Assembly: GCA_036489755.1 (NCBI GenBank)
Contig: DASXFD010000009.1
Span: forward strand, 16,304 to 80,303
Direction: 5' to 3'
DNA from: Kofleriaceae bacterium
GTDB lineage: Bacteria; Myxococcota_A; Polyangia; Haliangiales; Haliangiaceae
Length of the DNA stretch: 64,000 nucleotides
Shown here: positions 1 to 64,000 of the stretch, one piece after another
Position numbering within the stretch: position 1 is the first letter of the stretch
Layout: each line of letters opens with the position of its first letter
Translations under genes and position numbers: made by a program
Notes under the pieces: generated by a model
What the model saw: the letters and a program-made list of their open reading frames with translations, nothing else
Database searches by the model: none
What the model was told of the DNA's origin: nothing

Positions 1-72
1 CGACGCAGCCACCCGCAGGTCGCCTGCAGCGCTGGCTGTCGTCGCTGATCCCGGGCTCGAAGTCGTGATGCG

Positions 73-1515
73 ATGACGCGGTGGCGCGTCGCCGGCGCGT
101 GCGTGCTCGTCGCGTGGTGCGCGCTGATGCTGGCGGTCCGCCGGCCGGCGCACATCACCGACGACTGGATGGGCTGGCGCCAGGCCGATACGCAGGCGAT
201 CGCGAGGAACCTCGCGTTCGAAGAGTTCGCGCCGTGGAAGCCGCGTATCGATTGGCGCGGCGACGGCCCCGGTTACGTCGAGACCGAGGCACAGATCTAT
301 CCGACGCTGATCGCGATCGCGATGACAGCGACCGGCGAATCGGTATGGCCGGGCCAGCTGTTGTCGCTCTTGTGCACCGCGGCCGCACTGGCGCTGCTCG
401 CGCTCGCGCTATCGAAGCGCTACGGCGAGCCGGCGGCGTTCGCGGCGCTCGTCGTGATGCTCGGCCATCAGGGCACGATCGCGATCTCGACGTCGATCCA
501 GCCCGACTCGCTCGCCTTGCTCGCGTTCGTGATCGCGTGGCTCGCGTTCGTCGACTACGTCGAGCACGGCCGGCGCTGGATCCTGTGGGTCGCGGTCACC
601 GCGCTCGCCGGGCTCGTCAAGCCGACGACACTCGAGCTCGGCATCGCGCAGTTCGTGCTCGCCGCGCTTGCCGGCAAGCTCCGGGATCGCAAGCTGTGGC
701 TCGGCTGGGCGATCGTCGTCGCGGTCGTCGCCGCGTACTTGCTGTACGCGCGCACGCTGTACGTGCGCTACGGCAACACGTTCGGCGTGTTATCCGGCGG
801 CGACAGCAAGCTGCCGGCGTTATCGATGCTCGGCCAGCGCGAAGTCTGGACCGAGCTCGCGCGCTACTCGATCGTGTGGGGTACCGGCGTGCTCGCGGTG
901 CCGGCCGCGATCTATCTCGCCGCGAAGCGCGCGCTCGAGCCGGTGCATTTCGCGCTCGCGGCGGGCGCGGTCGTGCTCGTGCTCGTCGCGCTGCGCTACA
1001 CGTCGGGCGTCTACGGCACGCACTATCACCTGCCGCACGTCGTGCTCGGCGGCTGGCTCGTCGCGGCGGCCGCGGCGAAGTTACCGGCGCGCGTCGGGAT
1101 CGCGATCGCGATCGTCGCTGCGCTCGTGATGGGCGACCGCGCGCTGCGCTTCTTACGCCGCTTGCCTCCGGAGCCCGAGACGCTCCTCGGCGACAAGCTC
1201 GCGCAGCTGGCGTCGCCCGATACGCTCGTGATCGTGCGCGCGCGCGCCGAGGGCTACAACCTCGAGTGGCACACCACGAACAACTTCGAGGATCCGCGCG
1301 TGTTCTACGTGTCGCGCACGAAGGGCTGGGTGGTGCCGAACGATCTCATCGGAGCGTCGCGGATTGCGGAGCTCGCGCAGCGCGGCGCGGAGTTCTACGT
1401 CCACGTGCACCAGAAGCCGATCGATGCCGAGCTCGCCGCGTGGCTCGCCGCGCACGGCAAGCTTGCAGTCGACTCGCCGGCCGGTCAGATCTACGCGCTC
1501 TCCCGAGATCGATGA
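73..1515 (+). CDS. Polytopic membrane protein, GT-C (ArnT/PMT-like) glycosyltransferase fold, tentative
   Basis: 480-aa ORF with ATG at 73. It has many hydrophobic helices followed by a soluble C-terminal domain, a layout resembling GT39/83-type membrane glycosyltransferases. The family call is not verified. Confidence 0.55.
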   Translation: MTRWRVAGACVLVAWCALMLAVRRPAHITDDWMGWRQADTQAIARNLAFEEFAPWKPRIDWRGDGPGYVETEAQIYPTLIAIAMTATGESVWPGQLLSLLCTAAALALLALALSKRYGEPAAFAALVVMLGHQGTIAISTSIQPDSLALLAFVIAWLAFVDYVEHGRRWILWVAVTALAGLVKPTTLELGIAQFVLAALAGKLRDRKLWLGWAIVVAVVAAYLLYARTLYVRYGNTFGVLSGGDSKLPALSMLGQREVWTELARYSIVWGTGVLAVPAAIYLAAKRALEPVHFALAAGAVVLVLVALRYTSGVYGTHYHLPHVVLGGWLVAAAAAKLPARVGIAIAIVAALVMGDRALRFLRRLPPEPETLLGDKLAQLASPDTLVIVRARAEGYNLEWHTTNNFEDPRVFYVSRTKGWVVPNDLIGASRIAELAQRGAEFYVHVHQKPIDAELAAWLAAHGKLAVDSPAGQIYALSRDR

Positions 1516-1546
1516 GGCCTACCTTGTGTGACTATCATGCGACGTC

Positions 1547-2443
1547 ATGCGCATTCACGTCGATCCGGCCACGTTCGAGCCCTGGAAGGTGCAGGCGCTG
1601 ACGCACGAGCTCGTCGATCATCCGCTGCTGCAGATCGACGCGCTCGTCGAGCTCGGCAAACGCCAGCAGGAACGCAAGCTCGTCCGCACGCACAGCGCCG
1701 ACGCGACCGCGGGCACGAGCTTCGCCGACGCGCCGAGCTTGCACCCGAACGAGCAGGGCACGGCCGCAACGCTCGTCGACATCGCGAAGGCACGCGCGTG
1801 GATGTCGCTGCTCAACGTCCAGGCCGATCCGACGTACCGCGAGCTGATCGACGATATCCTCGACGAGGTGCGCCCGGTCGTCGATCGCCGCGATCCGGGC
1901 ATGTGCTACCGCGCAGGCTGGATCTTCGTGTCGTCGCCGAACACCGTGACGCCGTTCCACATGGATCACGAGCACAACTTCATCATGCAGATCCGCGGCA
2001 CGAAGCGGCTCTACACCTGGGAGCCGTTCGATCGCGAGACCGTCTCGGAGCGCGCGCAGGAGCTGTTTCACAACAACCACTCTCGCGAGCTCGTCACGTG
2101 GAGCGAGGACCATCGCAAGCGCGCGCGCGTGCTCGAGCTTCGGCCCGGGCTCGGCGGCTACATGCCGTCGACGGCGCCGCACATGGTCGAGAACGGCCCC
2201 GAACCGTCGATCACGATCAGCTTCACGTACTACACGGACTCGACGCGCCGGCGCGAGCTGCTCTATCGCGGCAACGCGGCGATGCGGCGGATCGGCATCG
2301 AGCCCACGCCGGTCGGCACGTCGCACGGCCGCGATCGCATGAAGCACGCGGTGCTCGCCGGCTTCACGACCGCGAAGAACCTGATGCGGCGTGCGACCGG
2401 CCGCTCGATCCGCGAGAACGATCAGCCGTACGCGCCCGCGTGA
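1547..2443 (+). CDS. Cupin/JmjC-like (aspartyl/asparaginyl beta-hydroxylase-like) oxygenase
   Basis: 298 aa. TPFHMDHEHNF ... STAPHMVEN gives a His-x-Asp...His facial-triad pattern in a cupin-like context. The stop overlaps the next gene's start (GTGA). Confidence 0.75.
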   Translation: MRIHVDPATFEPWKVQALTHELVDHPLLQIDALVELGKRQQERKLVRTHSADATAGTSFADAPSLHPNEQGTAATLVDIAKARAWMSLLNVQADPTYRELIDDILDEVRPVVDRRDPGMCYRAGWIFVSSPNTVTPFHMDHEHNFIMQIRGTKRLYTWEPFDRETVSERAQELFHNNHSRELVTWSEDHRKRARVLELRPGLGGYMPSTAPHMVENGPEPSITISFTYYTDSTRRRELLYRGNAAMRRIGIEPTPVGTSHGRDRMKHAVLAGFTTAKNLMRRATGRSIRENDQPYAPA

Positions 2444-3078
2444 TTCGAGACCTACTTCCGCCGGGCACCGCGTTCGCCGAGCTCGCGATCGTCGGCGAGC
2501 CGCCGCCGCTGTTGGGCGACGAGGAGCTCGCGGTGGCGCGCGCGGTCGCCAAGCGGCGCCGCGAGTTCGCGTTCGGCCGCGCCTGCGCGCGCCGTGCGCT
2601 CGGCATCGACGTCGCGATCGCGGTCGGCCACGGCGGCGCGCCGATCTGGCCGGCCGGCTACGCGGGCAGCATCACGCACACCGACGATTACGCCGCTGCA
2701 GCAGTCGTACGCAGCGGCCAGATCGGCATCGACGTCGAATCCGTCGCGCGCGCCGCGAAGATCGCCGGGCTCGCGGCGACCGTCGCGAAGACCGCCGGCG
2801 AGCGCGCCGTGCCGCCGGCACTCGTGTTCTCCGCAAAAGAGAGCGTCTACAAGTGCCTGTATCCGACGGCCGGCGTGTTCCTCGATTTCGGTGACGTCGA
2901 GCTCGCCTTCGAAAGGTCTAGCTCTGCTGGACCGCGCAGCGCTCCCGAAGGGGAGCGCGGAGGCGAGATCGACGCCGGCGAGTTTCACGTGTTGCGCGCC
3001 GCCGGCTACGACGCTCGGGCGATCCGCGGCCGTTTCGCGATCTCGGCGACGCACGTCGCGACGGTCGCTTCGCTGTAG
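2440..3078 (+). CDS. 4'-phosphopantetheinyl transferase (Sfp/EntD type)
   Basis: In-frame GTG at 2440 overlaps the upstream TGA; 212 aa. IGIDVES and FSAKESVYK match the PPTase Mg-binding and (W/F)xxKE motifs. The upstream part of ORF-track entry 1528..3078 is an Arg/Ala-rich shadow frame. Confidence 0.85.
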   Translation: MIRDLLPPGTAFAELAIVGEPPPLLGDEELAVARAVAKRRREFAFGRACARRALGIDVAIAVGHGGAPIWPAGYAGSITHTDDYAAAAVVRSGQIGIDVESVARAAKIAGLAATVAKTAGERAVPPALVFSAKESVYKCLYPTAGVFLDFGDVELAFERSSSAGPRSAPEGERGGEIDAGEFHVLRAAGYDARAIRGRFAISATHVATVASL

Positions 3079-3147
3079 TCCGTCCCTTCGCCGCTCAACA
3101 AATTCGCGGGCTTGTGCCGCGCAAGTTTCGTTACTGTAGACCGTCCC

Positions 3148-4584
3148 CTACTTCTTCGACATCGCGCGCGCCTTCGCCTTCGTCGACTTGACGAGGTCGG
3201 TGGCTTGCGCGGTGCCCGGCGCGTACGCCTTCGTGTCCTTGTCCATCTCGTCGAGGTCACCGAGCGCCTCGGCGGCGGCCGCCGGCTTGAGCTTGTACGC
3301 GGCCTGCTTGGCCTCGATGTGATGCTGCGTGGTCGCGATGATCGCGGCCGCGCTGCCCGCGTTGCCGTGCTCGTACTCCTGCGCGGCTTGGCGCATCGAC
3401 TCGGCCGCCTCGAGCTTGAACACCTCGGCCATCACGTCCGGATCGGCCGACGCGATCGCCGCGTCGCGATCGTCGGTGAGCTGGACGCCGAGATCGATCG
3501 GCTCGCGATGCGTCGCGCCGCCGGCGGTGTCGCGGTAGACGAGCTCGGCGTGGAGCGCGCGGGTCTCGCCGAGCGTCGCGTCGGGCACGCGCAGCGACAC
3601 GAGCAGCTTGCGATCGTCGCCGCCGAACAGGTCGGGCATCGGCACGACCGTCGCGTCGCCGTCCTTGTGCGACTCGTAGCCGTGGACCGCCGCGAGCTGG
3701 GCCCCGCAGCTCGTCGTCAGGCGAAGCTCGACGTTCGTCGCGACGGTCGCCTGCACGCTGGCGAGCTCGCCCGCGATCGTCTTGTCGAGATCGCTCGCGC
3801 TCTTGACGTAGTGGTAGTTGCCGCGGCCGGCCTCGGCGATCGATTCCATCAGGTCTTCGTTGAAGTCGAGACCGATGCCGACCGACGTCACGCGCACGCC
3901 GTGGTTCGCGGCCTCGCGCGCGGTGTCGGCGATGCGCTTCGGATCGATGATGCCGACGTTCGCCATGCCGTCGCTGAGCAGCATCACGCGGCTCGCTTCG
4001 CCCGAGACGTAGACGCGCTCGACCTCGTGGCGGCCGAGCTCGAGCCCGGCTTCGAGGTTCGTGCTGCCGCCGGTCTCGAGTGCGGCGATCGCGTGCTCCA
4101 TCTTCGTCTTGCCACCGTCGTCCATCACGAGCGACGACACCACGACCTGCGCCGCGTCGTCGTACTGGATCAGCGCGACGTGATCCTGCGCGCCGAGCTT
4201 CTCGACGATTCCGCGCGCCGCGCTCTTCGCGTGCTCGAGCCGGTCGCCGCTCATCGAGCCCGAACGATCGATCACGAACGCGAGATCGAGCGGCGGCCGC
4301 TGCGTGTTGGCGGCGGCTTGGGTGGCAATCTCGAACTCCGCGTGCAGGTCGCCGCCGCCGCCGCGCGCGAGCTTGCCCGCCGACAGCGCACCGGTGAGCT
4401 TGCCGTGCTCGAGCTTCGCGTCGGCGTGCGACGGCGCGGGCGTGCCACAGCTCGCCGGCTCGACGGGCGTGGCGCCGCGCGAAGGTGCTGCAGACTCTGC
4501 GTGGCCGAGATCGAGAACGAGCGCGGTCGCCACCGCCGCGCCAGCCGCGCCGAGAATCAGCGCCGTGCGAGTTTTGGATTTCAT
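3148..4584 (-). CDS. Secreted von Willebrand factor type A (VWA) domain protein
   Basis: The real start is MKSKTRTALILGAAGA (signal peptide), from cat at 4582-4584. The MIDAS motif DRSGSM is present and the VWA-like core continues through LLSDGMANVG. 478 aa. Confidence 0.85.
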   Translation of the reverse strand: MKSKTRTALILGAAGAAVATALVLDLGHAESAAPSRGATPVEPASCGTPAPSHADAKLEHGKLTGALSAGKLARGGGGDLHAEFEIATQAAANTQRPPLDLAFVIDRSGSMSGDRLEHAKSAARGIVEKLGAQDHVALIQYDDAAQVVVSSLVMDDGGKTKMEHAIAALETGGSTNLEAGLELGRHEVERVYVSGEASRVMLLSDGMANVGIIDPKRIADTAREAANHGVRVTSVGIGLDFNEDLMESIAEAGRGNYHYVKSASDLDKTIAGELASVQATVATNVELRLTTSCGAQLAAVHGYESHKDGDATVVPMPDLFGGDDRKLLVSLRVPDATLGETRALHAELVYRDTAGGATHREPIDLGVQLTDDRDAAIASADPDVMAEVFKLEAAESMRQAAQEYEHGNAGSAAAIIATTQHHIEAKQAAYKLKPAAAAEALGDLDEMDKDTKAYAPGTAQATDLVKSTKAKARAMSKK

Positions 4585-4677
4585 CGTGGAGCTTTGCAAC
4601 GCACGAGCCGGCGGCGAGTTCTGATGCAACCGCACGCGGCCAGCGCTGTCCTCGTCGGTTCGTGCGATGATCGGGGC

Positions 4678-6369
4678 ATGCGGGGAGTGGTCGTCATCGC
4701 CGCGCTCGCGGCCTGCAATCACGGCAATCCCGGCGGTCATCCCGGCGATGCGGGCGGGTCGCCGGATGCCTCGACGTCGACGGGGGCGCTGTGCCAGAGC
4801 GGCTCGAACACCACGAGCGCGGGCAGCGCGCAGATCACGCTCGACGTCGACGTCGCGCTCGGCCCGCTGCAGCAACAATTTTCCGGCGCGGCGGTCCAAA
4901 GCCCGACCCCGCTGCCGGTGTCCGACTACGTCTACGGGATCAACCAGTATCCCGAGAACAACTACTTCCTGAATTATCCGGCGATCGAGTTCGGCCTCAT
5001 GCGGTGGGGCGGCGACTCGTACAGCGACTGGAACTGGACGAACAACGACGACAACGTCGGCCGCGACAACGGCTACACGAACACGAACCAGTTCATGCCG
5101 TTCGCGTACGGCAACGATCCGAGCGATCCGAGCTACCACGGCAACCCGCACGATACGAATCCGGTCGGCGCGCTCGCCGATGGCAACGATTCGGTGCCGT
5201 CGGCACAGCAGCGCGGCACCGCGTCGCTCGTGACCGTGTCGGTGCAGGACTACGTCGCCGCGAATGCCGACGACATGGCGGTCACGTACGCGCCGAGCGC
5301 GGACTTCGGCTCGAACTCGCCCGCCAACCAGAGCGCGTTCGTCTCGCACATGGCGCAGTACACGGGCGCGCCGATCTTTTACGAGCTCGACAACGAGCCG
5401 AACTACTGGTCGGGCACACACCCGGAAGTGTTCGGGACGAACGATCTGTCGTTCGACGAGCTCGTCGCGCGCGATACGGCATACGCGACCGCCGTGAAGG
5501 CCGCCGCGCCGAGCGCGATCGTGTTCGGCCCGGTGATCGCGGGCGTCGACGGCATGACGTCGCTCGACGATTACGGGAACCTCGCGTCGAGCAATCCCTA
5601 TACCGCGAGCGGCACCGATGCCGTCACGTACTTCCTGTCGAAGCTCGGGCCGCACCTCGTCGACGTGCTCGACCTCCACTACTACAACGACACGAAGGAC
5701 AAGACCGGCACCGCGAAGGCGCCCGACGACTGCGTGCAAGGCGCGCGCGATTATTGGGATCCCACGTATTCGACGCCCGACACCACGTACGACGACTACA
5801 TTACCGGCTGGAAGCCGCGCGCGTTGATCCCGCGGATCGAGTCGAAGATCGCGGCGAACGCGCCGGGTACCGGTCTCGCGTTCACCGAGTACAATAACGG
5901 CTGCGAGCTGGCGATCGCCGGCGGCGTGGCCGAGGCCGATACGCTCGGCGTCTTCGGCCAGTACGGCGTATTCGCGGCGACCGCGTGGCCACTACAGAGC
6001 GCGGCGCCGGGCGGCAATTGGCTCGTCGGCGCGTTCGGCGCGTATCGCGACTACGACGGCAGCGGCGCGACCGTCGGCACGCTCGCGGTGTCTGCGACGT
6101 CGAGCGACGTCACGCAGGTCGCGGTGTACGGCTTCGCGCATTCGGGCACGGCAGCGGGCGTCGAGGTCGTCGCGATCAATCGCACGGGCGCGCCGGTCGT
6201 GGTCGAGCTTCGCTTGAGCAACGCGTGCACCGTCACGACCGCGCGCGTGTTCCAGCTGACCTCGGCGAGCGCGGCGATGGCATCGGCCGGGCCGAACGTT
6301 GCGGTTGCGGGCAACGCGCTCGCGTACACGCTGCCGGCGACGAGCGTGACGACGTTCGAGCTGCGCTGA
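4678..6369 (+). CDS. Glycoside hydrolase family 44-like lipoprotein
   Basis: ATG at 4678, in frame with ORF 3112..6369. Lipobox MRGVVVIAALAAC. MRWGGDSYSDWNW and YELDNEPNYWSGTHPEV resemble GH44 signatures. 563 aa. Confidence 0.7.
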   Translation: MRGVVVIAALAACNHGNPGGHPGDAGGSPDASTSTGALCQSGSNTTSAGSAQITLDVDVALGPLQQQFSGAAVQSPTPLPVSDYVYGINQYPENNYFLNYPAIEFGLMRWGGDSYSDWNWTNNDDNVGRDNGYTNTNQFMPFAYGNDPSDPSYHGNPHDTNPVGALADGNDSVPSAQQRGTASLVTVSVQDYVAANADDMAVTYAPSADFGSNSPANQSAFVSHMAQYTGAPIFYELDNEPNYWSGTHPEVFGTNDLSFDELVARDTAYATAVKAAAPSAIVFGPVIAGVDGMTSLDDYGNLASSNPYTASGTDAVTYFLSKLGPHLVDVLDLHYYNDTKDKTGTAKAPDDCVQGARDYWDPTYSTPDTTYDDYITGWKPRALIPRIESKIAANAPGTGLAFTEYNNGCELAIAGGVAEADTLGVFGQYGVFAATAWPLQSAAPGGNWLVGAFGAYRDYDGSGATVGTLAVSATSSDVTQVAVYGFAHSGTAAGVEVVAINRTGAPVVVELRLSNACTVTTARVFQLTSASAAMASAGPNVAVAGNALAYTLPATSVTTFELR

Positions 6370-6395
6370 CCCGTAGCGCGGTACGCTCGCGAGCG

Positions 6396-6986
6396 ATGAG
6401 CAAGTCGGTGGTGGCCTGGATCGCGATCACCGCGCTCGCGTCGCTGATCGCGTCGCTCGACGGCGGCCACCTCGCGCAATGGACCGCGCTCGCGCCGTCG
6501 CGCGTCTGGCACGGCGAGCTGTGGCGACTCGCGACGTGGCCGCTGATCGAGCGCACGCTCTACTCGACGACGCTCAGCTGCCTGATCCTCGCGCGCTACG
6601 CCGGGCCGCTCGCGGCGCGCTGGGGCGGTGTCGCGCTCGCGCGGTTCGTCGCGCCGATCGTCGTGCTCGCGGCGATCGCGACGTGCCTGGTCGCCTTGGT
6701 CTCGCACCACGCGAACGAGCCGCGACTCGGCGGCTGGGCGATCACGGCGATCCTGATGATCGCGTGGGGCCGCCAGTTCCCGGACTGGACGCTGGTGCCG
6801 ACGGGTGGGTTGTTCCGGCTGCGCGGCGCGTCGCTCGTGCTCGGCATCGTCGGGCTCACGATCGTGCTCGCGTTGCTCGTCGGTCCGTTGTCGTGCGTGC
6901 CAGAGCTCGCGGCCTGCGCGATCGCGATCTGGTGGCCGCTGCCGCGTCAGTCGAGCGAGTCGAGATCCGAATCGGCGCCGCTGTAG
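6396..6986 (+). CDS. Rhomboid-like membrane protein; catalytic GxSG not evident
   Basis: 196 aa with 5-6 hydrophobic helices. WRLATWPLIE resembles the rhomboid WRL motif, but I could not find the Ser of GxSG (GGWA instead). Confidence 0.5.
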   Translation: MSKSVVAWIAITALASLIASLDGGHLAQWTALAPSRVWHGELWRLATWPLIERTLYSTTLSCLILARYAGPLAARWGGVALARFVAPIVVLAAIATCLVALVSHHANEPRLGGWAITAILMIAWGRQFPDWTLVPTGGLFRLRGASLVLGIVGLTIVLALLVGPLSCVPELAACAIAIWWPLPRQSSESRSESAPL

Positions 6987-7930
6987 AACCAGCGCGACGG
7001 ATCGACGAGCCTGCGATCGCCGTCCTGCGGCAGCATCACGAGGAACGGCTTGTGCTCGCGCTCGAAGAACCCGGCGCGCCACATCGCGCGGCGCCGGCCG
7101 TCGGGCGACGCGAGCTTGATGTCGATCGTCGTGGCCGTCGTCGTCTTCGAGGCGTGGGCGACGATCGCTCGCAGCGCGTCGTGCCACGCGCCGGGTACCG
7201 CGATCAGATCGACGATGTGCAGCGTGCGGCCGCCCGCGACGGTCTCGAGCGCGCATGCCGCGATCGGCCGCTTGCCGCGAACGATCACGTACGCGGGCTC
7301 GCGACCCGACGGTGCCTCGACGAATCGCCACGTGTAGAACGCGGAGTCGCGAATCGCGCCGAGCGAGACGTCCTCGCGCGCGGCGCGCCAGACTTCGTCG
7401 ACGCGCTCGTCGTGGCTCGCCATCGGCTCGAGCCGCGCGGCGGGCCAGCGTGCCGTGCGCGCGACGTGCTCGAGCGCGGTCAACCCGGCCGCGAAGCCAC
7501 GCAGCGGGCGCACCCAGCGGGCCACGGTGCAGACCTCGCGCGAGCCGCCGTGCTTGAGCGGCGACAGGTTCATCGCGCCCGGCGCGCCGTACATGCACGC
7601 CAACCCGGCTCCGCCGAGCGCCGACCGCGAGGCTTCGTGCAACGCGGCGCCGATGCCGTGGCGGCGAAACGCGGGGCGAACCCAACCGTCGCCGCCGAGC
7701 GCGCCGAGCGCCAACGCACCGTCGACTTGTAGGCGGAACGGGAAGAACGAGGTACAGCCGGCGACCTGGCCGCCCGCGCACGCGAGCCAGGTCAACGCGT
7801 GCCCCGCCGGATTGCCTTCGTAAAGCCAGGACAGCCGTCGCTCGGCGTCACAGCTCGGGATCATTTCTTGGACCAGCTGCGCGACGACCTCGCGATCGGC
7901 CGTCTCGGCCCTGCGGATCGAAAACCTCAT
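6947..7930 (-). CDS. GNAT family N-acetyltransferase
   Basis: Start taken at MRFSIRRAETAD (cat at 7928-7930). RRHGIGAAL matches the acetyl-CoA binding motif (R/Q-x-x-G-x-G/A). 327 aa. An alternative start lies 24 nt upstream. Confidence 0.8.
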   Translation of the reverse strand: MRFSIRRAETADREVVAQLVQEMIPSCDAERRLSWLYEGNPAGHALTWLACAGGQVAGCTSFFPFRLQVDGALALGALGGDGWVRPAFRRHGIGAALHEASRSALGGAGLACMYGAPGAMNLSPLKHGGSREVCTVARWVRPLRGFAAGLTALEHVARTARWPAARLEPMASHDERVDEVWRAAREDVSLGAIRDSAFYTWRFVEAPSGREPAYVIVRGKRPIAACALETVAGGRTLHIVDLIAVPGAWHDALRAIVAHASKTTTATTIDIKLASPDGRRRAMWRAGFFEREHKPFLVMLPQDGDRRLVDPSRWFYSGADSDLDSLD

Positions 7931-7952
7931 TTCGCGCAGTTGTGCATGCAGC

Positions 7953-9017
7953 ATGCCGCGCCCGAGTGGCTGGCCGATCGCTCCCGGTGTGGGAAAGTGC
8001 GGCGTGGCTTCGAAACGGATCGCCGTCATCCTCGCTGGCGCAGTCGCCAAGGGCGCGTTTTCCGCGGGCGTGGTGCAAGCGCTCGCGCGCATGAACGTCC
8101 AGGTCGTGCGCATCGTCGCGGCAAGCTCGGGCGCGCTCAACGGCCTGTTGTTCGCGGCGGGCATCCGCGCGCGCGACCCGGTCGCGGCGGCCGATCGGCT
8201 CGTCGAGCTGTGGTCTGATCACGGGGGCTGGTCGCAGGTCTTTCACGTCAGCCTCGGCGATCTCGTGCGGCGCGAGGGCGTCTCCGACGACAAGAATCTG
8301 CTCGCGCTGATCCGTGACAACGTGAAGCCGAACCCGTCACCGCCGGGCGCCGACATCGAGCTGCGGCTCGTCGTCGCGCCGCTGCACGGCGCGCGCGGCT
8401 CGATCGCGGGCCAGCCGGCAACCACGTTCGAGCACGTGCTCGACTTCGCGGGCACCGCGTTCGACAGCGAAGCCGGCCTCGAGCCGATGTTCGCCGCCGC
8501 GACCGCGTCGGCCGCGCTACCGATCGCGTTCGCGCCGGTCGATCTCCCGGGACTGGGCCCGTGCGTCGACGGCGGCGCGGTCAACAACACGCCGATCAAG
8601 TGGGCGCTCGAAGGCGAGCTCGGTCGATCGATCGACGCGGTCGTCGTGGTGACCACGAGCATGCAGGTGCTCGCGGCCGACCCGGACGAAGAGCTCCGCG
8701 GCACGCGCCTCATCGGCCGGTTCGCCGAGCTGCTGATCGAGGAGCGGCTGTACCGCGACCTGCGCCTCACCGCGTGCGCGAACGCCGAGCTGCGAGCCCT
8801 CGCGGGCCTGCGCGGCGAGCTCGGCGATGCCGCGATCGACACGGTGCTGGCCGCGCTGCACTGGCAGGCGCGCCGCGACATCGAGATCGTGACGATCCGG
8901 CCCGACGCACAGCTCGCGGGCTCGGCGTTCTCCGGCTTCTTCGATCGCGCGACGCGCGAGCAGTACATCGCGGCCGGTCGCGCCGCCGCAGCGCAGGCGC
9001 TCGCGACGTGGACGTGA
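7953..9017 (+). CDS. Patatin-like phospholipase
   Basis: AGAVAKGAF (Gly-rich oxyanion loop), AASSGALNG (GxSxG nucleophile) and VDGGAVNNTP (catalytic Asp DGG/A). The exact start is uncertain. Confidence 0.85.
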   Translation: MPRPSGWPIAPGVGKCGVASKRIAVILAGAVAKGAFSAGVVQALARMNVQVVRIVAASSGALNGLLFAAGIRARDPVAAADRLVELWSDHGGWSQVFHVSLGDLVRREGVSDDKNLLALIRDNVKPNPSPPGADIELRLVVAPLHGARGSIAGQPATTFEHVLDFAGTAFDSEAGLEPMFAAATASAALPIAFAPVDLPGLGPCVDGGAVNNTPIKWALEGELGRSIDAVVVVTTSMQVLAADPDEELRGTRLIGRFAELLIEERLYRDLRLTACANAELRALAGLRGELGDAAIDTVLAALHWQARRDIEIVTIRPDAQLAGSAFSGFFDRATREQYIAAGRAAAAQALATWT

Positions 9018-9020
9018 CGC

Positions 9021-9716
9021 TCACGGCGCCGCGAGCACGCACGCCGCGCCGACGATGCCGGCGATCAGCGCCGATAGCTTGCGCATGCGGACGAGCTCGG
9101 GGACCAGATCGACGATCGCGATGTACGCGAACGTGCCGCCCGCGATCGCCATGATCGTCGGCTCGCTGCGCGCGATCGCCGTCGACGCGACCAGCGTGCC
9201 CACCGCGCCGATCGCGGCGGTGAGCTGTACGGCCGCGAGTGCGAGCACGGCGTTGCGCTTGCCGATGTCGCTCGCGCGAAGCAGCGCGTAGTCGGCGATC
9301 TCTTCGGGAACTTCGTGGACGATCACCGCGAACGACGTCACCGCGCCGAGATGGATCGACACCAGGAACGCGGCGGCGATCGCCATGCCGTCGCCGATGT
9401 TGTGGAGCGCGTCGGAGCCGAGCAAGGCGATCGGCGTGACCGGACCGCGGCGGCGCCGCACGGCCGCCTCCGCGACGCCGAGCACGAACACCGACGCGCC
9501 GGCCCACACGAGCACGCCCCAGCCGGCGAGGTGCACCGCTTCGGGCAAGACCTCGCCGGTTCCGGACGCGAGCACAGCGCCGGTCGCGAAGCCGAGCATC
9601 GGCGCGCGATAGCGCTCGAGCCAGCGCTCGGGAATCGCGGCGCCGGCGAGCCCGGCCGCGCCGTCGAGCACGACCATCGCCATGACCCACCACCAGATCT
9701 CGGTCGTGCTGCCCAC
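9021..9716 (-). CDS. ZIP family divalent metal transporter (ZupT-like)
   Basis: 231 aa and polytopic. HNIGDGMAIAAAF and VIVHEVPEEIADYALL are typical ZIP metal-binding helices. Confidence 0.85.
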   Translation of the reverse strand: MGSTTEIWWWVMAMVVLDGAAGLAGAAIPERWLERYRAPMLGFATGAVLASGTGEVLPEAVHLAGWGVLVWAGASVFVLGVAEAAVRRRRGPVTPIALLGSDALHNIGDGMAIAAAFLVSIHLGAVTSFAVIVHEVPEEIADYALLRASDIGKRNAVLALAAVQLTAAIGAVGTLVASTAIARSEPTIMAIAGGTFAYIAIVDLVPELVRMRKLSALIAGIVGAACVLAAP

Positions 9717-9728
9717 GTAGTGGAAACG

Positions 9729-10454
9729 CTAGCGCGGGACCACGCACGCCGACAACTCGTGGCGCGGCGTGTGACAGCTGGCGCAGGTCTCGAGCAGGTG
9801 CGCGTATGCGACGCCGCGCCGATCGAGATCGGGCAACGTCGCGAGATCCGCGCGCGCGACGCCTTGTAAATGCGACTCGATTGCAGTACCGGGCGGCGGC
9901 GTTTCCGCGAGCGCGGTGAGCCCGTCGCGCCACGGCGAGTCGGCGGGCAGCACGAGCCCCTCGCGCACGCGGTCGATCGCCCAGCGATGCGTCGCGGCGG
10001 TCCCGCCCTCGGGCTTTTTGATCGCGCTCGGCTCGGGCAATTGCTTCGCGTCGACGTGGCAGCGCGCGCATGCGACGGCGAGCCGAGCTTCGCTGCGGAT
10101 CGCCGCGTCGAGGCACGGCGCGGTGACGAGGTCGAGCGCCGCGGCCTCGACGTACGCCGCGCCGAACGGGCGGCGCGCCATCGACGCGTCGGGCGGCCCG
10201 GTGAACAAGAACGCGAGCGTCTGCGCATCGCGGAGCTTGCCGGAGATCAGATCGCGCTCGATCATCGCGAGATCGTCGAGATGGAGCGCGTGCGCCCGCT
10301 CCGGAGGCGTCGGCTCGATCGCGACCGGATGGACGGGCATTTCGTGCATCTGCTGCCACCAGCGATCGCGCGTCACGTCGACGGGCGCCGGCGGATCGCA
10401 CGCGGCCATCGCGATCGCGAGCACGAGCCATCGCATGCGCGCTCCCAGTTGCAT
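9729..10454 (-). CDS. Dihaem c-type cytochrome lipoprotein
   Basis: Two CxxCH haem-binding motifs (CARCH, CASCH). Signal peptide with lipobox (LAIAMAAC). An alternative ATG is at 10436. Confidence 0.75.
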   Translation of the reverse strand: MQLGARMRWLVLAIAMAACDPPAPVDVTRDRWWQQMHEMPVHPVAIEPTPPERAHALHLDDLAMIERDLISGKLRDAQTLAFLFTGPPDASMARRPFGAAYVEAAALDLVTAPCLDAAIRSEARLAVACARCHVDAKQLPEPSAIKKPEGGTAATHRWAIDRVREGLVLPADSPWRDGLTALAETPPPGTAIESHLQGVARADLATLPDLDRRGVAYAHLLETCASCHTPRHELSACVVPR

Positions 10455-10498
10455 CGCGCGTACCGTACGAGCTGGCGCGTACGCGGTAGGCTGCGCGT

Positions 10499-10969
10499 AT
10501 GGAGCGCTCGCTACAAGAGATCTACGCGCCGTCGAACCACTGCTTCGGCTGCGGGCCCGCCAACGACAAGGGCCTGCGGATCCGCAGCGTGCCGCTCGGC
10601 GACGCCGCCGACGCGCACGTGATCTGCGACTTCGTGCCCGAGAAGCATCACGAGGCGTTCGACAACGTCGTCAACGGCGGGATCATCGGCACGGTCCTCG
10701 ACTGCCACATGAACTGGACCGCGATCCACTACTTCATCGCGAAGCAGGGCCTCGATCACGCGCCCGCGTGCGTCACGTCGGAGTTCAAGGTCGCGCTCAA
10801 GCGGCCGACGCCGCTCGGGCCGATTCACATCGACGCGTACGTCGTATCGGCGACCGAGGATCGCGCGAACGTCGAGGCCGTGATGACCGCCGGCGGCAAG
10901 GTCACCGCGATCGGTACCGGCACGTTCGTCGCGGTCAAGCCGGATCATCCAGCGTATCACCGCTGGTAG
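10499..10969 (+). CDS. PaaI-family (hotdog fold) thioesterase
   Basis: 156 aa. The N-terminal CFGCGPANDKGLRI followed by NGGIIGTVLDCHMNW is typical of PaaI/4HBT-like thioesterases. Confidence 0.75.
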   Translation: MERSLQEIYAPSNHCFGCGPANDKGLRIRSVPLGDAADAHVICDFVPEKHHEAFDNVVNGGIIGTVLDCHMNWTAIHYFIAKQGLDHAPACVTSEFKVALKRPTPLGPIHIDAYVVSATEDRANVEAVMTAGGKVTAIGTGTFVAVKPDHPAYHRW

Positions 10970-12767
10970 CGTGTGGCGCGTGGTTCGCGCGCTGGCGCGC
11001 CGGCCCGTGTGGCTCGCAGAGGTTCCGCGCGCTGTTGATCATCGCGACGTGCGAGAACGCCTGCGGGAAGTTGCCGACCATTCGTTTGCTGCGCGGGTCG
11101 TACTCCTCGGACAACAGGCCCACGTCGTTGCGTAGCGCGAGCAAGCGATCGAACATCCCGCGCGCCTCGTCTTGGCGGCCGATCAGCACGAGTGCGTCGC
11201 ACAGCCAGAACGAGCACGCGAAGAACGCACCTTCGCGGCCCGGCATGCCGTCGATGTTGGCGTGGTCATCGGTCCGGTAGCGAAACACGAGCCCGTCGAC
11301 GACGAGCTCGCGCTGGATCGCTTCGATCGTGCCGACGAGGCGCGGGTCATCCGGCGGCAAGAAGCCGACGACCGGCATCAAGAGCAGGCTCGCGTCGAGC
11401 TTCTTGGAGCCGTACGCCTGCGTGAACGCGTTGCGATCCGCGTCGTACGAAAAGCGGCAGACGTCGGCGTGGACCTTGTCGCGGATCTGGCGCCAGCGAT
11501 CGAGCGGGCCGTGCGCGCCGAACCGCTCGACCGTCTTGACCGCGCGATCAAACGCGGCCCACACCATCACCTTCGAGTACGTGAACTGCTGGCGGCCGCC
11601 GCGCACTTCCCACATTCCCTCGTCGGGCTGGTCCCACGCCTTCTCGAGCCACTCGAGACATTTGCTCTCGAGCGACCACGTATCTTTCATCGCGCCGAGC
11701 TGCGCCGTGCGCGCCTGGAACAGCATGTCGATCACTTCGCCGTAGACGTCGAGTTGCAGCTGATTGACGGCCGCGTTGCCGATCCGGACCGGCTTGGATC
11801 CCTCGTAGCCGGGCAACCACTCGAGCTCGCGCTCGTCGATGCGGCGCGAGCCGTTGACCGCGTACATGATCTGCAGCTTCGCCGGGTCGCCCGCGACGGC
11901 GCGAAACAGCCAGTCGCGCCACTCTTTCGCTTCGTCGCGAAACCCCGAGTGCAACATCGCCTGCAGCGTGAACGTCGCGTCGCGCAGCCAGCAGTAGCGA
12001 TAGTCCCAGTTCCGTACGCCGCCGAGGATCTCGGGCAGCGACGTCGTGCCCGCGGCCACGATGCCGCCCGACGGCGCATACGTCAGCGCCTTGAGCGTGA
12101 GCAGCGAGCGAATGATCGCTTCGCGGTACGGACCGCGCGCGTGAATGCGCGAGCTCCACGCCTTCCACCAGCGCTCGGTGTTGGTCAGCGCCGCCTCGGG
12201 ATCCGGCGGCGCCGGCAACGGCTCGTACGAGCTGTGCCACGTCAGCGAGAACGGCACGCGATCGCCGGGCTCGATGACGAACTCGGCGACGGTCGTGAAC
12301 CCTTTGCCGGTGAGCGGCACCGGCGTGGCGAGCGCGAGCGCGTCGGGGCCGGCGACCGCGTGAAACCTGCCGCCGACCTTGCGCACCCACGGCATGACGC
12401 AGCCGTAGTCGTAGCGGACGATGAGCTCCATCTTCATCGGCACGCGGCCGCTGACGCCCTCGACGATGCGCACCATATCCGGCCGCTCGGCGCGGATCGG
12501 CATGAAGTCGATCAGCCGCACCGTGCCGTCTTCGGTGTCGAGCTCTTGTTCGAGGATGAGCGTGTCGCCGCGATACTGCCGGCGCGACGCGGTGATCTTG
12601 CCCTGCGGCGTGATCAGCCAACGTCCGTGGTCGGGCTCGCCGAGCAGCGACGCGAAGCACGCCCCCGAGTCGAAGCGGGGCAGACACAACCAGTCGACCG
12701 AGCCGTCGCGCCCGATCAACGCGATGGTCTGCGTGTCTCCCACGATCGCGTAATCTTCGATGCGCAC
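10935..12767 (-). CDS. Glycoside hydrolase family 15 (glucoamylase/trehalase-like)
   Basis: GTG start at 12767 gives VRIEDYAIVGDTQTIALIGRDGSVDWLCLPRFDS, the canonical GH15 N-terminus. 610 aa. The upstream part of ORF 10935..13487 is discarded. Confidence 0.9.
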   Translation of the reverse strand: MRIEDYAIVGDTQTIALIGRDGSVDWLCLPRFDSGACFASLLGEPDHGRWLITPQGKITASRRQYRGDTLILEQELDTEDGTVRLIDFMPIRAERPDMVRIVEGVSGRVPMKMELIVRYDYGCVMPWVRKVGGRFHAVAGPDALALATPVPLTGKGFTTVAEFVIEPGDRVPFSLTWHSSYEPLPAPPDPEAALTNTERWWKAWSSRIHARGPYREAIIRSLLTLKALTYAPSGGIVAAGTTSLPEILGGVRNWDYRYCWLRDATFTLQAMLHSGFRDEAKEWRDWLFRAVAGDPAKLQIMYAVNGSRRIDERELEWLPGYEGSKPVRIGNAAVNQLQLDVYGEVIDMLFQARTAQLGAMKDTWSLESKCLEWLEKAWDQPDEGMWEVRGGRQQFTYSKVMVWAAFDRAVKTVERFGAHGPLDRWRQIRDKVHADVCRFSYDADRNAFTQAYGSKKLDASLLLMPVVGFLPPDDPRLVGTIEAIQRELVVDGLVFRYRTDDHANIDGMPGREGAFFACSFWLCDALVLIGRQDEARGMFDRLLALRNDVGLLSEEYDPRSKRMVGNFPQAFSHVAMINSARNLCEPHGPARQRANHAPHATSGDTLDDPA

Positions 12768-12929
12768 CAGACAAACCCTGATGCAGCGATCGGACCAGGT
12801 TTGGAGCCCCGGCGAGCCATCGCGCGCGGCCGCCTCCGTGCTGCAGAGCGCATGGTCGTGGATCCGCACGTATGATGGCGCCGTGCATCCAATCGGCGGT
12901 GCGCGGCGAAGACGGTACGGAGGCAACGC

Positions 12930-13370
12930 ATGTTCGAACGGCTGTGCAGCGCGATCGTCGCCATGGGGCTCGTGGCGTGTGGCGCGAGCTCCAAACCCCC
13001 GCCGGCGCCCGATCACCGCTCGCTGTTCGAGCGGCTCGGCGGCCAGCCCGCGATCAACGCGGTCGTCCACGAATTCGTGCTGACCACGAAGGCCGATCCG
13101 CGGATCAGCCAGTTCTTCCTCAACACCGATCCCGTCAAGCTCGAGCGGTCGATGGACGATCACGTGTGCTCGATCACCGGCGGCGGCTGCACGTATCGCG
13201 GCAAGTCGATGCGCGACGCGCACACGACCATGAAGATCAGCGACGTCGACTTCGCCGCGTTCATGGACGATCTGCGACAGGTGCTCGTCAAGCTCGAGGT
13301 GCCCGAGCGCGAGGGCAGAGAAGTGCTCGCCGCGTTCGATGGCATGAAGGCCGACGTCGTCGGACATTGA
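12930..13370 (+). CDS. Group I truncated haemoglobin with lipoprotein signal peptide
   Basis: FERLGGQPAINAVV...ISQFF...GGGCTYRGKSMRDAHTTMKISDVDF matches the trHb 2-on-2 globin pattern, including the proximal His. The N-terminus MFERLCSAIVAMGLVAC carries a lipobox. Confidence 0.8.
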   Translation: MFERLCSAIVAMGLVACGASSKPPPAPDHRSLFERLGGQPAINAVVHEFVLTTKADPRISQFFLNTDPVKLERSMDDHVCSITGGGCTYRGKSMRDAHTTMKISDVDFAAFMDDLRQVLVKLEVPEREGREVLAAFDGMKADVVGH

Positions 13371-13371
13371 C

Positions 13372-14730
13372 GTGGCGCGCGCGGTCGTCGTGCTCGGGAT
13401 GCATCGCAGCGGCACGAGCTGCCTCGCCGGCATGCTCGCGGCGGCGGGCGTCGCGTCGGCGGGGCGCGCGATCCGCAACTGGGACAACGCGCGCGGCCAC
13501 TACGAGATGCTCGAGCTGGTTCGGCTCGACGAGCGCGTGCTCGCGCACAGCGGCGCGCATTGGCTCGCGGCGCCGCGCGAGCTGCGGTGGACCGACGACG
13601 ACGCCGCCGAGCGCGATCGCCTGCTGCGCGCGCGCGTCGACGACCTGCCGGCGCTGCTCAAGGATCCGCGCATGCTGCTCGCGCTGCCGTTCTGGCGCGC
13701 GTCGACCGTGCCGTTCGCCGCGATCGGCATCGTGCGCCATCCACTCGCCGTCGCGCGCTCGCTCGAGAGCTGGCGCGGAATGCCGCTCGCCGACGGCATC
13801 GCGCTGTGGCTCGCCCACAACCGCGCGCTCGCGGAGGATCGGCGCGGCGTGCCGGTGATCGACTTCGACGCGTCACCGGCCGAGCTCGTCGACGCGGTCG
13901 CGCGCGCGTGTGCGGCGGTCGTCGATGGGCCGGTCGATCGGGCCGCGCTCGCGAGCGCGTACGAGGACCGGCTCGTGCATCACGACATCGGCGACGCGCC
14001 GAACGTCGCCGGGCTCGACGAAGCGCTCGCGCTGTATCGCGCGCTCGTCGGATCCGTCGTGCGACCGGCGCGTGCGGCGTTCCCACGCGAGGCGGTCGCC
14101 GAAGTCGCGCGCCGGTTGATCGAGTCGGCCGCCACCGCCCTCGAGCCGGCTCGTGCGGCGCTCGCGAGCGCGGTCGACGCGCCGGCGGTGCTCGTGCCGT
14201 TGGTCGCGGCATTTTCGCGGCGGCGCGCGTACGCCGAAGCGCGCGCGTTGATCGCCGAGCACGCGGCGCGGCTCGATGCCGGGCTCGCCGATCTGTTGCT
14301 CGGTAAGGTCGCGCTCGCGGCAGGCGACGGCGCGAGTGCCGCTCGGCATCTCGAGGCTGCGTGTGCGGTCGCGCAGCCGTTGTTCCAGGCGCGCCACCTG
14401 TTGCCACACGCATTACGCGCGGCGGGCCGGCTCGCCGAAGCGCGCGCGGCACTCGAGGCCGTCGCGGGCGAGGCGCTGTATCCGCACGGCGCGCTGTCGA
14501 CGCTTGCCGAGTGGAGCTGGCTCGACGGCGATCGCGGCGGCGCGCTCGCGCAGATGCAGCGCGCGATCGACGCGGCACCGTTGCACCGCCGAGGCCGGCT
14601 GCGCACGCGGCGCGCCGAATGGCTGGTCGCGACCGGCGACCGCGCTGAAGCTCGCCGCGAGCTCGTGTGCGCGACCGACGAGGATCCGGGCTACATGCGC
14701 AGCCGCGAGCTGCTCGCCTCGCTCGCCTGA
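13372..14730 (+). CDS. Sulfotransferase-family protein with C-terminal TPR-like region
   Basis: GTG start. VVLGMHRSGTSCLAG resembles the 5'-PSB loop of sulfotransferases. The C-terminal 200 aa are Ala/Leu-rich helical repeats. Confidence 0.65.
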   Translation: MARAVVVLGMHRSGTSCLAGMLAAAGVASAGRAIRNWDNARGHYEMLELVRLDERVLAHSGAHWLAAPRELRWTDDDAAERDRLLRARVDDLPALLKDPRMLLALPFWRASTVPFAAIGIVRHPLAVARSLESWRGMPLADGIALWLAHNRALAEDRRGVPVIDFDASPAELVDAVARACAAVVDGPVDRAALASAYEDRLVHHDIGDAPNVAGLDEALALYRALVGSVVRPARAAFPREAVAEVARRLIESAATALEPARAALASAVDAPAVLVPLVAAFSRRRAYAEARALIAEHAARLDAGLADLLLGKVALAAGDGASAARHLEAACAVAQPLFQARHLLPHALRAAGRLAEARAALEAVAGEALYPHGALSTLAEWSWLDGDRGGALAQMQRAIDAAPLHRRGRLRTRRAEWLVATGDRAEARRELVCATDEDPGYMRSRELLASLA

Positions 14731-15305
14731 CGACGGCGCCGCACGAGCACGAGCGCTGCGAGCCCGATCCACAGCGGCGCGCCGCCGCTCGTGTTGCAAC
14801 CGGCCGGATCGTCGTCGCCAACGGCGCCGCTGCCGTTGTCGTCGACGGGGCAGGTATCGCACGCGATCCCGGCGTCGAACTCGGTCGGCCAGTCGATCAC
14901 CGGGCACGCGGCCGCCGCGTCGATCACGAACGTGAGCGTGCCTAAGCTGCCGCCGTTGGAGCCGCCGATGGCGACGACGACCTGGTCGCCGGGCTCGAGC
15001 GGTGTCACGTCGACCTCGTAGCGATCGAACGTCGCGCTGACTTGTTCGGGATCGCACGTGCAGCTGTCCACGTCCTTGGCGCCGTCGATCGGCTCGGTGT
15101 CGGAGCCGTCGAACATCAGCGTGGCATCGTTCGGCACGGCCGCCGAGCCGCGCGACACCGACACTGCGATGTCGTTCGACCCGAGCTCGCCGTCGATGAC
15201 GAACGGCAGCGGGCAGCCGGCTGGCACCGAGTCGGTGGCCGCGCAGGCCGCGTCGACCCACGGCGCCGGGTCGTAGTAACTGCCGTAAAACGTGCAGGCG
15301 GACAT
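14691..15305 (-). CDS. MYXO-CTERM-anchored exported protein; N-terminal signal not found
   Basis: The C-terminus GCNTSGGAPLWIGLAALVLVRRRR matches the MYXO-CTERM sorting tail (Cys, hydrophobic helix, Arg cluster). The ORF begins MSACTFYG with no signal peptide. Confidence 0.65.
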   Translation of the reverse strand: MSACTFYGSYYDPAPWVDAACAATDSVPAGCPLPFVIDGELGSNDIAVSVSRGSAAVPNDATLMFDGSDTEPIDGAKDVDSCTCDPEQVSATFDRYEVDVTPLEPGDQVVVAIGGSNGGSLGTLTFVIDAAAACPVIDWPTEFDAGIACDTCPVDDNGSGAVGDDDPAGCNTSGGAPLWIGLAALVLVRRRRQASEASSSRLRM

Positions 15306-15407
15306 GGCGACGGCGACTTCACCGCTCGCGCCACCACGGCCATCGTGATCGCGGCCACTTGCGGTGGCGCGAACCCAGCTCGCCGCGTCGATCGCGACAC
15401 GCGTGTC

Positions 15408-16598
15408 CTAGTGGGCGATCGCGACCTCGGCGACGAGCGCGGCGATCGCCATCGCGCCCACCAGGCACGCGAACGCGATGATCGCGATCGACAAGCTCGA
15501 CGCGGCGCCGAGCAGCCCCACGCCGATCACGGGAATCGAGATCGCCAGGTAGCAGGCGATCACGAACGCGGACACGACCTCGCTGCGCCGATCCTTCGGC
15601 GCGATCTCGTTCACGAGCTGGAGGCACGCGCGGTAGCCGAAGCCGCCGGCCGCGCCGGTGACGGCGGTCGCGATCACGAGCAGCGCCATCGATCGCGCCA
15701 GCTGCGCCGCGACGAGCAACGCGAGGCCCGGCACGAGCGACGCGAGCGCGACCACGAGCCAGCGCCGCACGTCGAGCTTGCGCACGACGGCGACCGCGAT
15801 CGTGCCGACGATATATGCCTCGCCGACGATCGCGCCCGCGATCGCGACGTTGTCGACGTGCAACACCTTCGACATCAGGCTCGGCACGATCGCGCCGTAG
15901 AAGCCGAGCACCGCGAAGATCGCGAACGCGCCGAGCGCGGCCGGCAGGAACTGCCTGCGGATCTCGCGCGGGACGCCGAGCCGCGGTGCGAGTGACAGCT
16001 CGCGCCAGCCCTTGCGATCGCGAAGCGTCTCGGGCGCTCGCCACACCAGCACGGCGAGCGGCGCGAGCAGCACCACGAACGCGACGTAGCTGAGCCCGCG
16101 TGGCCACGGTGCCCAGCGCGCGAGACAGCCGCCGATGATCGGCCCGATGCCCAACCCGAACAGGTTGCCGACGATCGCGAGCCGGGCCGCGGTCGAGGCG
16201 TCGCCGCGCGGATCGAGCTCGAGCAGCCACGCCGTGGTCGCGCCGGTGACGAGCGCGATCGAGACGCCGCTCACGATCCGCGCCGCGAACAGCCACGGCG
16301 TGCTCGTCGCGAGCATGAACAGCACCGCCGCGATCACGCCGATGACCGCCGATGACACCACGACGACGCGCCGGCCGATCTGGTCCGAGAGCCGGCCCAG
16401 GAAGAACATCACGGCGATCGAGCCGACCACGTACACCGAGAAGATGATCGTGATCATCAGCTCGGAGAGCCCGAACGCTCGGCGATACAGCGCGTAGAGC
16501 GGTGTCGGCAGATTACTCAGCACGTAGATCGCGGCGAGGTGCAGCACCGCGATCCAGCGAGCGCGTCTCGGCGACATGACGAGCGGAGATGCACGCAT
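15408..16598 (-). CDS. MFS transporter
   Basis: 396 aa with 12 hydrophobic segments. GRLSDQIGRR is the MFS loop 2-3 motif. Confidence 0.9.
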   Translation of the reverse strand: MRASPLVMSPRRARWIAVLHLAAIYVLSNLPTPLYALYRRAFGLSELMITIIFSVYVVGSIAVMFFLGRLSDQIGRRVVVVSSAVIGVIAAVLFMLATSTPWLFAARIVSGVSIALVTGATTAWLLELDPRGDASTAARLAIVGNLFGLGIGPIIGGCLARWAPWPRGLSYVAFVVLLAPLAVLVWRAPETLRDRKGWRELSLAPRLGVPREIRRQFLPAALGAFAIFAVLGFYGAIVPSLMSKVLHVDNVAIAGAIVGEAYIVGTIAVAVVRKLDVRRWLVVALASLVPGLALLVAAQLARSMALLVIATAVTGAAGGFGYRACLQLVNEIAPKDRRSEVVSAFVIACYLAISIPVIGVGLLGAASSLSIAIIAFACLVGAMAIAALVAEVAIAH

Positions 16599-17077
16599 TG
16601 TGCACGCTCGTTGCAGGCTTGCCGATCATGTCGATCGAAGTCACCTCCGCTGCGTTCGCGGCGGATTCCGCAATCCCGCTCGAGTTCACGTGCGAGGGCG
16701 ACGATGTCTCGCCACCGCTCGCCTGGTCGCGCGTGCGCGATGGCGCGCAGAGCATCGCGATCCTCGTGGAAGACCCGGATGCGCCGAACCATCCGTTCAC
16801 GCACTGGTTGATCACCGATCTGCCGGCGACCACCACGTCATTGCCTCGCGGCGCCGCACCGCCGCGGGGCGCGAGCGAGGCGACGAACGATCGAGGCAAG
16901 CGCGGATACGCTGGACCGTGCCCGCCGAGCGGCACGCATCATTATCACTTTCACGTCTACGCGCTCGACACGACGATCGGTTGCCCGTCGAGCAAAGCCG
17001 AGTTCTTGTCGAAGATTCGCGATCACGTGGTCGATGAGGGCGAGCTCGTCGCGACGTACGCGAAACATCGAGCGTGA
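16589..17077 (+). CDS. YbhB/YbcL family PEBP (Raf kinase inhibitor-like) protein
   Basis: DAPNHPFTHWLI and GPCPPSGTHHYHFHVYALD are the PEBP signature motifs. Confidence 0.9.
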   Translation: MHALCTLVAGLPIMSIEVTSAAFAADSAIPLEFTCEGDDVSPPLAWSRVRDGAQSIAILVEDPDAPNHPFTHWLITDLPATTTSLPRGAAPPRGASEATNDRGKRGYAGPCPPSGTHHYHFHVYALDTTIGCPSSKAEFLSKIRDHVVDEGELVATYAKHRA

Positions 17078-17101
17078 CGCGGCGTTCGTGATGTGATCGA
17101 G

Positions 17102-17842
17102 TCAGCGCTGCCAGCTGAGCATCACGCCGGTCGGCGACAGCTGCACCGCGACGCGGCTCGCGCGATGACGGTCGTGGATCTCCCACACGATGCCGGCGAT
17201 CGCGGCCGCGCCGCCGACCGCGAACAAGACGTTCGCCGCGATCGCATCGTGCTGCGCTCGGTTCTGCAGCGACTCGGCCGCGGCGGCGCTCGGCGAATTC
17301 ACCGCGTCGTCGTGGCGCTGCGACGCGAGGTACGCGAACGCGCCGCCGGTGCCGGCGAGCGCGATACCGGCGCCGAGCGTCACCCACGGCAGGGCGCCGG
17401 TCGATTCGGGTCGCGACACGCGATCGATCGGCATCGGCGCGGCCGCGGGCGCCATGGTGACCGGCGGCGCGACCGGCACGGGTGGCGGTGGCTTCGCGGG
17501 CTCGGCCGGCAGCTGCGCTTTCAACGCGGCGATGCGCTGCTCGATCTCGCCGCGGTCGGCGACGTCCTTCGCGTCGGCGAGGTACTGCTGGTAAGCGTCG
17601 ATCGCGCCCTTCGCATCGCCGAGCTTCTCGAGCGAGCGGCCGAGGTTGTAGAGCAAGTTCGGCTGCGGATAGAGCTCGTAGGCTTGGCGCAATAGCGCGA
17701 CCGCGACCTCGAGCTCGCCGCGTTTGTAATGCTCGGCGCTCTGAGCCGCGAGCTCGGCGGCGCGCCGCTTGTCGGCGGCAGACGGGTCGGCGGCGGCCAC
17801 CGACGAGACGGCCAGCAGCCCCACGAGAGCCGCGCGCAGCAT
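17102..17842 (-). CDS. Secreted TPR-repeat protein with C-terminal TM helix
   Basis: Signal peptide MLRAALVGLLAVSSVAAA, one or two TPR units (YNLGRSLEKLGDAKGAIDAYQQYL), a Pro-rich linker and a C-terminal hydrophobic helix. Confidence 0.75.
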   Translation of the reverse strand: MLRAALVGLLAVSSVAAADPSAADKRRAAELAAQSAEHYKRGELEVAVALLRQAYELYPQPNLLYNLGRSLEKLGDAKGAIDAYQQYLADAKDVADRGEIEQRIAALKAQLPAEPAKPPPPVPVAPPVTMAPAAAPMPIDRVSRPESTGALPWVTLGAGIALAGTGGAFAYLASQRHDDAVNSPSAAAAESLQNRAQHDAIAANVLFAVGGAAAIAGIVWEIHDRHRASRVAVQLSPTGVMLSWQR

Positions 17843-17861
17843 GGTGTATAATCAATCTAGC

Positions 17862-19388
17862 ATGGTCGAGGCTGTCCCGATGACGGCGTTGCCAGCGTCG
17901 ATCGGGCGCTACACCGTGCTGGGCCTGCTCGCGACCGGCGGCATGGCCGAGATCTTTCTCGGCAAGGCACCGGGCGGCGCGCCGGTCGTGATCAAGCGAG
18001 TGCTGCCTCACCTCGCGCGCCAGCCCGCGTTCGTCGCGATGTTCGTCGACGAGGCGCGGCTCAGCTCGCTGCTGCATCACGCGAACATCGTCGAGGTGCA
18101 CGAGCTCGGGCAGGTCGGCTTCGACCTGTTCATGGTGATGGAGTACCTCGAAGGCGAGAGCGTCGCGGGCGTGATGCGCCGCTCGGCACATCGCAGCTAT
18201 CACCTGCCGCTCGCGCTCGCCGCGCACGTGATCGCCGAGGCGTGTGATGGTCTGTCGGCGGCCCACGAGCTCTGCGACGACGACGGCAAGCCGCTCGGGC
18301 TCGTCCATCGCGACATCTCGCCGTCGAACATCTTCGTCACGTATGCCGGCAACGTCAAAGTGCTCGACTTCGGCATCGCCACCGCCGAGCACCGTCTCAC
18401 GCAAACCGCGACGGGGCAGGTCAAGGGCAAGTTCTCGTACATGTCGCCGGAGCAGTGCCGCGGCGAGTCGCTCGACCTGCGTTCGGATATTTTTTCGCTC
18501 GGCGTCGTGTTGTACGAGCTGACCACGCGGCGCCGCCTGTTCAAGCGGGCGAACGAGCTGATGGTGCTCCGCGCGGTCACCGAAGAAGCGATCGCGCCGC
18601 CGCGTACGATCGTGCGCGACTATCCGCGCGAGCTCGAGCGCGTCGTCATGCGCGCGCTCGATCGCGATCCGAAGAATCGCCACGCCTCGGCACGCGAGCT
18701 GCGCGACGAGCTGCGCGCGGCCATCGCGCCACTCGGCCACGAGCCAATGGGGCTCGCGGCACACATGAGCGAGCTGTTCGTCGATCGCATCGCGCAGAAG
18801 CAGCGCATGCTGCGCGACGCGCGCCACGGCATGCCGCTCGATGCCGTGCCGTCGGCGGAGATCGACGAGACCAGCAACGGTCAAGGTCATGCCGCGCCGT
18901 CGTCGGCGGCATCGCGCCCGCGGCGCCGGCGGTGGGTCATTCCGGTGACCGCGATCGTGCTCGCGGCGAGCGGCATCGCGGCGTGGCAGCTCGCGACGCG
19001 CGCGCCCGACGTGCCGGGCGAGCCGGCGATCGTCGCGGCGAGCCCGCCGGTGCCCGCCGCGCCCGCGACCTTCTCGGTCGTGCTCGGCAGCACGCCGCCC
19101 GGTGCGACGCTCGAGCTCGACGGCGCGCGCGTCGGCGTCACGCCGTACACACTGAACCTGAGCGCGCGCCGCGACGTCGATGTCCACCTCGCGCTCGATG
19201 GCTACGCGACCGTCGATCAGAGGCTCGTGCTCGATCACGCGCAGGAAGTGCTCGTGCCGCTCGTCGCACTGCCGACCGTGCCCACCGCTGCAGCCGTCGC
19301 CGCACCCGTGGCGCCGCCGAAACCGGTCGCGCACCCCAAGCGCCCGCATCCGAAGCCGAGCGATCCGTTCCGTCGCTTCGACGACTAG
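17862..19388 (+). CDS. Ser/Thr protein kinase with C-terminal PEGA domain
   Basis: ATG at 17862. GLLATGGMAEIFLG (P-loop), VIKRV (VAIK-like), HRDISPSN (catalytic loop), DFGIA, SYMSPE. C-terminal PPGATLELDGARVGVTP is PEGA-like. Confidence 0.9.
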   Translation: MVEAVPMTALPASIGRYTVLGLLATGGMAEIFLGKAPGGAPVVIKRVLPHLARQPAFVAMFVDEARLSSLLHHANIVEVHELGQVGFDLFMVMEYLEGESVAGVMRRSAHRSYHLPLALAAHVIAEACDGLSAAHELCDDDGKPLGLVHRDISPSNIFVTYAGNVKVLDFGIATAEHRLTQTATGQVKGKFSYMSPEQCRGESLDLRSDIFSLGVVLYELTTRRRLFKRANELMVLRAVTEEAIAPPRTIVRDYPRELERVVMRALDRDPKNRHASARELRDELRAAIAPLGHEPMGLAAHMSELFVDRIAQKQRMLRDARHGMPLDAVPSAEIDETSNGQGHAAPSSAASRPRRRRWVIPVTAIVLAASGIAAWQLATRAPDVPGEPAIVAASPPVPAAPATFSVVLGSTPPGATLELDGARVGVTPYTLNLSARRDVDVHLALDGYATVDQRLVLDHAQEVLVPLVALPTVPTAAAVAAPVAPPKPVAHPKRPHPKPSDPFRRFDD

Positions 19389-20287
19389 TGCGCGGCTTGG
19401 TAATGCGTCGCGATCTGCTGCGGCGTCAACGCGTAGCCGTAGACCGCGATCTCGTCGAGCGCGCCCGCGAAGTGGTCGCCGTTGAGATCGGCGCCGATCA
19501 ACCCGGTTGCCATGTACGCCGGCATCGAGCGCACATCGGCGAACGGCATCCCGGCCACGCCGTCGATGTAGAGCGTGAACGCGCTGCCGTCGTAGACGCC
19601 GACGAGGTAGACGTACGTGTTGTTCGGATGTGAGGTGTGCGTCGTCGTCGGCGCCGACGAACCGACGCTGCGCTCGAAGTACACGCCGCTGGCCGAGTCG
19701 ACGAGCGCGTAGCCGTCGACCGGGCTCATCATGCGCGACTCCTTCGAGAACACGACGCGATAGCCCACCGTCACCGGATCGTCGTTCATCCACGCCTCGA
19801 CCGAGTACGCCTGCGTGCCGTTGAACTCGAGCAAATTGCCCATGTCGGACAGCGTGACCATGCAATCCGAGCCGTCGAACAGGACGGCGGGATCGGCATC
19901 GTCGATCGCGCCGGCGACGCCGTAGACGCAGTTGCCGGAGTACGTGCCGTCCACGTGGCCCATCTGATCGAGCGCGACGGGTCCCGGATCGTCGAGTCGC
20001 CAGTACGCGATCGGCGCGTCGGCGACCACGATGTCGCGGTAGCTCGAGCTGGCGGCATCGTGCAGGATCATCGCGTCGGTTTGCGCGTCGGCGAACGAGC
20101 GCGCGTCGACCACGACGTCGCCGCGCGCGCACGTGTTCGTCCCGGTGTCGCACGAATAGCCGTCGGGGCACGGGCACTCCTTGCCCGCGAAATCGAGCTC
20201 GGGAACGCGACACGCGACGAGCGCGATCACGAACGCGAGCGAGGGCCGCACGCGATCATTGTAACGCCGCTCGACGCGCGCGCACAC
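19385..20287 (-). CDS. LamG/concanavalin-A-like lectin domain lipoprotein
   Basis: AYWRLDD...DGTYSGN...FDGSD...FSVEAWM-like ...LYIDGV...GALDEIAVYGYALTPQQI is the LamG (Laminin_G_3) pattern. Lipobox FVIALVAC. Confidence 0.8.
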   Translation of the reverse strand: MCARVERRYNDRVRPSLAFVIALVACRVPELDFAGKECPCPDGYSCDTGTNTCARGDVVVDARSFADAQTDAMILHDAASSSYRDIVVADAPIAYWRLDDPGPVALDQMGHVDGTYSGNCVYGVAGAIDDADPAVLFDGSDCMVTLSDMGNLLEFNGTQAYSVEAWMNDDPVTVGYRVVFSKESRMMSPVDGYALVDSASGVYFERSVGSSAPTTTHTSHPNNTYVYLVGVYDGSAFTLYIDGVAGMPFADVRSMPAYMATGLIGADLNGDHFAGALDEIAVYGYALTPQQIATHYQAAH

Positions 20288-20485
20288 GGGGCGCGTCGCG
20301 TGTGCGCGATGTGGGACATCGGCTCGCGCGGGCAGGCTCGCGCCGGTTTCGATATGATCCGCGAGAACGTCGTGCCCGCACGGCGCTCGTCGGAGCCCGG
20401 GTTGACGTGCTCGTTCACGTAGGCCGCAAACCGCGCCCGGGCCTGTCTCGCGATGGCCTCGGGAGGCTGCAATTGCCGTCGCTAG

Positions 20486-21271
20486 TCAGAACACGAACGG
20501 ATACGTGAACCTGCCGCCGTATTGCGTGCGCGCGAAGGTCGCGTGCTCGATCGCTGCGCGCACACACGTGCCGAGTGGAATGCTCGGCGCCGCCACGACC
20601 GTCACCGATGACACGGCCCCGCTGGCATCGACGTCGACGTGCACCTTGACGACGCCCTTGCCCGTCGTGTGATCGCCGCATGCCTCGACGCGCGTTCGCA
20701 CCGCGGCGATCGCGCTCGAGATGCTCGCGCGATCGAGCGCGTCGGGCAGGTCGTCCGCTCCGTGAGGTCGCGAGAGCTTCTTGCAGCACGCTCCTTCGTA
20801 GTTATTCAGCACACACGAGACCTCGTCGCAGACGGTGTCGGTGTCGGGCTGCTTCGGCGCGTGGTGATCGGTTTGCTGGTCGTAGCGGGCGAGCTTCTGC
20901 GAGAGCTCGGCGACGAGCGCGCGGAGCTCTCGGATCTCGTCGAGCTTGCGCTCGACGTCGCGCTGTTCTTGCTCGAGGCGCGCCATCAGCGCGCGCACCT
21001 CCACATCGGCGGAGCCCCCGCCGCCGGCGGGCAGAACGATCGCGACTGGACGTCGCGCATCGGCGCGCGGCAGCACGATCACGAGCAGCGCGGCGATCGC
21101 CGCGTTGACCACGACGATCGCGACGGCGAGCCAGCGGAGTCGCGCGGGCTTGGCCGGCGCGACGACCGGTCGAAGCACGCGCGCGACGAGCGACGACGCG
21201 TCGACCGCGGCCGGCTCGGGTACGCCCCAGGCGTGCAGATCGACGTCGAGCGCTTCGTCTTCGTGGCTCAT
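20486..21271 (-). CDS. Putative anti-sigma factor, single-pass, TonB-C-like periplasmic domain
   Basis: ATG at 21271 overlaps the sigma-factor stop (ATGA). One TM helix (WLAVAIVVVNAAIAALLVIVL), a coiled coil, and a C-terminal VKVHVDVDASGAVSSVTV...TYPFVF resembling TonB_C. Confidence 0.65.
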   Translation of the reverse strand: MSHEDEALDVDLHAWGVPEPAAVDASSLVARVLRPVVAPAKPARLRWLAVAIVVVNAAIAALLVIVLPRADARRPVAIVLPAGGGGSADVEVRALMARLEQEQRDVERKLDEIRELRALVAELSQKLARYDQQTDHHAPKQPDTDTVCDEVSCVLNNYEGACCKKLSRPHGADDLPDALDRASISSAIAAVRTRVEACGDHTTGKGVVKVHVDVDASGAVSSVTVVAAPSIPLGTCVRAAIEHATFARTQYGGRFTYPFVF

Positions 21272-21870
21272 CGGGCACCTCGGAACGCATCGGGGTAGGT
21301 ACGCACGAGCGTTTCGCGAACGGCCGCGCGTGCACGGGACAGGCGAGACTTCACGGTGCCGACGTCGACGTCGAGCGCCTGCGCGATCTCGCCGTAGTCG
21401 AGGTCGTGATACTCGCGCAGCACGAACGTGACGCGCTGGGCTTCCGGAAGCTCGACGACGGCGCGCGCGATCGCGACGGCGAGCTCGCGCTCGGATGCGG
21501 CGACCGCCGGGTCGACATAGGTGGCCGGCTCGAGCGTCGCGCCGCGCGACGCATCGCGCCGCCGATCGTTGAGGACGACGCGCGTCGCGATCGTGAGGAT
21601 CCACGTCGACAATCGCGCCGGACCCGCCGGATCGAACCGCGCGATGTGCTCGAGCACGCGGATCAGCGCGTCCTGGACGAGATCGGCGACGTGCGCGTCG
21701 CCGCGCGCGCACGCCATCCGCCACACGAGCGCGTGGACCATCGGGTGATAGCGCGTGACGAGCTGCTCGAGCGCCGCGGGCTCGCCTTGCTGGGCTCGGC
21801 GCAGCGCGAGCTCGTCCAGCTCGGCGCGACGGCCCGGTTCGGAGCGCACGGCTGCGATGGCTCGTCCCAT
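21268..21870 (-). CDS. ECF-type RNA polymerase sigma-70 factor
   Basis: 200 aa. Region 2 (DLVQDALIRVLEH, STWILTIATRVVLN) and region 4 HTH (DLDYGEIAQALDVDVGTVKSRLSRAR). Confidence 0.9.
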   Translation of the reverse strand: MGRAIAAVRSEPGRRAELDELALRRAQQGEPAALEQLVTRYHPMVHALVWRMACARGDAHVADLVQDALIRVLEHIARFDPAGPARLSTWILTIATRVVLNDRRRDASRGATLEPATYVDPAVAASERELAVAIARAVVELPEAQRVTFVLREYHDLDYGEIAQALDVDVGTVKSRLSRARAAVRETLVRTYPDAFRGAR

Positions 21871-21879
21871 ATCTACGTT

Positions 21880-21906
21880 GCACACGCGAGCATGCCAGTC
21901 GGTTCC
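21880..21906 (-). promoter_or_regulatory. Candidate ECF-type autoregulatory promoter (GGAAC-N15-CGT)
   Basis: The minus strand reads GGAAC cgactggcatgctcg CGTgt, ending about 13 nt before the sigma-factor ATG. This is a motif match only. Confidence 0.3.
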
Positions 21907-21960
21907 ATCGAAACCACCCGCGAATAACCCTTCGCGGCTCCGCGTAGTTATCATCCGAGA

Positions 21961-23778
21961 ATGGGCCGCCAGATGCTGGTCGCGCTGCTGGTCGCGTGCT
22001 CGTCGCCGCGCGTCATCACGGCGCCGACACCGGCGCCGGCCGCGCCGGTGGCCAGCGGGCCGAGACTGCGCGTCGACCGGCCGGCGGAGCGCATCGGCGG
22101 ACCGCCGACGTGGGCCGATGCGACCGAGATCGATGCGATGCGGCTCTGCCGCGACGATTCCGAGCTGCTCGTGATCGATCGCGGCTGGTTGCGGCGCTAT
22201 CGCACCGCCGACGGCTCGCTCGTCGCCGAGACCGAGATCGGCGAGTCCAAGGACGGCGCCAACCGGCGGCCGACGATCGATTGCCGCGGCAGCGACGGCG
22301 CCGCGCTCGTCGTGACCGGTGCACACTCGCCCGAGATCGTCGATGCCGCGGGCAGCGCGACGGCACCGCCGCAGCCGATCGCCGCGATCGGCGCGATGTT
22401 CACGCACGACGGCGCGGTGCGCACGGTCGACGACGACGGCGCGATCACCGAGTGGCGTGGCTCGGCGATCGCCGCGGCCGGCAGCGCCGGCGATGCGCTC
22501 GAGGTCGGGATCACCGAAGGTGGCACCGTGCTCGCGTACGGCCGCACCGGCAAGAACACGTTTGGCTGGACGATGATCCGCGACGGCGTGCGCACGCAGC
22601 TACCGGCCGCGCAGGCCAGCTCGGAGGCGAAGTCGATCGCGATGGCGCCCGACGGCACGTTCGCGATCGAAGGCGAGCTCGGCTCGATCGCCTGGCTGGC
22701 GAACCGGCAAGGCTACTTCGCGGGCAAGACGCTCTACGACGGCGGGGGCGCGCGGCTCGGCGGGATCGCGGCGAGCGATCGCGGTTTCGCGGTGCTGCAG
22801 GGCGACCTCTATTACCGCACGCGCTACGCGTTCAAGTGGCGCGACGTCGGCCAGCCGTGCGACTCGTTCGCCGACGTCGTCGCGCTCGACGCCGGCGATC
22901 ATCGCGCGTACGTCGGCTGCCCGAACGGCGTGCACGTCATCGACGTTGCGACCGGCAAGGCGTCGGGCGGCGGCGATACGGCGCAAGGCGGCGAGCTCGC
23001 GTGGTCTCCAGGCGGTGAGCGCATCGCGATCCGCGGTACCGGCGGGCACATGACGGTGTGGAGCGGCACGAAACTGATCCAGCGCTTCGACGTCGATGTC
23101 GACGATCATGGCACGTTGTGGTGGACGTCGCCGAGCGAGCTCGGCGGCACCGACGGCGGCCGGCTCGTCGCGTGGCCGCTCGCGACCGGCACCGAGGAGA
23201 CGGTCAAGCCCGAGCTCGACGCTCACCTGCTCGCGCGCCTGCGCGACGGCACGTTCGTCTCCGTGCAACGCCACATGCAGGCCCCCGAGTGGACGTTGGT
23301 CGCGCGCGGGCGCTCGATTCCGATCGAGGCGGGCTGGATCGGCGAGCTCGCCGTCGATCCGGCCGGCACGCGCGCGCTCGTGGCGATCGGCCAATACAAC
23401 GAGAGGCCGTGGAAGTCGCTCGTCGCGTTCGATCTCGCGACCGGCTCGGCGACGCCGTACGCAATGGAAGCCGACGCGATCGCGGCCGGCGACGGCGTGC
23501 TCGTGATCGCACGCGGCGACTCCGCGACGATCCTGCACGATGGCGATCCGCGCACCATCGCCCACGGCGCCGCGATCACCGCGCTTGCGCTCGGTCGCGG
23601 CGTGATCGCGCTCGGCGGCGCGGATGGCTCGGTCTCGCTGTGGACGACCGACGGCGCCGCGCTCGGCAAGCTCACCGGTGCGCGAGGCGAGCTCGACGCG
23701 CTCGCAGTTTCGCAGGATGGCTCGCACCTCGCCGCGACGGGCGTCGACGGCGCGTGGAGCTGGAACCTAGCGCCGTGA
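21961..23778 (+). CDS. WD40/beta-propeller-like lipoprotein
   Basis: Lipobox LVALLVAC. Repeated D-G-x-(V/I)-x-(L/V)-W type strands, e.g. DGSVSLWTTDG and GVDGAWSWNL. Divergent from the ECF operon. Confidence 0.7.
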   Translation: MGRQMLVALLVACSSPRVITAPTPAPAAPVASGPRLRVDRPAERIGGPPTWADATEIDAMRLCRDDSELLVIDRGWLRRYRTADGSLVAETEIGESKDGANRRPTIDCRGSDGAALVVTGAHSPEIVDAAGSATAPPQPIAAIGAMFTHDGAVRTVDDDGAITEWRGSAIAAAGSAGDALEVGITEGGTVLAYGRTGKNTFGWTMIRDGVRTQLPAAQASSEAKSIAMAPDGTFAIEGELGSIAWLANRQGYFAGKTLYDGGGARLGGIAASDRGFAVLQGDLYYRTRYAFKWRDVGQPCDSFADVVALDAGDHRAYVGCPNGVHVIDVATGKASGGGDTAQGGELAWSPGGERIAIRGTGGHMTVWSGTKLIQRFDVDVDDHGTLWWTSPSELGGTDGGRLVAWPLATGTEETVKPELDAHLLARLRDGTFVSVQRHMQAPEWTLVARGRSIPIEAGWIGELAVDPAGTRALVAIGQYNERPWKSLVAFDLATGSATPYAMEADAIAAGDGVLVIARGDSATILHDGDPRTIAHGAAITALALGRGVIALGGADGSVSLWTTDGAALGKLTGARGELDALAVSQDGSHLAATGVDGAWSWNLAP

Positions 23779-23801
23779 CCGATCGCTAGAAGCTCGCTTA
23801 A

Positions 23802-23950
23802 TCCCAGAGCTCGGCTTCGTTGATCCGACGTCCCACGTGCTCGTGCCACGTGCACGTGCTTGTACACGACCCTGCGTCTTTCGAACCAAGGAAGATCGTG
23901 CACGAGCACGTGCATGTGGACGACGAGCCCGGCACAGGTGATCTCTGGGA
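23802..23950. repeat. Nested inverted-repeat element rich in CACGTG palindromes, in a convergent intergenic region
   Basis: Outer 8-bp IR TCCCAGAG (23802-23809) / CTCTGGGA (23943-23950). Inner perfect 13-bp IR CACGTGCTCGTGC (23834-23846) / GCACGAGCACGTG (23900-23912). At least four CACGTG copies. Confidence 0.7.
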
Positions 23951-24856
23951 CTAGTCGCCGAGCAGCGCCGGAATCACGCCGTGCTGCTTCGCCGCGAGCT
24001 TGTCCCACAGCTCGCGATACGCCTCGAACAAGAAGCGACCGCGGCTGCGGAACTGCTCGTGCCAGCCCTGCTCGAACACGATCGACTGGATCGTCTCCTG
24101 CGCGGCCGCGAGCATCTGATCGGTGCCTGGGTGCAGCTTCGGCTCGGGCGCGTCGTCCGCGAACAGCTGGCGGAACGCGACGAGCTCGAGCGCGACCGCG
24201 AGGCTGTGGAACACGAGCCCGAGCGGCCGGCGCGCGCCGCGGATCGACGATCGCGGCATGAAGCCGTTCGAGCCGGTCTCGGCACCGACGCGATCGGTGA
24301 AGAAGCCGTGGACTTGCTCGTCGAGAAACAGCAGCTGGTGCGTGTGCTCGTGGACGAGGAACTCGGCGAGATCGAACGCGCTCGCGCTGGCCGTGGGATT
24401 TGCCCAGATCACGCCGACCGACCGCGTGCTCGAGCCGCCGACCTCTTTGGCCATCTCGACGCAGAACACGCGCTGGATCACGGTGTCGAAGATCTGGCCG
24501 AGCCCGGGGCAGGTCGTGCGCAAGAGCGCCGCGGCGTCGCGCACGCGATCGAGCTTCGCGCGGACGGCCGATGCGTTGCGATTCGCCGCCAGCTCGACGC
24601 ACGTGTCTTCGGTCACCGGCTTGGCGATGTCGCCGGGCTGCGGCGCGGCGACGAACGAGCGCAACAGGCGCGTCTCGATCTCGACGTCGTCGACGAGCTC
24701 GGCCTCCTCGCGCCGCGGATCGCCGATCACGTCGGCGCCTTCGCGCGATGCGAGCCACGCGCCGAGCCGATGACGCATCTCGGGCGCCTCGCCGGGCACA
24801 CCGAGCAAGAAGCCGAGCGTCTGGCGGATCTCGTCCGCGCCGGTCGCGAAGTACAT
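23951..24856 (-). CDS. HExxH-motif domain protein (paralog 2), candidate peptide-modifying enzyme
   Basis: 301 aa. FLVHEHTHQLLFLDE. Shares with the upstream paralog the GGSS...GVIW...LVHExTH...F(L/V)DE...RPL...HS(L/I)AVA(L/T)E pattern. Its ATG lies 1 nt after the upstream stop. Confidence 0.8.
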   Translation of the reverse strand: MYFATGADEIRQTLGFLLGVPGEAPEMRHRLGAWLASREGADVIGDPRREEAELVDDVEIETRLLRSFVAAPQPGDIAKPVTEDTCVELAANRNASAVRAKLDRVRDAAALLRTTCPGLGQIFDTVIQRVFCVEMAKEVGGSSTRSVGVIWANPTASASAFDLAEFLVHEHTHQLLFLDEQVHGFFTDRVGAETGSNGFMPRSSIRGARRPLGLVFHSLAVALELVAFRQLFADDAPEPKLHPGTDQMLAAAQETIQSIVFEQGWHEQFRSRGRFLFEAYRELWDKLAAKQHGVIPALLGD

Positions 24857-24857
24857 A

Positions 24858-25751
24858 TCAGGCCGCCGACACCGAGTGGGCCGGCCTCACGATGTCGCGC
24901 AACAGCTTCGCGCACGTCTCGACGATGAGCACGCCGCGCGGCGCGAGCAGTTGCTTGCGTGCCTGCAGCTCGAGCAGCGAATCGCAGGCGCGCAGCGTCG
25001 ACGGCGCGAGCTTCGCGGTCGGCGGATGGATCGTCGACTCGTTCGCGTGGCCGAGCACGGCCTCGCGGTGGAGCAGTACCTCAGTCGCGACGGCGATGCT
25101 GTGCAGCGCCTTGTCGAGTGGCCGCAGGCGCTCGTAGACCGCACTGATCGAGAAGTTCGCGGGATCGACGAGCAACGCGTCGCTACGATAGTGCCGCGTG
25201 CGGCGCTCGTCCACGAACATCATCAGGTGCGTGGACTCGTGCACGAGCAGCTCGTACAGGGTGTCGGCGTTCCGCTTGTCGGGATCGACGAGATAGATCA
25301 CGCCGAGCGCCAACGACGACGTGCCGCCCTGCGTGTACTTCGAGCGCGGCAGCGCGAGGTAGTTCACGTAGAGGTCGAACACCTCCCAGAAGCTCGCGTC
25401 CTTGGCGTGAAACGCCGCGAGCTGGTCGCGCACGTGCACGGCTTGGCGAGCGGTCACGCTGCGATCGCCGTGCGCGATGCCGAAGTCGGCGTGCTTGTAG
25501 ACCGCGCGATCGTCGAGCGCCGACTGCGAGACGAGCGGCTGGATCAGCGCGGCTTCGCGCTCCGCGTCCTCGACGCACTCGGGCTGGCCGAGCGTCGCGG
25601 CGGGGAGGGCCGGCTGGACCGCGGCGACCCACTTCTGATACGCGCCCTTGAAGTCAGCTGTCTCGAGCTCGGCAACCGGTCGGGTGAAGAACGGTTTGGC
25701 GACCGTGTACAAGAGGTTGTACGCGTACTGCTCTCCGAAGCTGTAAAACAT
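24858..25751 (-). CDS. HExxH-motif domain protein (paralog 1), candidate peptide-modifying enzyme
   Basis: 297 aa. LLVHESTHLMMFVDE. GGAG lies 6 nt upstream of the ATG at 25751. Confidence 0.8.
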   Translation of the reverse strand: MFYSFGEQYAYNLLYTVAKPFFTRPVAELETADFKGAYQKWVAAVQPALPAATLGQPECVEDAEREAALIQPLVSQSALDDRAVYKHADFGIAHGDRSVTARQAVHVRDQLAAFHAKDASFWEVFDLYVNYLALPRSKYTQGGTSSLALGVIYLVDPDKRNADTLYELLVHESTHLMMFVDERRTRHYRSDALLVDPANFSISAVYERLRPLDKALHSIAVATEVLLHREAVLGHANESTIHPPTAKLAPSTLRACDSLLELQARKQLLAPRGVLIVETCAKLLRDIVRPAHSVSAA

Positions 25752-25789
25752 GGGCGGCTCCAGTCGTGGGTCGGCGCGAAAACGTGGAA

Positions 25790-25808
25790 GCGGCGCACGA
25801 AGCGCCGC
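25790..25808 (-). terminator. Stem-loop between precursor ORF and first HExxH gene (attenuator or partial terminator)
   Basis: Perfect 7-bp GC stem GCGGCGC/GCGCCGC with a 5-nt loop, 9 nt after the small-ORF stop. It is followed on the transcribed strand by ttccacgttttcg. Confidence 0.45.
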
Positions 25809-25817
25809 GTCGTGAGA

Positions 25818-25982
25818 TCAGGCGTCCGTCACCATGCGGCGCGGATACGAGACCGAGTCGCCGACTCCGCCGACGACGTTCTCGAGGTGATCGGTCTCGA
25901 TCGCCTCGACGCAGCGCTTCGGATCCTTCTTGGTGGGGGCGATCGTGGTGGTCTGCTCGTCCGTCTTCTTCGTGGGGTTCAT
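25818..25982 (-). CDS. 54-aa double-glycine-leader peptide (candidate RiPP precursor), absent from the ORF track
   Basis: Hand translation: MNPTKKTDEQTTTIAPTKKDPKRCVEAIETDHLENVVGG|VGDSVSYPRRMVTDA. AAAGGAG lies 5 nt upstream of the ATG. Hydrophobic residues at -4, -7, -12 and -15 relative to GG fit the double-glycine leader rule. Confidence 0.6.
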   Translation of the reverse strand: MNPTKKTDEQTTTIAPTKKDPKRCVEAIETDHLENVVGGVGDSVSYPRRMVTDA

Positions 25983-26108
25983 AGAGGCTCCTTTGTCCCG
26001 TCGCGTTGTGCGAGTCCTGCGCCAAGCCTCAAGGCGCCGAAATCGCTCGCCGCCATGGCGGGGGCGCCGTCTACCGGAACTCGCACGTCGCGTCCGCGTG
26101 GCTGCGCT

Positions 26109-26507
26109 CTACCACTCGCCGAGCGACGTGCCGTCGACGAGCTCCATCGCGACGTAGTCGCGGTGCTCGGCGGTGCCGACCTCGTACACCGTGACGACGT
26201 TGGGGTGCGCGAGTCGCGCCATCGCACGCGCTTCGCGCAACAAGCGTTCGCGCGACGCTCGGCTCGCGCCGGCTTGGCCGATCAGCTTGAGCGCGACGCG
26301 GCGCTCGAGCTCCGGATCGTAGGCGGCGAACACGACGCCCATCCCGCCGGCGCCGAGCCGGTTCTCGATCCGGTAGCGCTCGATCGTCGGTTGCGTGACC
26401 GTGCTGCGATCGGTGACCGCCTCGCTCGACCCATCGTCGATCGTCGAGCCCGCGTCCTCGCTCACCGTCATGCCATGCGGCTCGCGCGTCGACGGGTCAT
26501 CGGGCAC
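26109..26507 (-). pseudogene. Truncated Ser/Thr kinase (N-lobe only)
   Basis: 132 aa: GAGGMGVVFAA (P-loop), VALKLI, and ends at ...ELVDGTSLGEW-stop, before the HRDLKP catalytic loop. No kinase-like sequence follows in any frame. Confidence 0.7.
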
Positions 26508-26590
26508 CGCTCCAACGATACGGCCTCGTCGGGCGAACGCGCCACACCATAGCGGCGCAGGTTTGATAGAGTGGTCGGTAGCAGGCAGTC

Positions 26591-28057
26591 GTGATCGGGA
26601 CGTCGATCGGCAACTTCGAGGTGATCGCCCGGCTCGGGCAAGGCGGTATGGGCCAGGTGTGGTTGGCGCAGCAGAAAGAGATCAAGACCAAGGTCGCGAT
26701 CAAGACGCTGTTGCCGCAGATCTCCGCCGACAAGCAACAGGTCCAACGCTTCTTCAACGAAGCGGTCGCCGTCAGCAAGATCAAGCACGCCGGCATCACC
26801 AAGATCTTCGACGTCGGTTATCTCGCGACCGGCGAGGCGTACCTGGTGATGGAGTTTCTCGAAGGCGAGTCGCTCGCGACGCGGATCGCGCGCGTCGGGC
26901 GCTTGCGCGCGGCCGAGCTCGCCGACGTCACGCGCCAGATCGCGAGCGTGCTCGAAGCGACGCACGCGCAGGACATCACGCACCGCGACCTCAAGCCCGA
27001 CAACTTGTTCATCGTCGGCGATGCCGAGCTCGAGCGCGGCGAGCGCGTGAAGGTCCTCGACTTCGGCATCGCGAAGCTGAACGACGCCGCGATCACCGGC
27101 AGCGGTGCGCTCGGCACGCCGCTGTACATGTCGCCCGAGCAGTGGAAGACGCCGGCCGGTGTCGACGGCCGCGCCGACGTGTACTCGCTCGGCTGCATCG
27201 TGTTCGAGATGGCGAGCGGGCGGCCGCCGTTCGTCGGCTCGTCGGTCGGCGAAGCGTGCACGATGCACATGACCGCGCCGGTGCCGTCGCTGCGCGCCCG
27301 CGCGGCCGCGATTCCGGCCTCGATCGACGAGCTCGTGCAACGCATGCTCGCGAAGACGCCGGCCGAGCGGCCAGCTCTGCGCGAGGTCCGCGCCGCGTTC
27401 GCCGAGCTCGAGCACGCGGCGCCCGCAAACGAAGAAGCGTTCGCGTCGACGTTGCCCGAAGGTGCAGCGGTGAGCCCGTCGGCGGCGACCGTTGCGAGCG
27501 CCGCGTCGCTCGGCCACGTCACCACGCTCGGCAGCGCGGCGTCGATGGTCGGCGTACCCGCGGCACGTGCGAGCTCACCGCGGTCGCGGCGGCTGATCGG
27601 CGGCGGTGCGATGCTCGTGATCGCCGCCGGTGCCGTCGCATGGCTGACCACGAACCGTGCGAGCGAGCCGCCCGTCGCGGCCGGATCCGCGGCACCGCTC
27701 GTCGTTGCGCTGCCACCGGCCGTCGATGCAGCGCTGCCCGCGCCGACCAGCCACGTGCACATCGTCGCGATGCCGCGCGGCGCCGAGGTCCGGATCGACG
27801 AGACGCGCGTCGACAATCCCTACGATGGCACGGTCCGTCGCGACGACAAAACACATCACATCATGATCACGCTGCGCGGCTATCACACGCGCACCGAGCA
27901 AGTGTCGTTCGCCGCCGATCGCGACCTCGCGTACGACCTCGTCGTCGAGGCACCGGCGGCGAAGTCGCGGCCCGCGACCACGCAACCCGATCACACGATC
28001 TACGAAGGCACGAAGGGATCGCTCATGACCGCCGATCCGAAGTCGAGTAAGCCGTGA
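26591..28057 (+). CDS. Ser/Thr protein kinase with C-terminal PEGA domain
   Basis: GQGGMGQVWLA, VAIKTL, HRDLKPDN, DFGIAK, MSPEQ. The C-terminal HIVAMPRGAEVRIDETRV is PEGA-like. GTG start. Confidence 0.9.
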   Translation: MIGTSIGNFEVIARLGQGGMGQVWLAQQKEIKTKVAIKTLLPQISADKQQVQRFFNEAVAVSKIKHAGITKIFDVGYLATGEAYLVMEFLEGESLATRIARVGRLRAAELADVTRQIASVLEATHAQDITHRDLKPDNLFIVGDAELERGERVKVLDFGIAKLNDAAITGSGALGTPLYMSPEQWKTPAGVDGRADVYSLGCIVFEMASGRPPFVGSSVGEACTMHMTAPVPSLRARAAAIPASIDELVQRMLAKTPAERPALREVRAAFAELEHAAPANEEAFASTLPEGAAVSPSAATVASAASLGHVTTLGSAASMVGVPAARASSPRSRRLIGGGAMLVIAAGAVAWLTTNRASEPPVAAGSAAPLVVALPPAVDAALPAPTSHVHIVAMPRGAEVRIDETRVDNPYDGTVRRDDKTHHIMITLRGYHTRTEQVSFAADRDLAYDLVVEAPAAKSRPATTQPDHTIYEGTKGSLMTADPKSSKP

Positions 28058-28965
28058 TCCGCCGCGTCGCGATCCTGATCGTCGTCGCCGCGGCCACCGC
28101 GCACGCGCAGGGCAAGCCGGGGCCCGCGCCGCAACACGCGCCCGATCCGGTCAAGGTGCATCTCGATCAAGGCATCGCGCTCTACAACGACGGCAACTAC
28201 TCGGCGGCGCTCGCCGAGTTCGAAGCCGCGTACAACCTCGCGCCCGCGCCGTACATCCTCAACAACATCGGGCTCTCGCAAAAGGGCCTGTTCCGGTATC
28301 AAGACGCGATCGCGACGCTACAGAAGTTTCTCGCCGCGTCGCCGAGCCTGCCCACCGATCAGCGCAAGCAGACCGAGCGGATCATCGCCGAGATGCAGGC
28401 GCTGCTCTCGCCGGTGACGCTCGACGTCGCGCCGGCCGGCGCGCAGATCTCGCTCGACGGTCACCCGATCGGCAACGCGCCGCTCGCCGCGCCGATCCAG
28501 GTCGCCGCCGGCGGTCACACGATCGATGTCGCGCTCGACGGCTACGCGCCGGCGCATCGCGAGATCTTGGTCGCCGCGTCGACGCCGCTCGCCATGTCGG
28601 TCGCGTTGATCGCACATCCCAAGGTCGGCACCGTGCACGTCACGACGATCCCGCAGGGCGCGATCGCCGTCGACGGCAAGCCGATCGGGCTCGGCGACGT
28701 GCGCGCGCAGCTCGAAGCGGGCGGCCACACGCTCGATGTAACCGCGCCCGGCTTCGAGCACCACCGCGAAGAGCTCATGCTCGGCGCCGGCCAAGATCGG
28801 CTGATCGCGGTGCACCTCGACGCGACGCCGAGTTGGTATCACCACTGGTACGTGTGGGGACCCACCGCGGCAGTGCTCGCCGGAATCGCCACCACGATCA
28901 TCATCGTCGAGACCACGCACGAGAACCCGCTGCAAGGCACGCTCGGATTGGGCAAGGCCGAATGA
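28054..28965 (+). CDS. Secreted TPR + tandem PEGA domain protein with C-terminal TM helix
   Basis: GTGA overlap with the kinase stop. Signal peptide, a TPR unit (YNDGNYSAALAEFEAAY), two or three PEGA units (VAPAGAQISLDGHPIG; TIPQGAIAVDGKPIG) and a TM helix near the C-terminus. Confidence 0.8.
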   Translation: MIRRVAILIVVAAATAHAQGKPGPAPQHAPDPVKVHLDQGIALYNDGNYSAALAEFEAAYNLAPAPYILNNIGLSQKGLFRYQDAIATLQKFLAASPSLPTDQRKQTERIIAEMQALLSPVTLDVAPAGAQISLDGHPIGNAPLAAPIQVAAGGHTIDVALDGYAPAHREILVAASTPLAMSVALIAHPKVGTVHVTTIPQGAIAVDGKPIGLGDVRAQLEAGGHTLDVTAPGFEHHREELMLGAGQDRLIAVHLDATPSWYHHWYVWGPTAAVLAGIATTIIIVETTHENPLQGTLGLGKAE

Positions 28966-31022
28966 AGGCGCTCGCGCTTGCCGCGGCGCTCGTCGCCGGA
29001 TGCCAGGCCCGCACCGAGATCGTGCTCGGCTTCGCGACCGACTTCAAAGCGCCGGTGCCGCTCGATGAGGTGAAGCTCGACGTGATCCGTCAGGACGGGT
29101 TTCCCGAAGGCGGCGACGGCCTGACGTGGTCGATCTCCGGCGCGCCCGGTGCGCCGTACAACTTGCCCGCGTCGTACGGCATCTACTCGGACGATAGCGA
29201 CGTGCAGCTCGACGTCACGCTGTCGGGTCTCAGCGGCGGCAGCGCGATCGTCAGCCAGACGGTGACGCTCAGCCTCGTGTCGAGCCAGACGCTGTTCTAT
29301 CGGATGGGGCTCACCGGCGAGTGCTCGAACGTCGACTGCGGCGCGATGACGTGCATCGAAGGCAACTGCGTGGATCCGGCGGTGCTCGTGCATCAGCTGC
29401 CGCTCTACACGCCCGAGCTCGTCGACGAGCTCACGTGCATTCCGCCGCACGTGACGTACGTGCAAACGCAAGACGGCTCGCCGATGCCGTTCTCGGCGAA
29501 CGCCGCGTCGTGCCCGCCCGATCTCTGCGTTCAAGGGTTGTGCTTGAACCCGCCGGGCAAGAGCGGTGGCGGCGGCGGCTCGAACGCCGACACCTACTTG
29601 AAACCCGGCTACGTCTCCGCCGGCGCGTACTACGGCGAGCTCGACGAGCTCGCGATGTCGGCCGACGGCAACACGCTCGTGATCGGTGGCGCGGACGACG
29701 GCCTCGGCGGCGTGGGCGTCGATCCGGACGAGACCGGGTCGCCACAGGCCATGTACTCGGGCGGTGCGTACGTCTTCGAGCGCTCCGGCACGACGTGGAC
29801 GCAATCGGCGTATTTGAAGTCGTCGAACGATGAGGCGAACGATTTCTTCGGTCAGTCGGTCGCGATCTCCGCCGACGGCACCACGATCGCGATCGGCGCG
29901 ATCGGCGAAGCGAGCGATGCGACCGGCATCGCAGGCGACCAAACCGACAACTCGGTTCCCGGTGCAGGCGCGGTCTACGTCTTCACGCGCGACGGCAGCT
30001 CGTGGACGCAGAGCGCGTATCTCAAACCGGCCGTCGACGTCGCGAACGGGTTGTTCGGCATCGCGGTCGCGCTGTCGAGCGACGGCACGACGCTCGCGGT
30101 CGGCGAGAAGAGCGACAACAGCGAGGGGACCGGCATCGACAGCGGGCCGAACAGCGCGGGCGCCGGCAATGGCTCGGTCTACGTGTTCGAGTCCACCACG
30201 GGCATGTGGTCACAGCAGGCGTACATCAAGCCGACCGTCACGCACGACGACGACGACTTCGGCGCCTCGGTCGCGCTGTCGAGCGACGGCAACACGCTCG
30301 CGATCGGTGCGATCTACGAGAGCAGCACGGCCACCGGCGTCAACGGCGATCCGAGCGCGACCGGTGCGCAGAATTCCGGCGCGGCGTACATCTTCACGCG
30401 CTCGGGCACGACGTGGATGCAGAACACGTACATCAAGGCGTCGAACACCGAAGCCCAGGCGTTGTTCGGCGGCGCGGTCGCGCTGTCCGCGGCAGGCGAC
30501 GAGCTCGCGGTCGGTGCGCCGCGCGAGACGAGCTCGGCGACCGGCATCGACGGCAATCAGAACGATATGTCCGAGACGCGAGCCGGCGCCGCGTACATCT
30601 TCAAGCTGTCAGGCACGTGGTCGCAACAGGCGTACGTCAAGGCGTCGAATACCGCGGCGATGGCCGGGTTCGGCATCGCGCTCGCGTTCTCCGGCGACGG
30701 CAACACGCTGATCGTCGGCGCGTACTCCGAGGACAGCGACGCCACCGGGCTCGACGGCGATCAGACCGACACGAGCGCGACGGCGAGCGGCGCGGCGTAC
30801 ATGTTCACGCAATCGGCCGGCACGTGGTCGCAGTCGCACTACATCAAGTCATCGAACACGAGCACCGAGGCCTACTTCGGATACTCGATCGCGATCGGCA
30901 GCGACGGCTCGACGTACGCGATCGGCGCGCCGGGCGACTCGAGCGACGCGACCGGCGTCGATGGCAACGGGAGCGACACGTCGGCGGCCGACGACGGCGC
31001 CGCCTACGTGTTCCCGCCGTAG
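28962..31022 (+). CDS. FG-GAP/integrin-alpha-like beta-propeller lipoprotein
   Basis: ATGA overlap with the upstream stop. Lipobox LVAGC, then a Cys-rich N-domain. About seven repeats of 60-70 aa: FG.SVA.S.DG.T.A.GA...S...G...D.....GA.Y.F...G..W.Q..Y.K. Confidence 0.85.
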   Translation: MKALALAAALVAGCQARTEIVLGFATDFKAPVPLDEVKLDVIRQDGFPEGGDGLTWSISGAPGAPYNLPASYGIYSDDSDVQLDVTLSGLSGGSAIVSQTVTLSLVSSQTLFYRMGLTGECSNVDCGAMTCIEGNCVDPAVLVHQLPLYTPELVDELTCIPPHVTYVQTQDGSPMPFSANAASCPPDLCVQGLCLNPPGKSGGGGGSNADTYLKPGYVSAGAYYGELDELAMSADGNTLVIGGADDGLGGVGVDPDETGSPQAMYSGGAYVFERSGTTWTQSAYLKSSNDEANDFFGQSVAISADGTTIAIGAIGEASDATGIAGDQTDNSVPGAGAVYVFTRDGSSWTQSAYLKPAVDVANGLFGIAVALSSDGTTLAVGEKSDNSEGTGIDSGPNSAGAGNGSVYVFESTTGMWSQQAYIKPTVTHDDDDFGASVALSSDGNTLAIGAIYESSTATGVNGDPSATGAQNSGAAYIFTRSGTTWMQNTYIKASNTEAQALFGGAVALSAAGDELAVGAPRETSSATGIDGNQNDMSETRAGAAYIFKLSGTWSQQAYVKASNTAAMAGFGIALAFSGDGNTLIVGAYSEDSDATGLDGDQTDTSATASGAAYMFTQSAGTWSQSHYIKSSNTSTEAYFGYSIAIGSDGSTYAIGAPGDSSDATGVDGNGSDTSAADDGAAYVFPP

Positions 31023-31024
31023 CG

Positions 31025-32089
31025 TTAGTTGGCCGGCGGAAACTGACCGCCGCACACGGACGCGCTGTACGCGATCGGCGCGCCGGTGCTGCCGTCGTAC
31101 GCGCCGACCCACAGCCAGTACTTCGTGTTCGGCTGGACGGCGAACGTCGCGAACTCGTCCTCTTGCGTCGCGCTGAGGGTCGCCGCTTCGTTCGCCGCGC
31201 TCAGCGAGCTCTCGGGCACCACGATGTAGTCGAGGTCGGCCGTCGTCCCCGGCCAGTTGAGCCGGACCGACAGCTCGTTCATCGCCGCGCCGGTCGTGAT
31301 CTCGTACGTGTCGCGGTCGAGGTACTTGTCGCTGCCGGCCGCGACCGACGCGCTCGAGCCCGCGATGTGCGAGCTCTTCCCGGGATCGATCGTGAGCGCC
31401 GTCGCTTCCGCCGTGCCGGCGATCGACGTGAACGACGGGCTCTTGGAGAAGTCGACGCCGATCACGTCGTTGCCCTTGTTGGCGGCGCCGTCGTTTGCTT
31501 CGGTGTAATCGGCCGCCGACCCCGTGAGGTCCGGGCAGCGCGTCGTCGGCTGGTCGGCGTAGAGCACGACCTTGTAAGGAATCGCTGCGCTGGTGGCGGC
31601 CGCCGCAGTGGCGGTGACGACCACGGTGTAGTTGCCGGCCGCAAGCTCCGAGAGGAACGCGCCGTGATCGCCGAGCTGGCCGGTGTAATCGCCGGCGTTG
31701 AGGAGCGTCGGCGGCGTGCCGGTATCGAAGATCGAGACCTGGAAGTCGGTCAGGCTCGCGGGGGTGTCGTTCTGGAAGTCGACGAGCAGCTCGGCGGGCG
31801 AGCCGGTCACGGCGATAGTGTAGCTATCGACGTCGACGACGGTCGAACCCGACCCGTAGTGACCGGTGTCGACGTTGCCGCACAACACTGTTCGTGTCGC
31901 GAGCGTTTGCCCGGTCGCTTCCGCGGTGGTGCTGTTACCGGCGTCGGACATCTCGGTGTAGTCGCAGTTCAACGCGCTGTTCGACCCGCCCGAGCCGGCG
32001 TCTCCGTTGTCGTCGTCACCGTTGTTGTTGTGGCTACACGCGGCGAGCGCGAGGGAGCAAACGAGCACGAGCCGGGTGACGATCTGCAT
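31025..32089 (-). CDS. Lipoprotein, pre-peptidase C-terminal (PPC)-like beta-sandwich repeats, function unknown
   Basis: Lipobox LALAAC. Two similar halves each containing D.D.Y.(I/F)...G motifs (DVDSYTIAVTG; DRDTYEITTG). Confidence 0.6.
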   Translation of the reverse strand: MQIVTRLVLVCSLALAACSHNNNGDDDNGDAGSGGSNSALNCDYTEMSDAGNSTTAEATGQTLATRTVLCGNVDTGHYGSGSTVVDVDSYTIAVTGSPAELLVDFQNDTPASLTDFQVSIFDTGTPPTLLNAGDYTGQLGDHGAFLSELAAGNYTVVVTATAAAATSAAIPYKVVLYADQPTTRCPDLTGSAADYTEANDGAANKGNDVIGVDFSKSPSFTSIAGTAEATALTIDPGKSSHIAGSSASVAAGSDKYLDRDTYEITTGAAMNELSVRLNWPGTTADLDYIVVPESSLSAANEAATLSATQEDEFATFAVQPNTKYWLWVGAYDGSTGAPIAYSASVCGGQFPPAN

Positions 32090-32270
32090 CGACCGTCGGA
32101 GTTAGACCGGGACCCAGCCGCGCGCAAGGGCGAAGTGACAAACCGTTCCTGGCTGGCGAGGCGTGCACGCAGCGTTTCGTTGTTTGCCACCTTGGAGAGC
32201 GTCAACGGTTAAGGCTTGCGATGACGAAACCGACTGTGCTCTACGATCATCGTCGTCACCGGTGGAGCCC

Positions 32271-33944
32271 ATGAAAGTTGCCTCGATCACATTCGAACAC
32301 CTGCTGTTTGCTTCCGCTGTCGCGCTGACGGGTTGCGCGTCATCGCCCGGCTCGAACGACGAGCTCGGCGCCACACTGGCGAACGCGCCCGCGGCCACGC
32401 CCGCGGCGAAGACGTTCGCGTCGCTCACGAACGCGCCGTCGTTCACGCCGAGCCTCGTACAGGTGCTCACCGACGGACGCGTGATCGCGCAGGACTATCT
32501 CACCAACAACTGGTGGGCGCTGACGCCGGATAATACCGGCAGCTACATCGACGGCACGTGGAGCGCGCTCGCGAGCGGTCCCTCGGGATACGAGCCGTTG
32601 TTCTACGCGTCGGCCGTTCTGCCGGACGGCCGCTTCTTCACCGGCGGCGGCGAATACAACGCGGCCGATACCAGCGCGCCGAACGACGGCAACGACTGGG
32701 GCAAGCTCGCGGCGATCTACGATCCCGTCGCGAACAAGTGGACCTCGGTCACGATGCCCGCTGCCTGGACGATGATGGGCGATGCGCAGAGCGTGGTGTT
32801 TCCCGACGGCCGCTACATGGTCGCGGACTGCTGCGAGGACCACGCCGCGATCTTGAACCCGGCGAACCTCACGTGGGACTCCGACTCGACCATCGGCGCC
32901 AACAAGGGCGACTCGAACTACGACGAAGAAGGTTGGACGCTGCTGCCCAATGGCAAGGTGCTCAGCGTCGATGCGATCGACGTGACGGCGAACGTGCAGG
33001 AGTCGGAGATGCTCGATCCGGCGACAATCGCCTGGACAAACGCAGGCACGGTCGGCGTGCAGCTCGCCGACAACGACGCGGCTCGAAACCCCGACGGTGA
33101 CTTCGCATCCGAGGAGCTCGGTCCGCAGGTGTTGCGTCCCGACGGCACGGTCATCTCGTTCGGTGCGCTCGGTCCGAATGCCGTCTACAACACGAACACG
33201 CAAGCGTGGTCGACCGCGCCGTCGTTCCCGAACGGGCTCGATTGTGCCGATGCCGCCGCGTCACTCCTGCCCAACGGCAACGTGCTCGTCGTGACGACGG
33301 CCGGTGTGTACGGGATGTCGGACTCGGTGTTCTTCGAGTGGGATGGCACGAAGCTGAACCAGCTGGCCGGCCCTTCGGACGCCGCGAACAACGGATCGTA
33401 TCAGTACACGATGGTCGTCTTACCGACGGGCGAGGTACTCGTGTCGACGCAGACCAGCTTGCAGGTCTACGAGCCCACGGCGCCGACCAATACGTCGGCC
33501 TACGAGCCGGTCATCACGTCGGTGCCGGTGCTCGAGGACACCTCGGGCTTCAGCGGTGCCGAGCTCGCGCAGATCCGGGCGAACGAGGCCGCGCCGCTGC
33601 CCGTCGGGGTCGAGGGTCAGCTCGATCTGCTGCCGCTCATGGACATCTACACCGGCCGCACGTACAGCGTGAGCGGCACACGCCTCAACGGCATCTCGCA
33701 AGGCGCAGCATACGGTGATGACGCGCAGACCGCGACGAACTTCCCGCTCGTGCGCTTCACGAACCAGACGACCAACCACGTGCAGTACGGCCGCACGCAC
33801 GATGGCTCGAACTACGCGATCGCGCTCACGACGACGGGCAGCACGCACCTCGACGTCCCGACCACGATCGAGAAGGGCCTCTCGAACATGCAGGTCGTCG
33901 CGAACGGCATCGCGTCGCCGGCGATCCTGGTCAACGTCAAGTAA
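32271..33944 (+). CDS. Kelch/galactose-oxidase-like beta-propeller lipoprotein with C-terminal Ig-like (E-set) domain
   Basis: ATG at 32271. Lipobox VALTGC. Repeated (L/V)PDGR / LPNGKV / LPNGNV / LPTGEV blades. The C-terminus resembles the galactose-oxidase E-set domain. Confidence 0.65.
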   Translation: MKVASITFEHLLFASAVALTGCASSPGSNDELGATLANAPAATPAAKTFASLTNAPSFTPSLVQVLTDGRVIAQDYLTNNWWALTPDNTGSYIDGTWSALASGPSGYEPLFYASAVLPDGRFFTGGGEYNAADTSAPNDGNDWGKLAAIYDPVANKWTSVTMPAAWTMMGDAQSVVFPDGRYMVADCCEDHAAILNPANLTWDSDSTIGANKGDSNYDEEGWTLLPNGKVLSVDAIDVTANVQESEMLDPATIAWTNAGTVGVQLADNDAARNPDGDFASEELGPQVLRPDGTVISFGALGPNAVYNTNTQAWSTAPSFPNGLDCADAAASLLPNGNVLVVTTAGVYGMSDSVFFEWDGTKLNQLAGPSDAANNGSYQYTMVVLPTGEVLVSTQTSLQVYEPTAPTNTSAYEPVITSVPVLEDTSGFSGAELAQIRANEAAPLPVGVEGQLDLLPLMDIYTGRTYSVSGTRLNGISQGAAYGDDAQTATNFPLVRFTNQTTNHVQYGRTHDGSNYAIALTTTGSTHLDVPTTIEKGLSNMQVVANGIASPAILVNVK

Positions 33945-33952
33945 GGAGCGCG

Positions 33953-36373
33953 TTGCGCGGTCTGGCCACGATCGCAGCTCTGGTCGCGAGCGCGTGCGGC
34001 TCGTCGAGCTTGGTCGGTCCGGACGGCGGCGTCGATGGTCCGCCGCTGGGTGTCGACGCGAGCGACGCGAGCACGCCCGAGCCCATCGTCACGATCACGA
34101 CGACCGTGAACAGTACGCGCTTCGTCACGCGCGAGCACATGCTCGCGGCGGGCGAGATGCAGATCTCCGGCGAGCCGTACGCCGAAACGATGGGACGCGA
34201 TCTCGGCGGCTACAGCCGCGATCAGATCCCGACCGATCTCTATTACGACCCGAACGGCACGGTCTGGATCGACGTGCCGGGCTTCTCCTCGGGTGTGGAA
34301 TCCTACGAGTACTCGAAGCAGCCGATGAACAACCTCGCGTTCGAGTCGGGCGCGGGCACGTCGCTCTCGTATGCGCCGCTCGTCGACTTCGACGGTGCGG
34401 TCGGCTCCGCGGCGACGGCGCACATGGCCGACCTCGTCCAACAGTTCGCCGCCGAGAGCGATGCGACCGGCGACTTCGTGTTCGCTGCGGGGACGTTTCC
34501 CGCCGGCAACCCGTTCGGCGATCGCAACCCGAAGGGCATCGGCAGCGCGGCAGAGAACCCGCTCGGTTGGCCGGGGATCTGGCCCACCGCACACGTCTTC
34601 GACAGCTTCGATCCGACGATCGCGCCGACGAGCAACGTCGACCTCATCTGCTCGATCACGTCGGACGATTCGCCGAGCGAGAGCGGCGCCGAGCTCGACA
34701 ACGCGGACTACGAGTGCGACGCGACGACGCTGCACCTCGTCGATCGCGCGACCCAGATCGATCCGACGATCACGCCCGGCGCCGACGGTTTCTCCGGCTG
34801 GAAGTACGGCTTGTGGACGCTGAACTACCTGCAGGTCATGCACGACTCGACCGAGGCCGCAGTGGCCAGCGTCGCGCCGTCCGATCGCGCGAGCGTCGGC
34901 TCGCCCGGCAACACGATCATCGGTCAAGACGACTCTGGCACACCTACCGCGCCGGGCACGTTTATCGGCTCGAGCAAGATCGAAGGCTTTCAGGCCGCGA
35001 TGTTCATCGAGATGATGGACAACCGCGCCGAAGACTGGCTGATGCACTTGTCGACGGCCGACGGCGCCACGCTCGGCGGCTTCGCGAGCCTCTCGGATGC
35101 ACTCGGCTACGCATACGACTCGCCGCTTCGCTGGTTTCCCGGCAAGGTCGCCGTGACCGAGACCGACGACGGCGGCGGGTTCCCGCGCCCGTCGTACTCG
35201 CTCGCATCCGCGGACAGCGACGCGCTCGATCTCATCGGCTTGGCGCTCGCGTACAGCGAGTTCTTCGCGCTCACCGACACCAACAACCACGACGTCGGCG
35301 GCGCGCAAACCGCCGAGGTTTACTTCGACGGCGACCCGTTCCCGGCCGACGACCAGCTCGCCGACGGCGAACCGACCCTTCACGATCGCGCGCTCGCGAT
35401 GATCCGCGTGGCGATCGTGAACCTCGATCGCCTTCACACCGATCCGGCGAGCGGCATCCTCGTCGACGACGTCACGATGACCGGCACGACGCCGGCGCGC
35501 GGCCACACGATCTCGACGACGACCGTCGCGTACGCGATGCTCGGCCTCCGCACCGCCGCGAGGTCGCTGAGCTCGCAGCTCGAGCTGTACTCGAACAACA
35601 CGCCCGATGCAGCGGTGATGGCGACGCCGCTCGACGTGCTTCCGATCGACGATCCGAGCAGCGCGTCGCTCACGTTCTCCGGCCGGATCGAACAGATGAT
35701 CCGCGCACACGCCGCGCTGCTCTACGATCATCTCACCGACGCGACCGGCCGCGCGTACGACGGTTGGGACGTCGCCGCGAACGCGCCCACCGATACGGCC
35801 GACACGCTCGATGCGCACACCGCGGCGATCCGCGGGTTATTCGCGGCGTTCCTCGCGACCGGTGACTCGCGCTATCGCGATCGCGCGATGGCGGTGTTCG
35901 ACCGCATGCAGGCCGTATTCTACGATCCCGTCGCGCGCATCTACTCCGCAACCCCCGCGCCGGTCGACGACGTCGAGTTCACGCCGCTGCGCTTCGCGCT
36001 GCTACAGAGCTCACTGCGCGACGTGTACGAGATCGTCGCGACGCGCGCCGGAGGCGAAGATCTCGAGCTGCCGATGGAGGCGCTGATCGGACGCTTGAAC
36101 AAGCTCGTCCTCGATGGCTGGGACGATCGCAACAGGAACGACCGCGTCGACTGGACCGATGAGTGCACGGCTGTCGCGGGTGGGATTCCGCTCGGTGGCC
36201 TCCAGATGGGAGAACGCACGCTCACGGGCGAGATCGGCAGCCTCGATGAGCGAATCACGCCCGAGCGCACTCCGACGTTCGACCGCAACCAAAACTGCAT
36301 TCCCGAGATCGACAACGCGCACCTTCCGGCCGCGCTCGCCGACTCGGTGACATTCCACATCGCGCGGCAATGA
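33953..36373 (+). CDS. Large lipoprotein of unknown function; C-terminal half resembles a six-hairpin (alpha/alpha)6 fold
   Basis: 806 aa. Lipobox LVASAC. Repeated helical pattern such as D.HTAAIRGLFAAFLATGDSRYRDRAMAVFDRM. No catalytic motif recognised. Confidence 0.6.
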   Translation: MRGLATIAALVASACGSSSLVGPDGGVDGPPLGVDASDASTPEPIVTITTTVNSTRFVTREHMLAAGEMQISGEPYAETMGRDLGGYSRDQIPTDLYYDPNGTVWIDVPGFSSGVESYEYSKQPMNNLAFESGAGTSLSYAPLVDFDGAVGSAATAHMADLVQQFAAESDATGDFVFAAGTFPAGNPFGDRNPKGIGSAAENPLGWPGIWPTAHVFDSFDPTIAPTSNVDLICSITSDDSPSESGAELDNADYECDATTLHLVDRATQIDPTITPGADGFSGWKYGLWTLNYLQVMHDSTEAAVASVAPSDRASVGSPGNTIIGQDDSGTPTAPGTFIGSSKIEGFQAAMFIEMMDNRAEDWLMHLSTADGATLGGFASLSDALGYAYDSPLRWFPGKVAVTETDDGGGFPRPSYSLASADSDALDLIGLALAYSEFFALTDTNNHDVGGAQTAEVYFDGDPFPADDQLADGEPTLHDRALAMIRVAIVNLDRLHTDPASGILVDDVTMTGTTPARGHTISTTTVAYAMLGLRTAARSLSSQLELYSNNTPDAAVMATPLDVLPIDDPSSASLTFSGRIEQMIRAHAALLYDHLTDATGRAYDGWDVAANAPTDTADTLDAHTAAIRGLFAAFLATGDSRYRDRAMAVFDRMQAVFYDPVARIYSATPAPVDDVEFTPLRFALLQSSLRDVYEIVATRAGGEDLELPMEALIGRLNKLVLDGWDDRNRNDRVDWTDECTAVAGGIPLGGLQMGERTLTGEIGSLDERITPERTPTFDRNQNCIPEIDNAHLPAALADSVTFHIARQ

Positions 36374-36891
36374 TGCGTTGGCTCGTCCTCGCCCTCGCTG
36401 CTTGCGGAGACAACGCCGCCTCGCCGATCGACGCGGCCTCCGTCGACGCCGCGCTCGTTGACTCGACGCATGCTGTGCTGTGCGACGCCGTGTTCGGCGG
36501 CAACTTCAGCCTGTCAGAACAGCTGCCGGCGGACTGCGCGATGCTGTCGAACGGCTCCGGTGGGACGACGCTCTCCATCGACGTCGCGGCGCCACCGATC
36601 GGCAGCGACGTCGCGATCCAAATCGTCCTCGGACAGCCTTCGCCCGGCGCCTATAGCTCCGAGACGGTCACGCAGTGGACCGCGACGTCGACGCAGGTGA
36701 TGTCCGGCGCGTCGCGCTGTTATTACGTCGCCGGCGCCGACTCGACGCCGCCGGGCACGTTCGCGATGACGCTGTCTGCGGTCGGCTCCGCCACGGCGCA
36801 CGGCCGGCTTTCGCTCGAGCTCGCGGTCCTGGCCGAGGCGGGCACCAACTGCGGCTCCGACAATCTCGAGAGCTTGCAACTCGAATTTTAG
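36370..36891 (+). CDS. Small lipoprotein of unknown function
   Basis: ATGA overlap with the upstream stop. Lipobox LALAAC. 173 aa. Confidence 0.6.
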   Translation: MMRWLVLALAACGDNAASPIDAASVDAALVDSTHAVLCDAVFGGNFSLSEQLPADCAMLSNGSGGTTLSIDVAAPPIGSDVAIQIVLGQPSPGAYSSETVTQWTATSTQVMSGASRCYYVAGADSTPPGTFAMTLSAVGSATAHGRLSLELAVLAEAGTNCGSDNLESLQLEF

Positions 36892-36948
36892 CGCATCGTC
36901 CGTATGATGAGGACGCAACCGACTCTCCGGCGGGTCGATAGGGGGCAC

Positions 36949-38433
36949 ATGAAGCTCAAGCTACTGGCGATCTGCGCACTCTCGTTTACGTGCACGAAGC
37001 GCGTCAACGATTGTGACTCCAACGCCGATTGTACGAATCCTGCGTATCCGTTCTGCGACGTGAACGGAACCTACGAGCCCTCGGGCGGCATGAAGAACGT
37101 GTGCACGATCATTCCGCCCGATTGTCCGGTGGACGTGTGCGGCTGTCAGCCCGGCGCGACGACCTGTGGCAGCGATCAGATCGTCACGTGCAACGCCGAT
37201 GGGATGTCGACGACGACGACGAGCTGCGGGCTGGGCTGTGGGAGCGACGGGCTCTCGTGCGCGACGTTCACGCCGTCGAACGGGCTCGGCCCGATCCTCG
37301 CCGAGGCGGGAAGTGCCGGCGATTTCGTCGTTCCCGCAGGAGCTACGATCGACACGAGCGCATGCGAGATCGAGATGGCGAATACGGCGCTGCTCCATGG
37401 ATCGCTCGTCGCGTCGCCACAGGCGTCGGGAAAGATCTGCGCGTTCGCCGCGAATAACTTCACGATCGGGAACGTCAGCGCCGCGGGCACATATCCGGTT
37501 GCCTTCGTCGCAGCCAACGACATCACGATCTCGGGCATCTTGGATGCCGGCGCCAAAGCCTCCACGCCGGGGCCTGGAGCCCAGCCGATCGGGAGTCCGT
37601 GCGACGGCGGCGGTGTCGTGATGTTCAGATGTTTCGACGGAGCCCCGCCACAACCGGGGCGCTGTAGTGAAGGTGGTGGCGGCGGTGGCAATGCCACTGC
37701 GGGCGGCTCGGGTGGCTCGGACGGCTATCTTTCGACGGAGGCATCCGGCTCGGGAAGCGGCTATGCCGGCGCGATGGCAGCCGCCGCGTTCTCACCGCTG
37801 GTGGGTGGATGTTCTGGTGGCAGCGGAAGTGACACGCTTACGAACAATACCGGCTCCGACGTCCTTGGCTTTATCTCGGAGCAAGGCGGCGCTGGCGGCG
37901 GAGCTGTCCAACTGGTTGCCGGTAGCAGCATCGAGCTCGTCGGAATCGTCAACGTCGGCGGCGGTGGCGGTCTCGGCAGCGCATCGGCGCTCGGGTACGA
38001 CGGGATGACCATTTACTCCGACCCGCAAGGGACGGGCGGCGGTGCAGGCGGAACGCTCGTGATCGAAACACCCGTCTTGACGATCTCACCGGGTGGCGGA
38101 TTCGCGGCGAACGGCGGCGGCGGCGGTGGCTGCGGAATGGCCGGCGCCGACGGCGCTGCTGACTCGGCCCCTGCATCCGGCGGAACGAGTGGCAGCGCCA
38201 CCTGTGTCGGCGTCGGATATTCATTCCCTGGAGGCACTGGCGGTACGGCGACGCTCTTTCCGACGTTGGACGACTTCGACCAGCGGGCGGCACCAACTCC
38301 AGATTCAGACGCGTTCGGCGGCGGTGGAGGCTCGGTGGGTCGTGTACGCATCGCGACGCGCAGCGGGACGGTCCCGACCTCACCATCAGTTCAAAGCGCC
38401 GTGATCACGGCCGAGGCTCTCGTTACGAACTAG
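36949..38433 (+). CDS. Cys-rich N-domain / Gly-rich beta-helix-like lipoprotein
   Basis: ATG at 36949 (MKLKLLAICALSFTC). Cys-rich first 100 aa, then repeated GGGGG-x-(hydrophobic strand) units. A truncated paralog lies at 51226-51746. Confidence 0.65.
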   Translation: MKLKLLAICALSFTCTKRVNDCDSNADCTNPAYPFCDVNGTYEPSGGMKNVCTIIPPDCPVDVCGCQPGATTCGSDQIVTCNADGMSTTTTSCGLGCGSDGLSCATFTPSNGLGPILAEAGSAGDFVVPAGATIDTSACEIEMANTALLHGSLVASPQASGKICAFAANNFTIGNVSAAGTYPVAFVAANDITISGILDAGAKASTPGPGAQPIGSPCDGGGVVMFRCFDGAPPQPGRCSEGGGGGGNATAGGSGGSDGYLSTEASGSGSGYAGAMAAAAFSPLVGGCSGGSGSDTLTNNTGSDVLGFISEQGGAGGGAVQLVAGSSIELVGIVNVGGGGGLGSASALGYDGMTIYSDPQGTGGGAGGTLVIETPVLTISPGGGFAANGGGGGGCGMAGADGAADSAPASGGTSGSATCVGVGYSFPGGTGGTATLFPTLDDFDQRAAPTPDSDAFGGGGGSVGRVRIATRSGTVPTSPSVQSAVITAEALVTN

Positions 38434-39675
38434 CACTGTTCCGAAGATTACGGTCGCGATCGCCACGGCAGCCGCAGCGACGTAGAACGTCGCCGCACCG
38501 ATGGCGATATAGAGCACGCCGCCGCTGATCGTGCCGATGATGCTCGCGAGGCTTCCCGTGCTGCTGCCGACGCCTTGCACGGATCCTTGCGCCTCCGGCG
38601 GTCCCGCGTGCGACAGCATCGTCAGATAGGACGGCCACATCAACCCGTTGCCGACGCCGTAGAGCACGGCACCGGCGACGAGCGCACCGCGCGAGCTCGC
38701 GCTCATCGCGATGTATGCGGCGACGAGGATCGCGCTGCCGGTCGCCGCGATCGGCGGTGACGCGAGCTTGCGGGCGAGCCGCGGCAGCACGAAGGCTTCG
38801 GTGCCGGCGAGCGCGAGCGCGAGCGTCGTGTACACGAAGCCGAGCATCGGGATCGACAAGCCGACGTCGAGGATCGCGTGCGTCGGTAGCGCCGTCGCGA
38901 AGATGCTGAACGCGAGGTAGATCACGAAGTAGAGCGCGATCAGCGGCCGCAGCTCGCGCGTCGATAGCACCGCGCGCACGCGCCACCGTGGATGACGCAC
39001 GGCTTTCCGGACAGCCGCCGCCGAGCGGCTTGTGTGCGTGCACGCCGCCGGCGCACGCCACTTCGACGGCGGTGCCGGGACGAGGCGGCAGGGCAGGCAG
39101 CTTCAGCTTGATCAGGACCGCCGCGAGCGCCGACAACCCGAGCGCGAGCGCGACGACGACGCGCACGCCTGCATCGCTGCGCGCGATGAAGCCGGCGAAC
39201 ACCGGTCCGATCGCAAACCCCAGGCTCGTCGCCGCACCGAGCCGCGAGTAGAAGAGCTTGCGGCGATCGCCGTCGGCGACGTCGGCGACGTACGCGTTCG
39301 CGACCGAGATGCTGCCGTTGAACAGCCCGTCGGTGATGCGCGCCAACGCGATCAAGATGAGCGGCAATGCGATCGCGAGCTTGTCGATCTCGAACAGGCT
39401 CGCGCGCGGCGCGCTCAGCGCGCACAAGAACAACAGCCACGCCGTCATCGCGCCGAACTGACTGAGCAGCAGCACGTGCTTGCGGCCGGCGCGGTCCGAC
39501 AGCACGCCCAGCATCGTCGAACCGACGAGCTGCGCGCTCCAGAACAGCGCGCCGAGCACGCCGACGACGTCGCGTTACCGCCGAGCTCGAAGACGAGTGG
39601 CGCCAAGAATGGCATCACGACGCTAAAGCCCAGGCTCGATAGGAAAGCGACCGCGTAGAGCGCGCTCACCAACAA
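38386..39675 (-). pseudogene. MFS transporter gene disrupted by two frameshifts
   Basis: Three consecutive ORF-track entries in three frames (39445..39675, 38423..39559, 38386..39000) together spell one MFS protein. The first shift is near 39570: ...FELGGNA / VVGVLGALFWSAQLVGS...SDRAGRK. Confidence 0.75.
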
Positions 39676-39770
39676 CTATGGGCCGCAGACACGTCGGCGC
39701 GAATTACGTTCGCGTACGTGGTTCCGCGCACGCGCTTGCACGGAGTCCGACGTGCGGGGAGACTACGCCC

Positions 39771-40580
39771 GTGAAACGACTCCTGATCGCGTGCGTGTGG
39801 TTGGTCCCGGTGGTGGCGATCGCGGCTCCTGGCGTGGCGCCGGTGCCCGACATCGCGAGCCTGTTCGCGCCCGACGCCGACGGCAGCGCGGCGTTCGCGT
39901 TCGCCGGCAACGGCGTGTTCCAGGGGACCGCGCCCCAAGCATCGGACCTGCCCAAGGGCCAGGTCGTGCGCAACGTGAGCGGCGCGTACAGCAAGAACAA
40001 GCTCGCGTACTGGGCGAGCGCCGACGTCGCGGCGAGCACGACGGCCAAAGACGTCGACGGCCACGCGAGCGCGCTGTGGGAGAAGTCCGGCGCCGGCTGG
40101 AAGCTCGTCGCGTTCAGCATCGTGCCCGCGGCGACGAGCCAGCAGCAGCAGGCCGCGAACAAGAAGGGTCTGGTCCCACCGAAGATCCGCGACGCGAACG
40201 GCGCGTCGGGCGAGTACTTCATGACGGTGTTCAGCAACGTGTTCGGCAACGACGTGGTCGACACCGTGGCCGATCACAAGGAGGACGTGATGTTCGGCAG
40301 CGGCCCCGGCGAGCGTTACGTCGGCGGCGGTGCGATCAAGAAGATGCTCCTCGGCTGGAACCTCGACTTCGCGGTGCGCGACGGCCTCGCATCCGGCCTC
40401 ACGAAGGGCCACCTGCTGTGGATCGCCGCCAACATGAACGCGCGCCCCAAGAACAACGACAAAGCACCGCCGACGCCGTACCGCGTGTTCCTGATCTACG
40501 AGGCCAATGGCAACGACGGCGGCGACTACCAGCTCGTCCATGCGAGCTTCGCCGCGATGACCGAGCACGCGTGGCCCTGA
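39771..40580 (+). CDS. Secreted hypothetical protein
   Basis: GTG at 39771 gives VKRLLIACVWLVPVVAIAAPG (signal peptide). 269 aa. No motif recognised. Confidence 0.55.
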   Translation: MKRLLIACVWLVPVVAIAAPGVAPVPDIASLFAPDADGSAAFAFAGNGVFQGTAPQASDLPKGQVVRNVSGAYSKNKLAYWASADVAASTTAKDVDGHASALWEKSGAGWKLVAFSIVPAATSQQQQAANKKGLVPPKIRDANGASGEYFMTVFSNVFGNDVVDTVADHKEDVMFGSGPGERYVGGGAIKKMLLGWNLDFAVRDGLASGLTKGHLLWIAANMNARPKNNDKAPPTPYRVFLIYEANGNDGGDYQLVHASFAAMTEHAWP

Positions 40581-40597
40581 CCAGCGACGGCCTGGTT

Positions 40598-41518
40598 TCA
40601 AGAAGTCGTCAGGAACGGCTCGACCACGTCGGCGACGTGCTGCTTGACGAGCACGAGCTCCTCCCGTGTCAGCGCGACGTCACCCGCGAGCCGCTCGCAC
40701 AGCTTCGCGATGGCCTCCGCGGCGACGTCGGCGTGCGGCCCCGACAGCTGATCGAGCAGGATGAACAGCCCGCGCGCCGGGCCGTGCCCGACTGCGTCGA
40801 GGATCGCGGCCTGCAGCTCCGGCTCCTTCCGCGCGAGCTCGGCCGGTAAGGTCGCCCAGTCGCCCGACGTGAGCATGAAGACGTCGTCATCGGCCTCGTC
40901 GAAGTCCTCGCTCTCGACGTGCGCCAGAAAGCCGCTCAGGTACTCGGTCTTGTTCGCGCGAGGAGCGCGGCGGTTGCGCATCGCTGCCTGGCGCTTCGAC
41001 TCGAGGTGCGCCTTCAGCCACGCAGCGTCTCGTCCGGAACGTTCTAGCGCTGCTTCCACCGTGCGGAGATCCGCGAGCGTGACACCGCTGAGATCGCGGC
41101 GTGCGAGCTCGGCGGCCGCCGGCTGGGACCAGGTCTCGCCGAACACGATCGTCGAGACCAGCGTGTTCGTGTGCACGAGCTCGATCCCCTGCTCGGGGCT
41201 CAGCCCGAGCCCGCCGAGATCGTCCCAGGTCAGAGACATCCCCGAGAGTTTCGATCGGCAGGTGGTCCGCACGATCTCGTGCTCGCTCGCCAGGCCGCCG
41301 GCATACACGGCTGCCCACGCGGGGTCGGCCGGAACCGCTTCGAGCGCGACGCGTGCGACTCGCGCATCCGCATCGCCGAGCAAACGGGCAAGCGCGGGTT
41401 GCACGGCGTCGCGGTAGCTCCAGTCTCCAGCAAGCTTGCCGAGCTCGTGCGCCGCATCCGCACGCGCGCCGGGATCATCGAGCCGAGCCCACTGCAGGAT
41501 CTTGTCGAGCGAGCTCAT
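40598..41518 (-). CDS. Hypothetical protein with HEAT-like N-terminal repeats
   Basis: 306 aa. DPGARADAAHELGKL...ALARLLGDADARVARVALEAV resembles HEAT/PBS-lyase repeats. Confidence 0.5.
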   Translation of the reverse strand: MSSLDKILQWARLDDPGARADAAHELGKLAGDWSYRDAVQPALARLLGDADARVARVALEAVPADPAWAAVYAGGLASEHEIVRTTCRSKLSGMSLTWDDLGGLGLSPEQGIELVHTNTLVSTIVFGETWSQPAAAELARRDLSGVTLADLRTVEAALERSGRDAAWLKAHLESKRQAAMRNRRAPRANKTEYLSGFLAHVESEDFDEADDDVFMLTSGDWATLPAELARKEPELQAAILDAVGHGPARGLFILLDQLSGPHADVAAEAIAKLCERLAGDVALTREELVLVKQHVADVVEPFLTTS

Positions 41519-41572
41519 GGAACGAACCGAAGCGATATCACGAGCGCGCGCTTCGGATTTGATCGCGGGCGA

Positions 41573-41950
41573 TCAGCCGATCTGTGCGGTCATGCGAATC
41601 GAGACAAGGATGCCGGGGATCTCCGCACCGAGCTTCGTCGTGTAGCGAGTCGGAGGGGCGTCCCCGAACCAGGTGCCATACTCCTCGTTCATCCCGGCGA
41701 AGTCGGAGGGATGGAGGAGCAACACGCCAACCTCGAGGACGTCGTCGAGGGTCGCGCCCGCCGCGGTGAGTACCGCCCGACAATTCGCGAGCGCCTGCCG
41801 CGTCTGCTCCTGAATGGTGGGGCCAGCCGGCTTGCCCGTAGCGACATCGACGCCAACCATGCCGGTAACGTAGACCAGGTTTCCCGCCTTCACGCCCTGG
41901 CTGTAGAGCGGCGAGCTCGGCGCGTCCGGTATGCGAATGACTTGCTTCAT
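41573..41950 (-). CDS. ridA: RidA/YjgF family reactive-intermediate deaminase
   Basis: 125 aa. PLYSQGVKAGNLVYVTGMVG...QTRQALANCRAVL...R is the typical RidA layout. Confidence 0.85.
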   Translation of the reverse strand: MKQVIRIPDAPSSPLYSQGVKAGNLVYVTGMVGVDVATGKPAGPTIQEQTRQALANCRAVLTAAGATLDDVLEVGVLLLHPSDFAGMNEEYGTWFGDAPPTRYTTKLGAEIPGILVSIRMTAQIG

Positions 41951-42012
41951 GCAGTCGACGATACGACGCGACGGGTTCCGCTGCCGTCGATCGCCACCGA
42001 TGCGACCGCTTG

Positions 42013-42354
42013 CTACGGGTTTGCTACGCCGTCAGAACCGAGCAAGACCGTTGCGCAATTTAGAGCGGGAGAAGGGATTCGAAAGATGAGGAACACGCAG
42101 AGCCGAGCACATGCCAGCAGTCGAACCAGCAACATAGAGGGGACGAAATGCTCGCGAATGGTCGTGAGTGCTCGGTACTGGACCAACCCGTGGTCCAAGT
42201 AGGTCCAATCGACGACCTGCTCGACGGCGCACTCGCCGCCTGGCGAACCAACCGGGATTCGCGAGCTCTCCGCCGCGCGCTTCTTCGCGTGCTCGGTGAG
42301 CTGGAAGAGCACGCCTGATGCCACTGTGAGTGCCCATTGTGGCGCCACGATCAC
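42013..42354 (-). CDS. Candidate small membrane protein translationally coupled to the S8 peptidase gene
   Basis: GTG at 42354 overlaps the peptidase TGA (GTGA). 113 aa with a balanced composition and one C-terminal hydrophobic helix (MLLVRLLACARLCVFLIF). No homology recognised. Confidence 0.3.
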   Translation of the reverse strand: MIVAPQWALTVASGVLFQLTEHAKKRAAESSRIPVGSPGGECAVEQVVDWTYLDHGLVQYRALTTIREHFVPSMLLVRLLACARLCVFLIFRIPSPALNCATVLLGSDGVANP

Positions 42355-44720
42355 GCGACAGTCGTCATTCGCACCGGTAGCCGCACGAGTGGCGTCAGTA
42401 CCCGATACTGCGATGCGACCATGTCGTAGACGGCGTGGTTGGATAAGCACCGGATCGTGAGCATCATCGCGAAGCGCAGCGGCTGAATCGCCTTGCCCTT
42501 GACCAATCGGCCGTTCTCGCGCCGGAGATGAAGTAGATCTAAGCGTGGCTCGAATAACTCGCCAGCCTTCAACAAAACCCGCCCAGGCATCACCGTTTCC
42601 CACTTCCCGTCGCGACGGAGCAATTGTTCACCCTTCGTCAATGACCAGTTGGAATGAGCGCTCGGCTCCTCGGACAGACGCGAGCCAGCGGCGAGTGCAG
42701 CCGCGATCTGTGTACGGTCTGCAACAGTATCCACGGGCGTGGTTTTCTTCGTGTTCGGATCCGTGAGCGTGTGTTTGCGGGAGTCCGGACGGAAGATCGT
42801 TTCGATGCCCGTGAGCGTGTAATCGGTCGCGTCCCGCGGATCGACGTCGGCGACGTAGCTCAGCGTCCAGAACAGCTCGAACTTCACATCAACTGGCAAG
42901 CCACGCGGGAACGGAAACCGCAGGGCCGTGCTCTCACCTCTTGGCAACTCATCCTCGTAGAGGACCGTCACCTCGTTCGAGGCGCACTCGAATGCCGGCG
43001 CGAACGAGGCCGGCATGCGCCCGTAGCCGAGGTTGCAATACTGCTTGCCGTGCCCGCGGCCGCGCTCTGCGTGATGCACCGTGAATACACGGAAGATGTC
43101 GGGGCGATGACGCGCCGCTTCGATCAGACTCTGCAAGCCACCGACCGCGCGGCCGACGGTCGGCGACGCGAAGCTCGTGCCGGCCGCGGTCGTTAGTCGT
43201 CCGCGATCGTCGAAGCCTACGAAGAGTTCGTCGTCGCTACCACCGAACTCAACAACCAGTGGCTGCACGCGCTGGCCTTCCCGGCCAGGGCCGCGAGCCG
43301 AGTAACTTGCTCGGTGCCACCGCTTCTTGGGATCCCGCGGATTCCTCGTGATCGCGCCGACGCCGATGCCGTTCACCATGTCACCAGGCGGCTGAACCCG
43401 ATCGTATCCAAGCTCTGTGTCGAGTTCGCCGTTATTGCCGACGGCGACGATGAACGTGATGTCCTGCTCGAACGCGAGCGCATCAAGTTCCGCCGTGAAG
43501 CGGTCCGGCTCGGAATGCTCGTCGATCGAGTCGTTAGGCCCGATGGACAGGACGACGATCGGGTAGTGGTGTTGCTGCAGCGTTGCCTTGATCTTATCGA
43601 GCACGTCGTAGAGCCGGTGATCAGGCGCCCCCTTTTGCAGCGGCGGCATAGGAAACACACGGTAGTGGTCGATGTTCACGGTCGGATCCGGCAAGGTGCT
43701 CGCCGGATCGACGGAGCCATACAACAATGCGCTCGTGACCATGCTGCCGTGCTTGAGCGCGATGCCACCCGCAGGCTGTGTCGTCAGGGGATACGTCTTC
43801 ACAAACGGCGCGAAGACGGGCAGTTTGTCGTTAACTCCTCCGTCGAACACCGCGATCGTGTGCAGCGGGCGCTCACCGGCTCGGCATGCGCGCGAGAGTT
43901 TCGGGTGGCTATGCACTACTCGAAGAGAGTCCTCCGGGAACGGAGCAAACTCCGGCATCGGACGGAGTGCGCGCAGCAGGTTGAACTCGGCGATTCGATT
44001 CATCGCGCCCGCCGGCGCGAGCACCGGAACGAACGTTAGACCGCCGACGTCACGTCGGTATTCTGCGTCGACGACTCCACCGCGCGAACGAACCATCAAG
44101 GCGAAGCGTGCGAAGTTCTCATCGGCCCATACGGCCTCGTGTTCCGGATCATCGAATATGTGCGAGAGGACCGCTTCGAACGTGATCGGTGCACGTTGGG
44201 GCTCGACGGGCCGACCAACGATCACTGACTCGATCGGCGGAAGGCCGACCGCGCTGAATCGACGCAGTTCCTCCCATTGCTTCTCGTTATGCCAGTTCGG
44301 TGCATCGCTGACTTGCTTGGCCAGGCGCTTCACCGCGGCCGGCGCGCCGGCTAGGAGTAACGTACGCGTCGTCTGATCCTCCAGCACGCGCTTCGCGGTT
44401 CGTTTCGTCGCATAAGCAGCACGCGCACCGACTACGTACACGCCGGCAGCCTTCAGCACTTCCGCCGGGAAATGACTTGGCGCCAAGTAGTTCGGATACA
44501 GCGTCGCTTCGATGACGACGTGCCTCCCTACGACCTCGGGCGAGAGCGTTTCGAGCGACCTCATCATGGTGTTGACCTGCGGCGCGAGTAGCGCGTGCGC
44601 CTCTGCGGTCGTGACGGGATGGAACTTGTTGTCGCGCGACGACCGCGGTCGAGTCGCCTTAGCCTTCAAGCGCTCGCCGTTCGCAAGTAGGGGCCGACGG
44701 ATCACGGTGTCTTTACTCAT
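42351..44720 (-). CDS. S8 (subtilisin-like) serine peptidase, IetS-like
   Basis: 789 aa. Catalytic triad motifs IAVFDGGV (Asp), KHGSMVTSA (His) and AAGTSFASPTV (Ser); oxyanion VAVGNNGE. The N-terminal 270 aa and C-terminal 200 aa are of unknown function. Confidence 0.85.
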   Translation of the reverse strand: MSKDTVIRRPLLANGERLKAKATRPRSSRDNKFHPVTTAEAHALLAPQVNTMMRSLETLSPEVVGRHVVIEATLYPNYLAPSHFPAEVLKAAGVYVVGARAAYATKRTAKRVLEDQTTRTLLLAGAPAAVKRLAKQVSDAPNWHNEKQWEELRRFSAVGLPPIESVIVGRPVEPQRAPITFEAVLSHIFDDPEHEAVWADENFARFALMVRSRGGVVDAEYRRDVGGLTFVPVLAPAGAMNRIAEFNLLRALRPMPEFAPFPEDSLRVVHSHPKLSRACRAGERPLHTIAVFDGGVNDKLPVFAPFVKTYPLTTQPAGGIALKHGSMVTSALLYGSVDPASTLPDPTVNIDHYRVFPMPPLQKGAPDHRLYDVLDKIKATLQQHHYPIVVLSIGPNDSIDEHSEPDRFTAELDALAFEQDITFIVAVGNNGELDTELGYDRVQPPGDMVNGIGVGAITRNPRDPKKRWHRASYSARGPGREGQRVQPLVVEFGGSDDELFVGFDDRGRLTTAAGTSFASPTVGRAVGGLQSLIEAARHRPDIFRVFTVHHAERGRGHGKQYCNLGYGRMPASFAPAFECASNEVTVLYEDELPRGESTALRFPFPRGLPVDVKFELFWTLSYVADVDPRDATDYTLTGIETIFRPDSRKHTLTDPNTKKTTPVDTVADRTQIAAALAAGSRLSEEPSAHSNWSLTKGEQLLRRDGKWETVMPGRVLLKAGELFEPRLDLLHLRRENGRLVKGKAIQPLRFAMMLTIRCLSNHAVYDMVASQYRVLTPLVRLPVRMTTVA

Positions 44721-45836
44721 TCACGACCTCCTTACGTTCGACGTCGCCTTGTCCTGCTTCAGCAGCTTGCCGACCATAACGTGCGAGATGCCGAGTTCTG
44801 CGCCGATCTCTCGCTGCGACAAGTCGAGATGTTTCGTAGCGATGCGGCAGTAGCGAACACGGGCCGCCGGGTCTTGGTCAACTTGTTCTCTGAGTCGCGC
44901 CAGGAGTTCTTGGCTAGCGACCTTGTCGATATCGATGTCGTCCAGAACGACGCGACGTACACACGCTCGAGCGAATGCGGCGAGATCAGATCCTGAGATC
45001 CCGTCCGTTGCCTCGACGATCGCTTCAAGTGTGCCCTTGGAGGGAATCTTTGCGAGACGCGAGAACTCACGCGTGAGGAGCGCGCGACGGACATCTGTAG
45101 TTGGCAGTCCAATCGCAATCACTTTCTCGAAGCGACGCCAGATGGCTCGATCGAGCAGTTCCGGGTGGTTGGTGGCGGCAACGACGAGCCCGTGCGAAGG
45201 CCACGCCTCCAGCTCGATCAGCAACACGTTGACGATGCGCTTCAGTTCGCCGACATCGGAAGGATCGTCGCGCCGCTTGGCGATCGCGTCGAACTCGTCC
45301 AGGAACAGCACCGTCGGCGACTCGCGGGCATGTGCAAACACATCAACGAGGTTCTGCCCCGTTTTCCCCAGGAAACTCGACATCAGCGCGGCGACATCGA
45401 CCCGATAAAGCGGGAGAGCGAGTCGCCTCGCAACTGATCGCGCACAGATCGTTTTGCCGACTCCCGGAGCACCGGTCAGCAGCAAGGTACGCGTCGGCGA
45501 GAGTCCGACGGCGGTAAGCGCGTCAACTTGATTATGCTCATTCAGGATCGCATCGAGCTCGCGCGCGACCGCTGAGGACAGCAGCGGCTCATCTCCCGCA
45601 GCGACTTCCTCGATGCTTAGGAAAGGGAACGAGTCGGGTTGATTGGGCTCAGCGAAACGCATCGTCGACGATGCGTTGTCCGCCACGAGCTCTGCGAGCG
45701 ACTGTTTGGTGGACTGTGCGATGTTCTTATCCGTGGCGGCGTTCTTGAGAAAGCGGCGGAGGTAGCGACCAAGTGACGCCTTGTCTCCCTTGAGACCGAG
45801 ACGAGCGACTTGGACCAGTGCCTCATCAGTATTCAC
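44721..45836 (-). CDS. AAA+ ATPase with C-terminal HTH, IetA-like
   Basis: GTG start. Walker A GAPGVGKT, Walker B LFLDEFD, sensor-1 VVAATN, Arg finger RAIWRRF. C-terminal LSQREIGAELGISHVMVGKLL is an HTH. Its stop abuts the peptidase ATG (TGAATG). Confidence 0.85.
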   Translation of the reverse strand: MNTDEALVQVARLGLKGDKASLGRYLRRFLKNAATDKNIAQSTKQSLAELVADNASSTMRFAEPNQPDSFPFLSIEEVAAGDEPLLSSAVARELDAILNEHNQVDALTAVGLSPTRTLLLTGAPGVGKTICARSVARRLALPLYRVDVAALMSSFLGKTGQNLVDVFAHARESPTVLFLDEFDAIAKRRDDPSDVGELKRIVNVLLIELEAWPSHGLVVAATNHPELLDRAIWRRFEKVIAIGLPTTDVRRALLTREFSRLAKIPSKGTLEAIVEATDGISGSDLAAFARACVRRVVLDDIDIDKVASQELLARLREQVDQDPAARVRYCRIATKHLDLSQREIGAELGISHVMVGKLLKQDKATSNVRRS

Positions 45837-45858
45837 GAAGACACCATGCCCGATGCGT

Positions 45859-45884
45859 GGTAACCGGTCAATCCAAACGTTACC
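45859..45884. promoter_or_regulatory. Operator-like inverted repeat in the AT-rich leader of the AAA+/S8 operon
   Basis: GGTAAC-N14-GTTACC within the most AT-rich stretch of the window (a 45% GC line at 45841), 23-48 nt upstream of the ATPase start codon. Confidence 0.3.
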
Positions 45885-46172
45885 GAAATATGACTAATTT
45901 TAAGAAATACAATATATTGCGCTGGAAACCGTGGAGATCCCGCTCGGTCGAGCGCGCTCAGCAAGCCCTTGCGGCCGTCCATCGAGGAGCTGAAGTCGAG
46001 CGCGTGTTGATCTGCCGACATGCGACGGCTTCTTCGCGAAAACGAGCTCGCTCCCTACGTGCCGAAGTGCGCGAGGCGCCGCCTGCCGCGACCGACTGGC
46101 GCGTGTACGCCGATTGGTCCTAACGAAGGGTTCGCCGCGAGCTTGCCTCGCCAGCGACCTCGACGCGGATAT

Positions 46173-47873
46173 CTAGCTGTTCCGGGCGCGATGGCGCGCA
46201 CGACGCGTTCGCCCGATTACCCGGCCAAGCTGTTCCGCGGTTCGAGCGTAGCGGTTGGCGCGGGTCGTCCAATTCGCCTGCTCGCTGCCTCGTGCGAGAG
46301 CCGCCATGTCGTCGCAGCATTTCACGGCCTGCTCACACGCAAGTGCGTAGTTTGGACGTTCCGCGAGAATGGACTCAAAGATCGCGAGCGCCTCCTTGCT
46401 GCGCCCGACGCCCCGGAGCGCGACGCCGCGTGCATACGCGAACACAGCGTCATCGTCTTGGAGTGAGTTGAGTCGTTGCAACGCGTCCTCGCGGCCCGAC
46501 AAGGCGTGCGCGATGGCGACAAATGGCTTCGCCGCCGTCGCGAACGGCTCGGCAGTTCCGATCGCATTGAGGTAGTCCAGGGCGGCGTCGAGGCGGCCTG
46601 CGGCGAGATGAATGATCGCTGCTTCGAAGTTCAGGCCAGGCTCGCAAGCCACGTCCGCGAAGCGAGCGACCATCGGCAAAACGTGTTCGAAATCCCCTCG
46701 AACGAACGCTTGTTGTACGAGCACGCGCGCCATCCAAAGCACGGCTGATGGTTCGTCACATGCAGCCGCAAGCTCGCCCGGATCAGCCCCAACGCGGAAC
46801 GCGCGTGCAATGCGACGCTGCGTTCCGATCGAAACTTTGCCGATGGGTACGGGCGTGCGCGCGACGACTTCAACTTGAGCGAGCAGCCAATCTGCGCGAG
46901 AGGCTCGAAGGTCGGTCGCCCACGCAACTCGTCGCGTAAGCTCCGCTGGCGACGGCAAATGCTCTTCTCGCGTTGCGCTCGAGGTCGCTGCGAGAATCTC
47001 GTCGAGACGCGTCTCACATCGGGCAAGTATGTCCATCAGTCCATCGATGCTGGGCGCGCGGGCGCCGGCGATGATCAAGCGAGCGATCGCGCCTCGAACC
47101 TGATCGTCGTCCGGGTGTTGTCGGTAAACCTCGAGCAAAAGCGTGCGCGTGTTCGTTCGGATGCGCCGGAACGCGCTAGCGATCTCCTCGACGACATCGC
47201 GTCCGACGACGGCGGCGAGCCGGTTGCACAGCCCGTCGAGCGCAAACGCCCATACAAGATGCGTGTGCCACGCGTTATGCCCGTCGCGGTTGCGGAGCGC
47301 GGCCGCGAGCTGGCGCAGCTTCGTATTCGATGGGCGGCTTCGACCGTCGAAGAGTTCCTCGAAGCGCTTGCCTAGCGTGGCGCGCTTCGTACCAAGAGCT
47401 TTCGGCAATGCTCGAAGCAGATTACGCACGCCGTGCTCGCGTGCCCACACAGGTACGTTCGCGCGGCCATCTTCGAGCAGTGGAGGCGGCGGAAGAACTC
47501 CTTCGACCATGTCGACCGCGGCGGCACGAAGCGCGACGTCGATCGCAACGAGCCGCAGAAAGCGCGTTGCGGTTGCCGCGACCGCTTCGCCGGACCGCGC
47601 GTCCGCGTGACCGATCACGTGGTCCCAGTTCGCGATCGCGAGCGATAGGCCGTCGACGATGAGAGGGCTGACGCCTTCGGAGAGGTAGCCGTCAGCAACG
47701 CAAGCCCGGACGATTGCGGCTAACGTGCCGTCGCTGAGTGGACGTTGCCCCCGAAGATACTTTCGCCCACTCTCGCGACGGCCTTTCTCTAACGACAGGT
47801 TGAGCGCCCTCGCCATCATGCCGAGGAGAGCCGCGGAGCTAGGCAACGGGAACTGACGAGGATTGGACGCCAC
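46173..47873 (-). CDS. Protein with two XRE-like HTH-like segments and a C-terminal TPR-like domain, function unknown
   Basis: 566 aa, GTG start. KYLRGQRPLSDGTLAAIVRA and LGKRFEELFDGRSRPSNTKLRQLAAAL fit the G-x-R-x-P-S...L..(I/L)A.AL signature of XRE HTHs. The C-terminal 200 aa are TPR-like (AIIHLAAGRLDAALDYL; YARGVALRGVGRSKEALAIFESIL). Confidence 0.65.
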   Translation of the reverse strand: MASNPRQFPLPSSAALLGMMARALNLSLEKGRRESGRKYLRGQRPLSDGTLAAIVRACVADGYLSEGVSPLIVDGLSLAIANWDHVIGHADARSGEAVAATATRFLRLVAIDVALRAAAVDMVEGVLPPPPLLEDGRANVPVWAREHGVRNLLRALPKALGTKRATLGKRFEELFDGRSRPSNTKLRQLAAALRNRDGHNAWHTHLVWAFALDGLCNRLAAVVGRDVVEEIASAFRRIRTNTRTLLLEVYRQHPDDDQVRGAIARLIIAGARAPSIDGLMDILARCETRLDEILAATSSATREEHLPSPAELTRRVAWATDLRASRADWLLAQVEVVARTPVPIGKVSIGTQRRIARAFRVGADPGELAAACDEPSAVLWMARVLVQQAFVRGDFEHVLPMVARFADVACEPGLNFEAAIIHLAAGRLDAALDYLNAIGTAEPFATAAKPFVAIAHALSGREDALQRLNSLQDDDAVFAYARGVALRGVGRSKEALAIFESILAERPNYALACEQAVKCCDDMAALARGSEQANWTTRANRYARTAEQLGRVIGRTRRARHRARNS

Positions 47874-47898
47874 GTTGCCTGCTCACTGTACGACGGCG

Positions 47899-48102
47899 TT
47901 AGCCGCCCGCGCCGGATCCTGCGCCCCCGCCGTTGGTACTGCCACCACCACCGCCACCGCCACCGCCACCATTGCCGCCGGCGGCACCAGTCCCGTTTCC
48001 CCCGCCCGCTGGCGCGTTTGCGCGACCATCGCCAGACGCCTTTCCCGTCGTGCTTGGCCAGCCCGGGAAGCCCTTACCGCCACCATGATTTCCTTTGCCC
48101 AT
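47899..48102 (-). CDS. 67-aa glycine-rich peptide
   Basis: MGKGNHGGGKGFPGWPSTTGKASGDGRANAPAGGGNGTGAAGGNGGGGGGGGGGSTNGGGAGSGAGG has 34 Gly of 67 residues. AAGGAG lies 8 nt upstream of the ATG. It stops 25 nt before the next gene. Confidence 0.55.
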   Translation of the reverse strand: MGKGNHGGGKGFPGWPSTTGKASGDGRANAPAGGGNGTGAAGGNGGGGGGGGGGSTNGGGAGSGAGG

Positions 48103-48230
48103 ATCGCATGCTCCTTCGAATGTCCTCGAGATTGAGGATCAGCACGAAGAGCATGACTTCGAGGCGCGCGCGCGCATCCGGGCGAAGCGGTCGGAGATCG
48201 ATGGAACCGTCGAGCGCGACCGTGTGCAGG

Positions 48231-49130
48231 CTATCTGCCAACGTGAACATCAAACTCGGGATGGACACGCCGAAATAGGTCGAGAACTTCCTGCCTCCGC
48301 ACGTCCATCTCGCGTATCGCGCTCGCTGTCATCTCATGCATCGAGCATTCTGGTTTGTCGCACCCGCACGGCCTGATTTCCTTGGCGCGAACCAGTTCGT
48401 CAAACTTGCTGCGCAAGCTCACCAGCGCAGACTCGGTCTGCTTAAGCCTCTTCATTGCTGCTGCGCTCTTCAATTCGTGGCGTGATGGGATTCGTCCCAA
48501 AGCGACACCATCACGCGTTTTTTGGACGCCTGTGTTCAGCGCCATGATCGTGTCGGTAAGCGCAGCCTTGAAATCCGCTAACGAGCTCTCGCCGTGGAAC
48601 GGCGTCGTAAACGCTGGGCGGTCAAAGGCAGCCGCCATCAACCTCAATGTCTCGACATCGCCGAGCTTCTTCGCCGGCCGCGGAAATCCCTTCCAGTGCT
48701 TTGCTATGAGCGCTTCGTCGGCTGCGAGGTCCGCGATGATGTCGTCCCAGAAGACAATCTCTGCACGAAACGGCAGGCCGTCGTTGCGCGAGTACAAGCG
48801 CAGTTCGGCTTGAAGCCGTGCATCGCGATCTCCGCTTGTGAGCACCAAGAACTCGCCGAGCCCACCCGGGAACGCTTTCGCGTTCTCAATATCGCCCGTG
48901 AACATCTTGAGCTTCAGAGCGTTGGTGTTCTTGCACTGCGCGCCAGCTGTCTTACCGTTCAGCCAACTCGGCTTGCCGAGGATGTCGACGCCGCCCTGCC
49001 GTTGCCCTCGACGCCCGTTCAACGCGGCATGTCGGTCGTTCCAGCGAATGCGCAGAAAATCGACGGAGATCTGTTCGAACTCGTCCTCGCTTCGAGGCTT
49101 CGGCCACTTGGATGTGCTCGGGCTCGGCAT
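48231..49130 (-). CDS. PD-(D/E)xK (Mrr_cat-like) restriction-endonuclease-fold protein with unknown C-terminal domain
   Basis: The N-terminus EDEFEQISVDFL...GRRGQRQGGVDILG...GAQCK matches the Mrr catalytic-core pattern (E...D(I/V)...QCK). The C-terminal 150 aa are helical with a CGCDKPEC motif. Confidence 0.7.
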   Translation of the reverse strand: MPSPSTSKWPKPRSEDEFEQISVDFLRIRWNDRHAALNGRRGQRQGGVDILGKPSWLNGKTAGAQCKNTNALKLKMFTGDIENAKAFPGGLGEFLVLTSGDRDARLQAELRLYSRNDGLPFRAEIVFWDDIIADLAADEALIAKHWKGFPRPAKKLGDVETLRLMAAAFDRPAFTTPFHGESSLADFKAALTDTIMALNTGVQKTRDGVALGRIPSRHELKSAAAMKRLKQTESALVSLRSKFDELVRAKEIRPCGCDKPECSMHEMTASAIREMDVRRQEVLDLFRRVHPEFDVHVGR

Positions 49131-49301
49131 CTTGTCGCTAGCATTCTACGGCACGATGACAGTTGCGGCTTGCAGTGCTGTGAAACGGAACGTCCTCTAG
49201 CTGGATGGCTGGCGGACCGATGATGTTGCGGCCCGCGCCGACCGGGCGGAGGCGGCCATGAACAGACCGATGACGAGGTTCTCGACGTCGCTCACGAGCC
49301 T

Positions 49302-50303
49302 CTAGCGTAACAAGCGTTCGCCGAACTCTTCGAGCACGGCGGCCCACGAGTCTGCAGCCCAAAATTCGCCCGGCTTGATCGTGATCCACGCTTGGTACGC
49401 GATGAAATATGCCGCCCAGGCGCGTGCGGCGCGGCGCTCGTTCGGCGTGAACTCATCGCCGCGCGCGGCTTCATAGTCGGCGATGAAGCCGATCACGTCG
49501 TCGTAGGTTGGCGTGTTGCGCGTCATCGATTGCGACCAGTCCGCGATGTGGCCGTGCGCATCGATCCCGACGATCCGCGTTTCGGGCAGTACGGCGAGTG
49601 AGTCCCAATCGTACGTCGCGACGATTTGATCGCCGCGCGCTTTGACGTGCTCGACGCGCCAATCGCCATGTGCGAGGACCAGCGGCGACGGCTCCGCTTC
49701 GGCGATCGCGCGCGCGCGGCTCGCGAGATCGCGAACCCACGCGGTATCGGCCTCGCTCGGCTGGAACAACTTGCTGTGCGGTTGCGCGAACACACGATCG
49801 CGCGGCAGTGCGAAGCGCTGCAATGCAACGGGGCGATGCTTGAGCAGCTGCATGTGCTCGACGAGGCCGCGCGCGAGCACCGAACGTGGCGCCGGATCAG
49901 CGGGTGGCAGATAGGTCTCGATCGTCGCGAGGCCTGCGCCTAGTGGCAATGGGCCGACGAGCGGCTGCGGACATGGAAAGCCCGCCGTGTGCAGCGTGCG
50001 TTGCGCGGCAACAATAGCCTCGAGCGAGGCGCGATCAAATGGCAGACCGGGATTGGTGGCGGCCGGTGGTTTCGCTTTGACAACGACCTCGCGACCATCA
50101 TCGAGCCCGACGCCATGAACGCTGCTGATGCTCGTCGCTTGAAACAAGTAGCCAGCGATCGACGCGTGCAGCGTGCTGCGAACGAACGCATCGACCGCGG
50201 CGAAGATGCGCTCCGGATCGCCCGTGGAGAAGATGTCGAGCTCGACGAACGGCGTCTCCCATTGCGCGAGCTGTTCGGCGATGACGGCAACGGCGTCGCG
50301 CAT
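49302..50303 (-). CDS. Aminoglycoside-phosphotransferase-like (APH / kinase-like fold) protein
   Basis: 333 aa. LAHGDWRVEHV (HGD-x4-N/H Brenner motif) and TYDWDS (metal-binding Asp). Confidence 0.75.
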   Translation of the reverse strand: MRDAVAVIAEQLAQWETPFVELDIFSTGDPERIFAAVDAFVRSTLHASIAGYLFQATSISSVHGVGLDDGREVVVKAKPPAATNPGLPFDRASLEAIVAAQRTLHTAGFPCPQPLVGPLPLGAGLATIETYLPPADPAPRSVLARGLVEHMQLLKHRPVALQRFALPRDRVFAQPHSKLFQPSEADTAWVRDLASRARAIAEAEPSPLVLAHGDWRVEHVKARGDQIVATYDWDSLAVLPETRIVGIDAHGHIADWSQSMTRNTPTYDDVIGFIADYEAARGDEFTPNERRAARAWAAYFIAYQAWITIKPGEFWAADSWAAVLEEFGERLLR

Positions 50304-50313
50304 GGCGCCTAGT

Positions 50314-51225
50314 CTAGGGCATGTCTCATAACCGGTCGCGATCCAAGTGCGCGGAGTTCGATCGGTTTTTGCGTGGGATCGACGGTGGATCTTGTCTCTG
50401 ATCTACTCGGTTCGTGGACCTCACCGAGGCGCAGTGGAGCGCCATAGAGCCGTACATTCCTCGTCGAGAATTGCGTCCGCCGACTAAGAAAGGTGGGCGG
50501 CCTTGGCGGTCGGCGAGAGACGTTCTTGATGGCGTGCTGTGGGTGCTCCGCACCGGAGCTCCGTGGGCCGATCTACCGCGTCGATATCCGCCGTATCAAA
50601 CGTGCCATCGACGCTTTCAACGCTGGGTCGCCGACAAGACGTTGCCAAAGATCTTGGCCGGACTGCGACACGACCTCGAAACGCGAGGCGGGATCGAAGA
50701 CGTGGAGGGATACATCGACGGGACCTACGTTCCGGCGAAAAAAGGGGGGACCTCGTTGGCCGCTGTCGCGCGGGGAATGCCACGAAGGTCATGGCTATCG
50801 CAGACCGCAATGGTCTTCCACTCGCTCTCTATCTTGCGAGCGGAAATCGATACGACAGTGTGCTCACCGAGCGAACTCTCGACGCTGCTTTCGTGGCCAA
50901 GCTACCGCCCCGCTTGATCGGCGACCGAGCCTGGGATGCGGGTGTGCTTCAGCAACGGCTCTGGGACGAACGCAAGATCGACCTGATCGCGCCGAAGCGT
51001 GGCGGTCAGCGGCCGAGTCGACGCAAGCAAGACGGACGCAAGCTCCGCCGTTACAAGCGACGCTGGCGCGTCGAATGGCTGTTCTCTCAACTCAAACGAT
51101 TTCGCCGACTCGCCACCCGCTGGGAGCTGAAGGCAGCCAACTTCTTCGGCTTCCTTCAACTCGCGAGTTGCGTCCTGATCCTTCGCGCTCTGCACGGAAG
51201 GACAAGGTTATGAGACATGCCCTAG
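50314..51225 (+). mobile_element. IS5-family (IS427-group-like) insertion sequence, 912 bp
   Basis: Perfect 20-bp terminal inverted repeats CTAGGGCATGTCTCATAACC (50314-50333; reverse complement at 51206-51225) bracket a two-frame transposase. Confidence 0.9.
50414..51213 (+). CDS. IS5-family DDE transposase, two ORFs joined by a -1 frameshift or slippage at A6G6
   Basis: OrfA (50414-, MDLTEAQWSAIEPYIP...WRSARDVLDGVLWVLRTGAPWADLP) and OrfB (to 51213, ...IADRNGLP...LIGDRAWD...RWRVEWLFSQLKRFRRLATRWE) overlap at AAAAAAGGGGGG (50738-50749). Confidence 0.85.
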
Positions 51226-51746
51226 ACACGCTCCGCGGCGGCTGCGCCGGCGGCGAAGGTCAGTCCGGACAGGCGCCAGGCGGTGGTGGCGGTGCGATCG
51301 ATCTCGTCTCCGGCGGAGCGATCATGATCAACGGCTACGTGCTCGCCGGTGGCGGTGGTGGTGCAGGTGGCGGCGGACCTCACGGAGGTGGTGGTGGAGG
51401 AGCCGGCGGGATGATCGTGTTCGATGCCGCGCAAGGCACGCAGATCGGGTCTGCGGGTAATGTCGATGCGAATGGCGGCGGCGGTGGGCAAGGTCAGCTA
51501 CCCGGTCACAACGGAATGCCCGGCGCGGACTCGACCTCGGCGCTCGTCGATGCGGTCGGCGGCAACGATCCGATGGCTGGCGGTTCCGGCGGCTCCGGCT
51601 CGTTCGGCTCGGACGGCGCTGGCTCTGGACAGGCTCGACCCGCGAGCGCCGGTGGTGGCGGCGGCGGTGGCTCGGGAGCCGTCCTGATCTGGGGTTGCTT
51701 CTCGAACGACGGCGCTATCTCGCCTGCTGCCGACGTGCCGAACTAG
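51226..51746 (+). pseudogene. 3' fragment of a Gly-rich beta-helix-like gene, truncated at the IS end
   Basis: It begins directly at the right IR. GGCAGGEGQ..GGGGGAIDLVSGGAIMINGYVLAGGGGG... parallels GGCSGGSGS..GGAGGGAVQLVAGSSIELVGIVNVGGGGG of the 36949-38433 product. There is no own start codon or N-terminal domain. Confidence 0.7.
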
Positions 51747-51755
51747 ATCCGAAAT

Positions 51756-52622
51756 CTAGACAAGGTCGAGTTGGAGCATCTCCCGGCGTGAGAGCTCGCG
51801 CAGCCCGGCAGCAGCATGGAGCGCGAGCGAGGCGCGATTGCTCGATGCAATCAGCGCGCGAACCTCGAGCGCGCCGGCGCGTCCTGCGATGTCGATCGCA
51901 TGGTCGACGAGCGCGCGCGCGATGCCGCGGCGCCGCCAATGGGGCGCGACTCCGACTTGGTCGATCAGCGCGTGATCGATCGGCTCGTAGTCGCGGAGCA
52001 TGATCAGGAAGCTGGCCGGGCGATCCTCGTCGAACCAAACGCCCGAGCCGTCGGGCCATGCGCGAGCTTGCAGATGTCTCGCGTCATCGAGTGACATCGG
52101 CGCGCTGTTGTCGATCTCGAGCATCGAAGCATCATGCACTTCGCGCAACACTTCCGGCGCGACCGTCGCGAGCGGGACCCGCACGAGTCCCGCGGGCGGC
52201 GTGGCGGCGCGCGGCTCAGCCGCGCATGCCATCGTCACGAAATGGAGCTGGACGCTGAAACCGCGCGAGACCAGCACCGCGCGCTTGCGGCCCTCGCTGT
52301 CAGCGCAACCGATGCGGATCCATGCTGCGCCGGCCGCACGAGCGCGGGCGACCAACTCATCAACGAGCAGCGACGCCGCGCGGTCGTCGCGCGCAAGCAC
52401 CGGCGAGCCAACGAACTCGCGACCGAGCTCGACCCAGCCGGCCACGCCCGCGACCGTTCCGTCGTCGACCGCGACCATGACCTGACGTCCGTGACCATGG
52501 TTTGGATCCCAGAGCTGCCGCTCGAGCATCGCGGCGCTCCATGCCATGGCGGATCCGACGATCGCGCGGTGCATCGCGACGAGCGCGGGGACATCACGTC
52601 GATCGAGCGCGCGAACGTACAT
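51756..52622 (-). CDS. Tandem-GNAT acetyltransferase (MshD-like architecture)
   Basis: ATG at 52622 (MYVRALDRRD). Two GNAT halves, the second carrying VAPHWRRRGIARAL (Q/R-x-x-G-x-A). Confidence 0.75.
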   Translation of the reverse strand: MYVRALDRRDVPALVAMHRAIVGSAMAWSAAMLERQLWDPNHGHGRQVMVAVDDGTVAGVAGWVELGREFVGSPVLARDDRAASLLVDELVARARAAGAAWIRIGCADSEGRKRAVLVSRGFSVQLHFVTMACAAEPRAATPPAGLVRVPLATVAPEVLREVHDASMLEIDNSAPMSLDDARHLQARAWPDGSGVWFDEDRPASFLIMLRDYEPIDHALIDQVGVAPHWRRRGIARALVDHAIDIAGRAGALEVRALIASSNRASLALHAAAGLRELSRREMLQLDLV

Positions 52623-52706
52623 ATGAGATCTTCCCACGCCAGATGGCCAGGTTGCGTAGCGCGGCGAATGTTTCGTCACACTCGACCGGAGCCGGCACTG
52701 CAGCGC

Positions 52707-53978
52707 ATGAAACATTCATTGCTACTGTCAGCAACCGCGCTCGTCACGGGCTGCGCTGTCGCGCCCGATGCGACGGTCGGGACCACAGCTGATCCGATCA
52801 CGGTCGTGACCCGCGCCGACGCGACCTGCACGTTGTCACTCGCGCGCGATCCGAGCGACGCGATCACCGTCTACGCCGACGACCGCGGCGCTGCGACGTT
52901 CTCCGCGCTGCATGCCACGGCTGGCGATCCGGATGCTGCGCTCACGCTTGCCTGTCACGACGACACTGGCTGGACGCAGTCGTACGAGCTTGACCGCAGC
53001 GCGGACGCAACCTTCCTACCGCCCACAAACCTGCCGGCCGGCACCGTCCGTCCTGCGCTGACCGGCGATCCGCTGAGCTACTCATCCGCCGACCTGCTCG
53101 CACGCGGCTACGGCATGCGGCCCGACCCGACGACTGATCCGGAGCACTACGCGTTGTGGTTGCAGGCCGCGCAGCAACCGGCGCGCAAGATCACCACGCC
53201 GCCGCGCGATACGGAGCTCACGTTCGCGAGCAACTCGTCGTCGCTGAGCTGGGGTGGCGGCATGTTGCGCGCGACCCAGGACTGCTTCATCCACGGCGCG
53301 TGCTGGTGGACGCAGCACTTCATCTTCTCGTTCGGCGTCATCACCGTGCCGCAGCCGACGTTCACGACTGGCAAGCTCGTGGGCGAGTGGACCGGCCTCG
53401 GCGGCTACAGCAACGACACTCTCTTGCTCCAAGACGGCATCGCCATCCAATCGCTCTTCGGAGGCGCCGCGTTCGTAGACTCGGGCTTCCGCGAGTACTT
53501 CGGCGCTGGCACCGGCGCCGGCTATTCGACCGCGCAGACCATCATTAGTGGCGTGCAGCCCGACGACCTCGTAATCGCGCAGTCGTGGGCCTGCGATGCC
53601 AACGGCAACGAATCGCTCGCTGGCGGCTACGGCTGCTACTACCTGTCCGATATATCGCGCGGCATGTACGTCGAGTGCGAGACGCAATCCGGCTCGTGCT
53701 TTTCGCTCCCTGTCCAGAGCGGCACGTTCGAAGGCTCCACTGCGGAGATGGTGGTCGAGAAAGATTCCAATAACCCGTCCGTTGGTATGCCGAACTTCGG
53801 CACGATCACGCCGTCGCTCGATGCCTACGACTCGACGGGCGCGAAGGTCTACTTCGGCAGCGCCCCCAACCAGTCAATCAACCTCGCTATGGCCGGTGGT
53901 CCCGAGACCCTCGTGACCGCGGCGGTGAGCTCGTCGAACGACTCGGTCGCGATCACGTTCGAGCAGAGCAATTACTGA
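52707..53978 (+). CDS. Peptidase G1 (eqolisin/scytalidoglutamic)-like lipoprotein
   Basis: ATG at 52707. Lipobox ALVTGC. WTGLGGYSNDTLLLQDGI resembles the G1 W.G.DG....(I/L)LQ(T/D)G motif (catalytic Gln). STAEMVVEK resembles AEWIVE (catalytic Glu). Confidence 0.6.
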   Translation: MKHSLLLSATALVTGCAVAPDATVGTTADPITVVTRADATCTLSLARDPSDAITVYADDRGAATFSALHATAGDPDAALTLACHDDTGWTQSYELDRSADATFLPPTNLPAGTVRPALTGDPLSYSSADLLARGYGMRPDPTTDPEHYALWLQAAQQPARKITTPPRDTELTFASNSSSLSWGGGMLRATQDCFIHGACWWTQHFIFSFGVITVPQPTFTTGKLVGEWTGLGGYSNDTLLLQDGIAIQSLFGGAAFVDSGFREYFGAGTGAGYSTAQTIISGVQPDDLVIAQSWACDANGNESLAGGYGCYYLSDISRGMYVECETQSGSCFSLPVQSGTFEGSTAEMVVEKDSNNPSVGMPNFGTITPSLDAYDSTGAKVYFGSAPNQSINLAMAGGPETLVTAAVSSSNDSVAITFEQSNY

Positions 53979-54885
53979 GCGCCCACTAAACCTCGCGTCG
54001 CTGCGAGTGAGAGTTGCGACCAAGCAGTCGGCCGATCTCGCGTTTCAGCTCGTCGACCTTGTCCTGCTGATTGCGGATCTGTTTCGACAGCTCTGCAACC
54101 TTGTGCAGGAGGGTTTCGATGCTCTCGATCGATGTCATGGCGAGGTTTGAAATCGCGATCGCGTTACCGTCAGAGCGTTTTCGCGTGATCGGGTCCGAGC
54201 GCCAGCATGCGATCGGACACCGAGACGCAGATACCAGCCGCCGATGGCCTGTCACAGGTAACGGTGGGTGAGTTGGCGGCGATGTCGGCATCGCCCTCGT
54301 CGCTTCGCATCGTGACGCGGCACGTGCAAAGCGTATGCGATCAGCGGCAGCATTCTTGCTGAAGCCGAGGGCGTGGACACCCTCGTCGTCGAATATCCAG
54401 AGCTCGAGTCGCTCGATGTTCGAACCGCGATGCGCTTGCTCGCGCGTGGCGTGATGCATCGCTCGATAAGCCCGGAGGATTCGGCGCGGCACTGGTTCCT
54501 GCTCTGGCCGTCGATACCGGCACCTGTCCGTTGCGCCTCGCCGAACCGGGCGTTCGCCGTCGAAGCGTGCGCCGCATGACTGGTTGTCAGAAGCGCTCGT
54601 GCTCGCACGCTCACCGTGCTGGGCTGTCGCGAGCAAGCGGATATGCGCGCGCACGTCTCGACGGAAAGCTGCTCGCTTCGAGGATCGGGTACGGACCTCG
54701 TTCGGTTGCTCGCACGGTGATGCGCCACGGAGCCAGGCGCGTCACCGGTGCCGCTGACAAAGTACGGCCCAACGTCGCGATCGTCGCCGCCGATCGGCGC
54801 TCCGTGCCCGTCGTGCGGCATCGTGTAGCTCTGTCATGCGCGAGTGGTGATCGAAGTAGTGAGTGGCTCGAGTGCGCGCCGTAGC

Positions 54886-56112
54886 TCAGACGCTCTTCGC
54901 GTCGAAGTCGTACGCCTGCTCGCTGTGGAGCGCTGTATCAAGCCCGGCTGCCTCTTCTGCCTCGCTCACCTTGACCGGGGTGATCTTGTTGATCACGAAC
55001 AGCATCCCGTAGGTGAACACGAACGCCCAGACCGACGCGCCCAGCACGGCCACGGTTTGCTTTTCGAGGAATGTGGCGTTACCCGCCAGCAGGCCGTCGG
55101 CACCGTTCGCGTTGACCGCCACGCTCGCGAACACGCCGAGCAGGATCGTCCCGAGCACACCGCCGACACCGTGGACGCCCCACACGTCGAGCGCGTCGTC
55201 CCACTTGAGACGGTTCTTGAGATTCACCGCCAAGTAACAGACGACACCCGAAACCGTGCCGACGATCGCCGCCGTGGTCGTCGTGACATAGCCCGCGCAA
55301 GGCGTGATGGTCGCCAGACCTGCGACCGCGCCGGTGAGCAGGCCCGTGAACTTCACGTTCTTCTCGAACTTCCAGGCCATCAACATCCACACCGGTCCGG
55401 CGAACGACGCGGCGATGTCGGTGTTGAGAAACGCCTGGCCCGTCACCGCATCGACGTGCAGCTCGCTGCCAGCGTTGAACCCGTACCAACCGAACCACAA
55501 GAGGCCAGTCCCCAGCGCGACCAGCGGGATGCTGTGCATGCCGGCGTCCGCGACCCGACGCCGTCCGACGAAGAACACCGACGCGAGCGCGGCCATACCG
55601 GCGGTCGCATGCACGACGATGCCACCAGCGAAGTCGAGCACACCCCACTGCTGGAGCATGCCACCGCCCCAGATCATGTGGACGAACGGGAAGTACACGA
55701 AGAGCAGCCACGCGACCAGGAACAGCACGTATGCGGAGAACCGGATGCGGTTGGCGAACGCGCCCGTGATCAGGGCCGGTGTGATGATCGCGAACATCAT
55801 CTGGTACGCGATAAACACGAACAGCGGGATCTTCGCCGCGCCGGGATACGGCGTGTTCAGACTGAGCCCGTGCAGGAAAGCGTGGTCGAGGTTGCCGATG
55901 ATTCCGTGGTAGTCGCCGCTGAAGCACAACGAATACCCGACGGCCCACCAGACGATCGTCGTCACACCCATCGACACGTAGCTCTGCATCATGATCGCGA
56001 GCACGTTCTTGCGACCGACGAGCCCCCCGTAGAAGAACGCCAACCCCGGCGTCATCAGCATGACCAGACTCGTCGCCAGGAGCATGAAGCCTGTGTTGCC
56101 GGTGTCGAACAT
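54886..56112 (-). CDS. amt: Ammonium transporter
   Basis: 408 aa. GFMLLATSLVMLMTPGLAFFYGG, DFAGG.VVH and HGVGG match Amt/AmtB signatures. Confidence 0.95.
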   Translation of the reverse strand: MFDTGNTGFMLLATSLVMLMTPGLAFFYGGLVGRKNVLAIMMQSYVSMGVTTIVWWAVGYSLCFSGDYHGIIGNLDHAFLHGLSLNTPYPGAAKIPLFVFIAYQMMFAIITPALITGAFANRIRFSAYVLFLVAWLLFVYFPFVHMIWGGGMLQQWGVLDFAGGIVVHATAGMAALASVFFVGRRRVADAGMHSIPLVALGTGLLWFGWYGFNAGSELHVDAVTGQAFLNTDIAASFAGPVWMLMAWKFEKNVKFTGLLTGAVAGLATITPCAGYVTTTTAAIVGTVSGVVCYLAVNLKNRLKWDDALDVWGVHGVGGVLGTILLGVFASVAVNANGADGLLAGNATFLEKQTVAVLGASVWAFVFTYGMLFVINKITPVKVSEAEEAAGLDTALHSEQAYDFDAKSV

Positions 56113-56167
56113 GGCGAGACCCTAACACCAACCCGCGGCGGTCCGAGCTTCGGACGACCTGCGCGGT

Positions 56168-64000: not shown

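Follow-up and report, generated by a model that had tools for sequence, protein, structure and literature searches.

The three co-directional genes that lie upstream of an IetAS pair in a Kofleriaceae (Myxococcota) MAG are best explained as two separable units that form one cassette only in this lineage, a reading to which, taken as a whole, we give an even chance. One unit is gene A, which encodes a predicted Mrr-type nuclease, and the other is the gene pair B–C, which appears to be a new intracellular module of defence islands composed of a glycine-rich microprotein (B) and a large helical TPR protein (C) that may act together. The whole stretch of DNA that was analysed, 64,000 nucleotides in length, is referred to as the window, and the features discussed are as follows:

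49131..49198, minus strand: left edge of the A–B–C block, common to sister Kofleriaceae contigs
48231..49130, minus strand: gene A, 299 aa, ATG start
48681..49103, minus strand: predicted N-terminal nuclease domain of A, aa ~10–150, with near-invariant E17/E19, D24, D49, Q65-C-K67, and D103
48234..48653, minus strand: C-terminal module of A, aa ~160–299, DRPAFTTPFHGES ... IRPCGCxxxxC, with three invariant cysteines
48103..48230, minus strand: A–B intergenic region, with the conserved upstream sequence of B–C and the RBS AAGGAG
48122..48140, minus strand: 19-nt box GATCCTCAATCTCGAGGAC, containing TCCTC-N6-GAGGA, ~20 nt upstream of the B ATG
47899..48102, minus strand: gene B, 67 aa, ATG start, glycine-rich microprotein
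48016..48075, minus strand: conserved core of B, aa 10–29, KGFPGWPSTTGKASGDGRAN
46173..47873, minus strand: gene C, 566 aa, GTG start, all-helical protein
47286..47408, minus strand: candidate XRE-like HTH of C, aa 156–196, LGTKRATLGKRFEELFDGRSRPSNTKLRQLAAAL
46284..46691, minus strand: TPR-like repeats of C, aa ~395–530, pLDDT about 70–87
44721..45836, minus strand: IetA (PADLOC IetA, E = 9e-78), context gene
42351..44720, minus strand: IetS, S8 peptidase (PADLOC IetS, E = 3e-39), context gene

The ORF listing agrees with the initial annotation on the coordinates, the strand, and the gaps of the three genes: 128 nt separate the stop of A from the start of B, and 25 nt separate the stop of B from the start of C. 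The defence-island setting proposed there also holds, with IetAS here and defence genes around the relatives. Downstream of C, IetA and then IetS follow in the IetAS order of AAA+ ATPase and S8 peptidase, and their scores against the NCBIfam IteA/IteS models fall below the equivalog cut-offs, indicating a divergent IetA/IetS pair. The GC3 of IetS, IetA, C, and A is 0.69–0.74, compared with 0.82–0.84 for the flanking core genes, and the island edge carries an IS4/5 transposase. In blastn comparisons, ~94% identity to two sister contigs (L006 and L004) begins at window position 49198, 68 nt upstream of A, and the flanks diverge outside the block, with a DciA gene in L004/L006 and an unannotated 333-aa ORF in the window.

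The prediction that A is a PD-(D/E)xK nuclease of the Mrr type holds on the strength of its structural model and residue conservation. The AF2 model (pLDDT 85.9 overall and >90 across aa 11–140) orders its elements as α(15–29), β(50–52), β(62–67), α, β(93–98), α, and β(122–126), which is the order of the restriction-endonuclease core (α-β-β-β-α-β), and it presents the catalytic constellation of an acidic residue in helix 1, an Asp in strand 2, and (E/Q)xK in strand 3. Among the 34 sequences of A homologues, E17/E19, D49, and Q65-C66-K67 are kept in at least 90% and map to the expected secondary structural elements. Foldseek relates the model to NucS/EndoMS, Avs4, Can2, and EcoT38I with probabilities of 0.99–1.0 (1.0 for Avs4, 8dgf), and further to phage restriction endonucleases and Mrr-domain proteins, at E-values that are modest (5e-3 for PDB and 1e-4 for BFVD). 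In PHROGs, A matches phrog_8991 (E = 2e-15); the Pfam search at E ≤ 1 returned no match, Mrr_cat included, and a homologue from Aliarcobacter with 37% identity reaches Mrr_cat_2 at E = 0.013 and Mrr_cat at E = 0.036. The initial annotation had called A Mrr-like from E17, GVDILG (aa 47–52), AQCK (aa 64–67), and CGCDKPEC, all of which are present, and the call is borne out by the model, the Foldseek matches, the residue conservation, and the Achromobacter fusion described below.

A therefore resembles the Mrr-like head of Avs4 and the Mrr type IV nucleases in its core fold and its E...D...QxK constellation. Like other Mrr-type effector heads, the A-type head seems to be swappable between defence loci: elsewhere it is fused to an AAA_16/STAND fragment, lies directly behind a CBASS/DncV gene cluster, or is found ~425 nt past an RT gene. 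The neighbours of its homologues include CBASS/SAVED/DncV genes, some homologues sit near Shedu, and plasmid-borne A-type proteins stand alone. Unlike Mrr and Avs4, however, A has no direct Pfam match to Mrr_cat and no winged-helix or NTPase partner domain, and carries instead an undescribed C-terminal RPAF/CxCx4C module. This module is shared with P0002, P0033, and an Achromobacter plasmid protein; in P0033 it lies behind a different, Cys/His-rich head, and in the Achromobacter protein it lies behind a Pfam Mrr_cat head (22.6 bits, cut-off 21). The module is a separate, exchangeable unit, new among Mrr-type defence nucleases, and since it also follows a canonical Mrr_cat head, it probably has a regulatory or targeting role in A. 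A would be a DNA nuclease of the Mrr/PD-(D/Q)xK kind that is complete in itself, and could act alone as an effector of restriction-like or abortive-infection type.

B consists of 34 glycines in 67 residues (51%), is basic (pI 10.3) with a GRAVY of -0.7, and has no hydrophobic segment; a search for such a stretch in B and its relatives (GRAVY -0.7 to -1.2, pI 10.3–11.5) found none. Its Gly/Asn tail is of low complexity, fast-evolving, and variable in length, and the conservation resides in the core KGFPGWPSTTGxxSGxGRAN, in which 17 of the 20 positions never vary among the six loci compared (Myxococcota, a soil metagenome, and a Flavobacteriales MAG). Over the 20 codons of this core, the six loci differ 30, 17, and 160 times at codon positions 1, 2, and 3, respectively, with up to 15 synonymous codon differences in a single pairwise comparison, and the other two frames show no conservation or contain stops. 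The low-GC Flavobacteriales relative keeps the core at the amino-acid level and lacks the poly-Gly tail. Read from this codon pattern, B is a genuine protein-coding gene under very strong purifying selection, and the mini-ORF noticed in the initial annotation is real rather than a chance ORF.

Several observations could nevertheless be taken to mean that B is no gene at all, being either a chance ORF of GGN repeats in GC-rich DNA or a Gly-codon leader or attenuator for C. A search against 5.8 billion proteins returned nothing for B. Annotators have left B uncalled: judging by the consecutive tags VGG74_03805 and VGG74_03810, NCBI annotates no gene between C and A, and the JGI callers chose an overlapping high-GC3 frame over B. 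Together with the low-complexity, variable tail, these observations might favour a non-coding reading, but the codon-position pattern contradicts it, as do the stops in the other frames and the amino-acid conservation in a low-GC genome whose product has no poly-Gly tail, and we regard it as scarcely credible. The omission of B from the annotations points instead to a blind spot in GC-rich genomes, in which callers take the overlapping high-GC3 frame and miss the microprotein. B has no match in Pfam, NCBIfam, PADLOC, or PHROGs, and just one plausible relative turned up among 1.84 billion cluster representatives. In one locus (L008), the B frame contains a 1-nt shift just past the start codon, reflecting either an assembly error or decay.

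The region upstream of B suggests that B–C is a bicistronic module with a conserved upstream sequence of its own. The intergenic sequence is kept in L001, a locus from which A is absent, and a Shine–Dalgarno sequence, AAGGAG, lies ahead of B within the string AAGGAGCAT, which is also present at the orphan B locus L015. The 19-nt box occurs as one copy per locus and is identical in the window, in L004/L006, and in L001, despite an identity of only 62% between the C proteins of the window and L001; L008 keeps TCGAGGAC of the box. The intergenic region has no match in Rfam, and its predicted RNA fold is not unusual (z = -0.29).

A search of 5.8 billion proteins yielded just five homologues of C, and its relatives are 539–585 aa long. 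The AF2 model has a pLDDT of 59 overall and <70 over the N-terminal 390 residues, and the better-modelled C-terminal region forms the TPR array that had been proposed from its sequence and is now substantiated by Pfam matches to TPR_2, TPR_14, and TPR_19 in five of five family members, by PDB profiles (a designed PPR protein at 8e-7 and MamA at 6e-4), and by Foldseek matches to APC subunits, MamA, and YrrB. The initial annotation had read two XRE-type HTH segments in C, a double HTH that is unproven. The candidate HTH at aa 156–196, a putative DNA-binding domain, matches HTH_3 in one of the five members (E = 0.12), aligns in hhalign with seven classical XRE HTH domains at a probability of 9.7% (E = 0.0033), and has a pLDDT of <50 in the AF2 model.

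The distribution of the genes separates A from B–C. In each of the four lineages with a readable stretch ahead of C, a B-like ORF precedes C by 18–50 nt, in the window itself and across C identities of 90% (L004/5/6), 62% (L001), 45% (L008), and 46% (L003, where the ORF retains the Gly tail only). A is absent from the B–C loci L001 and L008; in L001, B is preceded by a gene for an unrelated 237-aa protein, which itself follows TGT+DndB. Conversely, no B-like ORF is present in the 233 nt visible downstream of P0002, the closest full-length relative of A (55% identity), or in the downstream sequence shown by the contig of P0033. A, B, and C occur together only in this Kofleriaceae lineage, where the same block stands in two different flanks. 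The initial annotation had grouped the genes as a trio; as a conserved unit the trio does not stand, whereas the B–C pair does, within a sample of four or five lineages, mostly on short contigs, that keeps the context statistics thin. B also occurs without C, as an orphan in L007 and L015 with upstream neighbours unrelated to C. As C is never found without B and B is sometimes found without C, B would be the primary actor with a conserved target of its own, and C its lineage-specific partner.

These distributions bear directly on whether A–B–C is one defence system, in which an HTH/TPR sensor, with or without the peptide, controls a nuclease effector. The co-directional, tightly spaced genes and the ~94% DNA identity of the block, from 68 nt upstream of A, between two different flanks would suit such a system, and effector swapping is common among defence systems, so that the absence of A elsewhere would not be fatal to it; against this stand the B–C loci that lack A, the A relatives without a B-like ORF in their visible downstream sequence, the stand-alone plasmid proteins, and the conservation of the B–C upstream region where A is missing. 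We consider a single system improbable, and the data leave room for a functional link of A with B–C in this lineage. A similar question arises on the other side of the pair, since B–C might serve as an accessory sensor or regulator of adjacent protease systems, IetAS here and S8 or CHAT proteases elsewhere, in parallel with the helicase IetH recruited in ietHAS. IetAS has no known anti-phage mechanism, and IetAS variants with essential extra genes have been demonstrated experimentally (PMC13069673). C lies directly upstream of IetA, a C homologue with 39% identity (P0039) abuts a convergent 783-aa S8 peptidase, and in L001 a Borvo-like CHAT protease gene is the second gene past C. Two of the four readable B–C contexts include an S8 or IetS-like neighbour, in differing orientations. 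As in ietHAS (PMC13069673), the extra genes here stand immediately upstream of the IetA/IetS pair, but the accessory gene of ietHAS is an SNF2 helicase, and here a microprotein/TPR pair is separated from IetA by a 336-nt gap containing an AT-rich stretch, and is also found without IetAS. Consistent co-occurrence and co-orientation of B–C with ietAS were not found (L001 has CHAT genes instead); the arrangement is tandem in the window and convergent in P0039 and L001, the neighbour families differ, the B genes of L007 and L015 have no protease nearby, and the 19-nt box occurs once per locus, which leaves IetA with no operator in common with B–C. We regard an accessory role towards the proteases as unlikely.

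What B and C do to one another can be weighed against known peptide–receptor pairs. The initial annotation had drawn an analogy to RNPP systems, in which a secreted propeptide and a cytoplasmic HTH–TPR receptor form a quorum pair, and the resemblance to PlcR/PapR, AimR/AimP, and Rap/Phr lies in a small ORF that adjoins a TPR protein and is probably co-transcribed with it. The RRNPP signature comprises five criteria, including a propeptide of 10–100 aa, a Sec or PptAB/SHP-type signal, and a receptor of 250–500 aa (PMC10075063). B, at 67 aa and 25 nt upstream of C with a good RBS, has the expected size and adjacency, and the pair would pass at the ‘loose’ level of RRNPP_detector (PMC10075063). 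The analogy fits poorly on two of the five criteria (PMC10075063): B lacks a hydrophobic h-region and a signal peptide, and C, which does contain TPRs, is 566 aa long. Moreover, the peptide gene is upstream, the neighbourhood showed neither exporter nor Opp genes, conservation spans the whole 20-residue core of B rather than a short C-terminal mature peptide, the HTH of C is unproven, and the hosts are Myxococcota rather than Firmicutes; the top 50 Foldseek matches and the PDB profile matches of C include no RNPP receptor, the model of C being of low confidence outside the TPR region. A secreted-peptide quorum pair is consequently very improbable. A toxin–antitoxin-like arrangement, in which B would be a toxic or inhibitory peptide and C an XRE-type antitoxin that sequesters B through its TPRs and represses the operon, fares somewhat better. 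HigBA and MqsRA have a toxin-first gene order, as would B followed by a putative HTH protein; the near-invariance of the B core across phyla fits a conserved target, a single palindrome-containing conserved box lies upstream, and B–C is located in mobile islands. However, C at 566 aa is far larger than antitoxins are known to be, its HTH is again unproven, B has no membrane-active or enzymatic feature, and the orphan B genes lack C, which together make this arrangement quite unlikely.

For the preferred reading of B–C as an intracellular pair, we infer that B is cytoplasmic, basic, and disordered, presenting an invariant linear motif, FPGWPSTTG-x-PSG-x-GRAN, ahead of its Gly/Asn tail, and that C, a large helical protein whose C-terminal TPR array has a classical short-peptide-binding fold, would bind this core motif inside the cell. 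The two proteins would then work as a sensor/regulator pair or as a neutralising pair, and not as a secreted-peptide quorum system. SinI/SinR, a partner switch whose small intracellular antagonist binds a regulator of the XRE family, offers a parallel insofar as a small, presumably cytoplasmic B is encoded beside a putative XRE-like C; the two pairs are unrelated in sequence and fold, and C has a TPR array rather than the oligomerisation helix pair of SinR. If this reading is true, peptide/TPR-receptor logic would reach beyond Firmicutes, in an intracellular form independent of secretion, and a microprotein/TPR module beside protease systems in several islands would be a candidate regulator or trigger of IetAS. 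That B represents a new and almost wholly unannotated family of cytoplasmic microproteins, extending from Myxococcota to Bacteroidota, which in myxobacteria gates or triggers neighbouring nuclease, IetAS, or CHAT effectors together with its TPR receptor, is a speculative extension with a minor share of the probability.

The N-terminal region of C bears on its gene model. The NCBI start gives a protein of 547 aa, and the 566-aa GTG start is preferred because the relatives share the motif LPxAAxLLGxLxRALN, which the shorter NCBI model leaves out upstream of its start. A second HTH look-alike in C, at aa ~20–55, was recognised by eye only.

The three genes upstream of IetA and IetS had been read in the initial annotation as one uncharacterised trio, comprising A (an Mrr-type PD-(D/E)xK nuclease), B (a glycine-rich microprotein), and C (a large helical TPR protein). 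The co-directional ORFs are present as described, with gaps of 128 nt between A and B and 25 nt between B and C, and at the border of the low-GC3 island there is a transposase gene:

46173..47873, minus strand: C, 566 aa
47899..48102, minus strand: B, 67 aa
48231..49130, minus strand: A, 299 aa
50414..51213, plus strand: IS4/5-family transposase in two overlapping frames (DUF4096 then DDE_Tnp_1)

The downstream pair, described as IetAS-like, is a real though divergent IetA/IetS (PADLOC IetA 9e-78, IetS 3e-39), with AAA and Peptidase_S8 matches in Pfam and NCBIfam IteA/IteS scores under the equivalog cut-offs. The region is a horizontally acquired island. Overall GC content falls from ~0.68–0.70 to 0.59–0.66 at 42–51 kb of the window, and GC3 is 0.69–0.74 in IetS, IetA, C, and A and 0.77 in a 333-aa ORF upstream of A, compared with 0.82–0.84 in the adjoining core genes. 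No tRNA or Rfam element was found, and the window has no paralogues of A, B, or C.

Half of the B product is glycine (34 of 67 residues), and the gene is overlooked by gene callers or replaced by an overlapping frame of higher GC3 (0.82, versus 0.60 in the true frame); the NCBI annotation has no gene between locus tags VGG74_03805 and _03810, where B sits, and the JGI callers took the other frame. Relatives were found with a degenerate DNA pattern for the B core in two other Kofleriaceae MAGs, one Flavobacteriales MAG, and one soil metagenome. The core, KGFPGWPSTTGxxSGxGRAN, retains 17 of 20 residues across six loci, with up to 15 synonymously differing codons in one pairwise comparison, and its differences at codon positions 1, 2, and 3 number 30, 17, and 160, respectively, the other two frames being diverged or interrupted by stops. 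This codon-position pattern bears out the mini-ORF as a gene, one that is clearly translated and that purifying selection strongly constrains. A Shine–Dalgarno sequence, AAGGAG(CAT), precedes the B start codon in the window and in the soil contig L015. In the B-like ORF of the Kofleriaceae MAG SMAG_U5526 (L008, 4793–4815), the reading frame of the ATG (ATGAGCAAGG) is offset by one base from that of the conserved core; this 1-nt frameshift directly past the start codon is either an assembly error or the mark of a decaying or frameshifted gene. The product of the Flavobacteriales gene, MSKGKSGSSKGFPGWPSTTGKPSGSGRANGTPTPKPASSTSKK, ends without a glycine tail, which makes the Gly/Asn tail an appendage that is specific to certain lineages and prone to indels. 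The idea that B is a leader peptide or attenuator was rejected because in this relative the amino-acid sequence of the core is conserved and poly-Gly is absent.

The B protein is basic (pI 10.3) and hydrophilic, has no hydrophobic segment, and represents a previously unannotated microprotein family. It has no match in Pfam, PADLOC, NCBIfam, or PHROGs, and a word-indexed search of 5.8 billion proteins returned nothing. A phmmer scan of 1.84 billion representatives with residues 1–36 of B yielded one plausible relative (P0042) and two further, spurious matches. P0042 is a 70-aa ORF (contig L016, 486–698) in which the B motif occurs twice in tandem (FPGYPSTTGNPSGGGRAN… AGWPSTTGNPSGGGRDN…). That contig has just one further long ORF, which resembles, by eye, a fungal Mmm1/SMP-domain protein, and as the contig is thus fungal-looking, the B motif may also exist in eukaryotes. 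In viral contigs the B-motif DNA patterns had only two matches, both by chance, and a tblastn search of phages and plasmids with B found no significant match.

The co-occurrence of these genes does not bear out the reading of A, B, and C as one system. A lies beside B–C only in the window and in the sister Kofleriaceae contigs L004, L005, and L006, which together amount to one lineage at ~94% DNA identity. The more distant contig L001 carries genes for TGT, DndB, and an unrelated 237-aa protein upstream of B, without A, and no A-like gene is found in L008. Conversely, no B-like ORF occurs, in the sequence present on the contigs, downstream of P0002 (the nearest full-length relative of A, at 55% identity) or P0033 (which has the C-terminal module of A behind a different head). 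A–B–C is therefore not a conserved trio. Against complete independence, homology between the window and L006/L004 begins 68 nt upstream of A, with differing flanks beyond that point (a DciA gene in L006/L004, an unannotated 333-aa ORF in the window), so that within this Kofleriaceae lineage two different flanks share A–B–C as one block.

B and C, by comparison, keep together: each lineage in which the stretch before C is visible has a B-like ORF 18–50 nt upstream of it, a thin evidence base of four or five lineages on short contigs. Identity to the window C is ~90% in L004/L005/L006, 62% in L001, 45% in L008, and 46% in L003, a contig that shows only the glycine tail of B. Read-through or fusion of B with C was rejected because the relative frames of the two genes vary between loci. 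Two B genes occur without C. One, of 43 aa, is in a Flavobacteriales MAG (L007, 2593–4938), where it follows a 257-aa internally repeated protein and, two genes upstream, a radical-SAM and cytidylate-kinase fusion that, read from its domains alone, is pVip-like (prokaryotic-viperin-like); the other is on L015. These orphan genes make the dependency one-way where it is readable: C is always accompanied by B, and B is not always accompanied by C. The neighbours of B in L007 (257 aa), L015 (207 aa), and L001 (237 aa) resemble neither A, nor C, nor one another.

The B–C pair also has its own upstream signals, as the 100 nt upstream of B are kept between the window and L001 despite the absence of A from the latter, and include an identical 19-nt box, GATCCTCAATCTCGAGGAC, with the arrangement TCCTC-N6-GAGGA. 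The box occurs once per locus, with no further copies that would indicate a regulon, and no structured RNA or known RNA family was found in the A–B gap. The suggested defence-island setting holds where contexts are readable, and the B–C neighbourhoods are defence-like in gene content: IetAS adjoins the pair in the window, a convergent S8 peptidase of 783 aa neighbours the C homologue P0039, and L001 has the TGT and DndB genes upstream and CHAT proteins downstream, including one with a match to Borvo BovA (1.6e-8). IetAS is described as resembling a toxin–antitoxin pair, its anti-phage mechanism being unknown, and some variants, ietHAS among them, have been shown to take up further genes that are essential (PMC13069673). 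A specific link between B–C and IetAS is possible only, because the C–IetA gap measures 336 nt (45837–46172), the orientation of B–C to its neighbours varies from locus to locus, and IetA has no second copy of the 19-nt box ahead of it. The gap contains an AT-rich stretch (…caatatattgtatttcttaaaattagtcatatttcgg…), which suggests that IetAS has its own promoter; the plus strand carries the sole sigma-70-like match of the region. IetA itself has a weak C-terminal HTH_3 match (aa 335–360).

C has only five homologues, at 39–91% identity and all soil or myxobacterial. The TPR-like C-terminus originally proposed is supported, since TPR_2, TPR_14, and TPR_19 (Pfam) match all five family members, the PDB profile matches over aa ~376–518 are to MamA (6e-4) and to a designed PPR protein (8e-7), and Foldseek retrieves generic TPR superhelices (APC3/6/8, MamA, YrrB). 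PDB sequence and profile searches found nothing beyond TPR/PPR, and the family libraries gave weak TPR matches and two non-significant PHROG matches (E=0.025–0.054). At pLDDT 59 the AF2 model as a whole is poor, and only its TPR part is acceptable. The two XRE-type HTHs proposed for C are candidates that rest on two ...G(R/Q)RP(S/L)... look-alikes; HTH_3 matches one family member only (E=0.12), and hhalign of aa 156–196 against seven classical XRE domains gave a probability of 9.7%. Scans of metagenome and viral contigs with the C profile returned nothing, nor did a tblastn search of plasmids with C.

The most likely reading of B–C is an intracellular pair whose C protein would bind, through its TPR array, the invariant linear motif of B. 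B, kept across phyla, would have a conserved target or role of its own, and for it C would act as a lineage-specific sensor, regulator, or sequestering partner that may bind DNA. The initial annotation had drawn an analogy with RNPP systems, and B–C is like peptide/TPR-receptor pairs in layout only. Among the five features of the RRNPP signature (PMC10075063), the pair shows a small peptide, adjacency, and TPRs, and lacks secretion and a receptor of 250–500 aa; no exporter was seen near B–C, and a secreted-peptide RNPP loop is thus unlikely. No RNPP receptor is among the top 50 Foldseek matches of C. An amyloid-signalling (BASS-like) pairing was rejected by eye only, C having no NTPase domain; no B-like motif was seen by eye in the C N-terminus. 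As for the intracellular pair, we consider it rather doubtful that it constitutes a new microprotein–TPR sensor module gating defence effectors.

The assignment of A as an Mrr-like PD-(D/E)xK protein stands for fold and motif and fails for a direct Pfam match; A is not named by Pfam, PADLOC, or NCBIfam profiles, and PDB sequence and profile searches were empty. Its head, the first ~150 residues, is common to most of the 34 homologues found (~60% identity), with near-invariant residues that include E17, E19, D24, G47-V48-D49, Q65-C66-K67-N68, and D103. The AF2 model, built from the homologue alignment (pLDDT 85.9; >90 over residues 11–140), runs helix 15–29, strands 50–52 and 62–67, helix, strand 93–98, helix, and strand 122–126, a predicted restriction-endonuclease core in which D49 and QxK would lie on neighbouring strands. 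Foldseek E-values are modest (5e-3 PDB; 1e-4 BFVD) and the match lists coherent, with NucS/EndoMS, Avs4 (8dgf, probability 1.0), Can2, and EcoT38I in the PDB and phage "restriction endonuclease", Mrr-domain, and PD-(D/E)xK proteins in BFVD. Across Pfam, PADLOC, NCBIfam, and PHROGs, the sole match is that of the head to phrog_8991 (E=2e-15).

Promiscuous as a module, the A head is joined to an AAA_16/STAND fragment in P0004, lies amid Peptidase_U49, HEAT, and giant AAA genes on contig L024, and is found near a Shedu-family nuclease gene on an Aliarcobacter plasmid. On contig L010 (1–8846), CBASS-type genes (SMODS, HORMA, AAA, two SAVED) and a DncV-like+AGS_C gene are followed by a DACNG/DACNH-domain gene, and the 281-aa head homologue P0030 begins 7 nt past the latter, in what may be an operonic effector position. 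On three contigs (L012, 6373–9191), relatives of A of ~400 aa (P0006) follow an RT gene at a distance of ~425 nt. This association was not counted as defence, because in PADLOC the RT is matched best by models of generic RT, Cas1-fused RT, and homing endonucleases and less well by DRT models; the RT may be group-II-intron-like and its link with the A relatives incidental.

A second module, DRPAFTTPFHGES ... NTG ... IRPCGCxxxxC, occupies the C-terminal 140 residues of A and has three invariant cysteines. It recurs in P0002 behind the same head as in A, in P0033 behind a different Cys/His-rich head that is HNH-like by eye only, and in an Achromobacter plasmid protein behind a Pfam-significant Mrr_cat head (22.6 bits against a cut-off of 21). 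Given this recurrence behind differing heads, A consists of a nuclease head and an exchangeable C-module. On plasmids, its relatives occur alone. Among the Mrr-type defence nucleases A counts as a new member or variant, with a previously undescribed C-module, and it most likely acts as a stand-alone DNA nuclease that the C-module would regulate or target.

The 333-aa ORF upstream of A (49302–50303, minus strand) is outside the block common to the window and L006 and has no significant Pfam match; by eye it shows an HGDW…YDWD pattern, as in aminoglycoside/choline-kinase-type phosphotransferases. A second glycine-rich ORF (…GGGGAGGGGPHGGGGGGAGG…), a putative gene also without a Pfam match, lies directly past the IS at ~51219–51746 on the plus strand. 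A 29-nt imperfect inverted repeat (79% complementary) pairs 47579–47607, inside C, with 48165–48193, upstream of B, and may be a chance product of GC-rich DNA.
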